DNA of 64,000 nucleotides from Candidatus Curtissbacteria bacterium. GTDB taxonomy: Bacteria > Patescibacteriota > Microgenomatia > Curtissbacterales > GWA2-41-24. Every line of letters starts with the position of its first letter. The stretch's first letter is position 1. The notes under the pieces are model-generated. The model was not told the origin of the DNA. It made no database searches and worked only from the letters and a program-made list of their open reading frames with translations. Positions 1-64,000 of the stretch are shown here, piece after piece. The position numbers and the translations under genes are program-made. The stretch is taken from positions 3,911 through 67,910 of the forward strand of contig JAUSJC010000005.1 of NCBI GenBank assembly GCA_030647775.1, in the 5' to 3' direction.

Positions 1-1
1 C

Positions 2-352
2 GCAAACATCGAGACAAAGTTTGATTCCATCGCCGCCAGAGTCGAAAAGTATTACACCACCAAAGTTGTACCAAGCGGCAAAACTGTTTCAAACTACGAC
101 AGTTTAGTTGCTGCTATCGCCGCCAAAAAAACGGCAGTCCAAACTGCGCTATCCACTGCCCAAAACGACGTTAATTCTTTCAGCTGCACCAGTTCCGACC
201 CCAAAAGCCAACTGCAAACATTCAGGGTTGATATGCAAAATGTTAAAAGCGCCCTCAAGGATTACCGCACCTCAATTAAAAACCTGATCGTTGCTGTGCG
301 TTCTGTCACGGGGGCTATGGAAAGGGAAAGTACAAAATCCACAAAACCATGA
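2..352 (+). CDS. hypothetical protein, C-terminal fragment (gene starts upstream of window)
   Basis: Open frame without stops from window start to TGA at 350-352; ATGA overlap with next ORF start at 349; not in ORF track because it lacks an in-window start. Confidence 0.4.
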   Translation, partial: ANIETKFDSIAARVEKYYTTKVVPSGKTVSNYDSLVAAIAAKKTAVQTALSTAQNDVNSFSCTSSDPKSQLQTFRVDMQNVKSALKDYRTSIKNLIVAVRSVTGAMERESTKSTKP

Positions 353-603
353 AACAAAAAGGTACCAGTTTAATATTGACAACAGTTATCGTTGGAACCA
401 TTGTAATTTTAGCTTTGGCTTTACTGCTTTTCCTAAAAGGCGGCACTACCAACACCATCCAAGAGGCTGTTACCCCTCCGAATCAAGCGGAAATCCAAAA
501 TAGCAGCGATCTGGATGCCTCCGCCAGCGATCTGGACATAACAAACATCGATAGCATGGACAACGATTTAAACCTAATCGGCCAGGACGCCTCGACTTTC
601 TAA
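349..603 (+). CDS. small membrane-anchored protein (N-terminal TM helix, acidic C-terminus), hypothetical
   Basis: ORF track; hydrophobic segment LILTTVIVGTIVILALALLLFL; translationally coupled to upstream ORF. Confidence 0.45.
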   Translation: MKQKGTSLILTTVIVGTIVILALALLLFLKGGTTNTIQEAVTPPNQAEIQNSSDLDASASDLDITNIDSMDNDLNLIGQDASTF

Positions 604-683
604 AACGCACGGCCAAAACCGCCAGTCCGCATTATTAAAGTGTATTAATGTCCGCGATCTGCTAAACTGGCGTTATCTAACTT

Positions 684-1025
684 ATGTTATCTATTCTTTT
701 GACGCTCATCCTAGCATTTGCAATTTCTTTCATTTTTACCATGGACGCCAGCCCGGCAACTTTGTACGTGGGAACCACAACCATAGCCGATGTACCCCTG
801 TTTTATATTGTCTTTGCGTCAATTATCATTGGCGTTCTCTTAGCCAGCGTAACCACGATAATAAATTTAATTAAATCCAAACTGACTATTTTTGGCAAAA
901 ACAAAGATCTCAAAAAATCCTATCAAACACAAGACAAGCAGCTGGAAAAAATTGATAAGTTAGAAGAAGAAAAAGTGACTCTCAAAGAGAAAGCAAAAGA
1001 ACTCCGATCCCAAAGTACACAATAA
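684..1025 (+). CDS. small membrane protein with two TM helices and a coiled-coil tail, LapA/DUF1049-like
   Basis: Two hydrophobic helices followed by a K/E-rich coiled coil; architecture resembles LapA/YciS-type proteins (similarity judged by eye only). Confidence 0.35.
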   Translation: MLSILLTLILAFAISFIFTMDASPATLYVGTTTIADVPLFYIVFASIIIGVLLASVTTIINLIKSKLTIFGKNKDLKKSYQTQDKQLEKIDKLEEEKVTLKEKAKELRSQSTQ

Positions 1026-1160
1026 TTAACAGTCAGCCAAAAATTACTTGCAATCACTTGTTCCCGCTATGAAACGCCGATCTTAATATTCTTATTTTTG
1101 TACATTCGTATCTTTATTACAACTCTTTATTACAACTAAAACTTTTATTCTATTTTCTTT

Positions 1161-1180
1161 TCGATTATTCGAATAATCGA
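1161..1180. promoter_or_regulatory. perfect 20-bp palindrome TCGATTATTCGAATAATCGA immediately 3' of the TrpR-like gene
   Basis: Read directly: reverse complement is identical to itself; a second copy of the core is at 1652-1669. Confidence 0.6.
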
Positions 1181-1183
1181 AAA

Positions 1184-1672
1184 TTACAAAGCTTCAAGTT
1201 GTCTTTTTCGTCTAGCAATAACCTTACTGGCCTGACTCTTCCTCTGCCAAGCACTAGAACCGTACATTTTCTGCGGCGAAAGCTGGATCAAAAGTTCCTC
1301 GAGGTTATTCCAAAACTTCTGGTTTTTCTCTTGGGCAAGAACGTGTTTAATTGCTTTCTGGTAACCTTGCGCTCCGGTTGAAATTTGTCTATGCACCATA
1401 CCAACAGTCGACTTAGAAACTTTTAACGTTTCATCTATCTCTTCATAATTAAATCCGCGGGCAAGAAGAACAGCAATCGCAAGTCTTTTGGAAAGCATCA
1501 CTTGTTCAGTATTAGAAAGCAGACTTTGCAGAAATTCTTTTATCCCAAGAGGGGTCTTAAGAGTAGCCAAGTAATCCCGAAATATCTCAAAAATCCGTTC
1601 TTCGATCTGGGGATTTATCTTCCTTTTTGACACTCGTCCCATCCTATACCAATTATTCGAATAATCGAACAA
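1184..1672 (-). CDS. TrpR/YerC/YecD-like small DNA-binding protein (paralog 1 of 3)
   Basis: Motif LSKRLAIAVLLARGFNYEEIDETLKVSKSTVGMV matches the Trp-repressor-like YerC/YecD HTH family. The ORF-track start is TTG, so the true start is probably the internal ATG (MGRVSKRK...) near 1642. Confidence 0.6.
   Translation of the reverse strand: MFDYSNNWYRMGRVSKRKINPQIEERIFEIFRDYLATLKTPLGIKEFLQSLLSNTEQVMLSKRLAIAVLLARGFNYEEIDETLKVSKSTVGMVHRQISTGAQGYQKAIKHVLAQEKNQKFWNNLEELLIQLSPQKMYGSSAWQRKSQASKVIARRKRQLEAL
1652..1669. promoter_or_regulatory. palindrome ATTATTCGAATAATCGAA in the promoter/5' end of the TrpR-like gene (putative operator)
   Basis: Same palindromic core as at 1161-1180; lies immediately upstream of the probable true start codon. 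Confidence 0.5.
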
Positions 1673-1785
1673 AATGTCAATTAATCAATAGCACTATTTC
1701 AAAAATTATTTATTTCCAGAATGAAAAGCCTTGTACGCCCTTCGACTTCACTTCGCATTCGCTCAGTGTGAACGCTCAGGGTAAA

Positions 1786-2721
1786 CTATTTGTTACCGGA
1801 ATGGAAAACCTTGTGAACATTGCGTAATTGCTGATTGGTTACGTGCGTGTAAATCTGCGTCGTAGCCACGTTTTTGTGGCCCAGAAGCTCCTGAACGCTC
1901 CTAAGATCCGCCCCGTTCATCAAAAGGTCTGTGGCAAAGGAATGCCTTAAAACGTGAGGTGAAACTTTCACCGGCAGCCGGGCTTTCCTGGTATATTTAT
2001 CGACAACCCGTTGGACAGAACGGGGAGTTAAACGCATCTTCTCGCCGTTTATGGCAGGCGACTGGTTACCAGCGTAGCGGATAAAGAGGGGACTAAAATT
2101 GTCAGATCTTTTGACCAGATATTTTTCCAGCCAAATCGCCGCCCGATCCGAAATAAAAACCACCCTCGGCCGCTGACCCTTACCGATAACGCCAAACTCC
2201 TTGCGCTCCAAATTAACCTGGTCGCAGTTCAACTTACAAAGCTCCGAGACACGCAAACCTGTTGAAAAAAGCATTTCCATTAGAGCCTTATCCCGAAGTC
2301 CTCTCTCTTTGGAAACATCAGGCTGTGCTAAAAGTCTTTCCATCTGATCTCGGTCTAAAAACTTCAAACTACGACTTTCGACTTTTGGCAAATCGATTTT
2401 ATCCGGCGCCACCACTTTTAAATCCTTTCTTATCAAATACTTGAGGAATGATCTTAGCGCGATAACGTAATAATTTTGGGTGACTTTTTTAAGGGGTAAA
2501 TTACCGTTTGGGCTATTAAAATGGGCTAAATACACGCGATATTTACGGACCAAGTCAACAGTTAAATCCTCGGGGCGGGCAATGGGGGAGTTGGCGAGAG
2601 ACCACGCACAAAAAATGACAAGATAATGCCGGTAGTCACGGATCGTTAGGGGAGAGAGGTTTCTTTCAATCTCTAAATACTCCAAAAACTCATCAACAAG
2701 TGCGGGCAGATCAAATTGCAT
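1786..2721 (-). CDS. xerC/xerD: site-specific tyrosine recombinase XerC/XerD family
   Basis: C-terminal catalytic signature HVLRHSFATDLLMNGADLRSVQELLGHKNVATTQIYTHV; N-terminal SAM-like core-binding domain. Confidence 0.85.
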   Translation of the reverse strand: MQFDLPALVDEFLEYLEIERNLSPLTIRDYRHYLVIFCAWSLANSPIARPEDLTVDLVRKYRVYLAHFNSPNGNLPLKKVTQNYYVIALRSFLKYLIRKDLKVVAPDKIDLPKVESRSLKFLDRDQMERLLAQPDVSKERGLRDKALMEMLFSTGLRVSELCKLNCDQVNLERKEFGVIGKGQRPRVVFISDRAAIWLEKYLVKRSDNFSPLFIRYAGNQSPAINGEKMRLTPRSVQRVVDKYTRKARLPVKVSPHVLRHSFATDLLMNGADLRSVQELLGHKNVATTQIYTHVTNQQLRNVHKVFHSGNK

Positions 2722-2737
2722 TTTGCGTTAGTCGTTA

Positions 2738-2838
2738 GCCTGCCCGTCAAAGCCTTGGCGTCGGCGGGTCTTTCGTCGTTAGGCGACCTAATTTTAGGCC
2801 CGCAGTCCGAAGGACGAGGACCGCATGGCACTGTATAT
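2738..2838. repeat. intergenic composite of two dispersed repeat families (GC-rich GCCTGCCCGNCAAAGCCTTGGNGTCGGCGGG unit plus CCGCAG-hairpin-GACGAGGACCGCATGGCACTGTATAT unit)
   Basis: The first unit recurs at 40376-40410 and the second at 5301-5343, 11761-11800, 15349-15402 and other sites (see findings). Confidence 0.7.
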
Positions 2839-2956
2839 TGTACGACGCTTTCAGGTTTAAAATCAATAGGCGTTGAATCTAACCCCGCAATTCTGCGACA
2901 TCAAGAATATCCAATTTGACAAACAAAGTAGGAGAATAGTAAATTATAGGGCTTAA

Positions 2957-3544
2957 ATGACAACGGAAGGCCATCCACTTTATCTAACAGTTAATCATAA
3001 TCTTAGCTTCGAGGAATGGGCCCAGCTTAGGAGTTTAAGGGCAGCAAGAATAAGAACGTTCGTTGTCCCAAAACTCGACAGGGATCTTCAAAGACTTAAT
3101 AGCCCTGAGGCAACTACATTTGTACAAGAAGCAACACAAGAGCTTGAAGCAATATGCCAAACGAGATTCGTAAGCGGAGACAGGCCTTCTCCAATTCCCA
3201 TTTTTGCTATTCTCCAAGAAGACAATGGTACTCACAGATACAATCTAAATGACGGCGGGGGAGAACATAGCGAAGCAACTTTAGCCGCAGCTCAATTCTT
3301 AATTGAAGCACTCTGCCCAGAGCTCGGCTTAGACATGAACAATGATCTAGAAACATTACTCCAAAAAGCCCAAGCCGCAGAAAAGCTGGGCTACGGCGAC
3401 GCTTATAATATTGATGCTTATAATATTGATAAGGTTTCTCAACCAAATCACGTACAATTTTCGACAATTTTACCAGGAATAACAATCGGATTCAGTTTCT
3501 ATCCTTCAGGAAGATACATCTCTCTAGCGTGGGAAGTATATTAA
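2957..3544 (+). CDS. hypothetical protein
   Basis: ORF track; no recognisable motifs; contains DAYNIDAYNID tandem peptide. Confidence 0.45.
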   Translation: MTTEGHPLYLTVNHNLSFEEWAQLRSLRAARIRTFVVPKLDRDLQRLNSPEATTFVQEATQELEAICQTRFVSGDRPSPIPIFAILQEDNGTHRYNLNDGGGEHSEATLAAAQFLIEALCPELGLDMNNDLETLLQKAQAAEKLGYGDAYNIDAYNIDKVSQPNHVQFSTILPGITIGFSFYPSGRYISLAWEVY

Positions 3545-3560
3545 CTGCTAAAATAACTTA

Positions 3561-4277
3561 ATGGCAGACCCTAAATACAAAAGAGTTCTTCTAAAACTTT
3601 CCGGTGAAACATTCTTAGGCAAACGCGAATATGGCATCGATCCTGAATTTTGCCAATGGCTTGCCCGCGAAATTATCAAAGCTAAAGAAAGCGGCACTCA
3701 AATTGCTATCGTTGTCGGCGGCGGCAACATTTTCCGTGGCAATTCGGCCGAGGAAAACGGACTTGAAAGAACCGTCGGCGATTATATCGGCATGCTGGCA
3801 ACTATTATGAATTCACTTGCTCTTCAAGCAGCCCTGGAGAAAGAAAACCAGCCGACACGCGTCCTTTCGGCAATCGACATCAAAGACGTTTGCGAACCGT
3901 ATGTCCGCCGCCGTGCCATCCGCCATATGGAAAAGGGAAGAGTCGTCATTTTTGCCGGCGGCACCGGCAACCCTTTCTTCACCACCGATTCGGCAGCTGC
4001 CCTGCGCGCTCTGGAGACAGAATGCGAAATAATCCTAAAAGCCACTAAAGTTGATGGCGTTTACGACAAAGACCCGCAAAAAAACCCGGGCGCCAAAAAA
4101 TTTGAGAGTTTAACATTCGCCGAAGCCATTGCCAACAAAGAAATAGAAATTATGGACAACAGCGCGCTTTCACTTTGTATGGACCACAAAATCCCCATTG
4201 TGGTTTTTGATATCGCCAAAGAAAATAATATCCAAAAAGCTGTCACCGGCGAAAAAATCGGCACCCTGATCTCGTAA
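3561..4277 (+). CDS. pyrH: UMP kinase
   Basis: KRVLLKLSGE...IAIVVGGGNIFRG...VVIFAGGTGNPFFTTDSAAALRA are the canonical amino-acid kinase/PyrH motifs. Confidence 0.95.
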   Translation: MADPKYKRVLLKLSGETFLGKREYGIDPEFCQWLAREIIKAKESGTQIAIVVGGGNIFRGNSAEENGLERTVGDYIGMLATIMNSLALQAALEKENQPTRVLSAIDIKDVCEPYVRRRAIRHMEKGRVVIFAGGTGNPFFTTDSAAALRALETECEIILKATKVDGVYDKDPQKNPGAKKFESLTFAEAIANKEIEIMDNSALSLCMDHKIPIVVFDIAKENNIQKAVTGEKIGTLIS

Positions 4278-4322
4278 CCCACCCCATAGTCTTTTGTTTA
4301 ATTTTTATGGTAGAATTCTCTT

Positions 4323-4742
4323 ATGAGAAAAGAAACAAAGAATGATTATGTAAGGTTTTTGCTAAATGAATACGATCTAATGGTAACCGGGCGGCCGCAG
4401 GCTTTAGCATTTAATCAAAATCGCAAAGCTCTTAATCTAAGATTAGTTGATTTTCGCCCGTTATATCTTGGGGTAAATATCTTCGCCGACATGTATGGCG
4501 ACTCTACCTTTCTCGCTCAAGCAATCCCGGTTGAAACACACATTCCCGAAGATACCGATGAAATTCCGGTTAACTCCTTGGGAATCCATGACCTTATTAG
4601 AAAACTCCGCAGTCACATTAATACTAATTATCCTGACTTTGCCAATTTACCCATCTGTGTTTACTTATCACACCGGGATTTCTTAAGACACAACCCAAGG
4701 TATGCTATTGCACCTTACCGTAGACTCCGAAAAACAGCCTAA
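4323..4742 (+). CDS. hypothetical protein
   Basis: ORF track only. Confidence 0.4.
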   Translation: MRKETKNDYVRFLLNEYDLMVTGRPQALAFNQNRKALNLRLVDFRPLYLGVNIFADMYGDSTFLAQAIPVETHIPEDTDEIPVNSLGIHDLIRKLRSHINTNYPDFANLPICVYLSHRDFLRHNPRYAIAPYRRLRKTA

Positions 4743-4774
4743 AATCATCATTGTTTAAAGCTCCAAGCCCGCCA

Positions 4775-5195
4775 AAGGCCCCAGAACGGCTTTTTACTGT
4801 CCTAATAGGACAAACAAGTCGTTTACTACTTGCTCAATCAGCAACAAAAAGCGGCTAAAAAAATCTTTACATAACAAATGGGGGATAAATGCATCAGAAT
4901 AGTCAAAGTGCAAAGGTCAAAGTGCAAAGGTCAAAAGAGAGTATTATAACTTTAATTGAAAGTTAAAGTGGAAAATTGAAAATTTCTTATTTTTAGCTAT
5001 TCTCTCCCTCTCACGCTCACTTTGCGTCGCAAAAGTATCATTGTGCGACGCATTACATAAATAAAGATATACCTCCTTTGGGGAGTATAAGCGGACAAAT
5101 TTCGACAATTTATAAAACCATTAACCATTAACTATTTACCATTTACTGCCCTAAAGGCCCCTTCCCCGGAAAATCTAAAAAGCCGTTCTTGCCCT
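4775..5195. repeat. non-coding element bounded by ~18-bp inverted termini (CCCCAGAACGGCTTTTT ... AAAAAGCCGTTCTTGCCC), containing tandem 14-mers and a 9-bp-stem hairpin; MITE-like
   Basis: Termini are reverse complements of each other (4780-4799 vs 5178-5195); tandem AGTGCAAAGGTCAA x2 at 4906-4936; hairpin TGCGTCGCA-N12-TGCGACGCA at 5021-5050; no ORF. Confidence 0.5.
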
Positions 5196-5691
5196 TAGCA
5201 GTCTTTTCCTAGTCCCGCCAGAAGTTTTTGACTACCGACACATTGGAGAGTAAATAGGCCGATAACACTCTACTCTAAAGCGCTGTATAGCAAAAAACCG
5301 TTAGGCCCGCAGTCCGAGCGGAGCGAAGGACGAGGACCGCAAGACTCAACCACCATTTACATTTCTGTTCTGGTCGCTTTGGACCTGAACGAAATCATAT
5401 TGTTGAGTCTTATAATATCTATTTTCACGCTTTTCAACCCGCATATTTTCACGGAATACTATAACTCTATCAAACTATATCACCACTTACTACCACCCCA
5501 CTCTCCCACTCCTCTGCTTTTAAGAGAATTTTTTGAGGCTAATTTGAAGCTAAATCGAAGCTAACTATTAACCATTGACTATCTACTATTAACCCCCGAT
5601 ACCCACTTCCCCGAGAAAAACTATGGGCTTTATTCTTGGCTCCTTAATTGGAAATTGAAAATTTGAAATTGGAAATTCCCGCGAGCGGGGT

Positions 5692-6501
5692 CTATCCTCC
5701 CCATCTCGTGGCAAAGATAATAACCAAAAATACAATTCCGGCTACGCCAAGATGCTCCCAAACAGCCCTTGGCTTCATTTTCCCGGCAAAATCAAGCTGA
5801 GCTAAGGCCAGAAGTACGTACATAATAGTCGCCACCGCCAAAGCTTCAAAAATCGGCGCAATCGGCCAGAAAGAAAAAACCAGCGTGATCTGGAGCGTTA
5901 AATAAGTAAAAATGGCGGCATAATTAAAGACTCTTCTTGAAATAAAATCCTCAAGCTCATTTGCCCACAACCCGACTAGATAAAGCGGCAAAACGATCCC
6001 GGCTACACCCAACATCGTCCAGTAAAAAGCCAGATGCAGAGAAAATAGGACGTTAGCCAGGAAAAAAGTCGAAATCAGTGAAAATAATACGCCAACCGCG
6101 TTGGCCGCCCGAAGCAGTGCAATCGTCCTGATCGCCGCAACGTTGTAGATATTGGAAGTCAGCATTAAAAGATAAACGGAAATCCCAAATACTACCGCAA
6201 ACGGCAGACGCGTCAACCACCTGACGGGTAGCAAAAAGTAAAAAAGCGAAGCCCCGGCTACAAAATAAACCGGCAATAAGAGAAGAAGAAAGTATTTCAC
6301 CCCTGAAAGTTCACCCCAAAGGCTAAAGGCGGCCAGAAAAAGTGTGGCCAGCGCTAAAATTCCGATAATCTGGAAGCGCAACCCCTCCGGCACGGTCTGG
6401 ATTGTCACCAAAATCACCGTCAGAAAAAAAGACATCAGAATAAACTTTTGCCTTTTGGTAATTTCGTACGAAGTTACTTTTCTGAAAAAACTGCTGCCCA
6501 T
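5692..6501 (-). CDS. polytopic integral membrane protein, hypothetical
   Basis: Seven or more hydrophobic helices; no catalytic motif recognised. Confidence 0.5.
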   Translation of the reverse strand: MGSSFFRKVTSYEITKRQKFILMSFFLTVILVTIQTVPEGLRFQIIGILALATLFLAAFSLWGELSGVKYFLLLLLPVYFVAGASLFYFLLPVRWLTRLPFAVVFGISVYLLMLTSNIYNVAAIRTIALLRAANAVGVLFSLISTFFLANVLFSLHLAFYWTMLGVAGIVLPLYLVGLWANELEDFISRRVFNYAAIFTYLTLQITLVFSFWPIAPIFEALAVATIMYVLLALAQLDFAGKMKPRAVWEHLGVAGIVFLVIIFATRWGG

Positions 6502-6524
6502 TTTAAGCGCTAAATGACGAATGA

Positions 6525-7106
6525 CTAACGCCTAACGTTTTTTGTCTTCACCTTAGTCTTTAGTCCTTCGTCGTTAGTCGCTGTTTTAATAACATGGCAA
6601 ATCGCCACAGCCAGTGCATCCGCCGCGTCGTCAATATAACCCTTCGCGGGCTTTGCCAGTTTATGTTTATGCAAATGGCGCATTACGTGCTTTTGAATCT
6701 CCTTCTTGTCTGATTTGCCGCTGCCTGTCACAGTCAGTTTGACCGAAAGCCCCTGATACTCAAATATCGGCACGCGATTGTTGTAACCGGCAATAGTTGA
6801 AAGCACTACTCCCCTTGCCTGCCCCACAGTCATTGCTGTTCTCGAGTTAATGCCAAAGAACAATTGCTCGATCGCTATACAATCCGGTTTATATCGTTTG
6901 AGAAGTACTTTTAAATCTTTGCCAATCGAAAAAAGCCTCATGGGCATCGCCTGTTCTTTGGGGGTAACAATACAGCCGTATTCGATAAGAGTTAGGCCAT
7001 TGGTCCTGAGCGAAGTCGAAGGACCGTTGTTCTTGGAACTGGGCTCTTTTTTTACCACGCCGTAACCGGTTGTCGCCGTTCCCGGATCTATACCAAAAAT
7101 TATCAT
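6525..7106 (-). CDS. ruvC: crossover junction endodeoxyribonuclease RuvC (C-terminal tail extended through a repeat element)
   Basis: MIIFGIDPGTATTGYGVV...IAIEQLFFGINSRTAM matches the RuvC catalytic N-terminus; the last ~20 codons overlap the CGTTAGTC/TGACTAA repeat cluster. Confidence 0.85.
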   Translation of the reverse strand: MIIFGIDPGTATTGYGVVKKEPSSKNNGPSTSLRTNGLTLIEYGCIVTPKEQAMPMRLFSIGKDLKVLLKRYKPDCIAIEQLFFGINSRTAMTVGQARGVVLSTIAGYNNRVPIFEYQGLSVKLTVTGSGKSDKKEIQKHVMRHLHKHKLAKPAKGYIDDAADALAVAICHVIKTATNDEGLKTKVKTKNVRR

Positions 7107-7856
7107 TTAATTGTCAAAATCCCTCGGATTAGGCCCATCATATTCCACATCTTCTTCGCTGAGTCGTCTAACCGGTTTTCCCCTTGTCGCTTCCTCAACA
7201 ACATGGGCAACCAGCCCCGGAGTCCTGGCGATTATAAAAATGCCCTTCCCCACCTTAGAATCAAAACCCATTTCCAAAAGAAGCGCCGCTATAATCCCAT
7301 CAATATTGAGTGGCAAATTTTTACCCTGAGCTTGTCGAAGGGCCTCTTCGACCCCTTTTGCCAGCTCCACATACTTCCCCTCAAACCCAAACTCACGGGC
7401 CAGTTCAATTAGCCTCTCTGTCCTAGGGTCTCTCTCATACAGCTTATGGCCAAAACCCGCTACACGCTTGTCTTTTGCCTTAAAATCGGCTATCAGCGCC
7501 TCTGGGCCGCGGTCTTGGTAAGCCGCGAAGTTTTCCATTGCGGCTTCAATCGCTCCGCCGTGATATTCACCAAGCGCCAGTATCCCACCGGCCACAGCAG
7601 CCTGAACCGGACTGCCGCCTGAATAAATGTTTCTGGCCGCCACAACCGAAGCCGGCTCCACGCCGTGATCGATAGAAATCGTCAAGATTGCATCGAGCAT
7701 TTTCTCCGCTTCCGCGCCCGGCATCTCGCCCTTTAAAACTAAATAAATAGCCGCCGAAAAAGATTTCGCCCCGGCAAGTTTTGTCAGGTCGTAACCATAT
7801 ACATGGGGTTTACCTTCTACATGAGTGGTTATCGAGGTACGATACGCTTTTGGCAT
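7107..7856 (-). CDS. citrate-synthase-family small protein, citryl-CoA lyase (Ccl)-like
   Basis: 249 aa and lacks the large N-terminal citrate synthase domain; contains the GFGHKLYERDPR citrate-synthase signature region. Confidence 0.6.
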   Translation of the reverse strand: MPKAYRTSITTHVEGKPHVYGYDLTKLAGAKSFSAAIYLVLKGEMPGAEAEKMLDAILTISIDHGVEPASVVAARNIYSGGSPVQAAVAGGILALGEYHGGAIEAAMENFAAYQDRGPEALIADFKAKDKRVAGFGHKLYERDPRTERLIELAREFGFEGKYVELAKGVEEALRQAQGKNLPLNIDGIIAALLLEMGFDSKVGKGIFIIARTPGLVAHVVEEATRGKPVRRLSEEDVEYDGPNPRDFDN

Positions 7857-7900
7857 AAATTAAGTATACTTGATCTTGCACTAAAGTATCATCGCCTACA

Positions 7901-8374
7901 CTATCTACCGCTGGTATATCCTAATTCTCGTAAAGCCTGCCCTAACCCAACAACGCCCCGCTTGTCAATATTATTATCTATTATGACCCTAAAAGCATCT
8001 GCCCCTGTCCGAACATCTTTTCCAATTACAACGAGATTCTTATAGTGTTCCGGTTCACCCGCCCAATCCAAGTCCCCATAAGTATCAGCAATTCCAAACC
8101 ACACTCCGTCTACTTGAATCTTTCCATAAACTGTTCTCCTATCATTATTTGGCATTATCGGGCCTTCAAGCTTTTCAAAACCCGGATAGAGCGTTTCTGG
8201 TGCGCCGATTTTTGCGCCAGTATGCTGTTTGACTAAACGTGCCAAATCCTTACCCAGCTTCCGTCTGTATTCTGCTTCATAGTTCCTTTGAGCCTCGCAG
8301 CTCCTTGCGGCCCCTTGTCTTTGAACCTCTTCTCTTCTGCGCTGATCTTCTAATGATCTTTCAATCCAGCTCAT
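7901..8374 (-). CDS. hypothetical protein
   Basis: ORF track only. Confidence 0.4.
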   Translation of the reverse strand: MSWIERSLEDQRRREEVQRQGAARSCEAQRNYEAEYRRKLGKDLARLVKQHTGAKIGAPETLYPGFEKLEGPIMPNNDRRTVYGKIQVDGVWFGIADTYGDLDWAGEPEHYKNLVVIGKDVRTGADAFRVIIDNNIDKRGVVGLGQALRELGYTSGR

Positions 8375-8536
8375 GTATATTTAACTTTCGGCCTCGCATT
8401 TTAGCAAAAAGGGGCAACCGAATCAACCCAAAGTCCGCGATCCAACAACATTCAAATCGCCTTTTTAATTAAGTTCGGGATATCTTCAAAATTTCTATTA
8501 CTCTGTATCACTGATTTAAATCACTAAAACAAAATT

Positions 8537-8971
8537 TTATTTCCTTGATTTCCGGCTACGGATTATCGCTTCAAGCTCCTCATCACTCTTAAATGCTCTT
8601 CGGCCGCCGCCTGTAAATCGCAAAAGCACCAGTTCCATATCGTGCCAAAACTTTTGCCAACCCTCTATTTGCTCTAACTTTTTCAGAAACAGGCGCCATC
8701 CGTCATCTTCTATGTTCGATGAAACCCTTCCTATCGTATCAACAGAAACTTTTAAAATATCCCGAATCGAACGGTAGTCATAACCCTTATAAAGCAAAAT
8801 CGCAATAGACATTCTTTTGGCAAAATTTACTTTTTCAGTTTTTGTAAAAAAGTCGCTGAAGAAGATAGAAACTTCTTTTTTCTTCTTTAAGTTAGCCATA
8901 ACTGACCAGAAAGAATCGAAAACCTTATTTTCAATCTCTTTTGTCAATTGTCTTCTAGAAACCTGACTCAT
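8537..8971 (-). CDS. TrpR/YerC/YecD-like small DNA-binding protein (paralog 2 of 3)
   Basis: FAKRMSIAILLYKGYDYRSIRDILKVSVDTIGRV aligns with the HTH of the ORFs at 1184-1672 and 40848-41279. Confidence 0.6.
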   Translation of the reverse strand: MSQVSRRQLTKEIENKVFDSFWSVMANLKKKKEVSIFFSDFFTKTEKVNFAKRMSIAILLYKGYDYRSIRDILKVSVDTIGRVSSNIEDDGWRLFLKKLEQIEGWQKFWHDMELVLLRFTGGGRRAFKSDEELEAIIRSRKSRK

Positions 8972-9060
8972 TTTGTACCGACGATTCGAATCAACAGTAC
9001 ATTACAATCCACCTTCTTGTCAAGACAGGACTATATAAACTTTGAGGTAAAGAAAAAGTA

Positions 9061-9954
9061 TCAGATAGATTTTTTAATCAAGGCAGGGATGTCTTCAAAG
9101 TTTTCGGCAACGATTGCTCCGGCCCCGCGAAGCGCTTTGATTTTTTCTTCCATATTCGCTTCCAGCCCGACAATCGCCCCGGCGTGGCCAAGAGCCGTGT
9201 CCTTAGGCAAACTTTCGGCAAATTTCCCGGCCAAAAAAACAATAAACGGTTTGGTAAATTTACCTTCTTTAATAAGTTTTGCCGCTTCAATTTCGCTAGA
9301 CCCGCCAACTTCACCAAAAGCCACAACTACTTTTGTCGCCGGATCATCTTCAAATTCTAAAAGCAAATCCGCAAAACTTGTTCCTGTCAAAAGATCCCCT
9401 CCAACACCCACGACTGTCGACTGCCCAAAACCGCTGGTTGTAATAAGCATCGCCAGCTCCGAACACATTCCCCCTGATTTGGAAATAACGCCAACCTGCC
9501 CTTTGCTAAAAACCGCACTGGGGTTTGGCCCGCCGATGGAACCGATTTTGGCCTCTCCCGGCGAAATGACTCCAACTGATGCCGGACCCAGAACTCTTAC
9601 CCCTTTTTTGGCGGCAGCCGCCAAAATCTGGGCAACGTCCAAAACCGGTATCTTCTCTACAAATATGTGGACTAACGGAATCTGGGCACTAATTGCTTCC
9701 AGCGCTGCAGCTTTTGCCAAAAGCGGCGGCACATAAACCATCGAAACGTCAATCGGTCCGGCCGCTTCCATTGCCTCTACCACACTATTAAAAACCGGCA
9801 CGGTATCTACTTCTTCTCCGCCTTTACCGGGCGTCACACCGGCCACAAGCTTTGTTTCATAATCCAAAAGCTCGGAAGCCGCCTGCGTACCGGATTTACC
9901 CGTGATTCCTTGTATCAATACTCTGGTTGATTTATTGATTAATATCGCCATAAC
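9061..9954 (-). CDS. CoA-binding alpha subunit of an ADP-forming acyl-CoA synthetase, SucD / citryl-CoA synthetase small-subunit-like
   Basis: CoA-binding N-terminus (VLIQGITGKSGTQ) and phosphohistidine loop ALGHAGAIV. The ORF-track start at 10059 overlaps the upstream gene; the start is more likely the internal ATG (MAILINK...) giving a 4-bp overlap. Confidence 0.8.
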   Translation of the reverse strand, partial: VMAILINKSTRVLIQGITGKSGTQAASELLDYETKLVAGVTPGKGGEEVDTVPVFNSVVEAMEAAGPIDVSMVYVPPLLAKAAALEAISAQIPLVHIFVEKIPVLDVAQILAAAAKKGVRVLGPASVGVISPGEAKIGSIGGPNPSAVFSKGQVGVISKSGGMCSELAMLITTSGFGQSTVVGVGGDLLTGTSFADLLLEFEDDPATKVVVAFGEVGGSSEIEAAKLIKEGKFTKPFIVFLAGKFAESLPKDTALGHAGAIVGLEANMEEKIKALRGAGAIVAENFEDIPALIKKSI

Positions 9955-9955
9955 T

Positions 9956-11191
9956 TTACACTTTCGACTTTGACTTTGACTTGTACTTTTCCGACAGTTC
10001 CACCATTTCCCTTGCCGCCGCCGAAATCGGCGTTTGGGGCCCGAACAAATGAATATCAAACCCCTCGCGCTTAGCCAGAGTCTTAAGCATTTTATACGCT
10101 TCTTCCTGCCTTGGCCCCCCTCGCCTAACCACGATTGGATAACTAACTTTCGGCTTTACGCTTTTTAGCCCGTCGGCAAAACCCGCAAGGGTTTCATAAA
10201 TATCCGTAAAATTGGCCACCGCTCCGGCAACCAGACAACCCGAGAGCCTGGGTCGCGAAAGGGCTATTCTGGTAAGTTTTTCTACCTTTTCCCTCGACGG
10301 GTTTCCGGAATACTCGGTGTAATTGGCAGGCTTCCCTCCCGCTGCCGCAACCGAGTCCATCACGAGAAGCGACGCGCCGCCGCCCGAAGCCAAAATCGCT
10401 ATATCACCAGCCAAATCCAAAAATGCGCTGCCTGCCGAACCGCGGTAATCACCCTCATCAATCTTCTTTGCCGCCAGCTCCCTCTCGCTAGGCGCAGCCG
10501 TTATTGCCCCTTTTGGGATAAAGTCAAAATCCTCATGGCGCCCAAGGCCGTTATCATCCAAAATTACTTTGGCGTCGAGCGCCAAAAATTTTCCGCCCTC
10601 CGTTTTGGCAAGCGGATTAATTTCCAGTAGCCGGCAGTCATTTTTGGAAAATGCTTCCCAGAGTTTTGTCGCAAATTCAAAAGAAACGGGAAACTTCTTG
10701 AAATCGCCTTTTGCCGGCCCGGCAACCGGATCGATATAAATTTTTATGACCTCTTCAGGGTTTTGGCGTGCTACCTCTTCAATCTCCATGCCGCCTTTTT
10801 CGGAAAACATTAAAAATGGTTTTCTAAGCGCGGTATCGTAAGTAATTGAAACATAGTATTCAGCCTCAAAACTGGCTTTTTGGGCAAGCAGAATATATTT
10901 GACTTTCTCCCCGTGACCAGCCTCGCCCGACGAGCGTGCGAGTCTAGGCGGGAATTCTTTTCCCAGAAATTCTTTGGCAAATTCCAAAAGCCCCGCTTCG
11001 CGGCTGCAAACTTGCACTCCGCCTGCTTTCCCTCTTCCGCCGGAAAGCACCTGCACCTTAGCAACCACGGGGAATTTTAACTTTGTCCGGGCAGCTTTCA
11101 CCTGCGCAGCTGTTTCACAAACAATAAAAGCCGGGCTTTCGATCCCGGCAGAGGCAAGTACTTTATGCCCCTCAAATTCAAAAAGCTTCAC
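9956..11191 (-). CDS. ATP-grasp beta subunit of an ADP-forming acyl-CoA synthetase, SucC / citryl-CoA synthetase large-subunit-like
   Basis: N-terminal ATP-grasp (KLKFPVVAKVQVLSGGRGKAGGVQ) followed by the CoA-ligase domain. Confidence 0.8.
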   Translation of the reverse strand: MKLFEFEGHKVLASAGIESPAFIVCETAAQVKAARTKLKFPVVAKVQVLSGGRGKAGGVQVCSREAGLLEFAKEFLGKEFPPRLARSSGEAGHGEKVKYILLAQKASFEAEYYVSITYDTALRKPFLMFSEKGGMEIEEVARQNPEEVIKIYIDPVAGPAKGDFKKFPVSFEFATKLWEAFSKNDCRLLEINPLAKTEGGKFLALDAKVILDDNGLGRHEDFDFIPKGAITAAPSERELAAKKIDEGDYRGSAGSAFLDLAGDIAILASGGGASLLVMDSVAAAGGKPANYTEYSGNPSREKVEKLTRIALSRPRLSGCLVAGAVANFTDIYETLAGFADGLKSVKPKVSYPIVVRRGGPRQEEAYKMLKTLAKREGFDIHLFGPQTPISAAAREMVELSEKYKSKSKSKV

Positions 11192-11242
11192 TGTAGCTAA
11201 ATTTTAGCAGTATACTTGGTTTATTTAAAGCTACACGTTAAA

Positions 11243-11296
11243 ATATACAGTGCCATGCGGTTCTCGTCCCGATGGATATCGGGGCTGCGGGCCTAG
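11243..11296 (-). repeat. family-A structured repeat (reverse orientation)
   Basis: ATATACAGTGCCATGCGGTTCTCGTC-hairpin(CCCGAT/ATCGGG)-GCTGCGGGCC is the reverse complement of the CCGCAG...CGCATGGCACTGTATAT consensus. Confidence 0.65.
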
Positions 11297-11751
11297 ATCC
11301 TATGGAAATATCTTTAGCAAAACCCCAAGACGCCAACGCGATTCTAGTCCTACAAACCCAAATTTACCGTGTAGAATCGCTTGCCCCAAACGCGAAAGAG
11401 CTGCTTTTGGCGCTAATCGACGCTGATTATTGTAGTGTTATTGTAGCCAGAGAAAACCTGCCTGCCGGCAAGGCAGGCGGCAAGGTCGTCGGCTCTGCTT
11501 TTCTCTTTTACCTTCCCCTGCCCGCCCACGGCAAAAATTTTGCATATCTGGAAGCAGTAGTCGTCGACGAAAAATCTCGGGGCAAAGGCATCGGTACCGC
11601 TATTTCCAAAAAGGCCATCGAGCTTGCCCGCGCCAACAATTGCTATAAAATGATCTTCACTTCCGGCTTCGACCGCGAAAAAATCCACAAACTCTACGAA
11701 AACCTGGGTTTCGCCAAATGGGGCTACGAATTCAGGATGAACCTAGACTAA
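11272..11751 (+). CDS. GNAT family N-acetyltransferase
   Basis: Acetyl-CoA binding motif VVDEKSRGKGIGTAISKKAIELAR; the start is probably the internal Met (MEISLAK) near 11302, because the 5' end overlaps a repeat. Confidence 0.8.
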   Translation: MDIGAAGLDPMEISLAKPQDANAILVLQTQIYRVESLAPNAKELLLALIDADYCSVIVARENLPAGKAGGKVVGSAFLFYLPLPAHGKNFAYLEAVVVDEKSRGKGIGTAISKKAIELARANNCYKMIFTSGFDREKIHKLYENLGFAKWGYEFRMNLD

Positions 11752-11760
11752 ACTGGTAAT

Positions 11761-11800
11761 TTTAGGCGCGCAGTCCGAAAGACGAGCACCGCAAGCTCAC
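11761..11800 (+). repeat. family-A structured repeat (forward orientation)
   Basis: GGCGCGCAGTCCGAAAGACGAGCACCGCAAG; forms an inverted pair with the copy at 11243-11296 around the GNAT gene. Confidence 0.65.
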
Positions 11801-11834
11801 GAAGTTAACTTTAACCCGAAGGGCACAAATTGAC

Positions 11835-13256
11835 CTAACTGGTCAATTTATATCCGCGGGTTTTCACCGTTACTATCTGATATTTGCTCTTTTGGCTCTT
11901 TAGTTTTGTTCGCAGTCTAGCTACCAGCCTATCAATCGTCCAATCCGAAACCCCCAGCTCCTCTACTTCCGGCCAGACCCTTTCGATAATCTGTTCCCTT
12001 TCGCAAACTTCGTTTTTACTGGCCAGAAGGAAATCGTAAAGCTGTTTCTCTTTTTTTGTCAGGTCCACTTTTTCCGCGTCCTGTCCGTTATTTTTTAAAC
12101 CCCCAACATAACCTGCAAAAAGCGGGCTGAAAATGGCGTTGTCTTCTCCAATAATTCCCGTTTCCCATAGATAACTACCGCCGCTCCTATCCTTTTTCTC
12201 GGGCTCTTCACCGGCAAGAATTTTTAAAAGCACCATGCGCTCGTCAGAATTTAAACTTTCCCAAATCTCTTCCGATTGTAAAGTTACTCTCTCGTCCGAA
12301 GTTATCATGTCCAAATAGTTTGTCTCATCGATCTTTTCCGTCTTGCCGCGCTGGTTCAAAACAATTAGGCAAAGCTGTAAATATTGGACGTGCCCTCCCG
12401 TCAAATCTAAGAGTTTCTCGCGAAGCGCACGTGTTGGGTGAATATTATATTTTTCCTCCAAAGTATCGAAAATAATTTCCATATTGGCGCGCTTGGCCGG
12501 TTTGACATAAACCGGGTGGGAAAAAACCGAAAGGAGTTTCCTTTCAAAAACCTCCGGCGCGATTTCATCAAGCGCCCGAAAACTCGTAAAAACATAGGAA
12601 AGTTTGTGGCCGGTCTCTTCATGCAGGGCTATCAGGTTGCGGAAAAATTCGGGAGTGATAGCACCGGCGAACCTGTCAAACCTTAAAAAGAAAAATGTCG
12701 GCAAAATCCCCTCTTTGGCAATTTCGGAAATCGACTTTCTAAATGATTCAATCGCCAAAAAAGCATCCCGGGATTGGATTGTCTCCAAAAACCTAACGGA
12801 AATGTCTTTCTTTACCTTTGCCGGAACGTCCGATTTTTCAACTTTATCGGAAAGTCTTTTAAAGGTCAGGATCCAAAATGGAAAAAGGTCAATTTCTACC
12901 AGATTATTAAGGTCGACAGGAATAAACAAATGCTTTTCCCCGTGATTAATGTATTTGGAAACGGTGTCTTTATGATAAAGAAAGAAACGCAAAAAGTTGG
13001 AGATACCGACACGCTTCATACCCACAAGCTCAACATTATAGCGCAGCCTCAAATGCTCTCCCAAAGTACGCGCATCTTCCTCACGAAAACTCAGGGGATA
13101 TTTGGCTTCAATATGATGAATAGCGTCCATCCTTCGTATGATATTACGAAGCACCATTGTGATACAACAATCACAATAGTTGGCGAAGTAATATGCGGAC
13201 TTTAGTCGCAATACTTTTTTACCAAAGTCTTTTGCAAATGATACCATCCCCAACAC
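11835..13256 (-). CDS. transcriptional regulator with C-terminal OmpR/PhoB-type winged-helix DNA-binding domain and a ~380-aa N-terminal domain of unknown function (possible degenerate P-loop NTPase)
   Basis: The C-terminus LTKKEKQLYDFLLASKNEVCEREQIIERVWPE...IDRLVARLRTKLKS...IVTVKTRGYKLTS fits the trans_reg_C consensus. The N-terminus has GMKRVGIS (Walker-A-like but lacking Lys) and no receiver domain. Confidence 0.6.
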   Translation of the reverse strand: MLGMVSFAKDFGKKVLRLKSAYYFANYCDCCITMVLRNIIRRMDAIHHIEAKYPLSFREEDARTLGEHLRLRYNVELVGMKRVGISNFLRFFLYHKDTVSKYINHGEKHLFIPVDLNNLVEIDLFPFWILTFKRLSDKVEKSDVPAKVKKDISVRFLETIQSRDAFLAIESFRKSISEIAKEGILPTFFFLRFDRFAGAITPEFFRNLIALHEETGHKLSYVFTSFRALDEIAPEVFERKLLSVFSHPVYVKPAKRANMEIIFDTLEEKYNIHPTRALREKLLDLTGGHVQYLQLCLIVLNQRGKTEKIDETNYLDMITSDERVTLQSEEIWESLNSDERMVLLKILAGEEPEKKDRSGGSYLWETGIIGEDNAIFSPLFAGYVGGLKNNGQDAEKVDLTKKEKQLYDFLLASKNEVCEREQIIERVWPEVEELGVSDWTIDRLVARLRTKLKSQKSKYQIVTVKTRGYKLTS

Positions 13257-13623
13257 TTAATACTTGACACGTGATACTTGATATGTTCCCTTTGTCAGGT
13301 TTATGTCATTTAAAAGTTGTGAAAAGGTCAAGCACATAGCCAAAAGGTTCATTGATAATTAGCGTATGGCAGAAAGAAATAGTGCAGGCGCGGCGTCCAA
13401 TGGGCAAGGACCAGATGGACATAGGAATGAATTCCGAATTGACGGCGATACTATTCACGTCCGAAGAATACCCCTCTCAGGACACCCTATTAGCATGGCC
13501 GGAACCATTGGCGAATTTTCAGAACCGATGCAAGAACGAATCCGCTTGCATCAAAGCGCCCTTGCCCAGAGACAAGACTTGGTAGGATAAAACCTCATCA
13601 CCAACCTGGAGACAATCGTCTGA

Positions 13624-14364
13624 TTAGTTAGGATTTTCTATTATTTCAAAATTACTCCACACCTTCTGTACGTCGTCTAAATCTTCAAGCCGTTCCAGCA
13701 CATCAAAGATCTTTTTCTGGGTCTGGGGATCCGAAACTTCAACCGTCGTCGTTGCCCGCCTGGCAAGCTCCGCCGATTGAATAGCGAACCCCTTCTCGGC
13801 AAGCGCGTTTTTAACCTTATCCAATTCGTTTGGTTTAGTGTAGATTTCCACCGCATCATCACTATCCAAAACGTCATCGGCCCCCGCGTCTACTGCCGCC
13901 TCAAAAAGTTCATCATAACTCTTACCGTTTTTGGCAAGTGTGATAAGACCGCAGTCCGAAAACATCCACGACACCGTCCCCGGTGTTACGAAACTTCCAC
14001 CGGATTTTTCCAAAACGTTTTTAACTTCCGGTGTCGTTCTGTTTTTATTATCCGTTACCGCCTCAATCACGAGCGCAACCTTCCCCGGCCCGTACCCTTC
14101 ATAAGTGACGGAATCCAAAGCCCCTTCAAGCCCTTTGCTCAGCCCCCTGTCAATCGCTCGCAGGATTATGTCCTTGGGCATATTGACGGCACGGGCATGC
14201 TCCATCACCAAACGCAGTTTAAAGTTAGAAGCCGGATCTCCGCCGCCGCCTTCGCGCGCGGCAACCGTTATAGCGTTGGCAGCTTTTGTAAAAGTCGCCC
14301 CGCGCTTTACATCTGCTACGCCCTTTTGTCGCTTAATCTGCGACCACTTAGAATGCCCGCTCAT
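13624..14364 (-). CDS. yebC: YebC/PmpR family DNA-binding transcriptional regulator
   Basis: [43 protein letters not shown] is the canonical YebC/TACO1 N-terminus. Confidence 0.9.
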   Translation of the reverse strand: [246 protein letters not shown]

Positions 14365-14549
14365 AACATCGCATTATACTTCCCGCGTTTGGGTGGGCGC
14401 CAGAGGAAGGGTTCCCGACAGCGCGCAGTTGACCAAACCGGAATCAGTACAACATACCGACACCCTTTGGGTAAAACGGGTACTCTTTTCCCCCAAAATC
14501 GTCTCATATTTTCTACCTATTGACGCCAAGTTCCGTATAATCTAATTTA

Positions 14550-15251
14550 GTGTCCATGGCGAAGATCCTAAAAGAGCAGTGGCAAAACATCACAGATTAC
14601 GACGTTTTAGCCCAGCTTGCCGCCCAAGCCGCCCTTTCTTCTAACTGGCAGGAAGCTACCCGAATAAACGAAAAAATCCTCAAAGCCAACAAAGACAATG
14701 TCGAAGCCCTTAACCGCTTAGCGCGTGCCATGGTTTGCATGGGCGAATTGCCAAAAGCCCAAAAGCTCTATAAAAAAGTTCTGGAAATTGACCCTTATAA
14801 CATAATCGCCCGCAAAAATTTTGATAAAATTTCCATGTCCGGCCCGACTTCCCTCAAAACAAATGGTCAAAAAACTCCCGTTCATACGGTCAACGTTTCA
14901 AATCTTTTCCTCTCCGAACCCGGCAAAACCAAAGTAATTAATCTCCTAAATCTGGCGGCCCCAAGCGCCTTGGCTATCTTAAATTTTGGAGAACAAGTCA
15001 GCATAAAACCCAAAAATCATTCGGTTGTCATCACCACTACCGAGGGAGTCTACCTTGGAGCCCTTCCCGACGATCTTGCGCATAAATTAATCGCCTTCAT
15101 TGCCGGAGGGAATGAATACGAAGCCTATATCAAAGCAGTAACATCCAAAAGTTTGACTATTTTTATTAGGGAAGTCTTGCGCTCGTCGCGCTTTACAAAT
15201 CAGCCCTCGTTCCAAGCCTCACAAATATCATATTTTGATTCCGAAAAATAA
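14550..15251 (+). CDS. TPR-repeat protein, hypothetical
   Basis: TPR-like helical repeats (EALNRLARAMVCMGELPKAQKLYKKVLEIDPYN). Confidence 0.5.
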   Translation: MSMAKILKEQWQNITDYDVLAQLAAQAALSSNWQEATRINEKILKANKDNVEALNRLARAMVCMGELPKAQKLYKKVLEIDPYNIIARKNFDKISMSGPTSLKTNGQKTPVHTVNVSNLFLSEPGKTKVINLLNLAAPSALAILNFGEQVSIKPKNHSVVITTTEGVYLGALPDDLAHKLIAFIAGGNEYEAYIKAVTSKSLTIFIREVLRSSRFTNQPSFQASQISYFDSEK

Positions 15252-15254
15252 GGA

Positions 15255-15410
15255 AGCAAAACAAGCTCTCTTATTACGACTCTGAAGAATGAAGAGGCGC
15301 AATACGCTCTCGTCTTTCGATAGCGAAGAATGAGCTATAAGCTCTCTTTAGCCCCGCAGTGCTGAGTTTATCGAAGCACGAGGAGCGCATGGCACTGTAT
15401 ATATTTTGAT
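15255..15410. repeat. convergent-gene spacer packed with family-C (AAGCTCTCTTAT) and family-A repeat units
   Basis: AACAAGCTCTCTTAT at 15260-15274, TAAGCTCTCTTTA at ~15335, family-A unit with hairpin GTGCT...AGCAC at 15349-15402. Confidence 0.6.
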
Positions 15411-15424
15411 AGCGAGGAATAACC

Positions 15425-15817
15425 CTAGTCCATTTTCCTTCGAAGATCCCTTACTGAAATTTCTCCGGACAAAATTTCGCGCCCTTGGCCGCCGCCGGCT
15501 ACCTCATTTATTATTTCTTCCGGCGAGCTCTCTGTTGAGCCCAAATCATCATATCCACCAACTTCCCATGGAAACGGTCCTACGCTACCGATTACAGCTT
15601 CTGCGTCGTCTTGCTCTGCATCTTGGTTCTCACTACCAGCCAGCACCGGCTCACCCGCCAATAATACTTCTTGCTCCGCCGCCTCACTTTCGGGCGTATC
15701 TTGGCTTATTGGCACCAAATACGACTCTTCTCGCTCGTCCTGCTCACGAACCAAGGAAAATAGGGCAATAATAAAAGAGGCAAAAAGAATAACTACACCA
15801 ACTATGACAAAAAACAT
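15425..15817 (-). CDS. small membrane-anchored acidic protein, hypothetical
   Basis: N-terminal TM helix; D/E-rich C-terminus; start abuts the stop of the upstream LytR_C gene. Confidence 0.4.
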   Translation of the reverse strand: MFFVIVGVVILFASFIIALFSLVREQDEREESYLVPISQDTPESEAAEQEVLLAGEPVLAGSENQDAEQDDAEAVIGSVGPFPWEVGGYDDLGSTESSPEEIINEVAGGGQGREILSGEISVRDLRRKMD

Positions 15818-16861
15818 TCAGAATAAACTCTTAGCAAAATCGCTTCCCAAATCAAGCATTATCGGTGCTCCTTGGGCATCGGACGGCGGGGCAACTATAT
15901 CACACTTAAAAATGTTTGCCAAATAAGAAACAGCCCGCAAGTTCTTGGAACCGGCGACTATCCGGCACCCGGCAGTTTTTACCTCACCGGTTCCCACGCG
16001 AGTCACGTTAAAACCGGCTGACGTTGCTATCTCGCCGGCCAGTTGCCCTATTCCGGCTGCTCCCGACGAATTTTTAACTTCAAGTTTTATATTTTGATCG
16101 GCCAAATTCTTGATTTCAAAATATTTATTGATTGTCTGGTGTAAAAGTTCGCTGTCCAGACCTTCAATTTGAGTACCTCCGGGTCCCAAAGTGCTTCCCA
16201 AAAACTGCCCTAAATCTATAATTTTAGGCGATTTTATACCAGATAATTTAACCTGCCACCATAACCTCAAAAGGTCAATTCGGGTAATATTTGTCGACTT
16301 TATACCCGGGATCTTCCCGACAGTCACAACTGCGGCGAGCGTCGAAAAAGAAGAAAAATTCCGGTAAGCCTCTTCCAGCGTTGCCTGGTCAATATCTTTC
16401 TTGTCTTTTAAAACCGCGTAGTTTTGGATATCCAAACCCAAAACTCTTGTTAGCACCTTGTTCATTTCCCCGCCCTTTCCAGTATTAATATCGCTAACTT
16501 TTATAGACGGGCTTGTCGCATCACCTGTTGGCACGTTCAATTCGTCGGGTACTTTCAAAACAACAATTTCGCCAATACCCTTATTGAAAACTAAAACTGA
16601 AGGCGGGGTCGTGGAAATTGCCGCCGCAAATGGCATCGCCTCATCCCATCTGGAATCGGAAACGTATTTCTTGAGGGAAATCGCGCGCATTGCCCCGTTA
16701 ATTATAAAAAAGCCAAGGAAAACACAGATAAAAATGGCCAAAAAGCCGCGCCACCTGCGAGCCGTTTCCATTTTGCGGAGAAAAACTTCTCTTTTTGCCC
16801 AAACGGGCCTTTTTGAAGATTTTTTGGTTTCCGGATAATCTGTCACAGTTGCCTTTGGCAA
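15818..16861 (-). CDS. membrane-anchored protein with C-terminal LytR_C (LytR/CpsA/Psr C-terminal) domain
   Basis: KLEVKNSSGAAGIGQLAGEIATSAGFNVTRVGTGE...IVAGSKNLRAVSYLANIF resembles the LytR_C domain consensus; single N-terminal TM. Confidence 0.5.
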   Translation of the reverse strand: MPKATVTDYPETKKSSKRPVWAKREVFLRKMETARRWRGFLAIFICVFLGFFIINGAMRAISLKKYVSDSRWDEAMPFAAAISTTPPSVLVFNKGIGEIVVLKVPDELNVPTGDATSPSIKVSDINTGKGGEMNKVLTRVLGLDIQNYAVLKDKKDIDQATLEEAYRNFSSFSTLAAVVTVGKIPGIKSTNITRIDLLRLWWQVKLSGIKSPKIIDLGQFLGSTLGPGGTQIEGLDSELLHQTINKYFEIKNLADQNIKLEVKNSSGAAGIGQLAGEIATSAGFNVTRVGTGEVKTAGCRIVAGSKNLRAVSYLANIFKCDIVAPPSDAQGAPIMLDLGSDFAKSLF

Positions 16862-16907
16862 CCTAGACCTGCCCTAAAAATGAACCCTTACACGGAAATT
16901 TCGGAAG

Positions 16908-17054
16908 TTAATATCTATCTTTCTTTTTCTTACCAATAATTTCGACCTGCGGAGGCGCATAAACTCTGTCTATCTCCCCCGCCTGCTTTTCAAGCACTTC
17001 CTTCTTCTTTTTCTTTTTATCTCCTTTATAAAAGCCTCCGTACGATCCTCCCAT
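16908..17054 (-). CDS. unannotated 48-aa lysine-rich small protein (MGGSYGGFYKGDKKKKKKEVLEKQAGEIDRVYAPPQVEIIGKKKKDRY)
   Basis: Translated by hand; strong Shine-Dalgarno GGAGGAGGGG placed 5 nt upstream of the ATG; absent from ORF track because it is under 60 aa. Confidence 0.4.
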   Translation of the reverse strand: MGGSYGGFYKGDKKKKKKEVLEKQAGEIDRVYAPPQVEIIGKKKKDRY

Positions 17055-17099
17055 AATTACCCCTCCTCCGTCATCAAGGCTTTAATATCAGAGGAGCGC

Positions 17100-17500
17100 C
17101 TTTGGCATTTTAGATTCGAGCTTGCGAGAATCGCATGGCCCTGTATATGCCAAGGCGAACTGCTGATATAGTAACTTCCAAATAAACCCATGTTGATATT
17201 GTCATCCTGAACTGACTTTGTCATCCTGAACTTGGTTCAGGATCTATTTCAGGATCTAGATGCCGAAATATACAGTGCCATGCGCCCTCGTTTCGCTCGG
17301 GCTAAAGTTCGGCATGACATCTACATTTATTCTATCAAAGCTAAGGGAGCTTCAACAAGTAGAGAAGTTTTGCTCCGCAAAATCGTTTTTAAAATATCTT
17401 TAGACCCGCAGTTCTGCACTGCAGAACGAGGATCGCAAGATTTTTTGTAATCAGAAAATTTTTAGGCGCGCAACGAAGTGAGCACCGCAAAATATTTTGT
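17100..17500. repeat. array of at least four family-A repeat units in mixed orientations plus a family-C half unit
   Basis: Units at 17124-17148 (+, partial), 17266-17308 (-), 17401-17439 (+), 17461-17493 (+); the ORF 17232-17450 in the track lies entirely in repeats and is probably spurious. Confidence 0.65.
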
Positions 17501-17502
17501 CC

Positions 17503-19197
17503 TCAAAATATTTTATGCGCTAGAAGCTCTTCGAAGTGTTTAGCCTTGGCTTTCTTGATTTTCGAAAGATCCTCCCAATCTTCTCCCAAAATCTTGGCGA
17601 TGTGCTTGCCCCCCAAAGTTTCCGGCACAACAACATAATCGGCGCCGAGTTCATAAAGCTTAACGGCATCATGAATCCAGTAGCTGGCGCCGATAACCGG
17701 CCCTTTATAATCTTTGCTCCTGGCAAACTTGATCAAATGGTAGCTGTCATCGACATTAACGTCTGTAACCACAATCAGCCGAGCGTGTTCAAGTTCCAAT
17801 TCTTCCAAAACTTCCGGGTCGGAAATATCCCCAAAAACCGCATTATAGCCGGAAGCCTTAAGCGTTTTAATTATCTCCGGATTAAAATCAACAACCACAA
17901 TTTGTGATTTATCTTTTATTTTCATCTTCAAAAACTGCAAAATGTCCCACCCCATCTGCTCCGCCCCAACCAAAATTACGTGGTCTTTCAAGTCCTTACG
18001 GTTTGTTACATAAGGATCGTGCTGTTTTTCCGGGAAAATTCTGGATATTGACCCCGCTAACCTTTTATAGATCTCTTCACCATATAAAATTAGGTACGAG
18101 GAAAGGGCAATTGTGACGATGGCAACAGCGGAAACCAAAGCAACCATATTAGAAGTCACATAGCCAAGAACCAGTCCCGTTGTCATTAAAATCAGCGAAA
18201 ATTCACTAATCTGGGCGACTGTAATTGAGGCCAAAAACGCAGTCCTATTCCGAAACTTCAAACTCATCATAATGGCAAAAACTATAAGTGGACCTCCAAC
18301 CAAAACGAAAAGTGAAAGGACAATAATCTGCCAAAGGTTTACCCCAAGCGACGAAAGAGGCATCGACGATCCAAGCACAATGAAGAAAATAACGATGAAA
18401 AAATCGCGGATAGGTTTGACCCGCGCGGAAATTTGAATTCTATAAGGAGAAGACGCAATGGCAAGCCCTGCCAAAAACGCACCTATTGCTGTCGAAAAAC
18501 CCATCGCTCCTGCCACGGCGGCCATCAAAAACGCCCATGCTAAGGCCGAAACAAACAATAGCTCAAGTGAAGAAGAAGTTAGCCGGAAAAGAAACCGTAG
18601 TAAGTATTTAGAAGATAAAAACGCCACGCCCGCCAAAACTATTCCCTTTAAAAGGGTTCCCAAAATCAAAAAGGCGGAAACTTGCTGATTTCCCAAGCCG
18701 GAAAGAATCATGAGAGCTAAAATAGCAACAACGTCTTGAACGATCAAAAACCCCACCGCGATCTTTCCGTGCAGGCTTTGAAGATCGTTTTTCTCCGAAA
18801 GCAATTTGATAATAATGACAGTAGATGAAAACGTTATCGCAAATGCTATGTACAAAGAAGCAAAGGTGCCAAACCCAAGCGCCGCTACCAAAATAAAACC
18901 AATAAGGGTAGTGAAAATAATTTGCCCCAGTCCAGTTAGGACCGCTGCGCGGCCTACATATTTTAAATCCTCAAATTTGAGCTCGATCCCAACTAAAAAC
19001 AACAAAAAGGCAATTCCCAAATTTGAAAGAAGTTCAAATAGGCTTTTATCAACTTCTTTAAAAATACCGAGGCTCGAGATTATAACACCGGCCAATATGT
19101 AAGCAACAATAAGGGGTTGTTTTAAAAGTTTGGCACAAATCCCCAGACCTGTTGCCAAAACCAGAAGCGCAGAAAGTTCTAAAAAGGCAGGAGGCAT
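17503..19197 (-). CDS. kefB: monovalent cation:proton antiporter (CPA2, KefB/KefC-like) with C-terminal RCK/TrkA-N domain
   Basis: ~12 TM Na+/H+ exchanger domain followed by the Rossmann RCK domain (HVILVGAEQMGWDILQFL). Confidence 0.85.
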   Translation of the reverse strand: MPPAFLELSALLVLATGLGICAKLLKQPLIVAYILAGVIISSLGIFKEVDKSLFELLSNLGIAFLLFLVGIELKFEDLKYVGRAAVLTGLGQIIFTTLIGFILVAALGFGTFASLYIAFAITFSSTVIIIKLLSEKNDLQSLHGKIAVGFLIVQDVVAILALMILSGLGNQQVSAFLILGTLLKGIVLAGVAFLSSKYLLRFLFRLTSSSLELLFVSALAWAFLMAAVAGAMGFSTAIGAFLAGLAIASSPYRIQISARVKPIRDFFIVIFFIVLGSSMPLSSLGVNLWQIIVLSLFVLVGGPLIVFAIMMSLKFRNRTAFLASITVAQISEFSLILMTTGLVLGYVTSNMVALVSAVAIVTIALSSYLILYGEEIYKRLAGSISRIFPEKQHDPYVTNRKDLKDHVILVGAEQMGWDILQFLKMKIKDKSQIVVVDFNPEIIKTLKASGYNAVFGDISDPEVLEELELEHARLIVVTDVNVDDSYHLIKFARSKDYKGPVIGASYWIHDAVKLYELGADYVVVPETLGGKHIAKILGEDWEDLSKIKKAKAKHFEELLAHKIF

Positions 19198-19249
19198 GTT
19201 CTTCTCGCTAAACGCTAAAAGACTGATGACTAAAGCTAAAAATCATGCG

Positions 19250-20116
19250 TTAGTCGTTTGTCGTTTTGTCGTTCAACGTCAAATAAAGCATTGCATCTTT
19301 AAGGTCTTTTGGCAAGTCCGATTCAAAAAATATCGGCTTTTCTGTTGCCGGATGGGCAAACTCCAAACTTTTGGCGTGCAAAAAAAGCCGCGGGCACCAA
19401 TTAAGGTCAAACTTTAAAAGTTTGGCGGGTGCATAAATTAAATCAGAAACCACAGCGTGGCCGATACTTTTTAAATGGACACGGATTTGATGAGTCCGGC
19501 CGGTTTTTGGACGAAGCAAAAATAGGGTGTAATCTCTGGCGTGATGTTTAAGATAATTGATCCTTGGCCTTGTCAAATTACTGTTCGAGCGAAGTCGAGA
19601 ACTATCTAACATATTACTTCTCGACTCGCTTCGCTCGCTCGAAGAATATAAAAGTTCATTAAACTTCTCCTCACTGATTTTGTATCGGTCCTCTACAACA
19701 AATTCGGTTCTCGACTCGCGTCCGCCGGCAACTACTCCGAATCTCCCAAATGAGCCAACTCTCCCAATCGACGCATCGATTTCTCCCCGATCTTTATCAA
19801 CCAACCCATGGACCAAGCCCAGATATTCTTTTTTAATTTTTCTTTCCTTAAATTGTTTTTGCAGATTGGCATATGCGCGCTCCGTCTTGGCAACAAGCAT
19901 AAGCCCCGATGTCTCCCGATCCAACCGATGGACAATGCCTGACCTACCTCCGATATTAGGATCCGACCCTTTAGATAAGACCGAACTCAAGTATTTGAGC
20001 ATCTGATCTTGAAGGGTCGGACCCTTATTCGTCTCGGATCGATTGACCACGAGCCCTGCTGGCTTATCCAAAACCAAAAGAAAGTCATCCTCGAATATAA
20101 TATTTAAATCATCCAT
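19250..20116 (-). CDS. rluA: RluA-family pseudouridine synthase carrying an in-frame low-complexity insertion
   Basis: LVLDKPAGLVVN...HRLDRETSGLMLVAKT...TGRTHQIRVH are RluA catalytic motifs; ~30 extra S/R-rich residues (SSSERSESRSNMLDSSRLRSNSN) are encoded by a palindromic repeat at ~19546-19663. Confidence 0.85.
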   Translation of the reverse strand: MDDLNIIFEDDFLLVLDKPAGLVVNRSETNKGPTLQDQMLKYLSSVLSKGSDPNIGGRSGIVHRLDRETSGLMLVAKTERAYANLQKQFKERKIKKEYLGLVHGLVDKDRGEIDASIGRVGSFGRFGVVAGGRESRTEFVVEDRYKISEEKFNELLYSSSERSESRSNMLDSSRLRSNSNLTRPRINYLKHHARDYTLFLLRPKTGRTHQIRVHLKSIGHAVVSDLIYAPAKLLKFDLNWCPRLFLHAKSLEFAHPATEKPIFFESDLPKDLKDAMLYLTLNDKTTND

Positions 20117-20131
20117 ATTACTCTTTCTACT

Positions 20132-20557
20132 TCAATGATTCGAATCATCGAAGTATTTAGGCTCGAATTTTACTAAAATTACAAAAATTAATATTAAAAT
20201 TCCTATTGTCACCGCGCTGTCTGCCAAATTAAAGCTCGGCCAGAATTTCAAATCAATAAAATCACGGACGCAACCCATCATCAACCGGTCTAAAATATTA
20301 GAAACTCCTCCGGCAACAATAAGCGCCAAAGCCAAAGAGATAATTTTCCTTTCTTGTCTTAACAGAAAATAGAAACAGACACTAACTACGACAATCGGCA
20401 CAATAAAATTTAAGATTCTCGCATTTTGAAAAAGCCCAAACGCGATTCCACTGTTACAGCTTGTGGCCAGCCTCGCCGAGTCTAGATGGACAAATTTTGC
20501 TTTAGAAACTTGGTCGAGAAAAATAATAAGCGGAATGATGAAAAGGGACAAACGCAC
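20132..20557 (-). CDS. lspA: lipoprotein signal peptidase II
   Basis: NSGIAFGLF and FNLADSAVTIGILILIF motifs; four TM helices. Confidence 0.85.
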   Translation of the reverse strand: MRLSLFIIPLIIFLDQVSKAKFVHLDSARLATSCNSGIAFGLFQNARILNFIVPIVVVSVCFYFLLRQERKIISLALALIVAGGVSNILDRLMMGCVRDFIDLKFWPSFNLADSAVTIGILILIFVILVKFEPKYFDDSNH

Positions 20558-20565
20558 TCTTAAAT

Positions 20566-20955
20566 CTATCTTTTCTTAAATTTACTACCCTCTTTTTTAG
20601 AATTTGCATCCTTTTCCAGTTCGCGCTCGCATTTCATGCAGTAAATTGCCGCCGGCTTGGCCAAGAGCCTTGCCGCATCTATCGGCTTTTTACAGTTTTC
20701 GCAGATTCCATAAGTGCCCTTTTTAATTTTTTCAAGCGCCTTTTCAATCTCCCCCAAATCACGTTTTAGCTGGCCTTCCAAAACCACGGTTTTTTCGTGG
20801 CTAAAAAGCTGCGCCGCATCTGTGCCCGGCTCAACTATAAGCGCCCTATCCTCCGTCGAAAAAGGGTCCTCGCGCCTAAGCCTTCTCATCTTCGAAAGGA
20901 TTGCCTCTCTGCTTTCTTCAATTAAGGTTCCAAACTTTTTGATATCAATTATCAT
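20566..20955 (-). CDS. DksA/TraR-family C4 zinc-finger protein
   Basis: C-terminal CENCKKPIDAARLLAKPAAIYCMKCE four-Cys zinc finger after a coiled-coil region. Confidence 0.75.
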   Translation of the reverse strand: MIIDIKKFGTLIEESREAILSKMRRLRREDPFSTEDRALIVEPGTDAAQLFSHEKTVVLEGQLKRDLGEIEKALEKIKKGTYGICENCKKPIDAARLLAKPAAIYCMKCERELEKDANSKKEGSKFKKR

Positions 20956-21857
20956 CTGAATTTTTTAACCCCCAAAACTACCAAAAAATCATGCAGGCCC
21001 GAAATTATTTCCGAGCCTATGAATTTTATTATTTTCAAAATCTTTTTGGCAAGATAGTAAGGAGAAAGTATCACAAACCTGGCCAAATTACCACTTTCTT
21101 CAACACTTACCAAAGTCCTTTTAAATTTAAAAACAGATAAAAGAACGGCTGCCGTTACCCATTTGATATCCGCCTTGAGACTGCGGCCCGAACAAGTATG
21201 CCATAGGACAAGCGAAAACACCAAAAGCCCGATTCCCAGTGTTAGTTTATATGGCACACTGCCGAGAGTGGTTTTATCATTATTGACAAAAAACATGGCT
21301 ATTTCTAGTAGAGAAGCCGCGAAAAGATAAAAGCACGCAAAAAAACCCGGATGTCTTTTACGTTTACCAAAACGCTTCAAAATCCAAAAGATAATGAAAT
21401 AGCCAAGCGCAAAGTAGAAGGAAGGAAAATCTATTTTCTTTGGACTCAAAAAACTTATGGCAAACCGTCCAAGAAAAGTAATACTCTGCCCAAAAGCAAT
21501 CGCGGTAACTGCCAAATCGAAGATTTCAAAGAATTTAACTTTCCTGCCTCTTAGAAAAACAAAAACGGCCAAACAAAAACCCAAAAGGACACCGGCAAAA
21601 TCAATTCCGGGATAAGCGTTAAAAAAAATAAGGCGGGTCAGGGAAAAATGGTACATGTCGGGCCTGACAATAAAATCCCACAGGCGGCCGCCAGCCAAAC
21701 CTCCGATAAAAGCAACAATAACCGTATCCAAAAGCAACTCTGAATCTATAAGTTCGTGGCGGCCTGCCCTCCAAAACAAAAAGACCGCGACAAAAACAGA
21801 AAGGAGAATCACGGCCAGGTTTAAAAGACCGGGAAAATTAGCTAGGGTTGCCAACAT
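20952..21857 (-). CDS. lgt: prolipoprotein diacylglyceryl transferase
   Basis: Polytopic membrane protein with Lgt signature GGLAGGRLW; adjacent to lspA. Confidence 0.7.
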   Translation of the reverse strand: MLATLANFPGLLNLAVILLSVFVAVFLFWRAGRHELIDSELLLDTVIVAFIGGLAGGRLWDFIVRPDMYHFSLTRLIFFNAYPGIDFAGVLLGFCLAVFVFLRGRKVKFFEIFDLAVTAIAFGQSITFLGRFAISFLSPKKIDFPSFYFALGYFIIFWILKRFGKRKRHPGFFACFYLFAASLLEIAMFFVNNDKTTLGSVPYKLTLGIGLLVFSLVLWHTCSGRSLKADIKWVTAAVLLSVFKFKRTLVSVEESGNLARFVILSPYYLAKKILKIIKFIGSEIISGLHDFLVVLGVKKFR

Positions 21858-22026
21858 GGAAAACTGGTATATTATATATCAAACGCAGTGCAGATATAAC
21901 ATAACTTCTTTTGCCACGATGGAGAATCTATGATAGACTGGGGTTAAACCGTTCCCTCGGTTTTTTTGATCGGAAATAAGAGAGCTTATTCATAGAAAGG
22001 CTCTGCCTATTTCTTGTAAACTCGAA

Positions 22027-22500
22027 ATGACAGCAACAGCACACGCATTAATCGGGGCATCGATAGCAGCAACGTTCACAAACCCGATTATCGGCATTCC
22101 TCTGGCTTTCGTTTCGCACTTTCTGGCAGACATTGTACCCCACTGGGATGTTGGTACAAACCATAGGCAAAAAAGCGTCTTTCGCTTAAGGATTGAAGCA
22201 ACTTTTGACGTTTTACTGGGTTTTGCCCTGTCATTTCTGCTTTTTGCCAAATTTGTTGAGCCAACTTACCTTTTTGTCATGATAATAGCCGCTCAGCTCC
22301 CGGACTGGCTTGGCACACCTTATTGGCTTTTTAACCTCAAATTTCCACCGTTTTCTTGGGCATATTACATTGGCCACAAAATCCAGAGCCGCATGCAGCT
22401 TCCGTGGGGCCTAGTTACCCAAATTGCCATTGTGGGACTGATCGTTGCCACTGCAATCTGGACAACTCCGGCCAAACTCGCTCTCGCCAGCCTTATATAA
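22027..22500 (+). CDS. membrane-bound metal-dependent hydrolase, YdjM/DUF457-like
   Basis: HALIGASIA...SHFLADIVPHWD pattern resembles the YdjM family. Confidence 0.45.
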   Translation: MTATAHALIGASIAATFTNPIIGIPLAFVSHFLADIVPHWDVGTNHRQKSVFRLRIEATFDVLLGFALSFLLFAKFVEPTYLFVMIIAAQLPDWLGTPYWLFNLKFPPFSWAYYIGHKIQSRMQLPWGLVTQIAIVGLIVATAIWTTPAKLALASLI

Positions 22501-22705
22501 ACTGACTTTCCCCTAAGTATCAGATTGAAATTGCCAAAAACATGGCGAAGTCGTCTCCATTAACCTTTATCCCTGCCAAATAACAATTACAGATGACGGA
22601 GACTTGAGTGAAGTGAAGATCTTAATCGAATTCAAAAAACGATTACCGAACGTTTTTGGCAAATGTTTTTCTGAAAGAAAACGTCTTAATCTGATACAAA
22701 CTCGC

Positions 22706-23287
22706 CTACTTTGCCCGCTCAACGTAAGAAGCGTCCCGGGTATCGACGCGAATAATTTCCCCGCCCTTGATAAAGAGCGGAACTTTAACAACCAATCCGT
22801 TTTCCAAAACCGCGTCTTTTTGCGCCGCCCCGGCACTGTTGCCGCGCGCCGATCCGCCCGTTTGTGCCACTTTATAATCCAAAATTTTGGGCAGTTCTAT
22901 ATAAACCGGCTCATCGGAAATCGCAAAAAGCAAAACCTCCAAACCTTCTTTCAAAAACTTACCAAAATAACCGACCATCGCATCCCCCAAAATAAACTGG
23001 TCATATGTTTCCAAATCCATAAAATAGTAACCGACGCCATCCTGATACAAAAATTGAACTTTTTTCCTTTGGAGATTGATGTCTTGCACCTTCGCGCCGG
23101 TGATAAAAGATTTCTCAACCGTCGACCCGGTTTTTAAGTTCCTAACCTTGACCTTAATGTTGCCGCTGCCGCGGCCCATCTTGATATGTTCATACGAAAG
23201 CACCAAAAGATATTCCCCGCGTTCCTCAAAGACGATCCCGGATCGCAACTCAGTTACACTAATCATAAAAACAACTTGCCCTTCCAA
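22706..23287 (-). CDS. efp: translation elongation factor P
   Basis: ELRSGIVFEERGEYLLVLSYEHIKMGRGSGNIKVKVRNLKTG matches the EF-P KOW domain; three-domain length. Confidence 0.9.
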   Translation of the reverse strand: MEGQVVFMISVTELRSGIVFEERGEYLLVLSYEHIKMGRGSGNIKVKVRNLKTGSTVEKSFITGAKVQDINLQRKKVQFLYQDGVGYYFMDLETYDQFILGDAMVGYFGKFLKEGLEVLLFAISDEPVYIELPKILDYKVAQTGGSARGNSAGAAQKDAVLENGLVVKVPLFIKGGEIIRVDTRDASYVERAK

Positions 23288-23398
23288 AATCCGCCATCTG
23301 GCTGACGAAGGAGGGTTCCGGCATGAAGTTCTGTAACGCTAATCATATCAGTCTGCGCTCTCTCTGCTGATTAGTCCTGAGCGCAGTCGAAGGGCTAA

Positions 23399-24904
23399 TC
23401 ATTTTTGAGAAAGCGAAAGCGCAAGATTAACTAAAGTCACCAGCGGAATACCCGTTGCTCCTTTGGACGCATAAGGCCCCTCTTGCTCTTCCCATGCGGT
23501 TGCACAAATATCCAAATGAGCCCAAGCTGTCTTTTTCCCGACAAACTCCTCCAAAAATTTACCACCCGTCTCTGTCCCGCCGCCGCGCACCGAAGAAACA
23601 TTGGCAATATCGGCAATGTAACTTTTTAACTGGTCGCGGTATTCCGCGTAGAGCGGCAGCTGCCAATACCTTTCTCCGGACTCAACACCTGTTTTTATGA
23701 CTTCATCAATAAAATTCTGCGGCCTTCCCAAAATTGCCGAGGCCCAATTCCCCAGAGCAACAATCGCCGCGCCTGTTAAAGTCGCCACGTCCACGATATA
23801 ATCCGGCTTAAATTTATTCTGCACATAAGTTAAAGCGTCGGAAAGCACCAGCCTTCCCTCCGCGTCGGTATTGATAATCTCCACAGTTTTACCCGAAAGC
23901 CCTTTTACAACATCCCCCGGCTTTGAAGCTTTTCCCGACGGCAAATTTTCCGTCAATGGTACGGCACAAACAACATTGATTTTGGGCTTAAGTTTTGCAA
24001 TTACCTCCATCGCGCCAAGACAAGCCGCCGCACCGGCCATGTCCATCTTCATCCATTCCATATTGTCACCCGGCTTGATAGAAATTCCGCCGGAATCAAA
24101 AGTGATCCCTTTACCAACCAAAGCCAAAGTTTTAGCACTGGAGCCACCCCCTAAATACCTCATTACCACAAAATAAAGGTCTTCTTCCGACCCTTTGGCG
24201 ACCGAAGCCATGATACCCATTCCCATGTCGTTGACCTGTTTTTCCGAAAATACTTCAATTTTTAATTTGTTCTCCGCGGCGATTTTCTTGGCAAACTTAA
24301 CCATGTACTCGGGAGTACAAACATTCGCCGGTAAATTAACAACCTCGCGAACCCTATCCATCGTCTCGGAAATAATGAGCCCCTTCTCTGCCCCCTCCTT
24401 GACCTTTTTCAAATCCTCTTCCGTCAAAATCTCCAGACTTTCCACTTTAACTTTCGACTTTGACTCTTCTCCTGTTTTCCTGTGCCCCGGATCAAAAATA
24501 CCGGAAGAAAATCCCACAACAACAAGCTCGGCATTTTCGCTAGCCTTCACCTCTTTTGGCAAATACAAAGAAAGGCTTTTAGCTCCCTTGGTTTGGGATT
24601 TAGAAACGGCCGCAGCAAACTGCCGAAGATAAACCGGCTCCAACTTTTCCTTTTTCCCTAAGCCAAAAAGTACAATCTTTTCAAGTGTTTTGTGTTTTTT
24701 AGGAGACACTGTAAATACTATGCCTTCGTAAAGCTTCCCGAATTTTTCCTTCTTTTTTAAAAACCTTAAAATCGCACCGTCCGTCAACCCATCAACACCC
24801 TTTGGCAAATTGCGGCCGTCACCTTCCCAAACGCCGCAAACCAAACATTCGGCGCTGATTTTGGCAATGTCAAACTTAGAAGCTGTAACTTTCACTTTCG
24901 GCAA
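23399..24904 (-). CDS. pepA: leucyl aminopeptidase (M17)
   Basis: M17 signature NTDAEGRLVLSDAL and metal-binding region. Confidence 0.9.
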   Translation of the reverse strand: MPKVKVTASKFDIAKISAECLVCGVWEGDGRNLPKGVDGLTDGAILRFLKKKEKFGKLYEGIVFTVSPKKHKTLEKIVLFGLGKKEKLEPVYLRQFAAAVSKSQTKGAKSLSLYLPKEVKASENAELVVVGFSSGIFDPGHRKTGEESKSKVKVESLEILTEEDLKKVKEGAEKGLIISETMDRVREVVNLPANVCTPEYMVKFAKKIAAENKLKIEVFSEKQVNDMGMGIMASVAKGSEEDLYFVVMRYLGGGSSAKTLALVGKGITFDSGGISIKPGDNMEWMKMDMAGAAACLGAMEVIAKLKPKINVVCAVPLTENLPSGKASKPGDVVKGLSGKTVEIINTDAEGRLVLSDALTYVQNKFKPDYIVDVATLTGAAIVALGNWASAILGRPQNFIDEVIKTGVESGERYWQLPLYAEYRDQLKSYIADIANVSSVRGGGTETGGKFLEEFVGKKTAWAHLDICATAWEEQEGPYASKGATGIPLVTLVNLALSLSQK

Positions 24905-24938
24905 TGATATAATATTGAAGCTATTTTAGCAATCTCGG

Positions 24939-25021
24939 GGGCAAGTGGCGGAATGGTATACGCGGTAGTCTCAAAAACTACTGGTCGCAAGACTGTGAGA
25001 GTTCGAATCTCTCCTTGCCCA
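24939..25021 (+). tRNA. tRNA-Leu (anticodon CAA), class II with long variable arm
   Basis: Folded by hand: acceptor GGGCAAG/CTTGCCC, anticodon stem GTAGT/ACTAC with loop CTCAAAA, variable arm with GCAA tetraloop, T-arm GAGAG-TTCGAAT-CTCTC, discriminator A; CCA not encoded. Confidence 0.75.
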
Positions 25022-25044
25022 CAAACTTGACACATGCGAGTATC

Positions 25045-25250
25045 TTTTTTTGCTTTAGCAAAAAACGTCTTAAAACTCGTGGGCGCAAGCCCGTGAGAGT
25101 TCGACTCTCTCTCTCAGCACTGACGCGTAGCTATCCTTTTTGCTTTAGCAAAAACGTGAGCGAAGCGAACTAAAAGCTATGAGCGCAAGCTCATGTGGGT
25201 TCGACTCCCACCTTGCCCACAATCAAAAGGGTTCGTTTTTCTCGTAGCGA
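25045..25250 (+). repeat. tandem tRNA 3'-half-like remnants (variable arm + T-arm + acceptor 3' strand), each preceded by an A/T-rich palindrome TTTTTGCTTTAGCAAAAA
   Basis: CGTGGGCGCAAGCCCGTGAGAGTTCGACTCTCTC... and GAGCGCAAGCTCATGTGGGTTCGACTCCCACCTTGCCCACA repeat the 3' architecture of the upstream tRNA-Leu (the second ends in the identical acceptor strand CTTGCCCACA); no matching 5' halves are present. Confidence 0.6.
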
Positions 25251-25330
25251 AAAACGTCTTATCCCTCTCTCGGCACAACTATCATCAAATTGACTTCCCT
25301 GTCTCCAAAATGCTATTTTAAAAACCAAAA

Positions 25331-25744
25331 ATGCGCGGCGAGCGACTCACGTTAGAAACGACACCCCTAGAGGCTATTTCTCAAATGGCCGAAAATAATG
25401 TTGGTGCCCAAATAGCATGTCTAAAACTTTTGGCGAATGGCGATGCCATTGACCCAGGCTTGTCTCCAGATGCAGGGTTCATTGCTCTTCTATATCTGGA
25501 TGAGCTGAACGTTTGGGGAGAACGCCTCAATAAATTCTGGCAGGATGTTTGTAATCAGGATGAAGGAGTGATGTTCGCTATTCTACGGGCTTACCAGCTG
25601 GGCGAACTTGTGGGAGTAAACCAAAATACCATCGATCATGCAATTGCCAACCACGGCGACGGTATTAATACAGATGCCGTTATTGCCGCGGTCAAAGAAT
25701 ATCTGCCCAATTTTAATCCTGCGGCAAGAGCGCATTCTACCTAA
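25331..25744 (+). CDS. hypothetical protein
   Basis: ORF track only; sits immediately downstream of the tRNA-remnant array. Confidence 0.4.
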   Translation: MRGERLTLETTPLEAISQMAENNVGAQIACLKLLANGDAIDPGLSPDAGFIALLYLDELNVWGERLNKFWQDVCNQDEGVMFAILRAYQLGELVGVNQNTIDHAIANHGDGINTDAVIAAVKEYLPNFNPAARAHST

Positions 25745-25816
25745 CCATCAAGCTTTTGAAGCTAGTATAATTCCGGCGCGGCCGGCAATTGATGATTTGA
25801 AGAAAGTAAAAATAAA

Positions 25817-27169
25817 TTAAGCAGTCTCCGGAAGAACTTCTTGCTCAACCTTTACCTTCGCCCTTTGTTTTTCCACCCCGAAGAATTTAACCCTATCTGC
25901 CCGAAATGCCAAATCAATTTCCCCGGTCGGGCCGTTTCTGTGTTTTTGGATATCTAATTTTACTTGTTCTATTTTTTCCGCATCCGGCCGCCAGAGAAAC
26001 ATCACCACATCGGCATCCTGCTCAATTGCGCCGGATTCGCGCAGGTCGGCAAGCTGTGGCTTTCTGCTGCCTCTTTGTTCAACCGCTCTTGACATTTGCG
26101 AACATGCCAAAACCGGAATCTTAAGTTCCCTTGCCAGATTCTTTAAGCTTTGGGAAATTTCCGAAACTTCCTGTACCCTGTTTTCCAAATTCCTGCCGTG
26201 GATTAACTGCAAATAATCGACAATCAAAAGCGAAAGCCCGTGCTCTACCTGCAGACGCCTTGCCTTGGTTCTCATTTCCAGAATGTTGGCCGCCGGCGTG
26301 TCGTCAATAAAAAGCGGCGCGTCGGCTAAAATTCCCATCGCCTCCTGAAGCCTGTCAAAATCGTCATCGTCCAGTTTTCCGGTTTTAAGCCTCCAGGCAT
26401 CGACTTCCGACTGCGCTACCAGCAGTCTGTCAACCAGTTCCTCTTTGCTCATTTCCAGCGAGAATATACCGACCGGCAAACCTTCTTTGACTGCTACATG
26501 GGCCGCGATGTTGAGAGCCAGCGACGTTTTACCCTGGCCCGGACGCGATGCCAAAATTAATAAATTCGAATCCTGCATTCCGGCCAATTTCCCGTCTAAA
26601 TCCCAAAAACCGGTTGGCACGCCGCGCAGCCCTCCGGCCTTTTTATGAAGTTCGTCTAGCCTGTCAAAACTTTCAGCCAAGGCACTCTTTAAAGGTATAA
26701 AATTTTGGCGCATCTGTTCCTGCGAAAGCGCAAAGACAGCCTGCTCCGTTTCGTCCAGAATATTCCTAACATCTCCCGTTTCGTCAAAAGCCGCCTCGGA
26801 AACCTTAGCCGCAGTTGTGATGAGCTGCCTTTTTATAAAGTGGTGCCGCACAATCTGCGCGTACTGGACGATATTGGCAGCGGTCGGGACGCCGGAAGCC
26901 AGCTGGGCCAAATACGCCGCGCCACCGATATCTTCAAATCTACCTTTGCTCTTCAGTTCCGCCGTCAAGGTAATCAGGTCAATTGGCTCACGCCTTTCAA
27001 ACAAATTGAAAATCGCGCTGTAGATATCGGCATGTGCCTGCTTATAAAAATGTTCGGGCTTTAAAGTCTGGGCAACGGCGATAATAGCATCGCGGTCAAG
27101 TAAGATTGCTCCGATTATGGATTTTTCGGCTTCTAAATCTTGGGGCGGCACTCGGCCGATGTTTTTCAT
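25817..27169 (-). CDS. dnaB: replicative DNA helicase
   Basis: Walker A GQGKTS within PGQGKTSLALNIA and the DnaB C-terminal RecA-like domain; N-terminal DnaB domain. Confidence 0.95.
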   Translation of the reverse strand: MKNIGRVPPQDLEAEKSIIGAILLDRDAIIAVAQTLKPEHFYKQAHADIYSAIFNLFERREPIDLITLTAELKSKGRFEDIGGAAYLAQLASGVPTAANIVQYAQIVRHHFIKRQLITTAAKVSEAAFDETGDVRNILDETEQAVFALSQEQMRQNFIPLKSALAESFDRLDELHKKAGGLRGVPTGFWDLDGKLAGMQDSNLLILASRPGQGKTSLALNIAAHVAVKEGLPVGIFSLEMSKEELVDRLLVAQSEVDAWRLKTGKLDDDDFDRLQEAMGILADAPLFIDDTPAANILEMRTKARRLQVEHGLSLLIVDYLQLIHGRNLENRVQEVSEISQSLKNLARELKIPVLACSQMSRAVEQRGSRKPQLADLRESGAIEQDADVVMFLWRPDAEKIEQVKLDIQKHRNGPTGEIDLAFRADRVKFFGVEKQRAKVKVEQEVLPETA

Positions 27170-27247
27170 AGGTTTGTTAGGTCATTAGGTTATTAGGTAA
27201 TTAGGTTCCCAATAGCCTACTAGCCTAAAAGCCCAAAAACCTTGAAG

Positions 27248-27910
27248 TTACTTGGTAACTTCAAGAACTACTACTTCCGTTTCTTCCGGCAGTTTTTCTT
27301 TGGAAACCGAAAGCTTTGGTTGTGCCTCGCTGTTTTCCTTACCCATTGTTGAAAGGAACGCACTAATTGGCGCCAGATCAACTTTGAGTCCGGCAATTTT
27401 GTAATGCATCGGCACAATTATTTTTGGTTCCAGTTGTGAAATAATATCCGGTGCGTCTTTGGCCTCTATTGTGTAAACGCCGCCTGTCGGGATCAGCAAA
27501 ACATCACACAACGAAAGTTGCTCAACCTGCTCCTGCGTCAATTTCTTCTGCCCCAAATCCCCAAGATGCACGATATTGACCTCGTCAATCGTCACCATGT
27601 AGATAGTATTTTTACCCCGCTGGGCCCCTTCCTTATCGTCATGATACGAGGCAACACCAACAACATTAACCCCTAGCTTTTCATATTCACCCGGACCGGA
27701 AATTACAAAAGGGGTTTTACCCTCTTCCGTGCCGCGGACGATACCGGCGTTATTGTGGTCTTCATGGGAGTGGGAAATGCAAACTATATCGGCTTCCAGC
27801 TTTGGCGCCCCAAGTCCTACAAATTCCGGGGTATAAGGGTCAAAGACCAGTGTTGTGTTTTTACCTTTTACTTTAAAACATGACTGACCGTAAAAATAAA
27901 TATCAACCAT
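27248..27910 (-). CDS. MBL-fold metallo-hydrolase (UPF0173-like)
   Basis: HSHEDH metal-binding motif. The ORF track extends to 28246, but a start at the internal Met (MVDIYFYGQSCF) fits the family length and leaves a promoter-bearing spacer. Confidence 0.7.
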   Translation of the reverse strand: MVDIYFYGQSCFKVKGKNTTLVFDPYTPEFVGLGAPKLEADIVCISHSHEDHNNAGIVRGTEEGKTPFVISGPGEYEKLGVNVVGVASYHDDKEGAQRGKNTIYMVTIDEVNIVHLGDLGQKKLTQEQVEQLSLCDVLLIPTGGVYTIEAKDAPDIISQLEPKIIVPMHYKIAGLKVDLAPISAFLSTMGKENSEAQPKLSVSKEKLPEETEVVVLEVTK

Positions 27911-27960
27911 TGGACTTAAGATAATATCACAACCAACATGTACAGTTAAGATACCATTCC

Positions 27961-27986
27961 TCGTTGCAATACTTGACCCTTGATAC
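27961..27986 (+). promoter_or_regulatory. promoter-like direct repeat ATACTTGAC(C/A)...TGATACTTGATA upstream of the secreted-protein gene
   Basis: TTGACC -35-like hexamer; the same 24-nt motif recurs at 13262-13290. Confidence 0.35.
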
Positions 27987-28904
27987 TTGATACGCCTAAA
28001 ATGCCCTTGGATGAAAACGGTAGTCCTTTTTCTCTCTTTAGTCGCCTTTGTCGCAGTTGTCTTTGGCCTTTGGCAGCTCCAGCCAAAACCAATAACCGTC
28101 CTCTCCGAAAAATCCCTAAATCCAACACCGGCCCAGACACCCCAAGACCAAACTCTTGAGCCAAAAGACGGCAGCATCGTCAAAAGTAAAACCGTCACCT
28201 TCAAAGGCAAAATGCTCGCCGGCTCAACTATTTTTATCGTTTCCAATGATTTTCAAACAAGCGCCCAAGCCGACGCAAACGGCGCTTTCCAAAAAGACAT
28301 CACCCTCACGCCCGGCTTAAACCTTATTGATGTTATCTCGATTTCAGCCGATCTTTCCAAAGACACCCGAAAATCGCTAAGTTTATATTTGGCCCAAGAC
28401 GGTTCAAGCGGCGTAGTTGCCGCCGGCAGTGTTAAAACCATTTTTGATAACGTCATAACTTTAACCACCTTAAACAGCCAAGCGAATATTAAGGTTGCTC
28501 CTTCAACCAGCATCACTTTTCCAAAAGATGTGACACCAGATGCCAGCCCTTCCTCATCGGTTGCCGATATCAGGGTCGGCGACTACGCTGTTGCTCTGGG
28601 AAATACCGCAAACACCGGCACGCTCACTGCCCAAAAGCTGACGATTATCCGCGATAATAAACCCCAAAACAACGAAGAGTACATTGCCGTCAAGGTTTTG
28701 ACAGCACCTAAACAAAACATTTTTACAGCCAAATCCGTTAAGGATTCAAAAATTTTGGAATTAACTGTCGACAAAAATACTCAAATTTCAGATTCCGGCA
28801 AAGATACCAAAGTTGATGCGATTACCAAAGACAAAAACGCCGTCATCATCTACCACACTGAAACGGGCAAAAAAGTTGTCGACCTAATCTATCTACTCCC
28901 CTGA
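27987..28904 (+). CDS. secreted protein with signal peptide, hypothetical
   Basis: N-terminal signal peptide MKTVVLFLSLVAFVAVVFG; T/S/K-rich mature region. Confidence 0.5.
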   Translation: MIRLKCPWMKTVVLFLSLVAFVAVVFGLWQLQPKPITVLSEKSLNPTPAQTPQDQTLEPKDGSIVKSKTVTFKGKMLAGSTIFIVSNDFQTSAQADANGAFQKDITLTPGLNLIDVISISADLSKDTRKSLSLYLAQDGSSGVVAAGSVKTIFDNVITLTTLNSQANIKVAPSTSITFPKDVTPDASPSSSVADIRVGDYAVALGNTANTGTLTAQKLTIIRDNKPQNNEEYIAVKVLTAPKQNIFTAKSVKDSKILELTVDKNTQISDSGKDTKVDAITKDKNAVIIYHTETGKKVVDLIYLLP

Positions 28905-29714
28905 TTTGGGGGCAATCCGTACCAATCTCCTGCCTCGGGTTTCTAATATAAACTTCCCTGCTATCACCCGGTCAAGTTCTATCTGCGGCATCAGATATTC
29001 ATAAAATGCAGTTAAATTCCTAGTAGGATTACCGGATAAGTCCTTCATCCACCCAGCACTGAAAACTATAAAAGAAACAGCGATAATACCCTCCCCAGAG
29101 TAATTGCCTTCAATAAGGTTCTCTGGCAAAAACATTGCTCCTATAATATAGGCAGAAGATGTCATACAACGCAGCCATAGACTGCCATAATGCTTGTTCT
29201 CTGTGAACTTCTCTTTAAATATGACTTCACCCAAAACGGTTCTTAAATAAACGTTAAGTTTTTTGGCAAACCTTAAATCGATCGGTTTTTTACTTTCTTT
29301 AGCTACTAAATCTTCCAAAATCATCTCGTCACAAACTTCAACCTTCCACCCTTGCGGCGTAGAAACAACCCTTACCGGCCTTTGCGGCTCGTCTTCTTGC
29401 GGCTTTTCACCCCAGAACAAACTTCTTTTTCTGGTAGCCGAACCGTCCGGGTTAATATCCACCGATCGCGGGTCTCTTTCTTTGGGTACAGATATCAAGA
29501 CGATATTCCCCTGCAAGGCAGCCACCCGGATTATCTCCTCGACTGCCACACGATTAAGCTCCAAATTTCTATAAAAACTTCCCCCGTATAAATTAATAAA
29601 TTTCTGTCCTTCGCCGGGCTCCGTCGAAAACGGCTCAAAACCGTCTGGTTCGCGCCTTGTCTCTTCGGGCAAAGGATTGCCTTGTCGTTCTGCCATAGGC
29701 GCAAATTTTACCAC
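28893..29714 (-). CDS. hypothetical protein
   Basis: ORF track only. Confidence 0.4.
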   Translation of the reverse strand: MVKFAPMAERQGNPLPEETRREPDGFEPFSTEPGEGQKFINLYGGSFYRNLELNRVAVEEIIRVAALQGNIVLISVPKERDPRSVDINPDGSATRKRSLFWGEKPQEDEPQRPVRVVSTPQGWKVEVCDEMILEDLVAKESKKPIDLRFAKKLNVYLRTVLGEVIFKEKFTENKHYGSLWLRCMTSSAYIIGAMFLPENLIEGNYSGEGIIAVSFIVFSAGWMKDLSGNPTRNLTAFYEYLMPQIELDRVIAGKFILETRGRRLVRIAPKSGE

Positions 29715-29756
29715 AAGTAGCCGTCATTATTCCTCTTCTGCTATCATTAAACCAAT

Positions 29757-30692
29757 ATGCAAAAGGCACCGCCGACACCAAAAGGTTTTCGTGATATTTT
29801 GCCCGAAGCCGCCAAAAAGCGCCGGGAGACAATCAATAAAATTGCCGACGTTTTGGAAAGTGAGGGCTTCTCCCCCATCGAAACTCCTACTATTGAGTTT
29901 GCCGAAACGCTAACCGGAAAGTACGGCGAAGAAGAAAAGTTAATTTATAAATTCAAAGATCGCGGAGATCGAGATCTTGCCCTTCGTTATGATTTGACGG
30001 TTCCCCTCGCCCGCTTCATTGCCGCAAATCAAAACCTAATCACCAAAGGCCCCTTCCGCCGCTACCAAATCGGCCAGGTTTTCCGCGGCGAAAACCCCCA
30101 GCACGGCCGCTGGCGCGAATTCACTCAATTCGATTTTGATACCGTCGGCTCCGACAATCCCGAAGAAGACGCGAAAATAATCGCCTGCGCGCAAAAATCA
30201 GTCAAAAGCCTTGGCCTGCCCAACGCGCGAGTGCTTATCAACGACCGCGCCAATTTTGCCCAAACTCCAATTGATGTTATTCGCGCAGTCGACAAGCTTC
30301 ACAAAATCGGTGAAGAAGGCATCAAAGAAGAACTCAAAACCAAAAATATGGCGCTTGACGAAATCGAAGAAAGCCTTTTCAAAATAAAAAACGCTAAACC
30401 CACCAAAAACCTTGAAGAAATTTTTTCCGTGCTAAAAAAGGACTACTCCCTAAAAGAAGGTCAGGACTTTATGTTTGATCCGACACTCGCCCGCGGGCTG
30501 GATTACTACACCGGAGCTATCTTTGAACTAAAACCGAGTAGTAACACCAAGGCACTAACAATCGGTGCCGGCGGCAGATACGATAATTTAATCGGCATGT
30601 TTGTTTACCCCGCAAACGGCGGGGCCGGAAAACCCATCCCCGCGGTTGGCTTTTCTTTCGGCATCGATCGCCTCATCGAAGCCATCACTTAA
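29757..30692 (+). CDS. class II aaRS catalytic-domain-only protein, HisRS-like / HisZ-like (no anticodon-binding domain)
   Basis: HisRS motif 1 (KGFRDILPEA), motif 2 (FRRYQIGQVFRGENPQHGRWREFTQFDFD) and motif 3 (GGRYDNL...GFSFGIDRL) are present; the protein ends ~100 aa short of full HisRS. Confidence 0.7.
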   Translation: MQKAPPTPKGFRDILPEAAKKRRETINKIADVLESEGFSPIETPTIEFAETLTGKYGEEEKLIYKFKDRGDRDLALRYDLTVPLARFIAANQNLITKGPFRRYQIGQVFRGENPQHGRWREFTQFDFDTVGSDNPEEDAKIIACAQKSVKSLGLPNARVLINDRANFAQTPIDVIRAVDKLHKIGEEGIKEELKTKNMALDEIEESLFKIKNAKPTKNLEEIFSVLKKDYSLKEGQDFMFDPTLARGLDYYTGAIFELKPSSNTKALTIGAGGRYDNLIGMFVYPANGGAGKPIPAVGFSFGIDRLIEAIT

Positions 30693-30739
30693 CCTATAAT
30701 TTGAAATTAGTAGCGGGTTTGGGGTAAGATTCTGCAAAT

Positions 30740-31177
30740 ATGAGTGAACGTAATCCGCCAGGCCAAAAATCAATTAAACCATTTTATGATCCCAGCCCTG
30801 AAGCAATAGCCGCCGCCTTAGCGACAGAAAAACTGCTTTCTCTCGACCAACCAGTCACAGTAAATGGAGAAGCCATAGAAGAAGGTTGGGGAGCTATTAT
30901 ACAGGATAATACACAGAATGTTGAAGATGAAGCGATGGTCAATGCCCTAAAATCGCAAATTAGGACTACCTTATCAACTATACTTAGCCCCAGAGAGTTT
31001 GGCATAATCAGTTTAAGGTTTGGCATCGCAGACGGTAATACGCACACCCTTGAGGAAATCGGCAGAATATACAATGTTACCAGAGAAAGAATTAGGCAAA
31101 TCGAAGCAAGAGCTATGAGTAAATTACGTGCTTCAAAAGACCTTCGAGAATGGTATCGAGACTACTGTCAGTTTTAA
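30740..31177 (+). CDS. small protein consisting of an unknown ~80-aa N-terminus fused to a canonical sigma-70 region 4 (4.1-4.2 HTH)
   Basis: LSPREFGIISLRFGIADGNTHTLEEIGRIYNVTRERIRQIEARAMSKLR is near-identical to region 4.2 of primary sigma factors. Confidence 0.6.
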   Translation: MSERNPPGQKSIKPFYDPSPEAIAAALATEKLLSLDQPVTVNGEAIEEGWGAIIQDNTQNVEDEAMVNALKSQIRTTLSTILSPREFGIISLRFGIADGNTHTLEEIGRIYNVTRERIRQIEARAMSKLRASKDLREWYRDYCQF

Positions 31178-31209
31178 TAAATTAAGGCCTTGGCCAAAAT
31201 TATGATACA

Positions 31210-32997
31210 ATGACACTTGAAACACTCCCACTAAGACAATCTGCCGCAGACGCAGAACCGAATCTTAGGCCAATAACGCCCGAAGAAGCCGAAGCAGGAA
31301 TTCTAAGCGATCTATTTCAAACAATAGTAAATGCCAGAATCGCGAGGCAAGTCCTTATGTCCAGAAGACTCTCTCCTTCTTGGGCAAAAACAGACAAGCA
31401 AAGTAGACTGCAAGCTCAACAAGCCATTGAAAGGGGTGAAGAATTTAAAGGGTGGGTAGTTCTGCCTCAACGGGTATCTAACATTTCTATTCCGACCGCG
31501 GCATCTATAGTTGAAGCTGGCTATCAAGCATCACTCGAATTGAAAGGAAGATTAATTGAGTCAAAAGTTTCCAATCTTGCCGAACAATATCCAGAAGGAG
31601 CAGAGGTATTTGAACGAATTTTAAAAGAAGCAGCCGATACAACTGTTACTCGATACAGACCACCAACCGGCATTTCGATCATGGATTTTTTTAATGGAAT
31701 CGCCGACCAAAAAACCGGTCCGGGTTTAGCACAGCTAGAAGAAGACGCACGTCGAAAAGAGGCCGAAGCCCTAGCCCAAGCCCGCAGAAATCAAATCAGC
31801 GAGACATTCAGCAAAAATACCGGCCTTGTACTCCATGCAGTTGAACTCCTTTCCAGCCGTATCACACAATCCGGTCTTGATTTTGAAGACGCCGTCTCAG
31901 AGGGCAATATTGGCCTGTTGCAAGCCATAGAACGCTATAATCCGGAAGAAGGAAATTTTTCTAGCTTCGTCTTCCCTAGGATAAGAGGTGCAATTATTGA
32001 TGCCATTCTCAAATACTCCCCTGTCCCTTCAAGCACACTGAGAAAAGCTACTGTTATTTATAAATTCGAAGAAGAATTCCATACCAAAAACGGTAGGAAT
32101 CCATCCGACGAAGAAATAATTGCAGGAACAGGAATTGCCCCAAAAACTCTTGCACAAACTAGAAAAATAATGGATATCAGTCAACATAGCATCGAAGGAC
32201 AAACAGAGATGTATTCTGATGATGCCTTAGATACAGATCGTGAAATAGAACTTGCCGAAAAAGACGAAACAGTACTCCCCGAAGAAAGATTGCTAGCCCA
32301 AGAAGATCTAAATGAGCAAGCTATGAGACAACGAACCGTACGGTTCATATTAGAAGAATTACCCCCAAGAGAATCACAAATCCTGACTATGTACCATATG
32401 GACAATATGACCACCCCACAAATTGCACCCGTGATCGAAGTTTCGGCAAGCAGACTTGTTCAAATCAAAACAAAAGCCGAAAAAAAATTTGCCGCCATCG
32501 CGAAAAGTCTTGATCTGGATTCCAACCTTCAAAGAATTATGGCCAGGCAAACTATGGCTCTTATGGATTATTTAAGGGATATTGGCCTTAGTTATGCAAC
32601 GTATAGAAATTATGAACTCGGAAAAGGCATCAGGTTCAAACATGTTCCCGGCGAAAGGACAATTTTAGTAAACCCGGTACAGCAGGAAATGATTAAAGTC
32701 AGGTTAATTAAAATAGAAGAAGGGGCAACAGAAATAAAAAGACAAAAAAGAAAGAAGCCAAATACTCGGGCAGTGCCAGAAGGACCCATCACCCTAAGAC
32801 ATTTTTTAAGAGATATCGGAATAAGTTATCCCACTTTCATAAGGCATAATCTTGCAGAAGATCTAAAGTTTGCTCATGCACACGGCGCAAAAACAATTTT
32901 GATAGATTCTGATCAACAAGAAATAATTAGGACTCGCTTAGTCCAAAAAAGAATCAGGCCCAGAAAAAGAAAACCCGATCTTCTGGCCGTGCAATGA
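31210..32997 (+). CDS. sigma-70 family RNA polymerase sigma factor with long N-terminal region and a C-terminal tandem-duplicated ~50-aa domain
   Basis: Region 2 (DFEDAVSEGNIGLLQAIERYNPEEGNFSSFVFPRIRGAIIDAI), region 3 and a divergent region 4 (LPPRESQILTMYHM...) are present. After region 4 two repeats follow: LMDYLRDIGLSYATYRNYELGKGIRFKHVPGERTILVNPVQQEMIKVRL and LRHFLRDIGISYPTFIRHNLAEDLKFAHAHGAKTILIDSDQQEIIRTRL. Confidence 0.75.
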   Translation: MTLETLPLRQSAADAEPNLRPITPEEAEAGILSDLFQTIVNARIARQVLMSRRLSPSWAKTDKQSRLQAQQAIERGEEFKGWVVLPQRVSNISIPTAASIVEAGYQASLELKGRLIESKVSNLAEQYPEGAEVFERILKEAADTTVTRYRPPTGISIMDFFNGIADQKTGPGLAQLEEDARRKEAEALAQARRNQISETFSKNTGLVLHAVELLSSRITQSGLDFEDAVSEGNIGLLQAIERYNPEEGNFSSFVFPRIRGAIIDAILKYSPVPSSTLRKATVIYKFEEEFHTKNGRNPSDEEIIAGTGIAPKTLAQTRKIMDISQHSIEGQTEMYSDDALDTDREIELAEKDETVLPEERLLAQEDLNEQAMRQRTVRFILEELPPRESQILTMYHMDNMTTPQIAPVIEVSASRLVQIKTKAEKKFAAIAKSLDLDSNLQRIMARQTMALMDYLRDIGLSYATYRNYELGKGIRFKHVPGERTILVNPVQQEMIKVRLIKIEEGATEIKRQKRKKPNTRAVPEGPITLRHFLRDIGISYPTFIRHNLAEDLKFAHAHGAKTILIDSDQQEIIRTRLVQKRIRPRKRKPDLLAVQ

Positions 32998-33896
32998 AAA
33001 TAAAACCTGCCTACGTTCTTATCATCACATCAGTCCTAATTTGGGGTGCCACACCTGCAATCATGAAATTGACGCTAGCCCAAATCCCCGTCTTTTCCCT
33101 AGCCTTCTTAAGAATGGCCATCGCGTCTCTCATAATGGCGCCTTTAATTACCAAACAAATTAAATTTAAAAAAGAGGATTTTCTTATGTTTTTTCTCTCC
33201 GCCTTTTTTGGCGTGACGCTTAACTTATCATTTTTCTTCATCGGCTTAAAACTTTCTTTCGCAATCAATGCCGCACTTCTTATCGCCGCTGTTCCAATCT
33301 TCGCGCTCCTTGCAGGCCATATATATTTGAAAGAAAAATTAACCTCTAAGATTATCTTGGCCAGCGTTCTGGCCCTTGCCGGCGTAGTAATAATCATTGG
33401 CCGCCCAACCCCCGGATCAACTCTTACCCATTTTATCGGCAATATTTTGCTTCTCTTGGCTTCCCTTGCAGTCGTTGCCCAAGAACTTGTTGCCAAAAAA
33501 TTATTCAGAAAATATTCGGGCGAAACAGTCGCCTTTCATACAATGGCGATAGGCGCAGCGACGTTTGCTCCCTTGGCACTTTGGGAGTATTTCGCCAATC
33601 CCACTTGGTTCCAGGGCGTTAATCTGGTAGGCGTTTCCGGCTTAATTTATGGAATATTGTTTGCCTCTTTAATTGCATATTGGGCATGGCTTAAAGGCCT
33701 CTCCAAATTACCGCTTGGAGAAGCTTCATTCTTCTTCTATCTAGACCCAATAACCGGAGTCGCACTCGCCGTCGTTCTTTTGGGCGAAAAACTTACACCG
33801 ACTTTAATTTTGGGCGGCATCCTAATTGCAATTGGTGTCTTCCTGGCCGAGCAAAAACGCCGAAACCACCCGCTACTCAAAGACGCGGTTAATTGA
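32994..33896 (+). CDS. EamA/DMT-superfamily transporter
   Basis: Ten TM helices in two EamA repeats. Confidence 0.75.
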   Translation: MKIKPAYVLIITSVLIWGATPAIMKLTLAQIPVFSLAFLRMAIASLIMAPLITKQIKFKKEDFLMFFLSAFFGVTLNLSFFFIGLKLSFAINAALLIAAVPIFALLAGHIYLKEKLTSKIILASVLALAGVVIIIGRPTPGSTLTHFIGNILLLLASLAVVAQELVAKKLFRKYSGETVAFHTMAIGAATFAPLALWEYFANPTWFQGVNLVGVSGLIYGILFASLIAYWAWLKGLSKLPLGEASFFFYLDPITGVALAVVLLGEKLTPTLILGGILIAIGVFLAEQKRRNHPLLKDAVN

Positions 33897-33966
33897 AAAA
33901 GCACCGAATTTTTGCTAGAATATCTTTTCATTGTTATAAACAATTTAACAATGTGACAATTTAATA

Positions 33967-34278
33967 ATGAAACCTAACATTCATCCGCAATATTTTGACG
34001 ATGCCAAGGTTAGTTGCGCCTGCGGCAATTCTTTTGTAACCGGCGCCACCGTCCCGGAAATTCGCGTGGAGGTTTGCAATAAATGCCATCCTTTCTTCAC
34101 CGGCGAGATGAAATATGTCGACACCTTAGGCCGCGTTGAAAAATTCCAGAAAAACCAGGCAAAGGCCAAAGTTATTCGCGAGCAAATTGTCAAAAAGCAG
34201 GAAGAAAGGAAGGAACGACAGCGTCCTTCTTCTCTGCGCGAAATGATCGAGCTTGCCAAAAAACAAGCCGCCTCTTAG
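33967..34278 (+). CDS. rpmE: 50S ribosomal protein L31 with K/E-rich C-terminal extension
   Basis: MKPNIHPQY...CACGNSF...[10 protein letters not shown] is the L31 zinc ribbon. Confidence 0.85.
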
Positions 34279-34398
34279 ATCCGCTCCGCGGATCTCAATT
34301 TCCAAATACCAAGCATCAAAATCCAAATAATATTCAATATTTTAAATTTTAAAAACGTCTTGAACTTATAATTTTGTTATTATTGATTTGTTTGTAAT

Positions 34399-35418
34399 TT
34401 GGAATTTGTTATTTGGAGTTTAATTACAATGTCTGATTATCTTAAAACACAAATCGCCGACTTGGACCGAAAAATCGTCGAAGCCGAAAAGCTTTTGGCA
34501 GACCCTGATATGGCTGACCTTGCCCAAGAGGAGCTGGGAAAACTCCGCGAACAAAAATCTCAGCTTGAGTCATCTGTCATTGCAAGCATTGCCCCGCCTG
34601 CCGGACGGGCAGGGAAGCAATCAAATGACGAGATTGCCGCGTCCCCGCCAACATCTAACGAAGTTGTGGCGGGGACTCGCAATGACGGAAACTCAGCAAT
34701 TTTGGAAATCCGCGCCGCCGCCGGCGGTGACGAAGCCGGCCTTTTTGCCGGCGATCTGGCCCGCATGTACACCAGGTTTGCCGCCTCACAAAAATGGAAA
34801 GTCGAAGAACTGGATAAAAACGAAGGCGGCATCGGCAATATTAAAGAAATCATATATAAGCTTACCGGCCACGGCGTTTTTGAAAAACTGAAATATGAAT
34901 CCGGTGTCCACAGGGTCCAGCGGGTTCCCAAAACCGAATCTTCCGGCCGTATCCATACATCAACCGCCACTGTCGCGGTCCTTGCCGAAGTTGCCCCAAC
35001 CCAAGTCGTTATAAACCCCGCCGATATCCAGTTTGAAGCGTTCCGCGCCGGCGGCCACGGAGGTCAAAATGTTAATAAAGTCTCAACCGCTGTCCGCATA
35101 AAACATATCCCAAGCGGCATCATTGTCAAAGCCTCGACCGAAAGAGCCCAAGGCCAAAACCGCGCAATCGCCTTAGAACTACTCCGATCCCGCATTTTCC
35201 AAATGGAGGAAGAAAAACGCCTTTCCCAAATCTCCGGATCGCGCGCGAGCCAGCTTGGTTCGGGCGACAGGAGCGAAAAGATTCGTACTTACAACTTTCC
35301 GCAGGATCGGGTCACAGACCATAGGACAGGCAAATCGTATCACAATATCGAGAGCATTCTCAATGGGAATTTAGAAAAAATAACCGAAGACTTACAAAAT
35401 ATAACCCGGGGAAATTAA
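34399..35418 (+). CDS. prfA: peptide chain release factor 1
   Basis: GGQ motif (AGGHGGQNVN), domain-2 region RVPKTESSGRIHTS and C-terminal GSGDRSEKIRTYNFPQ. The likely start is the internal Met (MSDYLK) at ~34429; a ~35-aa insertion relative to typical RF1 lies at ~34570-34690. Confidence 0.9.
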   Translation: MEFVIWSLITMSDYLKTQIADLDRKIVEAEKLLADPDMADLAQEELGKLREQKSQLESSVIASIAPPAGRAGKQSNDEIAASPPTSNEVVAGTRNDGNSAILEIRAAAGGDEAGLFAGDLARMYTRFAASQKWKVEELDKNEGGIGNIKEIIYKLTGHGVFEKLKYESGVHRVQRVPKTESSGRIHTSTATVAVLAEVAPTQVVINPADIQFEAFRAGGHGGQNVNKVSTAVRIKHIPSGIIVKASTERAQGQNRAIALELLRSRIFQMEEEKRLSQISGSRASQLGSGDRSEKIRTYNFPQDRVTDHRTGKSYHNIESILNGNLEKITEDLQNITRGN

Positions 35419-36767
35419 CCCTCTGCCAGTCTCAAAAATTTTGGTGAAAAGTGCGCCAGAAACCATTCCCCCCGGAAACCGATAAAGGACGCCAGAACAA
35501 TAACAATCCCGGCAGCTGTCATGGCCTGCGTTACACCGAAAATATCGGCCACAGCTCCGGCAATTAAGGAAGGAAACACCACACTTACAGAAGTTAAAAA
35601 AACCCAAGAGGCAAATACGCGTCCGCGATAGGCACTTCGGGTGTGTTTCTGTAAACTGGTCTGGGCAGGAATTATTATCTGCGCCGCCCCAAAACCCATA
35701 ATTAAAGAAAATATCGAAACCCAGAAAGAAACTGTAAATGCCTTGGAAAACGGCCTGATATGACTAACCAGAAATTCCCCGTGCGCCAGGTTTCTACCAA
35801 TAACAGGGGTCAAGGCCATTAAAATTAAGGCCGCACCGCAGATTAGAAGACCGCGCACAACAAGCGTCCTGATTGGAATCTTGTTCCAAAATTTCACTGT
35901 TAAATATGCGCTGAAAAGTGCACCAATCCCCAGCGGCATCAAAATAATTATCGAAGCGTCGGTTGCCTCAATTTTTAAAACCTGTTCCATGAAACCGGGC
36001 GCCAAAGCCGCTACCGTCGAAAATGCCGCCTGCACAAACGAAAGGATCACGATCGAAATCCAAATGCGGTTATCGGAAAAAATAAATCTCAATCCCATAG
36101 CGGCATGCTTCTTGGAAAGCACAATGAGGCCAATAATCCCCTCTTTCCGGTGGTATGCCATATGCGCTTCCGGCGGCAACGCAGGCAGCGCTCTCCTTAC
36201 AAAAAAAGTGGCGAGCATCGCCGCTGATCCAAAAATAAAAATCGGGTTATAGCCGAAATTGGCAACAATTGGCCCTGCCAATGAAGCGCCTATAATTAGG
36301 GCCGCGGTCGGGGTAAATTGGAAAAGGGCGTTTGCCGCAAATAAATCCCCCCTTGGAACAATCGTAGGTAGTGCCGCCGCCTCTGCCGGCATAAAAAACT
36401 GGAAGAAAATGTTTAAAAGAAATGCCACGGCCAGAATCAAAGCGACTTTATCCTGAACCGGTAGAAAAAGAAGCATTGCTATCCCAATCCCGATATCCGT
36501 TGCCAGAAGAATTTTCCGTTTATCAAACCTGTCAGCAACAACGCCGGCAAAGATTCCGAAAATGATAACCGGCAGCATTGTCATTAAAATAAAGGTCGCC
36601 GCAATTATGTTGGAATTCGTTAACCTAAACACCAAAATAATCAAAGAAACATTAAGCATATTGTAGGAAAGCTGCAGAAGAATCTGGTTAATCCATAACG
36701 TCATAAATGGACGATTTTTAAAAACCTTCCTGAAAGAAACCTGGTTTTTTGCCTTTGGTCCTCTCAC
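35415..36767 (-). CDS. MFS transporter
   Basis: Twelve to fourteen TM helices with MFS-type loop motifs. Confidence 0.75.
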   Translation of the reverse strand: MRGPKAKNQVSFRKVFKNRPFMTLWINQILLQLSYNMLNVSLIILVFRLTNSNIIAATFILMTMLPVIIFGIFAGVVADRFDKRKILLATDIGIGIAMLLFLPVQDKVALILAVAFLLNIFFQFFMPAEAAALPTIVPRGDLFAANALFQFTPTAALIIGASLAGPIVANFGYNPIFIFGSAAMLATFFVRRALPALPPEAHMAYHRKEGIIGLIVLSKKHAAMGLRFIFSDNRIWISIVILSFVQAAFSTVAALAPGFMEQVLKIEATDASIIILMPLGIGALFSAYLTVKFWNKIPIRTLVVRGLLICGAALILMALTPVIGRNLAHGEFLVSHIRPFSKAFTVSFWVSIFSLIMGFGAAQIIIPAQTSLQKHTRSAYRGRVFASWVFLTSVSVVFPSLIAGAVADIFGVTQAMTAAGIVIVLASFIGFRGEWFLAHFSPKFLRLAEG

Positions 36768-37888
36768 TGGGTTGAAGCCTCTTTTAAAGTAGCGGTCAAA
36801 TCTATGGTTTGTCCCACGCGAAATAGCCGTATCTTAACCGTGTCCCCAACCTTTTTTGTACGGATGATTGAAGAAAGAGTATTTTCATCAGTTAATTTAC
36901 GTCCGTCAAGCTGGGTAATAATATCTCCGACTTTTATCCCCGCGGCAAAAGCCCCGGAACCGGCAATAACACTCCTAACAAGTTCCCCTTCCGGGACCTC
37001 ATTTAAAAGCGCCACGTCTCGGGGAATATGAGTATACGTCACCCCAAGTTGCGGCCTGGAAATTTTGCCGCCGGAGGATTTAAAGTCGTCAATCAGCTGT
37101 TTGGCAATATTAATTTTTATCGCAAAACCGATATTTTGGGCATCGGCAATAGCCGTATCAATAGCAATAACCTGCCCCAAAATATTAACCAGGGGTCCCC
37201 CGGAATTACCCGGGTTAATCGCCGCGTCGGTCTGCACCAGATCATCGAGTTTTTCGGCAACCCCCGTTAAGGGGTCGATGGGAGAAACTCCCCGGCCCAA
37301 ACCCGAAACGACACCGGTTGTCACCGTATTTTCAAATTGTCCAAGAGCGTTTCCAATAGCAATTACTTTTTGCCCGACCTTCAATTTATCTGAATCACCA
37401 AAATCAACCGGGATAAGATCCGTCGCCTCCACCTTAATAATTGCCAAATCGTTAAAAGGGTCCCGGTTGATTTGTGTTACCGGCATCTTTTTTTCCAGCC
37501 CGTTTTTATCGCGGGTTATGGCAATGTACTTCTCCCCTTCTTGGGCAACTACATGTTTATTGGTAAGGATTAACCCGTCTTTCGAAACCACAAACCCCGT
37601 CCCTATTCCCGACTGCTTACTGGTTGGCTGGGAAAACCCAAATAGTGGATCAAACAGCTGCCTGTTTTCAACAGCGATTGAAACAACGGACGGTGAAACT
37701 TTTTGGACGGCATCAATAACTGCCGACTCTTCATCAATTACCCTAACCGTCTGCGACAGGTTGTTTAGAGGCACGCTTGGCAAGGTCTTTCCGAAACCCC
37801 GCAGCGCCGCAAATGTGCTGACCACACCAAGAGCAAAAACCAAAAGTATTAGACTGGGTTTTTTAAACTTTACAAACTCAAGCTTCAT
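36764..37888 (-). CDS. htrA: HtrA/DegP-family serine protease with PDZ domain
   Basis: Trypsin-like catalytic motifs (TNKHVV, GNSGGPLVN) and a C-terminal PDZ. Confidence 0.85.
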   Translation of the reverse strand: MKLEFVKFKKPSLILLVFALGVVSTFAALRGFGKTLPSVPLNNLSQTVRVIDEESAVIDAVQKVSPSVVSIAVENRQLFDPLFGFSQPTSKQSGIGTGFVVSKDGLILTNKHVVAQEGEKYIAITRDKNGLEKKMPVTQINRDPFNDLAIIKVEATDLIPVDFGDSDKLKVGQKVIAIGNALGQFENTVTTGVVSGLGRGVSPIDPLTGVAEKLDDLVQTDAAINPGNSGGPLVNILGQVIAIDTAIADAQNIGFAIKINIAKQLIDDFKSSGGKISRPQLGVTYTHIPRDVALLNEVPEGELVRSVIAGSGAFAAGIKVGDIITQLDGRKLTDENTLSSIIRTKKVGDTVKIRLFRVGQTIDLTATLKEASTQ

Positions 37889-37901
37889 GAAATGATTTGG
37901 A

Positions 37902-39146
37902 TCAAAAGAGCTCTAGGGCTTTTTCCAGTTGCGTATCTAATTTGTCGTCTGCCTTAGGTTCAATTATAACATCCGGCGTAATCCCTACGCTGTTTATTGA
38001 TGTCCCGTTTGGCGTCAGCCACTTTGCAAAAGTAACATGGAGTGAAGAGCCGCCGGCAAACGGCACGACGTCCTGCACGCTCCCCTTGCCAAAAGTCTTC
38101 TCACCAATAAGTTTCCCGCGGTTGTTGTCTTTGACTGCACCCGAAAAAATCTCAGCAGCCGATGCCGAGCCGCCGTTAACCAGAACCGAAAGAGGCACCG
38201 AAAGCAATTTCCCTGTGTGATCCGCGCCAAGCGCCGTCACCGTCCCATCAGAAGTTTCTTGCTTTACAACTGTCCCCGAAATAAATTCACTTGCCACATG
38301 GATTCCCGAAGTAAGTAACCCGCCCGGGTTATTGCGCATATCAACAATTACCCCATAAACTTTATTGGAAATAATATCGGAAACCGCGCTGTCCCATTCA
38401 GTGTCTGTCGTGTCTCCGAATCGTGAAATATGGATAACCCCGATTTTCCCCTTTTTGCTGTCTTTGTATTCCACTTCTACGCTTTTAACTGTAATTTGCG
38501 CCCGCTCGATTTCTTTTTCATAAGGCTTATCGGCTCCTTCGCGCATCAAAGTCAGCTTTACTTTTGTTCCCAACTTACCGCGGATCAAATCAACTGCCTC
38601 CGGCAGTGTTATATCGAAAGTATCCTTATTGCCGATCTTGAGAATAAGGTCTTTAGGCTTAACCCCTGCCGCCTCGGCCGGCGTTCCCTTGAGTGGAGCA
38701 ATAACGACTAAACGCTTGTCCTTATTAAAACCGATTTGAATTCCCACACCCTGATAACTTCCGGCCAGTTCTTCCGTAATTGCCTGGTTCTGCTTTGGGT
38801 CCAAAAATACCGTATAAGGGTCGCCAAGCGACTTTACCATTCCCGCAATTGCCCCATACAAAATCTTCTGTCCGTCAATGGCGGTCTTGTCCAAATACTT
38901 TTGGGGCAAAGTATCAAAAACCCTCCAGAAAAGCGAAAAATCTACGTTCTGGTAGGCCGCCGGTGTCTGGTTGGCAAAAGTAATGTTCGGGATAAAACCT
39001 TTTTTATCAATTGCCACCTTCTTCTGTCCCAAGGCAAAGCCCAGAGCAAAGAAAATTAGCCCAACCATAAAAAATTGGATAACAAAATTTAAAACTCCTG
39101 AAGATTTTTTAGAAGAGGAGATCTTTGGGATTTGCAAATTGACCAT
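37902..39146 (-). CDS. ctpA: carboxyl-terminal processing (S41) protease
   Basis: PDZ domain plus the S41 catalytic region LVNGGSASAAEIFSGAVKDNNRGKLIGEKTFGKGSVQ. Confidence 0.85.
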   Translation of the reverse strand: MVNLQIPKISSSKKSSGVLNFVIQFFMVGLIFFALGFALGQKKVAIDKKGFIPNITFANQTPAAYQNVDFSLFWRVFDTLPQKYLDKTAIDGQKILYGAIAGMVKSLGDPYTVFLDPKQNQAITEELAGSYQGVGIQIGFNKDKRLVVIAPLKGTPAEAAGVKPKDLILKIGNKDTFDITLPEAVDLIRGKLGTKVKLTLMREGADKPYEKEIERAQITVKSVEVEYKDSKKGKIGVIHISRFGDTTDTEWDSAVSDIISNKVYGVIVDMRNNPGGLLTSGIHVASEFISGTVVKQETSDGTVTALGADHTGKLLSVPLSVLVNGGSASAAEIFSGAVKDNNRGKLIGEKTFGKGSVQDVVPFAGGSSLHVTFAKWLTPNGTSINSVGITPDVIIEPKADDKLDTQLEKALELF

Positions 39147-39148
39147 AA

Positions 39149-39300
39149 TTTCGAATTTGAGAGAAATTACAAGCTCTCTTATGCTTTAATTTCGAGCTTG
39201 CGAGAAACAAGCTCTCTTATTGTACCCGCATCGATAGATGCAAATCCAGACCTGATACTTACTTCTCTGAAGGAGAATAAGCTCTCTTATACCTAATACG
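39149..39300. repeat. three tandemly arranged family-C units (TTCGAGCTTGCGAGAAACAAGCTCTCTTAT; hairpin GAGCTTG/CAAGCTC)
   Basis: Units at 39149-39184, 39189-39222 and 39275-39290; located between the rpsR stop and the ctpA start, so plausible terminator(s). Confidence 0.65.
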
Positions 39301-39305
39301 TTACT

Positions 39306-39533
39306 TTATCCCTGCACAAATGGTAAAAACGCTAAAACTCTTGCCCTTTTAATACCGCTGGTTATTTGCCTTTGATGCTTGGCACAAATTCCGGTTCTTG
39401 CACGGGATTGAATTTTACCGCGTTCTGAAAGGTGTCTCCGAAGAAGCACCGTGTCTTTATAATCTACAGTCGTGCCTGAAGCACATAAAGGACAGTTTTT
39501 GGCTCTTTTTAATCTGGCAATTATTCTTTGCAT
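39306..39533 (-). CDS. rpsR: 30S ribosomal protein S18
   Basis: [28 protein letters not shown] matches the S18 consensus. Confidence 0.85.
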
Positions 39534-39618
39534 GTTTTAATTTTGACTAATGACTAAAGACAAATGACTAAAGTTATAAATTTTTGCCTCAGTCGTTAGT
39601 CCTTCGTCTTTCGACGAC

Positions 39619-40239
39619 TCAAAACGGTAAGTCGTCTAAATCTACCTTTTGATCTTCTTCGTTCGTCTTCGGCTCTCCGCCAGTCTTCGACCCTGAGGGC
39701 TCAGACCCCGAATGGGCTGGCGGATCTTCGTTTTTGGCTGCCTTCACTGCCCTTTTGGGTTTATCTTCTGCACCGCCTGCTTCAGCAGAAACTTTCTCCC
39801 CGCCATCCGCCGGTGCTTTCTCTTCGGCGTCCTCGGCGTCCAAAACCTCTTCCGCAGGACTACCCGCAGCACCCTCTGCTGTCCCCACCCCATAACCCGG
39901 TCTCGAATCCAAAATTCTCATGTCGTCAATTACCACCTCTGTCGTCTGGCGGTTTTGACCATCCGGGGTTTCCCAGCTTCTTGTTTGCAGCCTTCCCTCA
40001 ACATAGACTTTGCGGCCTTTGGTCAAAAGCTGTGAACAAAGCTCTGCCAGCTTACCCCAGGAAACAATTTTAGAAAATTCCACTTCCTCTTTTTTCTGCC
40101 CGTCGGAAGATGTATAAACCCTGTTTGTCGCAACGCCAAACGAACAAACCGCGGCTCCGGATGGCGTATACCTTAACTCCGGATCCCGCGTTAAATTCCC
40201 GATCAAAAGTACTTTGTTAAGTGATGCCCTACTTGCCAT
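39619..40239 (-). CDS. ssb: single-stranded DNA-binding protein
   Basis: OB-fold N-terminus (LNKVLLIGNLTRDPELRYTPSGAAV), G/P-rich linker and acidic tip ending DDLPF. Confidence 0.9.
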   Translation of the reverse strand: MASRASLNKVLLIGNLTRDPELRYTPSGAAVCSFGVATNRVYTSSDGQKKEEVEFSKIVSWGKLAELCSQLLTKGRKVYVEGRLQTRSWETPDGQNRQTTEVVIDDMRILDSRPGYGVGTAEGAAGSPAEEVLDAEDAEEKAPADGGEKVSAEAGGAEDKPKRAVKAAKNEDPPAHSGSEPSGSKTGGEPKTNEEDQKVDLDDLPF

Positions 40240-40245
40240 GATCTA

Positions 40246-40761
40246 CTACTTCTTTCCTTTTGCTTTTGGCGCTTTACTTGTCGATTTTACCGGTTTTGCC
40301 TCTTTTTTGGAAGTTGTGACCTTAGTGGTAACTGTTACTTTCGGCTTAACCTCCACCTTCGGCTCTTCCTTCTTTTCACTTTGCCTGCCCGCCAAAGCCT
40401 TGGTGTCGGCGGGGCTTTCGACTTTGCCTGCCCGTCCCCCTGGCGGGACTTTCGACTTTGACTTTCTTTGCGGTTTTACTTTAATTAAGAGGTGTCTCAA
40501 AACCGCTTCCTGCTCCAGCCTTATCTTTCTATCAAGCGCCAAAATCTCTGCCGGATCCGCGTCAAAATTAAACAGGAAATATTCTGCCTCTGTTTGTTTG
40601 GCAATCTTATATGCCAGAGGCTTTTTGCCCATCTTTTCGCTTTTTACATTTTGGGCATTGGCTTCCTTCAAAAACTTCTCGACCCTCTCGAAAAGCGCCG
40701 CCGCGCCGTCAACAGTCCCAACAACAATAAGTTCGTACATGGAGGAAATGATATCAGACAC
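40246..40761 (-). CDS. rpsF: 30S ribosomal protein S6 with lysine-rich C-terminal extension containing repeat-derived sequence
   Basis: MYELIVV...KPLAYKI...EAEYFLFNF is the S6 core; the tail (VPPGGRAGKVESPADTKALAGRQ) is encoded by the GC-rich repeat at 40376-40440. Confidence 0.8.
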   Translation of the reverse strand: MSDIISSMYELIVVGTVDGAAALFERVEKFLKEANAQNVKSEKMGKKPLAYKIAKQTEAEYFLFNFDADPAEILALDRKIRLEQEAVLRHLLIKVKPQRKSKSKVPPGGRAGKVESPADTKALAGRQSEKKEEPKVEVKPKVTVTTKVTTSKKEAKPVKSTSKAPKAKGKK

Positions 40762-40811
40762 CTAAGTTTAATTCAATAATTAAGGTTTAGCCTAATGATT
40801 CCTTTATCTGT

Positions 40812-40840
40812 CTTGACTCATACTAATATACTTGTATACT
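40812..40840 (+). promoter_or_regulatory. sigma-70-type promoter TTGACT-N17-TATACT placed 7 nt upstream of the ATG (near-leaderless), overlapping a 14-bp motif ATATACTTGTATAC
   Basis: Hexamers and 17-nt spacing read directly; the same 14-mer recurs at 41285-41298 just after the stop. Confidence 0.5.
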
Positions 40841-40847
40841 AGTATTT

Positions 40848-41279
40848 ATGCCCAGAGCATCTAAATACAAACTCACTACCACAAAATTAACAGAACTCGA
40901 AAGCCATTTCTCTTATCTCATATCTTCTTTGAATAAACCTGGGGATATAAAATTGTTCTTTGATGAATTTTTAACAAGTGAAGAAAAACTAATGCTAACA
41001 AAGCGTCTGGTTCTTATAATGATGCTGAAAAGAGATTACCCGGATTATGTCTGTCAAGGCGCCCTCCATATCAGCTACGAAACTGTAAGGAATTACAAAA
41101 TTTATCTCAACCATAAATCTCAAGCATTCGACAAAACAATAGATCGACTAATCAGTAGACAAAAAACTAGAGAGTTATTTGAAAAAATTGATAAGGTTTT
41201 AAAACCGTTAGAACTCGCTCTAAAGTCTGGAACAAATATGAAGGCTCGAGCAAAATTCGCCTCGGGCGATTGGACTTAA
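40848..41279 (+). CDS. TrpR/YerC/YecD-like small DNA-binding protein (paralog 3 of 3)
   Basis: LTKRLVLIMMLKRDYPDYVCQGALHISYETVRNY aligns with the HTH of the other two paralogs. Confidence 0.6.
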   Translation: MPRASKYKLTTTKLTELESHFSYLISSLNKPGDIKLFFDEFLTSEEKLMLTKRLVLIMMLKRDYPDYVCQGALHISYETVRNYKIYLNHKSQAFDKTIDRLISRQKTRELFEKIDKVLKPLELALKSGTNMKARAKFASGDWT

Positions 41280-41303
41280 CACAGATATACTTGTATACCT
41301 AGT

Positions 41304-42392
41304 TCAAACACTGAAACGAAATTCCACTACCATCCCGTCTTTTATCGCCTCTGTCTTCCCAATTGTTTTAATTTTCCCTTGATCTTTGGCGTTCTTCCAC
41401 CCCCCACAACCCACAAGCTCTTCCCAATCTATTACTTCCGCCGCGATAAATCCCCTTTCAAAATCGGTATGGATTACTCCCGCCGCTTGTGGTGCCAATG
41501 CTCCTTTTTGAGTCGTCCAAGCACGAACTTCCTTCGGCCCGGCCGTAAGGAATGTAATCAGGCCTAAAGTTTCATAAGCCTTCTTTATTAATATATTCAA
41601 GCCTGGCTCGGCAACTCCAAGCTCGGCTAGATACAACTTTTGCTCTTCCGCATCAAGACTCGCCAAATCTTCCTCCGTCTTGGCACATATTCTCACTTCG
41701 TTGTCATTGCGAGGAGCTTGCGACGAAGCAATCTCTTCCTCGTCACTATTCAAAACAATGATGGATTTTTTAGTCGACAACAGTTGTAGATCCTTTATCT
41801 TTTCCAGCTCATCATTATCCAAATTTTCCTCAAGCCACTTCCCTTGCTCAATCAGTCCTTTTGCTTTTTGAAGCACTGCAGCCGCCTGATGTCTTGGATC
41901 TTGGACAGTAGCTGACCTTAATTCTTTGTTTAAAGTTTCAAGTCTCTTGTTTATTGTTTCTAAGTCTTTGAGCATCAGCTCCGTTTTTAAAACCTCAAGG
42001 TCGCTTTTTGGGTTCTCGCTCCCCGCCCGCACAATATCTTCATTCTTAAAATCCCTTAGGACAAAAACAATTACATCCACTTCGCGGATATGAGAAAGGA
42101 ATTGGTTACCCAACCCTTCACCAGAAGCGGCACCCTTAACCAAACCTGCAATGTCCACAAAAGAAACCGTCGCCGGAATTATCTTAAAGTTCGGACCCAA
42201 ACCTTCTGTCTTCTCGACAATTTCTTTTAACTTTTCAAGCCGCTCATCCGGCACTTCGCAAACGCCGACGTTTGGCTCAATCGTCGCAAACGGATAGTTA
42301 GCCGAAAGCGCCACCTGCTTCTTAAGAAGCGCATTAAAAAGCGTCGACTTCCCCACATTCGGAAGCCCAACAATTCCCACAGAAAGATTCAT
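41304..42392 (-). CDS. ychF: ribosome-binding ATPase YchF (Obg-like GTPase family)
   Basis: IVGLPNVGKSTLFNALL P-loop, a coiled-coil insert and C-terminal TGS domain. Confidence 0.9.
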   Translation of the reverse strand: MNLSVGIVGLPNVGKSTLFNALLKKQVALSANYPFATIEPNVGVCEVPDERLEKLKEIVEKTEGLGPNFKIIPATVSFVDIAGLVKGAASGEGLGNQFLSHIREVDVIVFVLRDFKNEDIVRAGSENPKSDLEVLKTELMLKDLETINKRLETLNKELRSATVQDPRHQAAAVLQKAKGLIEQGKWLEENLDNDELEKIKDLQLLSTKKSIIVLNSDEEEIASSQAPRNDNEVRICAKTEEDLASLDAEEQKLYLAELGVAEPGLNILIKKAYETLGLITFLTAGPKEVRAWTTQKGALAPQAAGVIHTDFERGFIAAEVIDWEELVGCGGWKNAKDQGKIKTIGKTEAIKDGMVVEFRFSV

Positions 42393-42456
42393 CGTTCAAC
42401 ATTTTACCATCAAACATCTTGACAATACATACCCAGTGTTATAACATTGTAATAAC

Positions 42457-42660
42457 ATGATCCAGAAAACTATTCAGGTCGGAAATTCCATCGCTGTAAT
42501 TATCCCTAAAAAAGTTCTCGACGAAAAAAGCATCAAAGTTGGCGACGCTGTCAATTTTTCAGTCGATCCCGTTTTTACTGCGGATCGCGAAATCCACGCC
42601 CTCACGCAGAGATTGATAAAACAATACCGCAGTGCCCTCGAAGAACTCGCTTCTAGGTGA
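42457..42660 (+). CDS. AbrB/MazE-type (SpoVT_AbrB) antitoxin
   Basis: VGNSIAVIIPKKVL...GDAV swapped-hairpin motif; 4-bp overlap with the downstream doc gene. Confidence 0.65.
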   Translation: MIQKTIQVGNSIAVIIPKKVLDEKSIKVGDAVNFSVDPVFTADREIHALTQRLIKQYRSALEELASR

Positions 42661-43034
42661 AATATCTAACACCCCAAGACGTTATCCAAATTCATTATGA
42701 ACTGGTGGAGGCCACTGGCGGATTACAAGGTTTGCGTGACCTGGGGCTTCTGGAATCGGCAGTGCTTAGGCCCGAGTCCAGCTTCGGAGGCAAAGACCTT
42801 TATCCAAATCTTATCTTAAAAGCCGCAGCACTCATGCACTCTCTTCTTTTAAATCACGTCTTTGCTGACGGCAATAAAAGAACAGCAACCGTATCAATGA
42901 TTGAATTTTTAATAACAAATGGTAAAAAGTTTGAAGCAACTAACCGGGAAATAGTTAACTTTGCTCTCTGGGTGGAAAACAAAAAACCCAAATTAGAAGA
43001 AATTGCCGCGTGGATTAAAAAACACACCAAGTAG
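42657..43034 (+). CDS. doc: Doc (death-on-curing) toxin, Fic family
   Basis: Fic motif HVFADGNKRTA. Confidence 0.85.
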   Translation: MKYLTPQDVIQIHYELVEATGGLQGLRDLGLLESAVLRPESSFGGKDLYPNLILKAAALMHSLLLNHVFADGNKRTATVSMIEFLITNGKKFEATNREIVNFALWVENKKPKLEEIAAWIKKHTK

Positions 43035-43156
43035 CAAAAACGTGAGCTTGGAAACTAAGGTCGTGGTTCTCTGATTTCCTGCCTGCCGGCAGGCAAGGTC
43101 GATCAAAATAAATTATCGGCACTCCAAGCAAGACATAATTCATATAGGAAATAATT

Positions 43157-43414
43157 TTATCCATACAAATTACTGTGGCTATCAATTGCAACAAAAAGTG
43201 CACCTTCTGAATCTTTTTTAAATATTACTCGTATATCGCCTGTGATATTTATACTTCTATAGCCTAGATACTTTCCTTTTAATGCATGGTTATTCAAAAC
43301 CGGATCAAATTCATCTTGTATAAATAGATTTCTTCTGTCTTTAAATTTTCTTTTCTGGGATTCGGTTAACTTTTTATAATGTTTTTTGAAGTTCTTATGC
43401 AAATGGACAATCAT
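43157..43414 (-). CDS. RelE/YafQ-family mRNA interferase toxin
   Basis: The 85-aa protein has the pattern ...HALKGKYLGYRSINITGDIRVIFKKDSEGALFVAIDSHSNLY typical of RelE/YafQ; 4-bp overlap with the upstream antitoxin. Confidence 0.6.
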   Translation of the reverse strand: MIVHLHKNFKKHYKKLTESQKRKFKDRRNLFIQDEFDPVLNNHALKGKYLGYRSINITGDIRVIFKKDSEGALFVAIDSHSNLYG

Positions 43415-43695
43415 TGAGAATCAAGATATCTGTCCATTTCTTCAGCAGTGGAAAAAGGGCCAACAATATTTCTATTATGCTTAATATCCTCTTCAACTCT
43501 GTCGAGAAGCTTCTCGAGCTCCGGTGTCATTTGTGGAGTATCAGAAAAAATTATTTCCCGGGTCCTAATGAAATTGCGGAGTGACGCATTTATCACATCA
43601 CTGAGATTGAGACCGAGCGCATGGGCAACTTTAACCGCATTTTCCTTAACCTCTTTATCAGCCTTTATATGAATTACAGTTTGCATAATAACCAA
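43411..43695 (-). CDS. DinJ/RelB-family ribbon-helix-helix antitoxin
   Basis: N-terminal RHH pattern VIHIKADKEVKENAVKVAHALGLNLSDVINASLRNFI; operon partner of the RelE/YafQ-like gene. Confidence 0.65.
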   Translation of the reverse strand: MVIMQTVIHIKADKEVKENAVKVAHALGLNLSDVINASLRNFIRTREIIFSDTPQMTPELEKLLDRVEEDIKHNRNIVGPFSTAEEMDRYLDSQ

Positions 43696-43758
43696 AGTAT
43701 ATACAACAGTTACGTGAATGTCAAGACAATTTAACGGTTTTGTGTAGTACGTTGTGCC

Positions 43759-44445
43759 TTATTGAGGCTTGAAAGTGGCGATGGAGGCATCCACATAGTC
43801 TTTGTACGTACTCCACATGCCTTCATTAACTCCGCCTAAAATAGCGTAAAGATTCTTCGGCGATGTTATAACCATATATCTACCGTGCATATTTTCCCCA
43901 CCCAGTACCCCTGTAAATTCCATCTCATAGGCATTTTCTTCCCCCACCTTAATCTCACCCTCTTTGAGAAATTTAACATCGCTGAATTGCTTTTTTAGCT
44001 GGACTTTATGCAAATCCGCAATTGTTGCCAGCTTTGTGTCTTTATAATCACCTATGGGGACCGAAAAGACAGAAATTAAAGCATCAGCCTTATCTGAACC
44101 CTTGGTATCGGAAGACTTATAAATAGTGACATTGGTGGTAGCACTGTTAACTTTCCATCCTTCCGGATAGCTGATGGAAAATCCTAATTTAGAATCGACA
44201 AACGGTTCGGCACTAAGCTTAATTTGGGATTTTGGTTTCTCTGTGGGCTGGGCCGTAGACTGTGAAACTTGAGATCCGGCTTGGCTTTTGCTCTTATCGT
44301 CGACTTTAACGTACCCTGAAAACTTAAGAGTACCTGAAGCTATTAAAAAAACGGCTATCCCCAAAATTACCACCCCGCCAATTACCAGAAGATTGGCAAA
44401 CCCCTTTTGCCGCGAAGAAAAATCGGGATGGGCAGATTTATTCAT
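43759..44445 (-). CDS. N-terminally membrane-anchored extracytoplasmic protein, hypothetical
   Basis: Single TM (LLVIGGVVILGIAVFLIA) followed by a soluble domain; shares architecture with the next gene. Confidence 0.45.
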   Translation of the reverse strand: MNKSAHPDFSSRQKGFANLLVIGGVVILGIAVFLIASGTLKFSGYVKVDDKSKSQAGSQVSQSTAQPTEKPKSQIKLSAEPFVDSKLGFSISYPEGWKVNSATTNVTIYKSSDTKGSDKADALISVFSVPIGDYKDTKLATIADLHKVQLKKQFSDVKFLKEGEIKVGEENAYEMEFTGVLGGENMHGRYMVITSPKNLYAILGGVNEGMWSTYKDYVDASIATFKPQ

Positions 44446-44491
44446 CTACTTAATTAACTAAATAAAAACCCTTCATTGTCAAGTGGTCATA

Positions 44492-45316
44492 TTACTCAAA
44501 TTTAAAAGTATCCATAGATTGTTTCAGCTGTAACCCCCTTTTGTCCCAATAAGGCTCAAAGGCTTTACCGGCAACCGTTATAAGGTAACCATTTTTGTAA
44601 AATACATAGCTAAGAATCCTTACCTTTGCTTGCTGCAGCACCTTATCCATATCTTCTTGGATGTCTTTTCGCGAAACATTCACCCCTTCTTTAGCAGCTT
44701 TAGCCAGTTCCTCTTGCATTTGAGACTCTAGTATTTTTTGGGCTGTCTCACGAATATCCATTACGGATTCTAAAGCATACGCCTCTTCCCCATTGACTTT
44801 AATTTTTTGTCTCTGGCTAATCGTTACGGTGGAATTTACCTTATTAAGGATCGCGGATTCTAAAGCATCATCAAGGTTTTTAAACTCTGATTTTACTATA
44901 TTAATACTCAAACTGGACCGGACATTTACTGTCCAGAGGATACCTGCTGCACCTTCTGAAATTTCATCTTTGACGGGAGAGACAAATTCAACCACAATAT
45001 TGCCGTATGGCGCTACCTTTTCCCATCCTGCCGGTGGGTATATGGAGAATTTAGGAACTGCAGCATTAGCTGTGTCTATCTTTTGCTCAAAAGGTTTATC
45101 CGCCAGTCTGCCGCTGTTAGCTAAGTTAACCTCTGCACTTTGGGGTGTTGGCGCGGGTGAACCTTTCAACTCTGTTGTTTGGGAGGTTTTATCGCTTCTT
45201 ACTTTAATTTCGTTCCTGGATTTATAGACAACTCCGGCAACACCTGTTATCACAACAGTCAGGATTATCACCAAGATAATAGGAACAAAACCTTTTCGGT
45301 TTTTGAATTTGGGCAT
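44492..45316 (-). CDS. N-terminally membrane-anchored extracytoplasmic protein, hypothetical (architectural paralog of 43759-44445)
   Basis: Single TM (FVPIILVIILTVVITGVAGVV) followed by a soluble domain. Confidence 0.45.
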   Translation of the reverse strand: MPKFKNRKGFVPIILVIILTVVITGVAGVVYKSRNEIKVRSDKTSQTTELKGSPAPTPQSAEVNLANSGRLADKPFEQKIDTANAAVPKFSIYPPAGWEKVAPYGNIVVEFVSPVKDEISEGAAGILWTVNVRSSLSINIVKSEFKNLDDALESAILNKVNSTVTISQRQKIKVNGEEAYALESVMDIRETAQKILESQMQEELAKAAKEGVNVSRKDIQEDMDKVLQQAKVRILSYVFYKNGYLITVAGKAFEPYWDKRGLQLKQSMDTFKFE

Positions 45317-45378
45317 TGATTAAACTTTAGCCCTTTACATTTGACAGGTCAAGTTTCCTAATCTATGCTTAATTTTAG

Positions 45379-45861
45379 ATGGATTTTCCTTATATATTTA
45401 TCTTAGTAACAATACTTATTGTATCCCCGTTTATTTTGGCTTTAGCATCAAAACAAGGTAAGCAGGCTAAACAAAACTTAAAATATATTTTCCTTACTCT
45501 TTTATTGTCCCAAATACTTTTGGGTTTTTTAAATTGGGAAAATTTTCAAGGAACGGGCAGAAGCGGTTTCGATCTCTCTCTTGCGTATCCTGGCTCATTT
45601 TTGGGATTGTTTTTTATAATATCCCTACTGCAAATCACCCTATTGGTTCTTAACAAACCTTTCAATAAGGCGGTTGCTGTCTTCAATTTTATCAATTCAC
45701 TAGTAATTTTTGCAGGGATGATCAGGTTGAGCAGTTTATTGGAAAAACAAATCTTTAGTCTACCCAGCATTGGCGCAGTATTCCTGGTCTTAATTGGGAA
45801 TGTTATTTCTCTGATGTGGATTAATAGAGACAAAAATTTGCTGAAAAAATACCCCTTTTAA
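45379..45861 (+). CDS. integral membrane protein (4-5 TM), hypothetical
   Basis: ORF track; hydrophobic helices. Confidence 0.45.
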   Translation: MDFPYIFILVTILIVSPFILALASKQGKQAKQNLKYIFLTLLLSQILLGFLNWENFQGTGRSGFDLSLAYPGSFLGLFFIISLLQITLLVLNKPFNKAVAVFNFINSLVIFAGMIRLSSLLEKQIFSLPSIGAVFLVLIGNVISLMWINRDKNLLKKYPF

Positions 45862-45864
45862 AAT

Positions 45865-46203
45865 ATGAGGAATTTAATTTTACTGATAATAATAGTTGTA
45901 TTAGCCGGTGCAGGCTATTTTGCTTTCCAAAAACTAAGTTCGACACAAACGCCAACCCCGGCACCGGCGCAAACTGTACCTTCTAAAATTACTTCCGAAC
46001 AGGCAGTCGCAAGCGTTAAAAATCTGCCGGAAATACAAGACTACCTAAAAAGGGTTCCCAACGGGAAAATTGAGGTGGATAGTGGAGATGAAAGTGAGTA
46101 TAGCGTCCATGTTTATGAAATTAAAGATGGCCACACTGCCACTTTCAACTGGTACAGTGTCAATATAAAGGATGGCAAAGTGAAACCGCAGTTCCCCCAA
46201 TAA
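45865..46203 (+). CDS. membrane-anchored small protein, hypothetical
   Basis: N-terminal TM; 4-nt spacer from the upstream gene. Confidence 0.4.
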   Translation: MRNLILLIIIVVLAGAGYFAFQKLSSTQTPTPAPAQTVPSKITSEQAVASVKNLPEIQDYLKRVPNGKIEVDSGDESEYSVHVYEIKDGHTATFNWYSVNIKDGKVKPQFPQ

Positions 46204-46211
46204 AAATCCCC

Positions 46212-46583
46212 ATGCCCCAAAATTTTGAAGAGCTGATAGCTATATATAAAAAAGTTATTGAGCCAAAATTACAAAATTGGGCGGTTTTTGAAAATGGTAC
46301 TTGTGTCATCATCTACAATTCCCCAAGGGATTTAAAAGAAGAAGCAACAGAAGTCCTGGAAAAATATGGCCAAATTATACCGGGCACTTCCTCTGCCGAT
46401 TTCACCGTTTTAAAAGTTGATTCCGGCTGGATCGTTGCCGGAGATCAGGCGGGTATTTTAAATTATGTATCGGAAAATGAAGGCAGTGGTAAGGAAGATC
46501 CTGAAATTGGACTTATCGGAAGAAACAAAAAAGAGCAGGATCGCAAAGAATCAAAGATAATTTATATTAATTCCTCCACTTAG
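46212..46583 (+). CDS. hypothetical protein
   Basis: ORF track only. Confidence 0.4.
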   Translation: MPQNFEELIAIYKKVIEPKLQNWAVFENGTCVIIYNSPRDLKEEATEVLEKYGQIIPGTSSADFTVLKVDSGWIVAGDQAGILNYVSENEGSGKEDPEIGLIGRNKKEQDRKESKIIYINSST

Positions 46584-46598
46584 GAAAATTATGACAAG

Positions 46599-47057
46599 TT
46601 ACTTAACTGCAATAAGTTCTAGTTCAAAAACCAAAATGGAGTTGGCGGGAATTCCGGGGATATCCCGGCCACCGTATGCCAAATCCGAAGGAATTGTAAG
46701 CTTCCGCCTGCCGCCGGCTTTCATTCCGATAACTCCCTCATCCCAGCCTTTTATTACCTGCCCAACACCAATCTGCGTCGTAAACGGCGTACCGCGGTCA
46801 TAAGAACTGTCAAATTTTGTTCCGTCGGTTAAAGTCCCTTTGTAGTTTATGGTCACCGTATCGCCGCTTTTAACCTCCGGCCCGCTGCCAACTTGAATAT
46901 CTTCTATCTTAAGGCCGGATGGTACTGCGCCTTGAGTCGCCTGTACCGGCAAATTTATATTTGTGTCTGTCATTTTTTCTTCGCTTTTACGGGTAACCAA
47001 AAATCCGAAAGTTATTAGAACAACAATGGCAAAAACTACAGTAATTTTCTTCGACAT
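46599..47057 (-). CDS. FKBP-type peptidyl-prolyl cis-trans isomerase, membrane-anchored or secreted
   Basis: FKBP signature VTINYKGTLTDGTKFDSSYDRGTPFTTQIGVGQVIKGWDEGVIGMKAGGRRKLTIPSDLAYG; N-terminal TM or signal peptide. Confidence 0.85.
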   Translation of the reverse strand: MSKKITVVFAIVVLITFGFLVTRKSEEKMTDTNINLPVQATQGAVPSGLKIEDIQVGSGPEVKSGDTVTINYKGTLTDGTKFDSSYDRGTPFTTQIGVGQVIKGWDEGVIGMKAGGRRKLTIPSDLAYGGRDIPGIPANSILVFELELIAVK

Positions 47058-47135
47058 TATTTAGTCTAGCAAATGATAACGCGTAATGTAATAATCCGCA
47101 TCCACACCAATCTTGCCAACAGCCAAAAGGCAACC

Positions 47136-48182
47136 TTAAATAATTCCTCTAGCCTTAAGAAGTTCGGCGTTTAAAATCGCCGCCCCGGCTGCCCCGCGTA
47201 TTGTGTTGTGAACCAGTAGAACTAAATTAATATCCAAGACGTTAGATTCTCTAATTCTACCAACAATAATCGACATTCCGCCGTTTATGTCTCTATCCAA
47301 AACCGGCTGCGGTCTGTTTGCCTCTTCCACCACCACAATTGGCTCTTTCGGCGCCGACGGCAAACCCAATTTTTGCGGCAAGCCCCGAAAGTTTTTCAAA
47401 ACTCTAGTTACCTGCGTGGTTGTTACCCTCTTTTTAAAACCAATGCTTAAAGTTTCTGTGTGCCCATCACGCACACTTACCCTATTGCAATGGGCATCAA
47501 TTTTAAAAGATGCAAATTTCACCTCGTTACCATAAACCTTACCCAAAAGCTTTAGCGGTTCCACCTCGACTTTTTCTTCCTCGTCTTCAATATATGGCAC
47601 CACATTATCAACAGCATCGAGCGCCGAAACCCCGGGGTAGCCAGCACCAGATAGTGCCTGCATCGAAGTCATAACTACCCGCTCTACGCCAAAGGCTTCG
47701 TCCAATGGTTTTAGAACCATCGCCAAACCAACCGTCGTACAGTTGGGGTTCGTGACAATAAAGCCGTCTCCCCCAAACCTTTTTTTCTGAAATTCAATTA
47801 ATTTTATTTGGTCTGGATTAACTTCACCAATCAAAAGCGGCACATCGCTATCCATCCGATGATTTTTAGAGTTACTAATAACCGCATATCCGGCTCTGGC
47901 AAAATTCTCTTCTATTTCTCCGGCTACAGTTGAATCCAAACCGCTGAAAACCACCTTCGCCCCGGTGTTCGCCTCACAAGTTTTAACTTCTAAGTTGGCC
48001 GCATTAGCCGGCAGTTTTGTTGGCAGTCTCCACAAAACTACGTCTTTATAAGACTTACCCGCACTTCGCTCAGAAGCGCAAAGATCGGTAATTTCAAAAT
48101 AAGAATGATTTTCAAGTAGCTGAACAAATCTTTGGCCAACAGCACCGGTTGCCCCCAAAATTCCAACAGGAATTCTCTTCAT
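47136..48182 (-). CDS. asd: aspartate-semialdehyde dehydrogenase
   Basis: Rossmann N-terminus VGILGATGAVGQRF and active-site Cys region (GLAMVL follows the active-site Cys region); 4-bp overlap with dapA. Confidence 0.9.
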   Translation of the reverse strand: MKRIPVGILGATGAVGQRFVQLLENHSYFEITDLCASERSAGKSYKDVVLWRLPTKLPANAANLEVKTCEANTGAKVVFSGLDSTVAGEIEENFARAGYAVISNSKNHRMDSDVPLLIGEVNPDQIKLIEFQKKRFGGDGFIVTNPNCTTVGLAMVLKPLDEAFGVERVVMTSMQALSGAGYPGVSALDAVDNVVPYIEDEEEKVEVEPLKLLGKVYGNEVKFASFKIDAHCNRVSVRDGHTETLSIGFKKRVTTTQVTRVLKNFRGLPQKLGLPSAPKEPIVVVEEANRPQPVLDRDINGGMSIIVGRIRESNVLDINLVLLVHNTIRGAAGAAILNAELLKARGII

Positions 48183-49069
48183 ACCAAAGACAGGTTTTTC
48201 AGAGTTTTAACCAAAACTTCCTTATTTTTTGCTTGCATTGGAACCAAGGGCAAGCGGAAATTTTCGCCAATTCTGCCCATCAAGGCAAGCGCCGTTTTTA
48301 CGGGAATCGGGTTGGTTTCAATAAAATTGACGTTCATTAAATCTAAAAGTTTATAGTGGATATCTTTTGCCTTTTTAAAATTTCCCGAAAGAGCGGCAGA
48401 AACCATCTCGCTCATCTGTCGTGGAACCTCATTGGCCACAACCGAAATAACGCCGTCTCCCCCAACTGCCAAAAGCGGCAAGGTCAGGGCATCATCACCG
48501 GAAAGCACTGAAAAATCGCGGCCAGTACCTTTTATAATATCCATCATTTGCCCTAAGTTACCTGATGCTTCCTTAACCCCGACAACCTGTGGTACCTCTT
48601 TGGCAATTTGAATAACTACATCTGCTGAAACATTTGAACCAGTTCTTCCCGGAACATTGTAAAGAATAATCGGCAAATCAACTGCTTTTGCTATCGCCTT
48701 GTAATGGGCAACCAATCCCGCATTTGTCGGCTTGTTGTAATAGGGAGAAACATGCAAAAGGACGTCGGCTCCGGCTTCTTTGGCAATTTGCGAAAGATGG
48801 ATCGCCCTTGCCGTATCGTTACTGCCAGCTCCGGCGATAACCGGAATTTTCCCGCCTACTACATCAACCGTTGTTCTTACAACCAGCTCGTATTCTTCTA
48901 AATCTAAGGTGGCGGCCTCTCCCGTTGAACCGCATGGCACAATAGCAGAAACCGCGCCTGTTACTAAAAATTTAATCAGCTTTCTAAGCGCGCCAATATC
49001 AACATTCCCCTTCTCGTCAAACGGGGTAACCATAGCCGGGATCACACCGCTAATTTTGGTAAGTCTCAT
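48179..49069 (-). CDS. dapA: 4-hydroxy-tetrahydrodipicolinate synthase
   Basis: GVIPAMVTPF...VPCGSTGE and Schiff-base lysine region YNVPGRTG. Confidence 0.9.
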   Translation of the reverse strand: MRLTKISGVIPAMVTPFDEKGNVDIGALRKLIKFLVTGAVSAIVPCGSTGEAATLDLEEYELVVRTTVDVVGGKIPVIAGAGSNDTARAIHLSQIAKEAGADVLLHVSPYYNKPTNAGLVAHYKAIAKAVDLPIILYNVPGRTGSNVSADVVIQIAKEVPQVVGVKEASGNLGQMMDIIKGTGRDFSVLSGDDALTLPLLAVGGDGVISVVANEVPRQMSEMVSAALSGNFKKAKDIHYKLLDLMNVNFIETNPIPVKTALALMGRIGENFRLPLVPMQAKNKEVLVKTLKNLSLV

Positions 49070-49807
49070 CTAAATTTTCTCCTTATCGAAAACTTGTTCG
49101 AACGAATAAATTCCTTTTTTATTTTTTATAAATTCGGCTGCCAAAAGCGCTCCCTGCGCAAAACCTCGCCGGCTGTGCGCCTGATGCGATAATTTTACTT
49201 CATCGGCCGCGCTGTCAAATACTACCTCATGAAATCCAAAATTATTTCCGCCTCGCACCGATGCAAAGTGTAACTCCTCTTCTTTAATTTGTCTATCGAG
49301 TTTTTCGAAATTGGCGACTTTCTTCTTGCCAAAATTGGCAATCACCAAATCGGTAATTTTTCGAGCCGTGCCGCTCGGGCTATCCTTCTTACCAGAATGA
49401 TGCATCTCCAAACCATAAACATCATACCCGCCGTATTTATCAAATAATTTGCTACTATAAGAAACTATTTTGAAAAAAATATTGGCCCCCACCGAAAAGT
49501 TCTTGGCGTAAATTAACCCGCCTTTACTCTTTTCCACAAGCCCTTTTACCGCGGCAAAATTATCATACCAGCCGGTTGTCCCGACAACTATCTTTGTCCC
49601 CAAAGCTAAAATTTCTTTGATATTGGAAAGAACAATTTCCCCTGATGTAAAATCGACAGCCACATCTGCCCTCTTGATTCCTTCTTTGTCTAGCCTATCT
49701 GTTTTGCTTTTAAAACTTATGGAAACAATCTTATGACCGCTTACTTCGTCAAGCAGTTTCTCAAGCTCTTGCCCCATATTGCCATAACCAACTAGCGCTA
49801 TTTTCAT
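49070..49807 (-). CDS. dapB: 4-hydroxy-tetrahydrodipicolinate reductase
   Basis: MKIALVGYGNMGQEL Rossmann fold and operon context. Confidence 0.85.
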   Translation of the reverse strand: MKIALVGYGNMGQELEKLLDEVSGHKIVSISFKSKTDRLDKEGIKRADVAVDFTSGEIVLSNIKEILALGTKIVVGTTGWYDNFAAVKGLVEKSKGGLIYAKNFSVGANIFFKIVSYSSKLFDKYGGYDVYGLEMHHSGKKDSPSGTARKITDLVIANFGKKKVANFEKLDRQIKEEELHFASVRGGNNFGFHEVVFDSAADEVKLSHQAHSRRGFAQGALLAAEFIKNKKGIYSFEQVFDKEKI

Positions 49808-51154
49808 TTAGCTTTTACCTCCCACGTTCATTTTTTTGACCAGCAACTTGTTATGCAAAACCCGCACGGCCTGCTCAACTTGATCGTATTGTACCACCAG
49901 GCTCACATTTATATCTGTTGCCCCCAAAGAAACCATCTTCACCAGAATTCGCTGCCTGTCCAAAATCTCAAATATTTTTTTAATAGAAAGGCTCGAAGTT
50001 ACAATCCCCTCACCGATTAAAGAAACCATTCCCAGGTTGCGGTTAACAGTTACTTGGGCAAATTCCGAAAGCTTGCTGGTAACCTTGTTAAGGTCTTCGC
50101 CATCTTCTAAAGTAACCGAAACGCTAACCTCCGAAACACTAACCAAATCAATAGAAATATTACTATTTGCAAAAACTGCAAAAATTCTTGCCAAAAAACC
50201 TTTTGAAAAAAGCATTGCTGTTGAATAAATATTAACTAGTGTAATTTTCCTTTTGTAAGAAACGGCAGTAATCGGGTTTTTCAGATCCGGTTTATCCAAA
50301 ATTAAAGTTCCGGCGGATTTTGGATTTAAGGTATTTAGAACTCGAACAGGAATCCCCGCTTTTACCGCCGGCCTAATACTTCTTGGGTGCAAGACTTTTG
50401 CTCCAAAAGCCGCCAGCTCGGAAGCTTCTTTAAAAGAAACTTGGGCAATGACACGCGCCCGCTTTACAATTTTTGGGTCAGCGGTAAAGATTCCATCAAC
50501 ATCCGTCCAGATCTGAATTTCGGAAGCTCTAAGGCAAAAACCGATTATTGCCGCCGAATAATCAGAGCCCCCTCTTCCAAGAGTCGTAATCTCGCCGCTT
50601 TTTGTCGAACCGATATACCCGGTAACAACAGGGACAACGCCGCCAGAAATAAGCGGTTTTAAAATCTTCCTTACTTTTGTTACCGTTGGCCCTGGCAAAA
50701 ATTCCGCCGCCCCGAAATTATTATCAGTAACAATTAAATCATTGGCCACTACTTGCTCTGCCCTTATCCCCGATCTTTTAAGAAATCTCGCCACAATGTA
50801 AGAAGAAATCACCTCACCCGTGGCAAGCACTCTATCTAAATCGGATTTTTCCCTTCCGGCGCGGCCAAGCAATTTTTCAATCTCCGCGAGTTTGGAGTCG
50901 ATATAGAGGCAAACATCCACCAGTTCGTCTCCTTTGAATAGGTCGCTTGCCAAATCTTTGTGCACCCGCCGAATCTCGCGAAGAGTTGAATTTCTATTCC
51001 TGGCAAAAGCCGCGATCAGCAAATCTGTTATGCCACCTACTGCCGAAACCACCACTATCGGTTTTCTCGCCAACTTGCCTTTAATAATCTCGCGAAGAGT
51101 TTTTACTCTTGAGACAGTTGAAAGCGATGTACCACCAAATTTTGTAACAATCAT
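49808..51154 (-). CDS. lysC: aspartate kinase
   Basis: MIVTKFGGTSL amino-acid-kinase N-terminus and C-terminal ACT domains. Confidence 0.9.
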   Translation of the reverse strand: MIVTKFGGTSLSTVSRVKTLREIIKGKLARKPIVVVSAVGGITDLLIAAFARNRNSTLREIRRVHKDLASDLFKGDELVDVCLYIDSKLAEIEKLLGRAGREKSDLDRVLATGEVISSYIVARFLKRSGIRAEQVVANDLIVTDNNFGAAEFLPGPTVTKVRKILKPLISGGVVPVVTGYIGSTKSGEITTLGRGGSDYSAAIIGFCLRASEIQIWTDVDGIFTADPKIVKRARVIAQVSFKEASELAAFGAKVLHPRSIRPAVKAGIPVRVLNTLNPKSAGTLILDKPDLKNPITAVSYKRKITLVNIYSTAMLFSKGFLARIFAVFANSNISIDLVSVSEVSVSVTLEDGEDLNKVTSKLSEFAQVTVNRNLGMVSLIGEGIVTSSLSIKKIFEILDRQRILVKMVSLGATDINVSLVVQYDQVEQAVRVLHNKLLVKKMNVGGKS

Positions 51155-51156
51155 GC

Positions 51157-52407
51157 CTAGAGATTTGAAAAATCTAAAGTCGCAAAGTAATCTTTGACAG
51201 TTTCTGCTCTTCTTATCTCCTCTACCTTACCGTTTGCCTTAAGCAGAAGTTCTGCCGACCTTAATTTTCCATTGTAATTAAAACCCATCGCATGTCCATG
51301 GGCCCCGGTGTCGTGGATAACCAAGATGTCTCCAATTTCAATTTTGGGCAAGCTTCTATCAACGGCGAATTTGTCATTATTCTCGCAAAGCGAACCGACA
51401 ACATCATATGTACGGGATTTTCTGGATTTTTCCTTCCCTAAAACTGTAATGTGGTGATATGCCCCGTACATTCCCGGCCTCATCAAATTGGCCATACAGG
51501 CATCTACCCCAATGTACTTTTTGTAAATATCTTTTTTATGAAGAACCGTTGTCACTAAATATCCATAAGGCCCGGTAATCATCCGGCCGTTTTCCATAAA
51601 AATTTTAAGCGGTGCCATCCCTCTTCCCGCAACTTTCGTCTCGTATAACTTTTTGACCCCCCGCGAGATAAAACCTAAATCAACAGGTTTTTGCCCCGGT
51701 CTATAGGGAATTCCAACTCCGCCGCCAATATTAATAAATTCAAACTTTATCCCTAGCTTTTGCGAGATTTCATATGCCAAATCGATAAGCATCTTTGCTG
51801 TTTCTATAAAATAATTTGCATTAAGTTCATTGGAAGCAACCATCGTGTGCATCCCGAATCTTTTGATTCCCTTATCGGAAACTTTCTTGTAAGCTTCAAA
51901 CATCTGTTCGCGCGTCAAACCATACTTTGCCTCTTCTGGCTTACCGATAATCACATTCCCCTTCCTCAAAGGGCCTGGGTTATAACGGAAACAAATAATC
52001 TGCGGTAACCCCGCATGTTTTTCTAAAAACTCAATATGGGAAATATCATCTAAATTAATAATCGCCCCAAGCTCTTTTGCCTTTTTATATTCGGCAGCCG
52101 GAGTTTCATTTGAAGAAAACATAATTTTCTCACCAACTATCCCAACCTTTTGAGCTAGCATTAGCTCTGGAAGCGAACTGCAATCTAAACCAAACCCGCT
52201 CTCGCCTAAAATTTTTAAAATGTAAGGATTTGGGCAAGCTTTAACGGCAAAAAATTCACCAAAACCCTTGTTCCAGGAAAAGGTCTTTAAAAGCTTTTTT
52301 GCGTTCGCCCGAGTACTCTTCTCGTCATAAATATGAAAAGGTGTTGGATAATCTTTTATAATTTTCTCAATCTGTGCTTTTGTAAAAGGCGGCGTTTTTT
52401 GGGTCAT
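51157..52407 (-). CDS. lysA: diaminopimelate decarboxylase (PLP-dependent, Orn/DAP/Arg decarboxylase fold)
   Basis: PLP-binding lysine region FFAVKACPNP; ...GPLCE motif-bearing C-terminal beta-sandwich; operon context. Confidence 0.85.
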   Translation of the reverse strand: MTQKTPPFTKAQIEKIIKDYPTPFHIYDEKSTRANAKKLLKTFSWNKGFGEFFAVKACPNPYILKILGESGFGLDCSSLPELMLAQKVGIVGEKIMFSSNETPAAEYKKAKELGAIINLDDISHIEFLEKHAGLPQIICFRYNPGPLRKGNVIIGKPEEAKYGLTREQMFEAYKKVSDKGIKRFGMHTMVASNELNANYFIETAKMLIDLAYEISQKLGIKFEFINIGGGVGIPYRPGQKPVDLGFISRGVKKLYETKVAGRGMAPLKIFMENGRMITGPYGYLVTTVLHKKDIYKKYIGVDACMANLMRPGMYGAYHHITVLGKEKSRKSRTYDVVGSLCENNDKFAVDRSLPKIEIGDILVIHDTGAHGHAMGFNYNGKLRSAELLLKANGKVEEIRRAETVKDYFATLDFSNL

Positions 52408-52408
52408 A

Positions 52409-53632
52409 TCAAATTTTTAAGTTTTGGTAAATACTCTCTACTGCTTTTTGAATATTTTCTCGATGTCCAAAGGCGCTAAGCCTTAAATAGCCCTCCCCGC
52501 TGAATCCGAAACCAGATCCCGGAATTCCAACCACGTGAGCTTCCAAAAGGAGCTTATCAAAAAAATCCCAGGATTTCATGTTGCCTGGCGTTTTAAGCCA
52601 GATATAAGGAGCATTATCTCCGCCAAAAGACTTAAGACCCATTTTACTAAGAGTTTTTTTAATCATTCTCGCATTACCCATATAATAATCGACTACTTTT
52701 TGGCTTTGGCTGACACCTTTTGGTGAAAGTACTGCCAATCCCCCTTCCTGGGCAATGTTAGAAGCTCCATTGAACATGGTCGTCTGCCTTCTGTTCCAAA
52801 GCATATTTAGTTTTCCTTGGGGTGAATTTTTGCAGACTAAGCCCATGGGAACAACTGTCCAGCCAAGCCGTACTCCGCAAAATCCCGCCCATTTTGAAAA
52901 ACTATTAATCTCAATGGCGCATTCTTTTGCTCCCGGAACTTCGTAGACACTTCTTGGAAGTTTAGGGTCTGAGATATAAGCGAAATAAGCAGCGTCAAAA
53001 ACTATAACGGCTTTTGTCTTTACGGCAAAGTCTACAAAATTTTTTAATTGTTTTTTAGTCGCAACAGCACCTGTAGGATTATTAGGACTACAGATATAAA
53101 TTAGGTCTACTTTCCTCTTGGGTAAATCTGGGAAAAATCCATTTTCTTCATTGCACGGCAGATAGACAAGGCCCTTATATTTACCCCCGGAAAACTCTCC
53201 TGTTCTTCCGGCAATAACATTACTGTCGACATAAACCGGATAAACGGGATCGCAAACCGCGATGACACTATCTTTGCTGAAAAGAGATTGTATGTTCGCC
53301 GAATCGGATTTGGCCCCATCGCTTATAAAAATCTCGCCCGGATCTAAAAAAACCTTACGCTTCTGATACCATTTACCAAGCGTTTCCCTGAGCAGTAAAT
53401 TACCTTGCTCATCACCATAACCGCTGTATGTCTCAACCCGCGATAACTTTTCTACGCCTTTTGCCAAACCATTAATCACAGCCGGAACAAGAGGTTCTGT
53501 TGTATTGCCTATCCCGAGCCGAAGGATTTCGATATCCGGATTTTTATTGGCGAACTCTTTTGTTCTCCTGGCGATTTCCGAAAACAAATATCCGGCAGCG
53601 AGCTTGTCAAAGTTCGTATTGATTGTCGCCAT
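52409..53632 (-). CDS. dapL: LL-diaminopimelate aminotransferase
   Basis: MATINTNFDKLAAGYLFSEIARR N-terminus typical of DapL; class I aminotransferase fold; first gene of the lysine operon. Confidence 0.8.
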   Translation of the reverse strand: MATINTNFDKLAAGYLFSEIARRTKEFANKNPDIEILRLGIGNTTEPLVPAVINGLAKGVEKLSRVETYSGYGDEQGNLLLRETLGKWYQKRKVFLDPGEIFISDGAKSDSANIQSLFSKDSVIAVCDPVYPVYVDSNVIAGRTGEFSGGKYKGLVYLPCNEENGFFPDLPKRKVDLIYICSPNNPTGAVATKKQLKNFVDFAVKTKAVIVFDAAYFAYISDPKLPRSVYEVPGAKECAIEINSFSKWAGFCGVRLGWTVVPMGLVCKNSPQGKLNMLWNRRQTTMFNGASNIAQEGGLAVLSPKGVSQSQKVVDYYMGNARMIKKTLSKMGLKSFGGDNAPYIWLKTPGNMKSWDFFDKLLLEAHVVGIPGSGFGFSGEGYLRLSAFGHRENIQKAVESIYQNLKI

Positions 53633-53685
53633 GAACCAAATTTTATCCTAATATCGTACCATTAACAAATCGGGGTAGATCCAAA

Positions 53686-54837
53686 CTAACTACGAATGGC
53701 AGAGGCAACCGCGCCAACGACCCTCTTATCAAACGGGGAAGGCAATATCTCGTGTCGGCTGGGCTTCTTGACAAGACTGGCCAATTTAACAGCTGCTTCA
53801 ATTTTCATCGAAGTTGTGATCTTAGACACTTTGTTTCCCAATGCACCCTTAAAAACACCTGGAAATACCAGAAGATTATTTATCTGGTTTTCGAAGTCAG
53901 ACCTGCCGGAAGCAGCAATATACGCGCCACTGGCAATTGCCTCATTAGGCAAAATCTCCGGGTCTGGATTGGCCATCGCAAAAACAACAGGTTTTGTTGC
54001 CATACTGGCAATCATCTCACCAGTAATCTTACCCCCCGTCGAAACCCCGATTAAAACATCGGCACCTAAAACTGCCTCTTCCAACCCACCTATCAAATTC
54101 CCGGGGTTGGTAATTCTTGCCAGGTCTACTTTATTTGCGTCAAGATCGTCTCTCCTATTACTTATCAGACCTTTACTGTCACAAACTAAAATATTGCCAA
54201 TCCCATATGCGACCAGAAGTCTAGCAATTCCGCTGCCGGCAGCCCCTGCGCCAATAATTACAATCTTAACTTTTGCAAGATTCTTACCGACAACCGAGAT
54301 AGCGTTAATAAGAGCGGCCAAAACAGCAATCGCCGTCCCGTGTTGATCATCATGCATAACAGGAATATCCAAAAGTTCAACTAGTCTGCTTTCAATTTCA
54401 AAGCATCGCGGAGCAGAAATATCCTCCAGCTGAATTCCTCCAAATACCGGAGAAATATTTTTCACTGTTTTGATTATTTCCTCAACGTCCTGGGTTGCCA
54501 AAACAATCGGAAACGCATTAACACCTGCAAACTCCTTATAAATCATGGCTTTCCCCTCCATTACCGGAATTGCGCCTTCTGCTCCAATATTTCCCAGCCC
54601 CAAAACTGCCGAACCGTCGGAAACTATTGCTACCGTATTGTTTTTGATTGTGAAATCTCGCGTCTTTCCTCTATGCTTTGCCAAATAAGCAGAAACCGCG
54701 CCAACACCTGGAGTGTAAAAGATGTTTAAATCGCTTCTGCTTTTGACTGGCGCCTTGCTCTTGATCTCGATTTTCCCGCCCAGCGCCAAATGAGCATCAA
54801 TCGCCTCTCTTGATATTTTTTTCTTGTCCTGTGCCAT
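53686..54837 (-). CDS. maeA: NAD(P)-dependent malic enzyme (small prokaryotic form)
   Basis: FYTPGVGAVSAYLAKH and the Rossmann domain VIIGAGAAGSGIARLL. Confidence 0.85.
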   Translation of the reverse strand: MAQDKKKISREAIDAHLALGGKIEIKSKAPVKSRSDLNIFYTPGVGAVSAYLAKHRGKTRDFTIKNNTVAIVSDGSAVLGLGNIGAEGAIPVMEGKAMIYKEFAGVNAFPIVLATQDVEEIIKTVKNISPVFGGIQLEDISAPRCFEIESRLVELLDIPVMHDDQHGTAIAVLAALINAISVVGKNLAKVKIVIIGAGAAGSGIARLLVAYGIGNILVCDSKGLISNRRDDLDANKVDLARITNPGNLIGGLEEAVLGADVLIGVSTGGKITGEMIASMATKPVVFAMANPDPEILPNEAIASGAYIAASGRSDFENQINNLLVFPGVFKGALGNKVSKITTSMKIEAAVKLASLVKKPSRHEILPSPFDKRVVGAVASAIRS

Positions 54838-54847
54838 TTGAATTAAA

Positions 54848-55570
54848 CTAACTTTCCGGATACATTTTGATTGCCTTCTGTCTTGCCGCTTCCAAAATTT
54901 TCTCTTCCCCCGCTAGAACAATCGGTGGCCTTATAAGTTCGTGAACGTTGCTGCTTGCTATGTCTTTTAAAAGTTCTATCTGCACTCTATGCTCAATCGG
55001 CAGCGCCCTCTTTTGCAAAGTTTCGGCGCTGTCACCCGCCATAATCTCCACTCTGGCAGATTTCACAACTGCACCCGCATCCATATCTCTTTCCGCCCTT
55101 TGCGCGACAACCTCTGTCCACATCTCTCCCCCAGTCAATTTTCTAAACTCTAAAACTGCCGCGTGAACAGCAGTCCCATACATCCCTTTTCCGCCAAACT
55201 CTGGAATTGGTCCTGGGTGTTGATTAAAAATCATTCCGCTGTAAGCATCCGTCACAACATTCGGCGTCCATGGATACCAGCCGTTCTGCATTACCACATC
55301 AACTTTTCTTTTTTTAAGTTCTTTTATTATTGCTTCCCCAAATTTCTCCTGATCCACTTTTCCACCGACTCGAAAATCGTCCGGGTTAATAACCACAATA
55401 TCCTCCGCGGGAATCCCCAACTTTTTGGCCTTTTCTATGCCGCCAGAGTTTGGGTTGCTGGAAATAACGCATACAAGATCAAACGGAATTTCCCCGGAAA
55501 GGCACGCTTTGCCGATTGCCTCCATCGTCGTCCCCCCACCGGAAATTAAACTGGCCAGCCGCATTTTCAC
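54848..55570 (-). CDS. purN: phosphoribosylglycinamide formyltransferase-like (formyl_trans_N)
   Basis: LISGGGTTMEAIGKAC parallels the PurN ISGNGSNLQAII motif; N.HP..LP.F catalytic region present. Confidence 0.65.
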   Translation of the reverse strand: MKMRLASLISGGGTTMEAIGKACLSGEIPFDLVCVISSNPNSGGIEKAKKLGIPAEDIVVINPDDFRVGGKVDQEKFGEAIIKELKKRKVDVVMQNGWYPWTPNVVTDAYSGMIFNQHPGPIPEFGGKGMYGTAVHAAVLEFRKLTGGEMWTEVVAQRAERDMDAGAVVKSARVEIMAGDSAETLQKRALPIEHRVQIELLKDIASSNVHELIRPPIVLAGEEKILEAARQKAIKMYPES

Positions 55571-56250
55571 CCTCGCATTATACCAATCCGAAGTTTGCTC
55601 AAAAATTTAAGGACTAAAATCGCCGCAATGTCGAGCGCTATCGGCACAAACATTAACTTACTCCCGGATTGCATAACCGGCAAAAATCCATTCACCAAAA
55701 ATTCTAAATTGATCGCGGTTATTCGAAAACCCACAAAATACAAAAACCCGAAAACCACCGCAACAACCACGACCAGCTCCAGAACCCCCTCCATGTCACG
55801 CTTACTGGAAAACATAGTGTTGCCGATTTCAAAAACAATGTAGCCGCCAAGCAGTTTCCCCCACCAAATATCCAAAAACCCCAGTTTCCCCAAAAGCGCC
55901 AGAGAGAAAACTAAAAGAATCGTCCCGATTAAAAATGGCGCCGCGCCGATAGCAAACATCCTGAATGGATCCGCTTCCCCAACCGGCACGCTTCCGAGTT
56001 TTATACCCTTCCCCTCAATTTTTGGCATTAGCTCTATATCTCCAACCGGGACCCTTAATATTTCTGCCATAAATACATGAGCCATCTCGTGAACTATCGT
56101 CCCGGGTAAAAAAACGAAAGCTAAAAAGTAAACCGTCCACTTCCTGCTTTTAGTCACTCTGTAAAATAACCGGCCCAAATCCGAAATTAAAATTTTGGAA
56201 AGAATAAATAAAAAGATAAGTTCGCCAAAAAAACGCAGGACAAATTGCAT
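55567..56250 (-). CDS. membrane metalloprotease, M50/site-2-protease-like
   Basis: HEMAH (HExxH) embedded in a TM helix; polytopic. Confidence 0.45.
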   Translation of the reverse strand: MQFVLRFFGELIFLFILSKILISDLGRLFYRVTKSRKWTVYFLAFVFLPGTIVHEMAHVFMAEILRVPVGDIELMPKIEGKGIKLGSVPVGEADPFRMFAIGAAPFLIGTILLVFSLALLGKLGFLDIWWGKLLGGYIVFEIGNTMFSSKRDMEGVLELVVVVAVVFGFLYFVGFRITAINLEFLVNGFLPVMQSGSKLMFVPIALDIAAILVLKFLSKLRIGIMRG

Positions 56251-56262
56251 CCTATACCCATC

Positions 56263-57576
56263 TTACACCGATTTTTTCTTCGGGCTTTCATAGTATTTCC
56301 TTCCGACCAAATTCTTGGGCATATATTCCATTCCCCCCGCGTTTGGATCATCCCTCCACGGATAGCGGACATGCCCCTTGCCATAATCCAGCTCTTTCAT
56401 TAATTTTGTCGGCGCGTTTCTAAGGTGCAGCGGAATCGGATCTAATTCCCCCGCGGCAACATCCGCAAGCGCCGCACCGATTGCTTCCGTTGAGGCAATA
56501 GATTTTGGCGCCTCGGAAAGATAACTTGCAGTTTGCGCCAATATTAAACTTGCCTCCGGCATACCGATCATATGGACCGCCTGCATGGCTGAAGTGGCAA
56601 TAACGAGGGCGGTTGGCATTGCGTTACCGACATCTTCACTGGCAAAAATCACCATTCTCCTTGCTATAAAAATCGGGTCTTCGCCTGCTTCTATCATTCT
56701 GGCCAGATAATGAAGCGCCGCGTCTGTCTTTCCCCCGCGCATGCTTTTGATAAAAGCGGAAATTGTGTCAAAGTGGTAATCGGCCTTTTTATCATAGTAG
56801 CTCGCCTTCTTCTGCATCGCCTCAACAATATTTTCTTTACTAATCGTTTTGCGATTAGTAACCCCTCGAAGCTTTAGCGAAGTGGGGTTTCCGCTCCCAA
56901 TAATCTCGGCGGCAATCTCCAAAGTCGTCAAAGCAAACCGCGCATCGCCGCTCGCGGCTGCTGCCAACGTCTCCAAGGCCCCGCGGTCGATCTTAAGTCT
57001 CCTTTGGCCTAACCCTCTCTTAGTATCGCGAAGTGCCTGATTAACAATTTTTTTAATTTGATCGGACGAAAGCGGATATAAAACCAAAACCCTCGACCTT
57101 GAAAGAAGCGGCCCGATAACCTCAAACGAAGGATTTTCCGTAGTCGCCCCAATTAAAGTAACCGTTCCCACCTCAACGTGGGGCAAAAGCACATCCTGCT
57201 GAGCTTTGTTAAACCGGTGGATTTCATCAATAAATAAAATCGTCTTTTTGCCGTAGAGTTCCTTTTTATTCTTGGCATCGGCAATGATTTTTTTCATCTC
57301 GGCAACATTTGAAGCAACTGCCGAGATTGAGACATATTCCGCTTTTGTCTCTTGCGCAATAATCTGCGCCAGCGTCGTTTTCCCAGAACCCGGAGGTCCC
57401 CAAAAAATAGCGCTGAAGACTTTATCGTTTCTGATTGCAGACTCAAGAAGTTTACCAGGAGCCACTAAATGTTCCTGCCCAAAAAATTCTGTAAGCTTAT
57501 TTGGCCGCATCCGATCAGCAAGCGGAGCATTAGAGCTATCAGCCGAAAATAAATCGTCACTCATCTCTTTGCCCAA
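56263..57576 (-). CDS. rarA: replication-associated recombination protein A (AAA+ ATPase)
   Basis: FWGPPGSGKTTLAQIIA Walker A plus the MgsA C-terminal domains. Confidence 0.9.
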   Translation of the reverse strand: MGKEMSDDLFSADSSNAPLADRMRPNKLTEFFGQEHLVAPGKLLESAIRNDKVFSAIFWGPPGSGKTTLAQIIAQETKAEYVSISAVASNVAEMKKIIADAKNKKELYGKKTILFIDEIHRFNKAQQDVLLPHVEVGTVTLIGATTENPSFEVIGPLLSRSRVLVLYPLSSDQIKKIVNQALRDTKRGLGQRRLKIDRGALETLAAAASGDARFALTTLEIAAEIIGSGNPTSLKLRGVTNRKTISKENIVEAMQKKASYYDKKADYHFDTISAFIKSMRGGKTDAALHYLARMIEAGEDPIFIARRMVIFASEDVGNAMPTALVIATSAMQAVHMIGMPEASLILAQTASYLSEAPKSIASTEAIGAALADVAAGELDPIPLHLRNAPTKLMKELDYGKGHVRYPWRDDPNAGGMEYMPKNLVGRKYYESPKKKSV

Positions 57577-57640
57577 AGATTACCCGAAAACGAATGGGAA
57601 ATCAATATAAAAGAATAAAAAGCTTTACGGCCATGATAAT

Positions 57641-58168
57641 ATGAAAGCGGCAAAGATGACCACTAACTATAAAATCATCGTCGCTCTGGCAACAGTTATA
57701 ATTTTTGCCCTTGCTCTCTTTGGCGCTTATCGCTTTTCTCAAAACCGCCCCGGCGAACCCAAAGCCCAAGCTTCCCCACAACCGGCCTCCGGCTTTGAAG
57801 CTTTATCCCTACCTCAAACCTCTCCAACTTCCCAAAGCCCGGCAACTGGACCGGAAGACGAAGTTGCCCCAAATATTGGCATTTCACTTACTGCGCCGTG
57901 GCCGAGCGCCACCATAACTTCGCCTTTAAAAATTGAAGGCTTTGCCAATGTGGAAACAGGCGCAGTTGCTATTGTTGTTAAAGATGTTTATGGAAAAGTC
58001 CTGGGTCAGGGCAAAGCTTCTGCTTGCTTTGCCAAAAATCCCTGTCCGTTTAGCGCTTCTGTAGTTTTTGCTCACCCCGAAACTCAAACCGGAACCATCG
58101 AAGTCTTCAGTCCGTCACCAAAAAGCGGCGCCAAAGAATACCTTCAAATTATCAAAATAAACTTCTAA
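57641..58168 (+). CDS. secreted Gmad2-like immunoglobulin-fold protein, hypothetical
   Basis: Signal anchor followed by ITSPLKIEGFANVETGAVAIVVKDVYGKVLGQG, resembling the Gmad2 consensus. Confidence 0.45.
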   Translation: MKAAKMTTNYKIIVALATVIIFALALFGAYRFSQNRPGEPKAQASPQPASGFEALSLPQTSPTSQSPATGPEDEVAPNIGISLTAPWPSATITSPLKIEGFANVETGAVAIVVKDVYGKVLGQGKASACFAKNPCPFSASVVFAHPETQTGTIEVFSPSPKSGAKEYLQIIKINF

Positions 58169-58201
58169 GAAAAAAACCGCAATCTGGTGTAAAATGTATT
58201 A

Positions 58202-59656
58202 ATGCAAGCAGCGGTTTTTGTCATTTTCGGCGCCACCGGAAATCTGGCTAAAAAAAGAATTTTCCCGGCGCTTTTCGCGCTTTCAAAACAAAATCTTCTC
58301 CCGCCAAAATTTAAAATAATTGCCGCCGCCCGCACCCCTTTTTCAAGCCAAATCTTTAGAAGAACCCTCCGCGAAACTTTAGATCTCCAAAACAAAGATA
58401 ATTGGGAAGACTTTACCCAAAAAATAGATTATCTGCCGCTTGATGTCGCCCAGGATTTTAATCTCAAGGACCTGGGCGGTCTTTTGGATGATTTTGAAAA
58501 AGAGGTAAAAACTTGCCCCCAAAGAATTTTTTACATGGCCATAGCCCCCGACATTTTTGAAAAAGCGACAAAAAACTTGGGCAAAAATGGTCTTCACCAA
58601 AGTTGCCGGCATGGTGGAAAGCCCAGGATTATTATCGAAAAGCCTTTTGGCTGGGACTTAAAATCGGCACGAAGTCTTGCCGCAAGCATCACCAAATATT
58701 TCACCCAAGACCAAATTTACAGGATCGACCATTATCTCGGCAAAGAAACCGTCCAGAACATTTTTGCCTTCCGCTTTGCCAATGAAATTTTTGAGCCTCT
58801 ATGGTCAAACCAATATATTGATAGCGTCCAAATAACCACCGCAGAACGAATCGGCACAGAAGGCCGCGGCGAATTTTACGATAAAACAGGGGCTCTAAGG
58901 GATATTTTGCAAAATCACCTAATCCAGCTAATGACTTTAATTACTATGGATGCCCCCACAAATTTTGACGCCAAAAGTATAAACCAAAAAAAGCTGGAAA
59001 TTGTAAGAGGTATTAAAAAACTGACAGCAGACGAAATCAAAACCCATACGGTCCGGAGCCAATATGAAGACTATCTGGCGGAAGAAAAAATCGCTCCCGA
59101 TTCTAAAACCGAAACTTACGCTCTCACCAAGCTCTTCATCGATAACCCCCGCTGGCAAGGAGTCCCTTTTTATCTTCGAACCGGCAAAAAATTAGAGGGC
59201 AAAGTAACATCCATAATTATCCAATTTAAGGAAAAAGGCCACAAGCTTTTCAAAAACTTTTCCCAAAAGCCGCTGCCCAACCACATTACCATCCAAATCC
59301 AGCCCAATGAAGGCATCGGCATAAGGCTTGCTGCTAAAAAACCCGGGCTTGGCCAAGAGCTTGAACCGGTCGACATGGAATTTTGCTATAAAACCAGTTT
59401 CGATAAACCGCAACCTGAAGCGTACGAAAGATTACTTTTGGATGTAATGCTCGGCGACCAAAGTTTATTTATGTCGGAAGATTTAATTGAAGAATCCTGG
59501 AAAGTTATTGACCCGATCGAAGAAGCCTGGGCCAAAAATCTGGTACCGCTGTCTTCTTACAAACCGGGAGGCTGGGGACCAAAAGAGGCAGACGAGCTGA
59601 TTGAAAAAGATGGCCGCACGTGGCTTGCGCCTCTCCTCACAATTTGTAGGATTTGA
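58202..59656 (+). CDS. zwf: glucose-6-phosphate 1-dehydrogenase
   Basis: IFGATGNLAKKRIFPAL and RIDHYLGKE signatures. Confidence 0.9.
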   Translation: MQAAVFVIFGATGNLAKKRIFPALFALSKQNLLPPKFKIIAAARTPFSSQIFRRTLRETLDLQNKDNWEDFTQKIDYLPLDVAQDFNLKDLGGLLDDFEKEVKTCPQRIFYMAIAPDIFEKATKNLGKNGLHQSCRHGGKPRIIIEKPFGWDLKSARSLAASITKYFTQDQIYRIDHYLGKETVQNIFAFRFANEIFEPLWSNQYIDSVQITTAERIGTEGRGEFYDKTGALRDILQNHLIQLMTLITMDAPTNFDAKSINQKKLEIVRGIKKLTADEIKTHTVRSQYEDYLAEEKIAPDSKTETYALTKLFIDNPRWQGVPFYLRTGKKLEGKVTSIIIQFKEKGHKLFKNFSQKPLPNHITIQIQPNEGIGIRLAAKKPGLGQELEPVDMEFCYKTSFDKPQPEAYERLLLDVMLGDQSLFMSEDLIEESWKVIDPIEEAWAKNLVPLSSYKPGGWGPKEADELIEKDGRTWLAPLLTICRI

Positions 59657-59673
59657 TTCGGAGTAAATTTGGA

Positions 59674-60678
59674 CTAAGAATTCGGATCAATTCGTGTATC
59701 CTTCTTTTTAACTTCATGTCCGCCGAAAGCATTGCGAAGTGCCGCAACCATTCTTGCCGCAAAACTTCCGGAAACCGCTTCGTCTTGTCTGGACCTGGAT
59801 CTAAAATCTCTTGACGCTTCGATAATTTCCACCGGCACTTCTTCTTCTTTGGCTTGCTCGATCATCCAATCCCCCTCACCGGACGCATCAATGTAACCGG
59901 TAATTTGGGCAAGCTTAGGATCTTTTTCAAGTGCCTCTATAGTTCTTGCCATCATAAATCCGGAGTTGAGAGTCCCTTTTTGGTAAAGCTTGGCAACTCC
60001 CAAAAGGTCTAAATTGTATGGTGATTTTTCCAAAACTCCAAAACCTTCGCCAATAGACTGCATAATTCCGTATTCGATTCCGTTGTGGACCATCTTTACA
60101 AAATGCCCCGCCCCGCCCTCTCCAAAATATTCATGGCCTCCACCCGGTTTTGCCAGTGAGTCTAAAATCGGTTTGAGGTATTCATAACCTTCGACGTTGC
60201 CGCCGGCCATTAAAGGGTATCCGTCGGTTGCGGCAATAATTCCACCGGAAACTCCAATCCCCAAAAACTTAATCCCTTTCCCCTGAAAATATTCATACCT
60301 TCTTTGCGTATCGCTAAATCTGGCGTTGCCACCATCAATAACGACATCTCCGGCTTCCACATATTCGGCAACTCCCCCCGGCCCCATCAAATTTTCCTCC
60401 GTCGCTTGTCCTGCCGGCAGCATCAGCCAGACGATCCGTGGTTTCTCTAACTTTACAACCAGATCTTCTATCGATTCTGCCGCTTTTAAATTATCCTTCC
60501 AGTTAAATTTTGATATTTGATTTTTGATATTTGATATTCTCTCTCTCGTCCTGTTCCACACCACAACCTCATGCCCCTCGCTAAGAAGCTTCATCACCAT
60601 TCGATTGCCCATTCTTCCAAGACCAATAAAACCGAGCTTCATAGTATTGATAATATAATTATTGTTCGAGCGAAGCAA
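59674..60678 (-). CDS. gnd: 6-phosphogluconate dehydrogenase, decarboxylating (short form)
   Basis: MKLGFIGLGRMGNRMVMKL NAD(P)-binding N-terminus and 6PGD C-terminal domain. Confidence 0.85.
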   Translation of the reverse strand: MLRSNNNYIINTMKLGFIGLGRMGNRMVMKLLSEGHEVVVWNRTRERISNIKNQISKFNWKDNLKAAESIEDLVVKLEKPRIVWLMLPAGQATEENLMGPGGVAEYVEAGDVVIDGGNARFSDTQRRYEYFQGKGIKFLGIGVSGGIIAATDGYPLMAGGNVEGYEYLKPILDSLAKPGGGHEYFGEGGAGHFVKMVHNGIEYGIMQSIGEGFGVLEKSPYNLDLLGVAKLYQKGTLNSGFMMARTIEALEKDPKLAQITGYIDASGEGDWMIEQAKEEEVPVEIIEASRDFRSRSRQDEAVSGSFAARMVAALRNAFGGHEVKKKDTRIDPNS

Positions 60679-60716
60679 GAAGAATAAGCTCTCTTATTGT
60701 TCGAGCTTGTCGAGAA
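60661..60716. repeat. family-C/F repeat unit (ATTGTTCGAGC...AATAAGCTCTCTTATTGTTCGAGCTTGTCGAGAACTACC)
   Basis: Matches the intragenic copy in rluA (19567-19592) and intergenic units at 39189-39222 and 63095-63128. Confidence 0.6.
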
Positions 60717-61028
60717 CTACCACTGATTTGACCATTCACCATTAATTAGTTTTCGTTTCTTTTCTTGATTCCAATCTTTAATTTGTCTCTCACGTGCTCG
60801 GGCAGTAGGTAAATCGGTATGTTCTTCAACATATACTAATTTTTTGACTCCATGTTTAGCCGTGTACTTACCTCCAAGGCCTGATATATATTGCTCCAAT
60901 CTTAACTCTGGTCTCCATGTCAACCCAGTGTAATAGGTATCATCAAGACACTCGATAATGTAGACATACCATTTCCAATTTTTCTGTAAGGCACTTCTCG
61001 ACTTCGCTCGAAGAATATAGCTGGACAC
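60717..61028 (-). CDS. GIY-YIG nuclease superfamily protein (UPF0213/YhbQ-like)
   Basis: KWYVYIIECLDDTYYTGLT...KHGVKKLVYVEEHTDLPTARARERQIKDW; the first ~12 codons of the track ORF are repeat-derived, so the true start is probably internal. Confidence 0.75.
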   Translation of the reverse strand: MSSYILRAKSRSALQKNWKWYVYIIECLDDTYYTGLTWRPELRLEQYISGLGGKYTAKHGVKKLVYVEEHTDLPTARARERQIKDWNQEKKRKLINGEWSNQW

Positions 61029-61033
61029 TGTTT

Positions 61034-61744
61034 TTAGATATCAATATCTGTTACCAAGTACGATTTAATTGGAGCCTTTCTGTAAAAAATTGCGGGGTAT
61101 TTTTGCATATCGTTTTCGGCATCATCAAGCATTTCTTGTAAGGCTTCTTTCTTCCCCTCCCCAAAAACCAAAATCACAAAATTTGTAAACTGGCCAAGCG
61201 CTTTTAAAGTTAAAGTTATTCTTTGCGGAAATTTGTTATCAACAGTCTCTCCAACAACATAATCAGGACTGTGGGTAGCGAGGCTATTTGGGAAAATCCC
61301 AGCGGTGTGCATGTTGCTCCCTACCCCTGGTATACCCACCCTTCTAGGAAATCTTTTAAATAAATCTTCAATCGCTAAATTGTAATCCTCAACAGTCTGT
61401 TGAAAATCGGCTCCTGACAATACTTTTCTTGATTCAATACGATGTTTATCTGCAAAATCCTTTACCCCCATTTCTCTCATTAATAATTCGTTGCTATCTT
61501 TATGAAACGGCTCTCCGTATCTTTCATCTATCACGCAAATAGAGCCAGGCAATACATCATCGGGCTCAACAATCATCTTTGAGTAATCAGAAGAAGTACC
61601 GCCGGAAAGGGCCAAAAGCGTTTGTCCGTCAACCAAGGTCCTTAAAAGATCATGAGCCTTCGTCTGCCCTTCTTCTCGGCTGGCAACTTTTATAACCTCA
61701 ATCATTCCAGACCCTCCTTCAGGAAGTTGAACAAATTCATTCAT
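61034..61744 (-). CDS. pgl: 6-phosphogluconolactonase
   Basis: LALSGGTS, DERY and GVGSNMHTAGIFP motifs of the glucosamine-6-P isomerase/6PGL family. Confidence 0.8.
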   Translation of the reverse strand: MNEFVQLPEGGSGMIEVIKVASREEGQTKAHDLLRTLVDGQTLLALSGGTSSDYSKMIVEPDDVLPGSICVIDERYGEPFHKDSNELLMREMGVKDFADKHRIESRKVLSGADFQQTVEDYNLAIEDLFKRFPRRVGIPGVGSNMHTAGIFPNSLATHSPDYVVGETVDNKFPQRITLTLKALGQFTNFVILVFGEGKKEALQEMLDDAENDMQKYPAIFYRKAPIKSYLVTDIDI

Positions 61745-63095
61745 TTTTTATGACTTTCCATTTTGAACCTTCGAACGTATCTTCAATCACTACACCCATT
61801 TCCAAAAGTTCTTCGCGTATTTTATCACTTTCTTCAAAATTTCCCGCCTTCCTCAATTCCTCTCTCTCATCAATTAGTTCCTTTGCCCCTTTTGGCAAAA
61901 CCGCTTTTTTAATTTCTCCAAGTCCAAGCCCCAAAACCTCATCCATTACCAAAATTGACCGGTGCTTTGCCGAAGTCGGGTTATCGCTTTTTACCGTTTC
62001 CCACATTATCGCGATGGCCCTCGGCATATCCAAATCGTTATTGACGGCGTTTTTGAAATCGTTCTCCAGCCCCGCGCATCCGATTTTTGGATCATCCCAA
62101 GTCGCAATCTGATCACGCAAATTGGAAAGAGCGTTTTGCGCCGCCTCCAAACTTTCCCAAGTGAAATTTAATTTAGAACGATAGTGTGCGGTCAAAAATA
62201 AATACCGGAGTGCAAGCGGCTCAAAACCCTGCCTGCCGGCAGGCAGGCCTTTTTTAATAACATCACTAAGCGTATAAATATTTCCAAGGCTCTTTGACAT
62301 CTTTTGCCCGTCTACTAAAAGATGTTCTCCCTCCAACCAAAAGTTTACAAACTTCTTACCCGTTGCCGCCTCGCTTTGGGCAATTTCGTTTTCGTGGTGT
62401 GGAAACAAAAGATCGACACCGCCGCAATGGATATCAAAATGCTCGCCCAGTGCCTCCATACTCATTGCGCTGCATTCAATATGCCAACCAGGCCGACCCT
62501 CACCAAACGGCGCCGGCCAACTGGGCTCTCTATCTTTTTTATTTTTCCAAAGCGCAAAATCACTCCAAGATTCTTTGTCGTATAAATCGTCGTTAATTCT
62601 TGCGCCTTTTTTTAACTGGCGCTTTTCTAAACCAGAAAGCTTTCCGTAATCCGGAAATTTTTCAACCGAAAAATAAACTCCGTCATCCGCCTTGTAAGCA
62701 AAACCTTTATCCAGAAGCACTACGATGATTCGTATCATCGTAGTGATATTTTCTGTTGCTCGAGGATACTCATTTGCTCTTAAGATATTTAGTTTCTCAA
62801 GATCCTCAAAAAACGCTCTTTCGTATTTTGCAGTTAAATCTCTTAACTCTAAACTCTCATCTCTCGCCCTCTTTATAATCTTGTCATCAATATCCGTAAT
62901 ATTCATTACATGATTGACTTTGTAACCATCAAAAGTTAGGGCTTTTTTTAAAACGTCTTCAAAGACAAACGTCCGCCAGTTGCCAATGTGCACATAGTCG
63001 TAAACCGTCGGGCCGCAGGTATACATACCGACTTTGCCATCGACAATCGGCTTAAACTCCTCAACTTTCTTGGATAAATAATTGTAAAGTTTCAT
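61737..63095 (-). CDS. cysS: cysteinyl-tRNA synthetase
   Basis: HIGN, class I KMSKS (KMSKSLGN) and zinc-binding Cys residues; carries an ~8-aa insert encoded by the GC-rich palindrome at 62227-62249. Confidence 0.95.
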   Translation of the reverse strand: MKLYNYLSKKVEEFKPIVDGKVGMYTCGPTVYDYVHIGNWRTFVFEDVLKKALTFDGYKVNHVMNITDIDDKIIKRARDESLELRDLTAKYERAFFEDLEKLNILRANEYPRATENITTMIRIIVVLLDKGFAYKADDGVYFSVEKFPDYGKLSGLEKRQLKKGARINDDLYDKESWSDFALWKNKKDREPSWPAPFGEGRPGWHIECSAMSMEALGEHFDIHCGGVDLLFPHHENEIAQSEAATGKKFVNFWLEGEHLLVDGQKMSKSLGNIYTLSDVIKKGLPAGRQGFEPLALRYLFLTAHYRSKLNFTWESLEAAQNALSNLRDQIATWDDPKIGCAGLENDFKNAVNNDLDMPRAIAIMWETVKSDNPTSAKHRSILVMDEVLGLGLGEIKKAVLPKGAKELIDEREELRKAGNFEESDKIREELLEMGVVIEDTFEGSKWKVIKNE

Positions 63096-63163
63096 TTCGA
63101 GTTTACGAGAAACAAGCCCTCTTCAGGCCCGCAGTTGAGTTTCGCTCAACGAAGACCGCAAGC
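63095..63163. repeat. family-C unit immediately followed by a family-A unit
   Basis: ATTTCGAGTTTACGAGAAACAAGCCCTCTT then GGCCCGCAGTTGAGTTTCGCTCAACGAAGACCGCAAG (hairpin GTTGAG/CTCAAC). Confidence 0.6.
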
Positions 63164-63170
63164 TTTCTGC

Positions 63171-63575
63171 TTATTCCGCCCCCATGTTCTTGATCTCTGC
63201 GTTTGCTTTCGTTTGCGCAACAGTAACATCCATCGATTGTCTCTTCTGCTCGCGAGTCAGTTCAGATTTTTGAGCCTCCGCTTGTTTTACCTGCTGTTCT
63301 TCCGCCATTTCCTTTCTTTTTCGCTTCTGGGAATGCTGGGCGTATATTGCGGCGATCCTTGCTTTAACTTCTTCCTGGCCCTGTTCACTAAACTCCTTAT
63401 CTTTCTTGCCCATGGAAACAATATCGTCATCTGTAGGGGCTTGTTTATTTTGGCTTCCGGTAACTTGTCCAACCACTGACTTCCCGATTTCTTTAATCTC
63501 GCTGCCAACTTCACCCAAAACATCGCCAATTACAGAACCGACCCCATCACCGTCCATATAAGCTAATTGTAGCAA
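63171..63575 (-). CDS. hypothetical charged protein
   Basis: ORF track only; K/E/Q-rich C-terminal half. Confidence 0.4.
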   Translation of the reverse strand: MLQLAYMDGDGVGSVIGDVLGEVGSEIKEIGKSVVGQVTGSQNKQAPTDDDIVSMGKKDKEFSEQGQEEVKARIAAIYAQHSQKRKRKEMAEEQQVKQAEAQKSELTREQKRQSMDVTVAQTKANAEIKNMGAE

Positions 63576-63584
63576 GAAATGTAG

Positions 63585-64000
63585 TCAGTAGTCCTTGCGG
63601 CCTTCGATGGCGCGGCGCAAAGTTACCTCATCGGCATATTCCAGCTCCGCACCGATTGGAATCCCCCGGGCAATCCTTGTCGTTTTAATTCCCAAGGGTT
63701 TTGTTAAGCGTTGGATATACATCGCCGTCGCTTCCCCTTCCATTGAAGGGTTCGTCGCTAAAATTAATTCCTTAACTTCTAGGGTCCGACCCTTTTCAAC
63801 ACCGCTTTTCGCATTACTGGAATCCGATTTTGCAAGGGTCGGACCCTTGAGTCTTGGCAAAAGCTCGTTAATCCTGAGTTCCTCCGGCCCGATATTGTCC
63901 AGTGGCGCGATTACCCCATGCAAAACATGGTAAAGCCCGCCAAAACTTCCGGATTTTTCAATCGCCCAAACGTCTAGCGGATCCTCAACGATACAAATAA
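63585..64000 (-). CDS. recR: recombination protein RecR (5' part lies beyond the window), carrying an in-frame ~21-aa insertion
   Basis: The frame is open to the window edge ([43 protein letters not shown] = RecR Cys4/HhH region) and continues into the Toprim domain [19 protein letters not shown]. The insert [26 protein letters not shown] is encoded by paired palindromes at 63783-63853. Confidence 0.8.

What the first reader, a model, noticed from the sequence alone, without database searches (positions are those of the whole stretch)
19546..19663. Palindromic repeat elements inserted in-frame inside conserved housekeeping genes (RPE-like behaviour)
Five conserved housekeeping genes (rluA, recR, rpsF, prfA, cysS) carry extra low-complexity peptide segments encoded by dispersed palindromic repeat units that also occur intergenically; ruvC shows a weaker case, a C-terminal tail running into a TGACTAA repeat cluster. 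rluA has a ~30-aa S/R-rich insert (19546-19663) encoded by a TTCGAGCGAAGTCGAGAA...TTCTCGACTCGCTTCGCTC hairpin element whose flanks match intergenic copies at 60661-60716 and 60985-61015. recR has a ~21-aa insert (63783-63853) made of two copies of the 15-bp palindrome AAGGGTCGGACCCTT around a 41-bp spacer. The rpsF C-terminal tail contains GC-rich repeat units (40376-40440) also found intergenically at 2744-2776. prfA has a ~35-aa insert (34570-34690) containing a GC-rich hairpin. cysS has an ~8-aa insert encoded by CTGCCTGCCGGCAGGCAGG (62227-62249). All keep the reading frame. This mirrors Rickettsia palindromic elements, which are not generally described outside that lineage.
Basis: partly seen in the sequence, partly recalled or inferred. 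Interest (0 to 1): 0.75.

Follow-up and report, generated by a model that had tools for sequence, protein, structure and literature searches.

The report
Hairpin repeats inside housekeeping genes
A small-genome Candidatus Curtissbacteria (CPR) bacterium carries short hairpin-forming DNA repeats in-frame inside essential genes, and one repeat family has the same ends as the repeats flanking a small GIY-YIG nuclease gene 41 kb away, as in the nuclease-linked palindromic repeats known from Neisseria, Rickettsia and Wolbachia.

Summary
The window is a Candidatus Curtissbacteria MAG. rluA, recR, cysS, a GNAT gene, rpsF, ruvC and probably prfA carry extra peptide segments encoded by strong hairpins. 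The rluA element (19570-19657, minus strand) is a two-tier hairpin. Its outer stem is TTCGAGC/GCTCGAA and its inner stem GTCGAGAA/TTCTCGAC. It lies in a disordered loop of a confident AlphaFold model.

The new result is that these same arms bracket a 103-aa single-domain GIY-YIG nuclease gene at 60717-61028. In 15 loci of this nuclease clade, 11 have the left arm upstream, 12 the right arm downstream and 10 have both. Background arm density is 0.08 per kb. Stems covary at 10 of 20 pairs. Between syntenic relatives, 7 of 15 protein indels of 5 aa or more are hairpin-coded, and they are present or absent lineage by lineage.

The closest known system is NTS-ssnA-NTS (Ssn ssDNA nucleases, 2025), together with the CGTC-tagged REPs that include some Rickettsia RPEs. 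The published Ssn motif does not match here, so this is a distinct variant. Mobilisation by the nuclease is inferred, not shown. The 15-bp (AAGGGTCGGACCCTT) and 18-bp (CTGCCTGCCGGCAGGCAG) palindromes are separate, unexplained families.

The parts
19570..19657 (-). Type A two-tier hairpin element inside rluA, read in the sense orientation. It runs TATTC-TTCGAGC-(GAGCGAAGC bulge)-GAGTCGAGAAGT, then a 16-nt loop, then AGTTCTCGAC-TTC-GCTCGAA-CAGTAAT. It encodes LYSSSERSESRSNMLDSSRLRSNSN.
   Evidence: Covariance model hit of 95.7 bits on the minus strand against 39.6 on the plus strand. Folds. Codon-level view. pLDDT is below 50 for residues 160-176.
19250..20116 (-). rluA host gene (RluA-family pseudouridine synthase, 288 aa)
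   Evidence: NCBIfam TIGR00005. PDB alignments. 100% identical to a Candidatus Curtissbacteria protein.
60717..61028 (-). 103-aa single-domain GIY-YIG nuclease ORF lying between the left and right arms of the type A element. Its N-terminal residues YILRAKSRS are translated from the left arm.
   Evidence: Pfam PF01541, E = 2.4e-15. Homologs are 70-83% identical across CPR lineages. The nearest solved structures are UPF0213 proteins 1zg2 and 1ywl.
60995..61012 (-). Left arm TTCGAGCGAAGTCGAGAA at the 5' end of the GIY-YIG ORF, identical to the arm in rluA
60700..60716 (-). Right arm TTCTCGACAAGCTCGAA, starting immediately after the GIY-YIG stop codon
60651..60699 (-). AATAAGAGAGCTTATT motif followed by a second, degenerate right arm (CTTCTTGCTTCGCTCGAAC), upstream of the gnd-like gene
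   Evidence: Weak covariance model hit of 18.5 bits.
19957..20026 (-). Type B pair: two 15-bp palindromes (AAGGGTCCGACCCTT and AAAGGGTCGGATCCT) 55 nt apart, forming a 14-bp stem around native rluA codons (KGPT...KGSDP)
   Evidence: Fold z = -6.9. The two arms co-occur in 5 orthologs, without compensatory change.
63780..63848 (-). Type B pair in recR: the same 15-bp palindromes 54 nt apart, bounding a ~19-aa insert
   Evidence: Fold z = -5.8. PDB alignment.
62229..62246 (-). Type C perfect 18-nt palindrome CTGCCTGCCGGCAGGCAG in cysS (LPAGRQ)
   Evidence: Absent from the syntenic ortholog in L117, present in diverged form in L104.
11457..11478 (+). Type C palindrome variant in a GNAT acetyltransferase gene (11272-11751), encoding LPAGKAG.
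   Evidence: Absent from the 82%-identical ortholog in L081.
43079..43096 (.). Copy of the type C palindrome just downstream of a doc-type toxin ORF (42657-43034) and outside every ORF of 100 aa or more
   Evidence: (I16)
34593..34676 (+). Two GC-rich hairpins in prfA (CCCGCCTGCCGGACGGGCAGGG and GTCCCCGCCAAC...GTGGCGGGGAC), encoding APPAGRAGK...SPPTSNEVVAGT
   Evidence: Fold z = -3.8. The PCRF domain resumes downstream.
40380..40447 (-). GC-rich repeat units in the rpsF C-terminal tail
   Evidence: D11 is 87% identical to 2735-2780, and I25 is related to the prfA hairpin. The S6 domain ends at residue 94-96.
2735..2780 (.). Copy of the rpsF-tail unit lying between ORFs, upstream of xerC
   Evidence: D11
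6505..6590 (-). Hairpin built of GACTAA/GACGAA units that contains the last ~20 codons and the stop codon of ruvC. Related copies lie at 39549-39616 and 19229-19290.
   Evidence: D4. DNA fold z = -6.6. The RuvC domain ends at residue 171.

Best explanation
The extra peptide segments are translated copies of short hairpin-forming repeat elements that have lodged in tolerant loops and tails of housekeeping proteins in a compact CPR genome.

For the element in the flagged interval (type A) the family can be named by its anatomy. It is a directional, two-tier hairpin of about 70-90 nt with conserved ends TATTC-TTCGAGC...GCTCGAA-CAATAA and an inner stem GTCGAGAA/TTCTCGAC. The same left and right arms bracket a ~90-105-aa single-domain GIY-YIG nuclease gene, giving the order left arm, nuclease gene, right arm. 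The rluA copy is the gene-less miniature form of that unit.

By analogy with NTS-ssnA-NTS of Neisseria and with REP/RAYT systems, I infer three steps. The nuclease recognises the hairpin extruded in single-stranded DNA. It nicks next to it. This activity underlies the spread or maintenance of the repeats. Copies that fall in essential genes survive only if they keep the frame, lack stop codons and sit in surface loops.

Shown here: the inserts, their repeat nature, presence/absence polymorphism, stem covariation, and the association of the arms with the GIY-YIG gene. Inferred: ssDNA cleavage, mobility and the role of selection. The 15-bp and 18-bp palindromes behave similarly in coding DNA, but they have no demonstrated link to this nuclease.
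For: Inserts relative to solved homologs and orthologs.

The hairpin and its exact 18-mer repeat.

The element is conserved at the DNA level in rluA orthologs, with a nested extra hairpin in L083 and decay in L084.

A GIY-YIG ORF lies between the arms in the window.

Translated arms appear at homolog N- and C-termini (ILRAKSRS..., HSSRLG).

In 15 loci, 11 have the left arm upstream, 12 the right arm downstream and 10 both. Elsewhere there are 12 arms in 152 kb.

Across 71 loci of the wider clade, 21 have perfect inverted repeats of 12 nt or more flanking the gene, against 0 of 61 controls. The arms share the core GAGC-N3-GTCGA.

A covariance model finds further copies lying between ORFs, and every one scores higher in the orientation of the nuclease gene.

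10 of 20 stem pairs show changes on both sides. 91.5% of cells are paired, against 47% or less when partners are slid. 0 of 500 shuffles reach the observed score.

7 of 15 lineage-specific indels of 5 aa or more between syntenic orthologs fold with z < -2.

The rluA insert maps to a loop with pLDDT below 50, at the tip of two helices, in a model with mean pLDDT 90.

Only 1 of 3 sense frames of the rluA element is open.

Precedent for a GIY-YIG gene flanked by its hairpin repeats, with ssDNA-specific cleavage: PMC11893778. Precedent for REP-type palindromes in coding regions: PMC3733652.
Against: No biochemical or population evidence of cleavage or transposition exists.

The GIY-YIG gene sits in conserved synteny (cysS-pgl-GIY-gnd) in three genomes, so this copy looks resident or domesticated rather than recently mobile.

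In four loci, including the two syntenic ones, the left arm next to the gene has diverged and no longer pairs perfectly (TTCGACCTTGTGGAGAA; L104 more diverged still).

In the sampled CPR DNA the type A element was found inside a gene at only one orthologous site, rluA. All other copies lie between ORFs, and most are next to the nuclease gene.

The published Ssn-related motif has 0 hits in the window and none within 500 nt of the GIY-YIG gene in any of the 80 metagenome loci. The nearest solved relatives are UPF0213 proteins, so membership of the characterised Ssn family is unproven.

Confidence: 0.6

Rival explanations
1. The origins are mixed. Only the type A hairpin is tied to the GIY-YIG gene. 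The 15-bp palindrome pairs, the 18-bp palindrome and the GC-rich CCGCC-type hairpins are independent mini-palindromes. They spread by some other route: another enzyme, gene conversion, or template-switch copying. This largely complements the main explanation rather than replacing it.
For: No sequence relation exists between types A, B and C. The type C 18-mer recurs unchanged in distant CPR loci that are not next to the nuclease (L110, L114, L138), and it nests inside type A right arms (L109, L116). The type B arms in rluA flank native codons and replace them without a length change on the left side.
Against: No alternative enzyme or mechanism was identified in the window. Nesting of type C inside type A shows only co-residence.
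Confidence: 0.5
2. The hairpins flanking the GIY-YIG gene are regulatory or terminator structures, and the nuclease has a host function such as repair or control of incoming ssDNA, as proposed for SsnA in Neisseria. Dispersed and intragenic copies are then by-products of recombination, not of nuclease-driven mobility.
For: The gene is in conserved synteny in three genomes. Solo right-arm-like motifs lie directly upstream of start codons. SsnA is proposed to restrict transforming ssDNA, not to transpose.
Against: The gene is bracketed by inverted arms in a fixed left-gene-right order in many unrelated contexts. Complete gene-less hairpins occur kilobases away from the gene and inside rluA.
Confidence: 0.25
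3. The hairpins are selected mRNA structures, for example for stability, RNase processing or translational pausing, and the peptides are incidental.
For: RNA folds are strong. Stems covary. The rluA element is in the sense orientation.
Against: The same element occurs outside ORFs and around a nuclease gene. Close orthologs lack it. The type B stem shows decay rather than compensation. Covariation is equally expected for a DNA hairpin.
Confidence: 0.1
4. These are ordinary lineage-specific low-complexity loops, and the palindromy reflects biased composition.
For: The segments are Ser/Arg/Gly/Pro-rich. One (rpsF) does not fold better than shuffles (z = -0.27).
Against: Exact 18-mers recur at distant sites, with expectations of 0.06 and 0.00. 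Covariance model hits reach E = 1e-24. 7 of 15 indels fold with z < -2.
Confidence: 0.03

Closest known systems
NTS/SRM hairpin repeats with SsnA single-domain GIY-YIG ssDNA nucleases (Chenal et al., Nat Commun 2025, PMC11893778)
   Same: A ~90-105-aa single-domain GIY-YIG protein whose gene is bracketed on both sides by copies of a directional hairpin repeat, an IS-like repeat-gene-repeat layout. Further gene-less copies occur elsewhere. Genomes of symbionts with reduced genomes are enriched in such repeats.
   Different: The repeat here does not match the published SRM consensus: 0 hits in the window and none within 500 nt of the gene in 80 loci. It has a two-tier stem with core GAGC-N3-GTCGA and no CGTC tag. 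The protein's nearest solved relatives are UPF0213 proteins, and cd10448 membership is untested. NTS lies inside genes in only 2% of cases, whereas here hairpins are a major source of protein indels. No biochemistry exists for this clade.
Rickettsia palindromic elements (RPE; Ogata et al. 2000, 2002) and Wolbachia protein-coding palindromes
   Same: Palindromic repeats inserted in-frame in conserved, often essential, genes of a reduced genome. They are translated into extra surface segments, vary in presence between relatives, and also occur in intergenic DNA.
   Different: There is no sequence relation. The elements here are shorter (18-90 nt, against roughly 100-150 nt for RPE-1, a figure from my own knowledge). 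Several unrelated families coexist. The lineage is CPR, not Alphaproteobacteria. For type A an associated nuclease gene carrying the same arms is present.
REP/BIME elements with RAYT (IS200/IS605-like Y1) transposases, and GTAG- or CGTC-tagged REP superfamilies (PMC3733652)
   Same: Short hairpins acted on as ssDNA. The enzyme gene is flanked by its own repeats. Repeats cluster in alternating arrays next to the gene. Copies are occasionally intragenic.
   Different: The associated enzyme is a GIY-YIG nuclease, not a Y1 transposase. Neither a GTAG nor a CGTC tag is visible at the ends (alignment A6).
MITEs (miniature inverted-repeat transposable elements)
   Same: A gene-less miniature that shares terminal inverted repeats with a longer, gene-bearing unit.
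   Different: No DDE transposase is involved and no target-site duplication was recognised. The whole element is essentially one hairpin.

Membership tests
Ssn/SRM system (PMC11893778) | Single-domain GIY-YIG protein of about 94 aa (under 150 aa) | tested here: met
   103-aa ORF. Pfam GIY-YIG covers residues 19-91 and no other domain is found. Homologs are 87-107 aa.
Ssn/SRM system (PMC11893778) | [quoted passage not shown] | not testable with these tools
   Neither a CDD search nor the SsnA sequence is available. The nearest solved structures are UPF0213 proteins BH0048 (E = 7e-15) and EF2693. NCBIfam gives no hit.
Ssn/SRM system (PMC11893778) | Gene flanked on both the 5' and 3' sides by copies of a hairpin repeat | tested here: met
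   Window: left arm at 60995-61012 and right arm at 60700-16. 10 of 15 loci have both arms, against a background of 0.08 arms per kb. 21 of 71 loci have perfect flanking inverted repeats of 12 nt or more, against 0 of 61 controls.
Ssn/SRM system (PMC11893778) | Repeats fit the SRM consensus HGTCWYN(0-2)YYVSBRHN(0-5)WNVSBRGN(0-2)RNCYNB | tested here: not met
   0 matches in the window. 0 matches within 500 nt of the GIY-YIG gene in 80 loci.
Ssn/SRM system (PMC11893778) | Site-specific cleavage of ssDNA only, next to the hairpin, on one strand | not testable with these tools
   This needs purified protein and oligonucleotide assays. The only indirect support is the element's directionality: the covariance model scores 95.7 bits on one strand and 39.6 on the other.
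Ssn/SRM system (PMC11893778) | Tens to hundreds of dispersed repeat copies per genome | tested here: inconclusive
   Only 64 kb of this genome is available. It holds one complete hairpin, the two arms around the gene, and several solo arm-like motifs.
Rickettsia palindromic elements (RPE) | Palindromic repeat inserted in-frame in conserved protein genes and compatible with the fold (surface location) | tested here: met
   The rluA insert has pLDDT below 50 and lies between two helices of a model with mean pLDDT 90.
Rickettsia palindromic elements (RPE) | Sequence membership of RPE-1 to RPE-8, or the CGTC-tagged superfamily for RPE-4 and RPE-6 | tested here: not met
   No CGTC tag is present at either end of the aligned elements (A6).
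REP/RAYT (REPtron) | GTAG-tagged hairpins flanking an IS200/IS605-like Y1 transposase gene | tested here: not met
   The element ends read TATTC...CAATAA, without GTAG. The flanked gene is a GIY-YIG nuclease. The window was not scanned exhaustively for a RAYT gene.
MITE | Terminal inverted repeats shared with an autonomous element, plus target-site duplications | tested here: inconclusive
   Shared terminal arms are shown. No flanking direct repeat is evident in alignment A6, but filled and empty sites were not compared at base resolution for type A.

The most novel reading that the evidence does not exclude
A large, uncharacterised clade of small GIY-YIG proteins, closer in sequence to UPF0213 than to anything characterised, is the cognate nuclease of a hairpin-repeat superfamily that has not been described. 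The superfamily has the core GAGC-N3-GTCGA and is found from CPR bacteria to DNA of about 70% G+C. In CPR genomes these and companion mini-palindromes are a leading source of insertions in essential proteins. That would extend the Ssn paradigm to a second GIY-YIG clade and would identify a general engine of protein indel evolution in ultra-small bacteria.
Probability: 0.3. Interest if true: 0.7.

Novelty: new variant of a known kind. Interest (0 to 1): 0.55.

Why it matters
Palindromic repeats translated inside essential proteins have been a curiosity of Rickettsia and a few other symbionts, and no enzyme had been clearly tied to them until the 2025 Ssn work.

This window shows the same behaviour in an unrelated, ultra-small CPR bacterium. 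For one family it places the gene-less intragenic hairpin and a nuclease gene bracketed by the same arms in one 64-kb stretch. That makes the link between nuclease and repeat directly testable with one small protein and two oligonucleotides.

If the 7-of-15 figure generalises, hairpin repeats are a main source of length variation in CPR housekeeping proteins. That matters for annotation, for phylogenomic alignments of CPR marker genes, and for understanding how minimal genomes tolerate selfish DNA when there is almost no intergenic space.

Tried and rejected

2. The window's own RluA is not on record for an exact look-up.

3. Rfam has no family for these elements. With gathering thresholds the whole window gave one tRNA. 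Permissive scans of the hairpins gave only chance miRNA-like hits.

4. A viral-contig scan for the type B pair found nothing.

5. tblastn of the GIY-YIG protein found no homolog near the high-GC viral-contig hairpins.

6. A peptide-profile search for other proteins hosting the translated element failed. The first query was too short. The second collected 61 candidates and gave one hit. The range of host genes for type A therefore remains unknown.

7. The type B stem in five rluA orthologs shows no compensatory changes and decays in one of them. There is no support for a selected structure there.

8. The published SRM consensus does not match. I therefore do not file the element as an SRM.

9. 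The strand carrying the left-to-right reading is the G-rich strand in 8 of 11 loci. This is suggestive of a bias toward the lagging-strand template, but it is confounded with gene orientation and I do not rely on it.

10. The supplementary data of the Ssn paper are not held.
Full report
**Source and gene identities.** The window's RluA protein is 100% identical to a protein of a Candidatus Curtissbacteria MAG (CPR/Microgenomates). G+C is 39-49% and GC skew is uniformly negative on the plus strand. NCBIfam and Pfam confirm rluA, recR, rpsF, prfA, cysS and ruvC.

**The flagged interval.** rluA (19250-20116, minus strand) has two matched stretches against solved RluC/RluD structures. About 48 residues (148-196) lie unmatched between them. 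Thirty Curtissbacteria orthologs range from 253 to 333 aa. The same site, between F-x-x-L-L and N-Y-L-K, is either minimal or carries segments of variable length with recurring motifs (LYSSSDP, GESRSL, SSRLRSNN).

- At the codon level these motifs are translations of a conserved DNA element: TAT TCT TCG AGC ... GAG TCG AGA AGT, a loop, then AGT TCT CGA C.. GCT CGA ACA ATA.
- It folds as a two-tier hairpin with outer stem TTCGAGC/GCTCGAA and inner stem GTCGAGAA/TTCTCGAC (RNA z = -3.1 and -4.4; DNA z = -4.0).
- In L083 a further small palindrome (TCCGCCAACTGGCGGA) is nested in the left internal loop. In L084 the element is decayed.
- An AlphaFold model (mean pLDDT 90.4) puts residues 160-176 at pLDDT below 50, at the tip of two helices. 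The hairpin-coded part is therefore a disordered surface loop.
- Only one of the three sense frames of the element is open.

**The other genes.**
- cysS has an 8-aa insert relative to solved CysRS. Comparison with two syntenic orthologs shows that it is the perfect 18-nt palindrome CTGCCTGCCGGCAGGCAG. It is present in the window, diverged in L104 and absent in L117. L104 and L117 each carry their own private hairpin-coded inserts.
- recR has a ~19-aa insert bounded by two copies of AAGGGTCGGACCCTT.
- The same pair, at the same 54-55 nt spacing, occurs in rluA (19957-20026). There it flanks native codons (KGPT...KGSDP). Five orthologs have both arms together. There are no compensatory changes, and one ortholog shows decay.
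- The rpsF tail shares a 46-nt unit (87% identity) with an intergenic copy at 2735-2780.
- prfA has two in-frame hairpins. Their status as an insert is likely but unverified.
- The ruvC tail and stop codon lie in a strong hairpin built of GACTAA/GACGAA units.
- A seventh case was found: a GNAT gene (11272-11751) with LPAGKAG from a variant of the 18-mer. It is absent from an 82%-identical ortholog.

**An unbiased test.** I aligned all ORF pairs shared between the window and the syntenic loci L081, L104 and L117, plus L083 and L084. I then folded every lineage-specific indel of 5 aa or more. Seven of 15 have z < -2 against same-length coding controls. Within L104 two different genes (cysS and pgl) share the unit CCAAGGCTTCGAGGGGCAAG.

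**The link to a nuclease gene.** On the minus strand the order is:
- left arm TTCGAGCGAAGTCGAGAAGT (61012-60993);
- a 103-aa ORF;
- stop codon TAG;
- right arm TTCTCGACAAGCTCGAAC (60716-60699).

The ORF is a single-domain GIY-YIG nuclease (Pfam E = 2.4e-15). Homologs are 70-83% identical across Curtissbacteria, Daviesbacteria and other Patescibacteria. Several begin with ILRAKSRS or end with HSSRLG, which are translated arms.

A metagenome scan with the protein alignment returned 80 loci.
- Of the 14 closest loci plus the window, 11 have a left arm at the 5' end, 12 a right arm just after the stop, and 10 both.
- Elsewhere in these loci there are 12 arms in 152 kb.
- Complete gene-less hairpins sit beside the gene in alternating arrays (L107, L108, L109, L112).
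- In the wider clade (38-50% identity, other phyla), 21 of 71 genes are bracketed by perfect inverted repeats of 12 nt or more, against 0 of 61 controls. These arms are variants such as CCTGAGCTTGTCGAAGG and share the core GAGC-N3-GTCGA.
- The same core, extended by CCGTTCG.../...CGAACGG, recurs as apparently intergenic hairpins in viral contigs, most of them 63-73% G+C.

**Structure and direction of the element.** A covariance model built from eight hairpins finds nine more copies. All of them lie between ORFs, and all score higher on the strand of the nuclease gene. On the model-fitted alignment, 10 of 20 pairs change on both sides. 91.5% of cells pair, against 47% or less when partners are slid, and no shuffle reaches the observed score. 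The alignment was fitted to the model, which favours the structure.

The canonical left arm is 26 nt and carries a GCG(A/T)AGC bulge. The right arm is 17-18 nt. The rluA copy has this orientation on its coding strand. From my own knowledge, d(GCGAAGC) is an unusually stable DNA mini-hairpin. The DNA fold places a small stem there. This is a hint of function at the ssDNA level, no more.

**Comparison with what is known.** Chenal et al. (PMC11893778) showed that Neisseria NTS/dRS3 hairpins flank ssnA, a 94-aa single-domain GIY-YIG gene. They also showed that SsnA cuts only ssDNA next to the hairpin, and that Rickettsia and Wolbachia are among the SRM-rich genomes. They note the IS-like repeat-gene-repeat layout, and that only 2% of NTS copies are inside genes. 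Di Nocera et al. (PMC3733652) placed dRS3 and Rickettsia RPE-4 and RPE-6 in one CGTC-tagged REP superfamily and reported REPs within coding regions in several taxa.

The present case works like these systems. It fails one defining test: the published SRM consensus has no match in the window, and none within 500 nt of the GIY-YIG gene in any of the 80 loci. The protein's nearest solved relatives are UPF0213 proteins. Rfam has no matching family. The literature searches found no report of such elements in CPR bacteria, nor any paper holding both "Rickettsia palindromic element" and "GIY-YIG".

**Limits.**
- Nuclease activity and mobility are inferred.
- The GIY-YIG gene is syntenic in three genomes, and in four loci its left arm has diverged. 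This fits a resident or domesticated copy.
- Type A was seen inside a gene at only one orthologous site.
- The 15-bp and 18-bp palindromes account for most of the listed inserts, but no enzyme is linked to them. Their lengths (15 and 18 nt) preserve the frame automatically, and all six frames of the 18-mer are open.
- Why two unrelated genes carry the 15-mer as a pair 54-55 nt apart, around native sequence in one case, is unexplained.

**Verdict.** The flagged element belongs to a hairpin family bracketing a small GIY-YIG nuclease gene. This is a new variant of a known kind, in a lineage where the literature searches found no report of it.

Noticed in passing
window 2789-2842, 11239-11269 (minus), 15372-15405, 17118-17148 and 17268-17285 (minus), 5296-5354: A conserved intergenic unit occurs four to five times: a GC-rich hairpin (GGCCCGCAGTCCGAAGGACGAGGACCGC) followed by CATGGCACTGTATAT, which resembles an extended -10 box. 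It could be a promoter module or a small RNA start.
   Followed up: no
window 15263, 21976 (minus), 39171, 39209, 39279, 60686: The motif AATAAGAGAGCTTATT (stem AATAAG/CTTATT, loop AGAG) occurs six times. In the copies read it lies upstream of gene starts, often next to right-arm-like sequences TTCTCG(A)CAAGCTCGAA that abut the ATG (cysS at 63095, the gene at 22027, the gene at 39146). It may be a 5' leader or translation signal derived from, or mimicked by, the element arm.
   Followed up: partly
L085-L102 (IMG/VR contigs; most 63-73% G+C): Most of these contigs carry the same 18-nt core (TTCGAGCGAAGTCGAGAA ... TTCTCGACTTCGCTCGAA), extended by CCGTTCG/CGAACGG, as apparently intergenic hairpins. 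No GIY-YIG homolog is found on these contigs by tblastn. The core is conserved across a ~30-point difference in G+C.
   Followed up: partly
window 6513-6580, 39549-39616, 19229-19290: Hairpins built of degenerate GACTAA/GACGAA/GACAAA units sit at the 3' ends of ruvC, ssb and rluA. The C-terminal residues and stop codons lie inside them. They may be terminators or a fourth repeat family.
   Followed up: partly
window 24939-25211: Three ~100-nt-spaced copies of a tRNA-like 3' half (GGTTCGA(A/C)TC T-arm) are present, but ARAGORN and Rfam call only the first as a tRNA (tRNA-Leu CAA). The other two may be degenerate or unusual tRNAs.
   Followed up: partly
L104 2053-2139 and 3133-3198; L117 1452-1523 and 3065-3154; L104 4272-4403: The syntenic relatives carry their own private hairpin inserts in cysS, pgl and gnd. 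One unit (CCAAGGCTTCGAGGGGCAAG) is shared by two genes of L104. One insert contains a CCTTCGACTTCGCTCAGG arm of the sister hairpin family.
   Followed up: partly
window 42657-43034: A doc-type (death-on-curing) toxin ORF has a copy of the 18-nt palindrome 45 nt downstream.
   Followed up: no
window 1155-1181 and 1652-1674; 20135-20152: The AT-rich palindrome ATTATTCGAATAATCGAA occurs at both ends of the ORF at 1184-1672, and in variant form at the rluA/lspA junction.
   Followed up: no

What the first reader, a model, noticed from the sequence alone, without database searches (positions are those of the whole stretch)
24939..25250. tRNA-Leu(CAA) followed by tandem tRNA 3'-half remnants: integration scars or unusual tRNA-like RNAs
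A complete class II tRNA-Leu is followed by two or three units, each made of an A/T palindrome (TTTTTGCTTTAGCAAAAA) followed by a tRNA 3' half (variable arm with GCAA tetraloop, T-arm, acceptor 3' strand). One unit ends in exactly the same acceptor strand CTTGCCCACA as the real tRNA, and no matching 5' halves exist. Serial regeneration of a tRNA 3' end is the footprint of repeated site-specific integration and excision at a tRNA attB. A hypothetical gene with no homolog (25331-25744) sits right after the array.
Basis: partly seen in the sequence, partly recalled or inferred. Interest (0 to 1): 0.6.

Follow-up and report, generated by a model that had tools for sequence, protein, structure and literature searches.

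The report
Dead tRNA-Leu gene copies stacked behind live one
Behind the working tRNA-Leu(CAA) gene of a Candidatus Curtissbacteria genome lie three broken older versions of that gene, each cut by a small hairpin insert, which shows that this gene and its neighbour have been swapped repeatedly; the fragments look like scars, not working RNAs.

Summary
One tRNA-Leu(CAA) gene (24939-25022) is followed by three tRNA-Leu-derived units (U1 25029-25120, U2 25122-25221, U3 25222-25277). U1 and U2 are not "palindrome + 3' half". Each is a tRNA-Leu gene from about nt 22 (D stem) to the 3' end. The palindrome sits inside it, in a 27- or 37-nt insert between nt 31 and 32, at the 5' edge of the anticodon loop.

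With the insert removed, U2 is 57/63 identical to the tRNA of a syntenic relative, and U1 is 54/61 identical to another relative's tRNA. So the units are different natural alleles, not local duplicates.

About 15 related Curtissbacteria loci keep the order pepA-tRNA-Leu(CAA)-X-dnaB. X differs in nearly every genome and the tRNA alleles are mosaic. Three relatives carry other dead pieces. One (L003) has the same "tRNA nt ..31 | ATC-hairpin" junction upstream of its intact gene.

No integrase or element DNA lies at the locus, and no phage match was found.

My reading: these are non-functional scars of repeated allele and cargo replacement at a recombination hot spot with recurrent breakpoints. 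The agent is unknown. Classical integrase att scars are only partly supported. Interest is moderate.

The parts
24905..24913 (+). Extended -10 box TGATATAAT of the tRNA-Leu promoter. It abuts the divergent pepA start.
   Evidence: The sequence '(a/c)atgatataat' or 'atcatataat' is conserved upstream of tRNA-Leu(CAA) in the relatives. Promoter function is inferred.
24939..25022 (+). Functional tRNA-Leu(CAA). Acceptor GGGCAAG/CTTGCCC, no encoded CCA.
   Evidence: ARAGORN. Rfam tRNA 61 bits. The first 30 nt are identical in relative L184. T arm plus acceptor are identical in L189.
25029..25041 (+). U1 5' piece: D-stem 3' strand plus anticodon-stem 5' strand (GACACATGCGAGT).
   Evidence: With the insert removed, U1 aligns to L004 tRNA positions 22-86 at 54/61 identities. 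RNAfold pairs GCGAGU with ACUCGU across the insert.
25042..25068 (+). U1 insert, 27 nt: ATC - hairpin T7GC-TTTA-GCA6 - CGT, placed between tRNA nt 31 and 32.
   Evidence: Homologous to the junction upstream of the intact tRNA in L003: local score 40 against a null maximum of 26 in 500 shuffles.
25069..25120 (+). U1 3' part. Damaged anticodon loop CTTAAA, stem ACTCG, variable arm GGGC-GCAA-GCCC, T arm GAGAG-TTCGACT-CTCTC, acceptor 3' strand TCTCAGC, then AC.
   Evidence: The acceptor strand cannot pair with the resident 5' strand GGGCAAG (read directly from the sequence).
25122..25132 (+). U2 5' piece GACGCGTAGCT (D-stem 3' strand plus anticodon-stem 5' strand).
   Evidence: 11/11 identical to the tRNA of the syntenic relative L147.
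25133..25169 (+). U2 insert, 37 nt: ATCC - hairpin TTTTTGC-TTTA-GCAAAAA - CGTGAGCGAAGCGAA.
   Evidence: It aligns with the L003 module, including GAGCGAAGC..GAA: score 30 against a null maximum of 25 in 500 shuffles.
25170..25221 (+). U2 3' part. Loop remnant, stem AGCTA, variable arm GAGC-GCAA-GCTC, T arm GTGGG-TTCGACT-CCCAC, acceptor CTTGCCC, then ACA.
   Evidence: With the insert removed, U2 is 57/63 identical to L147 tRNA positions 22-86. T arm plus acceptor differ by 1 nt from the functional tRNA of L191. Resident 5' 20 nt joined to insert-free U2 is called tRNA-Leu by ARAGORN.
25222..25277 (+). U3: ATC-AAAAGGGTTCG - degenerate hairpin (25236-25254) - CGT - CTTA - internal deletion - TCCCTC TCTCGGC ACA (tRNA 3' end).
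   Evidence: families D2, D6. U1 and U3 modules share TTTT.CT..TAGC.AAAAACGTCTTA. Present in an independent Logan assembly, L001.
25290..25319 (+). Promoter-like site (TTGACT-18-TATTTT) for ORF137, downstream of the array.
   Evidence: This is a consensus match only.
25331..25744 (+). ORF137, an orphan cargo gene in the variable slot between tRNA-Leu and dnaB.
   Evidence: No Pfam, PHROG or NCBIfam match. One homolog at 48% identity, found elsewhere. The AlphaFold2 model was unusable, pLDDT 45.
23399..24904 (-). pepA (M17 leucyl aminopeptidase), the conserved left anchor of the locus.
   Evidence: Pfam. Adjacency to tRNA-Leu(CAA) is kept in all relatives examined.
25817..27169 (-). dnaB, the conserved right anchor of the locus.
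   Evidence: Pfam. Same position in L147, L003, L189, L191 and L193.

Best explanation
The array is a stack of inactivated predecessors of the resident tRNA-Leu(CAA) gene. It is not a set of working RNAs.

In Curtissbacteria the interval pepA-tRNA-Leu(CAA)-X-dnaB is a recombination hot spot. DNA from other Curtissbacteria lineages is repeatedly recombined in. It carries its own tRNA-Leu(CAA) allele and usually a one-gene cargo. The joints fall at two recurrent places in the tRNA gene: the D loop/D stem (nt ~15-22) and the 5' edge of the anticodon loop (nt 30-32). The incoming allele ends up behind the conserved promoter and takes over. The previous copy is left truncated and split by a short junction module, ATC - T-run/A-run hairpin - CGT, with or without a GAGCGAAGC hairpin.

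In this genome that happened at least twice or three times. Dead copies U1, U2 and U3 were left downstream of the live gene and are probably co-transcribed as trailer.

Shown:
- The units are tRNA-Leu(CAA) genes from nt ~22 to the end, of different natural alleles.
- The hairpin module lies inside them at nt 31/32.
- The same junction occurs in another genome next to an intact tRNA.
- The cargo slot and the tRNA alleles turn over among close relatives.
- There is no integrase at the locus.

Inferred:
- That the module marks the end of the incoming DNA.
- The order of events.
- The enzyme responsible. Candidates are uptake plus homology-anchored illegitimate recombination, a homing endonuclease, or an unlinked recombinase.
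For: 1. Only one tRNA is called. The units fail ARAGORN and Rfam, also with intron search.
2. With inserts removed, U2 is 57/63 identical to L147 tRNA nt 22-86 and U1 is 54/61 identical to L004 tRNA nt 22-86. Each unit is closer to a foreign allele than to its neighbours.
3. Within each unit the anticodon-stem strands on either side of the insert are 5/5 complementary (CGAGT/ACTCG, TAGCT/AGCTA), and the stems differ between units. So each unit is one interrupted gene.
4. L003 carries dead tRNA nt 1-31 | ATC-hairpin-GAGCGAAGC hairpin - leader - intact tRNA. Its junction is significantly similar to U1 and U2 (0 of 500 shuffles reach the observed score).
5. L191 carries a dead GCCGCGG-type copy upstream of a live GGGCAAG-type gene. 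The dead copy has a T5-stem-A5 hairpin insert in its D loop and is cut at nt 30. L193 has a 20-nt 3' direct repeat ~130 nt downstream of its tRNA.
6. The cargo differs in each genome: ORF137, GntR, cupin, ArsR plus oxidoreductase, a LAGLIDADG endonuclease, and various orphans.
7. Acceptor stems among relatives with 79-85% identical PepA are GGGCAAG, GCCGAAG, GCCGAGG and GGCCGGG. Alleles are mosaics: the T arm plus acceptor of the window tRNA equals that of L189, and that of U2 is near that of L191.
8. No terminator-like site lies on the + strand between the tRNA and ORF137, and ORF137 has its own promoter-like site.
Against: - No enzyme is identified, and no intact donor element with both ends has been seen.
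- The array form (live gene first, dead copies downstream and lacking nt 1-21) was found only in this genome. L003 and L191 have the dead piece upstream, so one mechanism may not cover all cases.
- The two exact hairpin copies (18/18) contrast with diverged tRNA parts. That is not explained by independent events, and could mean gene conversion or a common source.
- The position of U1 (incompatible acceptor) between two compatible copies needs either import of an already dead unit or an extra event.
- The stems of U1 and U2 are still perfect. That fits a recent origin but does not exclude constraint.
- All the DNA comes from metagenome assemblies.
Confidence: 0.55

Rival explanations
1. Classical att scars. 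Integrase-bearing islands or prophages integrated several times into the tRNA-Leu(CAA) attB. Each brought a replacement 3' part and displaced the old one. The element bodies and integrases were later deleted, leaving only attR-like remnants.
For: - Direct, same-strand partial copies that include the 3' end.
- Different alleles.
- A hot spot with variable cargo.
- L193 shows a typical 20-nt T-loop-to-end direct repeat.
- tRNA gene fragments from integration are well documented (PMC9897764).
Against: - No integrase lies within ±7 kb. The only tyrosine recombinase in 64 kb is Xer-like, at 1786-2721.
- Only 1-7 nt separate the units, so three element bodies would each have had to be removed almost to the base.
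- The remnants start at nt ~22, not at a known sublocation.
- The hairpin lies inside the remnant.
- The U1 and U3 acceptor strands cannot pair with the resident 5' strand.
- There is no long identity block between the live gene and U1 (85% over 40 nt).
- No viral or phage match to the module.
Confidence: 0.2
2. Homing-endonuclease-driven turnover. A free-standing LAGLIDADG endonuclease linked to the tRNA cuts naive tRNA-Leu(CAA) alleles in the anticodon-stem/loop DNA. Repair from the donor copies the resistant allele plus cargo. Failed or illegitimate repair leaves truncated, insert-bearing copies.
For: - A LAGLIDADG ORF starts at the very 3' end of tRNA-Leu(CAA) in L007 and L185, L187, L188.
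- Recurrent breakpoints at nt 30-32 in three genomes.
- Fast compensatory change of stems among close relatives would fit escape from cleavage.
Against: - No endonuclease gene is present in the window locus or in L003, L191 or L193.
- The target of the L007 enzyme is unknown.
- The D-loop breakpoint and the identical hairpins are not predicted by this model.
Confidence: 0.12
3. Local tandem duplication of the tRNA gene, or of its 3' two-thirds, followed by neutral decay.
For: Head-to-tail units at a 98-100 nt period. Short AACT/ACT microhomology between the D loop and the 3' trailer.
Against: - Each unit is closer to another genome's allele than to its neighbours.
- Differences between units are compensatory in three stems, while the hairpins are identical.
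- The acceptor strands are unrelated (TCTCAGC against CTTGCCC).
Confidence: 0.05
4. The units are functional: intron-containing or split tRNA halves, or tRNA-like small RNAs or processing signals.
For: - The variable-arm, T-arm and anticodon stems of U1 and U2 are all intact.
- The U2 acceptor strand matches the live gene's 5' strand.
- U2 folds better than shuffles, z -3.2.
- Weak sub-threshold hits to tRNA-Sec and the Y RNA tRNA-like domain.
Against: - No 5' acceptor strand or D-arm 5' part.
- The anticodon loops are damaged (6 and 5 nt).
- ARAGORN with intron search finds nothing at default threshold, and only overlapping, implausible calls at 80% threshold.
- Rfam hits are far below threshold.
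- The array is absent from all ~15 relatives.
- From established knowledge, not tested here: no bacterial tRNA-splicing endonuclease pathway is known.
Confidence: 0.05
5. Assembly artefact that chains strain variants of one tRNA gene.
For: All data come from metagenome assemblies. Two Logan contigs break inside the tRNA or the array.
Against: - An independent Logan assembly reproduces 25182-25330 exactly, covering the U2 3' part, U3 and the flank.
- The units share no repeats long enough to mis-join in a de Bruijn graph, and they are joined by unique sequence.
- Related dead copies exist in other genomes from other assemblies.
Confidence: 0.03

Closest known systems
Partial tRNA genes left by integration of islands or prophages into tRNA genes (attL/attR direct repeats; van der Gulik et al. 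2023, PMC9897764)
   Same: Same-strand partial copies of the target tRNA that include its 3' end, next to an intact gene, at a site where cargo varies between strains. Software may or may not miscall them.
   Different: Here there is no integrase and no element DNA between copies. The copies start in the D-loop/D-stem region. Each carries an internal hairpin insert at nt 31/32. Two of the three cannot pair with the resident 5' half. The copies are stacked within 340 nt.
tRNA-dependent lysogeny (Guerrero-Bustamante & Hatfull 2024, PMC10865867)
   Same: The incoming DNA disrupts the host tRNA gene without rebuilding it and supplies its own tRNA of the same isotype. This resembles L003 and L191, where a dead piece sits directly beside an intact tRNA-Leu(CAA).
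   Different: That system is a phage with a tyrosine integrase and a ~10-bp common core. Here there are no phage genes, no integrase and no defined core. Resemblance of outcome only.
Very small hairpin-forming insertion repeats and MITEs, such as cyanobacterial short dispersed repeats and Rickettsia palindromic elements (from my own knowledge, not checked in papers here)
   Same: A 20-40 nt palindromic insert found inside structured genes, without obvious target duplication.
   Different: Those are dispersed in many copies per genome. This module was found only at tRNA-Leu(CAA) loci: 3 copies in 64 kb, all in the array, and none elsewhere in ~150 kb of relatives.
Intronless homing by free-standing homing endonucleases, such as the T4 seg/mob genes (from my own knowledge)
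   Same: An endonuclease gene beside a conserved gene, mosaic alleles of that gene among relatives, and co-conversion of flanking DNA.
   Different: The endonuclease is present only in the L007 group. No cleavage data. The window locus has none.
Split, permuted or intron-containing archaeal tRNA genes (from my own knowledge)
   Same: tRNA pieces interrupted at or near the anticodon loop, with a flanking hairpin-forming sequence.
   Different: No matching 5' pieces, no bulge-helix-bulge motif evident in the fold, damaged loops, bacterial host, and no conservation.

Membership tests
Integrase att-site scar at a tRNA gene | Partial tRNA copy on the same strand as the intact gene, extending to the 3' end. 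| tested here: met
   U1, U2 and U3 all end in acceptor 3' strand + A + C(A).
Integrase att-site scar at a tRNA gene | Near-identical direct repeat (the attL/attR core) shared by the intact gene and the fragment. | tested here: inconclusive
   U2 shares CTTGCCCACA (10 nt) with the live gene, but its T and variable arms differ. U1 is 85% identical over 40 nt with a different acceptor strand.
Integrase att-site scar at a tRNA gene | Integrase gene and element DNA between the intact gene and the fragment. | tested here: not met
   1-7 nt separate the units. The neighbours are pepA, ORF137 and dnaB. The only tyrosine recombinase is Xer-like and 23 kb away.
Integrase att-site scar at a tRNA gene | Fragment begins at a known crossover sublocation: anticodon loop, T loop or 3' end (Williams 2002, from my own knowledge). 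| tested here: not met
   U1 and U2 align from tRNA nt 22. U3 is too deleted to judge. L193 in a relative does meet it.
Functional tRNA, including intron-containing forms | Complete cloverleaf detected by tRNA software or a covariance model. | tested here: not met
   ARAGORN at default settings, with and without introns, and Rfam at gathering threshold find only 24939-25022. The best sub-threshold hit is tRNA-Sec at 18 bits against a cutoff of 47.
Functional tRNA, including intron-containing forms | 7-nt anticodon loop and a 5' acceptor strand complementary to the 3' strand. | tested here: not met
   The loops are reduced to CTTAAA and CTAAA. Nt 1-21 are absent from both units.
tRNA-dependent-lysogeny-like disruption | Disrupted resident tRNA with an incoming same-isotype tRNA beside it. 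| tested here: met
   Window: live gene plus disrupted U1 and U2. L003 and L191: a dead 5' piece directly upstream of an intact gene. Which copy was incoming is inferred.
tRNA-dependent-lysogeny-like disruption | Temperate phage genome with a tyrosine integrase and a short common core. | tested here: not met
   No PHROG hits for the cargo genes. No phage DNA match. No integrase.
Dispersed palindromic insertion element (MITE/REP/SDR-like) | Many dispersed copies in the genome. | tested here: not met
   The 18-mer with up to 3 mismatches occurs only in the array, plus one chance-level hit. The module is absent elsewhere in the relatives' loci. Only 64 kb of this genome was available.
Dispersed palindromic insertion element (MITE/REP/SDR-like) | Hairpin or terminal inverted repeats, with or without target-site duplication. 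| tested here: inconclusive
   The hairpin is present. No duplication flanks it in the window. In L003 a possible 9-nt repeat CTTT(T)ATAAG flanks a ~97-nt block.
CRISPR array | Regular repeats with unrelated spacers, plus cas genes. | tested here: not met
   The 'spacers' are contiguous halves of one tRNA across each repeat. No cas genes among the neighbours.

The most novel reading that the evidence does not exclude
Curtissbacteria, and perhaps other CPR bacteria, harbour a so far undescribed tRNA-gene-targeting replacement system. A small hairpin-led DNA module would insert at defined loop positions of the tRNA-Leu(CAA) gene (nt ~15-22 and 31/32), kill the resident copy, and install a new tRNA allele plus a one-gene cargo. 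It would be driven by an unlinked or transient enzyme, such as a homing endonuclease or a hairpin-recognising recombinase. That would make the tRNA gene itself a rapidly exchanged, mosaic "cassette".
Probability: 0.2. Interest if true: 0.65.

Novelty: new variant of a known kind. Interest (0 to 1): 0.42.

Why it matters
- Partial tRNA genes are normally read as simple att-site duplications. This locus shows a different anatomy in an uncultured CPR lineage. There are recurrent breakpoints in the D and anticodon loops, and a shared hairpin junction module in two distant genomes. Whole tRNA alleles, acceptor stem included, are exchanged among close relatives together with a one-gene cargo slot.
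- If a dedicated mechanism lies behind this, it would be a new way in which small-genome bacteria acquire genes and renew an essential RNA gene.
- It would also provide a natural marker for tracking horizontal exchange in Patescibacteria.
- If not, it is a well-documented example of tRNA pseudogene debris that annotation pipelines should not call as tRNAs or sRNAs.

Tried and rejected
1. Viral origin of the unusual GGGCAAG acceptor. Many IMG/VR tRNA-Leu genes share it. But L184, L189 and L191 show it is a native Curtissbacteria allele. Rejected.
2. Hairpin plus Leu 3' half as a widespread motif. There were 0 hits in viral and JGI metagenome contigs. The 18-mer plus CGT hit 28 metagenome stretches, all unrelated repeats or coding DNA with no tRNA-Leu context. 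None of the 12 loci checked falls in an Rfam family at the hairpin position.
3. Unit-specific variable/T-arm patterns in viral contigs found only complete phage tRNA-Leu genes. The junction pattern gave only chance hits. blastn against the phage collection gave no match.
4. I first thought the flank after U3 was homologous to the flank after the L147 tRNA, which would have made U3 the oldest copy in its original context. A shuffle test showed no significance (score 14, null mean 14.2). That claim is withdrawn, and the order of events is left open.
5. Retro-copy of mature tRNA. Rejected because the units end in gene-type ACA(A), not CCA.
6. CRISPR-like array. Rejected (see membership test).
7. 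ORF137 function. No Pfam, PHROG or NCBIfam match, and the AlphaFold2 model had pLDDT 45, so no fold search was run.
8. ARAGORN at an 80% threshold with long introns reports two overlapping 'tRNAs' that span several units. I treat these as artefacts.

Full report
**What is there**

The window is a chromosomal stretch of a Candidatus Curtissbacteria (Patescibacteria/CPR) metagenome-assembled genome. The ORF137 and PepA proteins are recorded under that name on a 95-kb NCBI contig. ARAGORN and Rfam find a single tRNA in 64 kb, tRNA-Leu(CAA) at 24939-25022. It sits 34 nt from the divergent pepA start, behind a conserved TGATATAAT box. On the other side come ORF137 (25331-25744) and a convergent dnaB.

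The repeat finder shows three in-register copies of the variable arm and T arm at 98- and 100-nt spacing, and three copies of a palindrome-containing segment. The variable-arm/T-arm motif occurs three times in the window, all here, against 0.01 expected. The 18-nt palindrome occurs twice exactly, only here.

**Corrected anatomy**

The units are not "palindrome followed by a 3' half". In U1 the ten bases ACATGCGAGT (25032-25041) lie upstream of the palindrome. In U2 the eleven bases GACGCGTAGCT (25122-25132) do. These are the D-stem 3' strand and the anticodon-stem 5' strand of a tRNA-Leu. They are exactly complementary to the anticodon-stem 3' strands (ACTCG, AGCTA) that lie downstream of the palindrome. 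RNAfold pairs them across it.

I removed the inserts of 27 nt (ATC-hairpin-CGT) and 37 nt (ATCC-hairpin-CGTGAGCGAAGCGAA). U2 then aligns to nt 22-86 of the tRNA-Leu(CAA) of the syntenic relative L147 with 57/63 identities. U1 aligns to nt 22-86 of the L004 tRNA with 54/61. The resident 5' 20 nt joined to insert-free U2 is called a tRNA-Leu by ARAGORN.

Each of U1 and U2 is therefore one tRNA-Leu(CAA) gene that lacks nt 1-21 and is interrupted between nt 31 and 32, with a shortened anticodon loop. U3 (25222-25277) is an ATC-hairpin-CGT-CTTA module fused by an internal deletion to the last 16 nt of a tRNA. Only 1-7 nt separate successive units.

**The units are different natural alleles**

The stems differ between units by compensatory changes:
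- variable arm GGTC/GACT, GGGC/GCCC, GAGC/GCTC;
- T stem GAGAG/CTCTC against GTGGG/CCCAC;
- anticodon stem GTAGT, CGAGT, TAGCT.

Each version is found as a live tRNA in some relative:
- The window tRNA's first 30 nt are identical in L184. Its T arm plus acceptor are identical in L189.
- U2's T arm plus acceptor differ by one base from the live gene of L191.
- U1's body is L004-like.

This excludes simple in-place duplication and drift. The acceptor strands of U1 (TCTCAGC) and U3 (TCTCGGC) cannot pair with the resident 5' strand GGGCAAG, whereas U2's can.

**The locus in relatives**

I fetched about 15 distinct related loci through PepA homologs. All keep pepA next to tRNA-Leu(CAA), and many keep dnaB on the far side.

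The gene in between differs almost every time:
- ORF137 (window);
- a GntR regulator (L147);
- a cupin (L145);
- ArsR plus an oxidoreductase (L002);
- a LAGLIDADG endonuclease whose ORF starts at the tRNA 3' end (L007, L185, L187, L188);
- various orphans.

Acceptor stems among genomes with 79-85% identical PepA are GGGCAAG, GCCGAAG, GCCGAGG and GGCCGGG.

None of these relatives has the downstream array, but three carry other debris:
- L003 has, between promoter and intact gene, nt 1-31 of an L004-like tRNA. This is followed by ATC, a T-run/A-run hairpin, a GAGCGAAGC hairpin and a leader. Its junction aligns with U1 (score 40, null maximum 26) and U2 (score 30, null maximum 25). In both cases 0 of 500 shuffles reached the observed score.
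- L191/L192 have a dead GCCGCGG-type copy upstream of the live gene. The dead copy has a similar hairpin inserted in its D loop and is cut at nt 30.
- L193 has a textbook 20-nt T-loop-to-end direct repeat ~130 nt after its tRNA.

The breakpoints therefore recur at the D loop/D stem and at the 5' edge of the anticodon loop.

**What it is not**

- There is no integrase, transposase or phage gene at the locus. The only tyrosine recombinase in the window (1786-2721) is Xer-like and 23 kb away.
- The module and the unit-specific patterns have no counterpart in IMG/VR, the GenBank phage collection or the JGI metagenome contigs.
- The bare 18-mer occurs elsewhere only at the tips of unrelated repeats.
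- The module is not dispersed in the window or in the relatives' DNA.
- The units end in gene-type ACA(A), not CCA, so they are not retro-copies of mature tRNA.
- They are not CRISPR spacers, because each tRNA is contiguous across the repeat.
- An independent Logan assembly reproduces the U2 3' part, U3 and the flank exactly. That argues against an assembler artefact.

**Interpretation**

The best-supported reading is that U1-U3 are non-functional predecessors of the resident gene. They were left by repeated replacement of the tRNA allele, and of the adjacent cargo, at a recombination hot spot.

The hairpin module most likely marks the end of the incoming DNA or the repair joint. In L003 it lies exactly between the dead 5' piece and the incoming leader plus tRNA.

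The classical integrase model explains the hot spot and the allelic diversity. It does not explain the missing element DNA, the D-region start, the internal hairpin or the incompatible acceptor strands.

A homing-endonuclease model is attractive because of the LAGLIDADG gene in the L007 group and the recurrent anticodon-loop breakpoint. It remains circumstantial.

I could not reconstruct the order of events. A supposed homology between the flank after U3 and the L147 flank failed a shuffle test.

Functional-RNA readings have no positive support, but only expression data can finally exclude them.

**Verdict**

This is a real feature and a new variant of a known kind, namely tRNA gene fragments at an insertion hot spot. 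Its architecture is unusual and partly shared with other genomes. Interest is moderate. It would rise if a dedicated tRNA-targeting replacement mechanism were demonstrated.

Noticed in passing
L007:3073-3750 (-); also L185, L187, L188:1573-2250 (-): A free-standing LAGLIDADG homing-endonuclease ORF (225 aa; Pfam LAGLIDADG_3, E 1.3e-6). Its ATG overlaps the last bases of tRNA-Leu(CAA). It is present in several Curtissbacteria assemblies.
   Followed up: partly
L003:3830-3931 (-): A ~97-nt block lies between promoter and intact tRNA. It holds nt 1-31 of a dead tRNA-Leu and two hairpins, and seems flanked by a 9-nt direct repeat CTTT(T)ATAAG. This might be a target-site duplication of a small tRNA-derived insertion element.
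   Followed up: partly
L191:3302-3375 (-) and L192:405-478 (-): A dead GCCGCGG-type tRNA-Leu 5' part, with a 31-nt hairpin insert (TTTTTCGAC-TTCG-GTCGAAAAA) in its D loop. It is cut at nt 30 and followed by a 13-nt copy of the leader and then a live GGGCAAG-type tRNA.
   Followed up: partly
L193:3110-3272 (-): After the intact tRNA come two perfect hairpins, ~130 nt in all, then a 20-nt repeat of the tRNA 3' end (ATTCTCTCCCGCGGCACAAA). This is a miniature att-type duplication with no genes inside.
   Followed up: no
L145:~4400-4490 and L148:~3990-4080: A remnant of roughly 90-110 nt of the dnaB 3' end (31/31 identical to window ~25866-25896) sits next to a TPR/TMEM260-like gene, where dnaB itself is missing. 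The right anchor of the locus has been rearranged in these relatives. Seen by eye only.
   Followed up: no
L159-L162, L166, L171, L174, L176, L178, L181 (ENA ERZ1034361/ERZ1034363 contigs): The same 18-nt palindrome TTTTTGCTTTAGCAAAAA forms the tip of a longer palindromic repeat (TTGGGTTAGC.T-hairpin-A.CGTAACCCAA...). That repeat is present in many copies in an unrelated ~40% GC genome. A second family occurs in ACQI01 contigs. There is no Rfam match at the hairpin position in the loci checked.
   Followed up: partly
L184:1-30 and L001:1: Two independent Logan contigs end inside this locus, one at tRNA nt 30 and one in the U2 variable arm. This may reflect population heterogeneity or coverage problems exactly at the array.
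   Followed up: no
window:1786-2721 (-): A single Xer-like tyrosine recombinase. Best NCBIfam hits are XerC and XerD, both below the equivalog cutoffs. RuvC lies a few kb away at 6525-7106.
   Followed up: partly
window:7107-11191 (-): Three adjacent ORFs carry a citrate-synthase C-terminal domain, CoA-ligase domains, and ATP-grasp_2 plus Citrate_bind domains. This resembles a split ATP-citrate-lyase or citryl-CoA system, which seems unexpected in a small CPR genome.
   Followed up: no
window:31210-32997 (+): A 595-aa ORF after a 145-aa sigma-like ORF. By eye it has sigma-70-like regions and a duplicated C-terminal segment (two similar '...LRDIG(L/I)SY.T(Y/F)...ILV/ILI...QQE(M/I)I..RL' repeats).
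   Followed up: no
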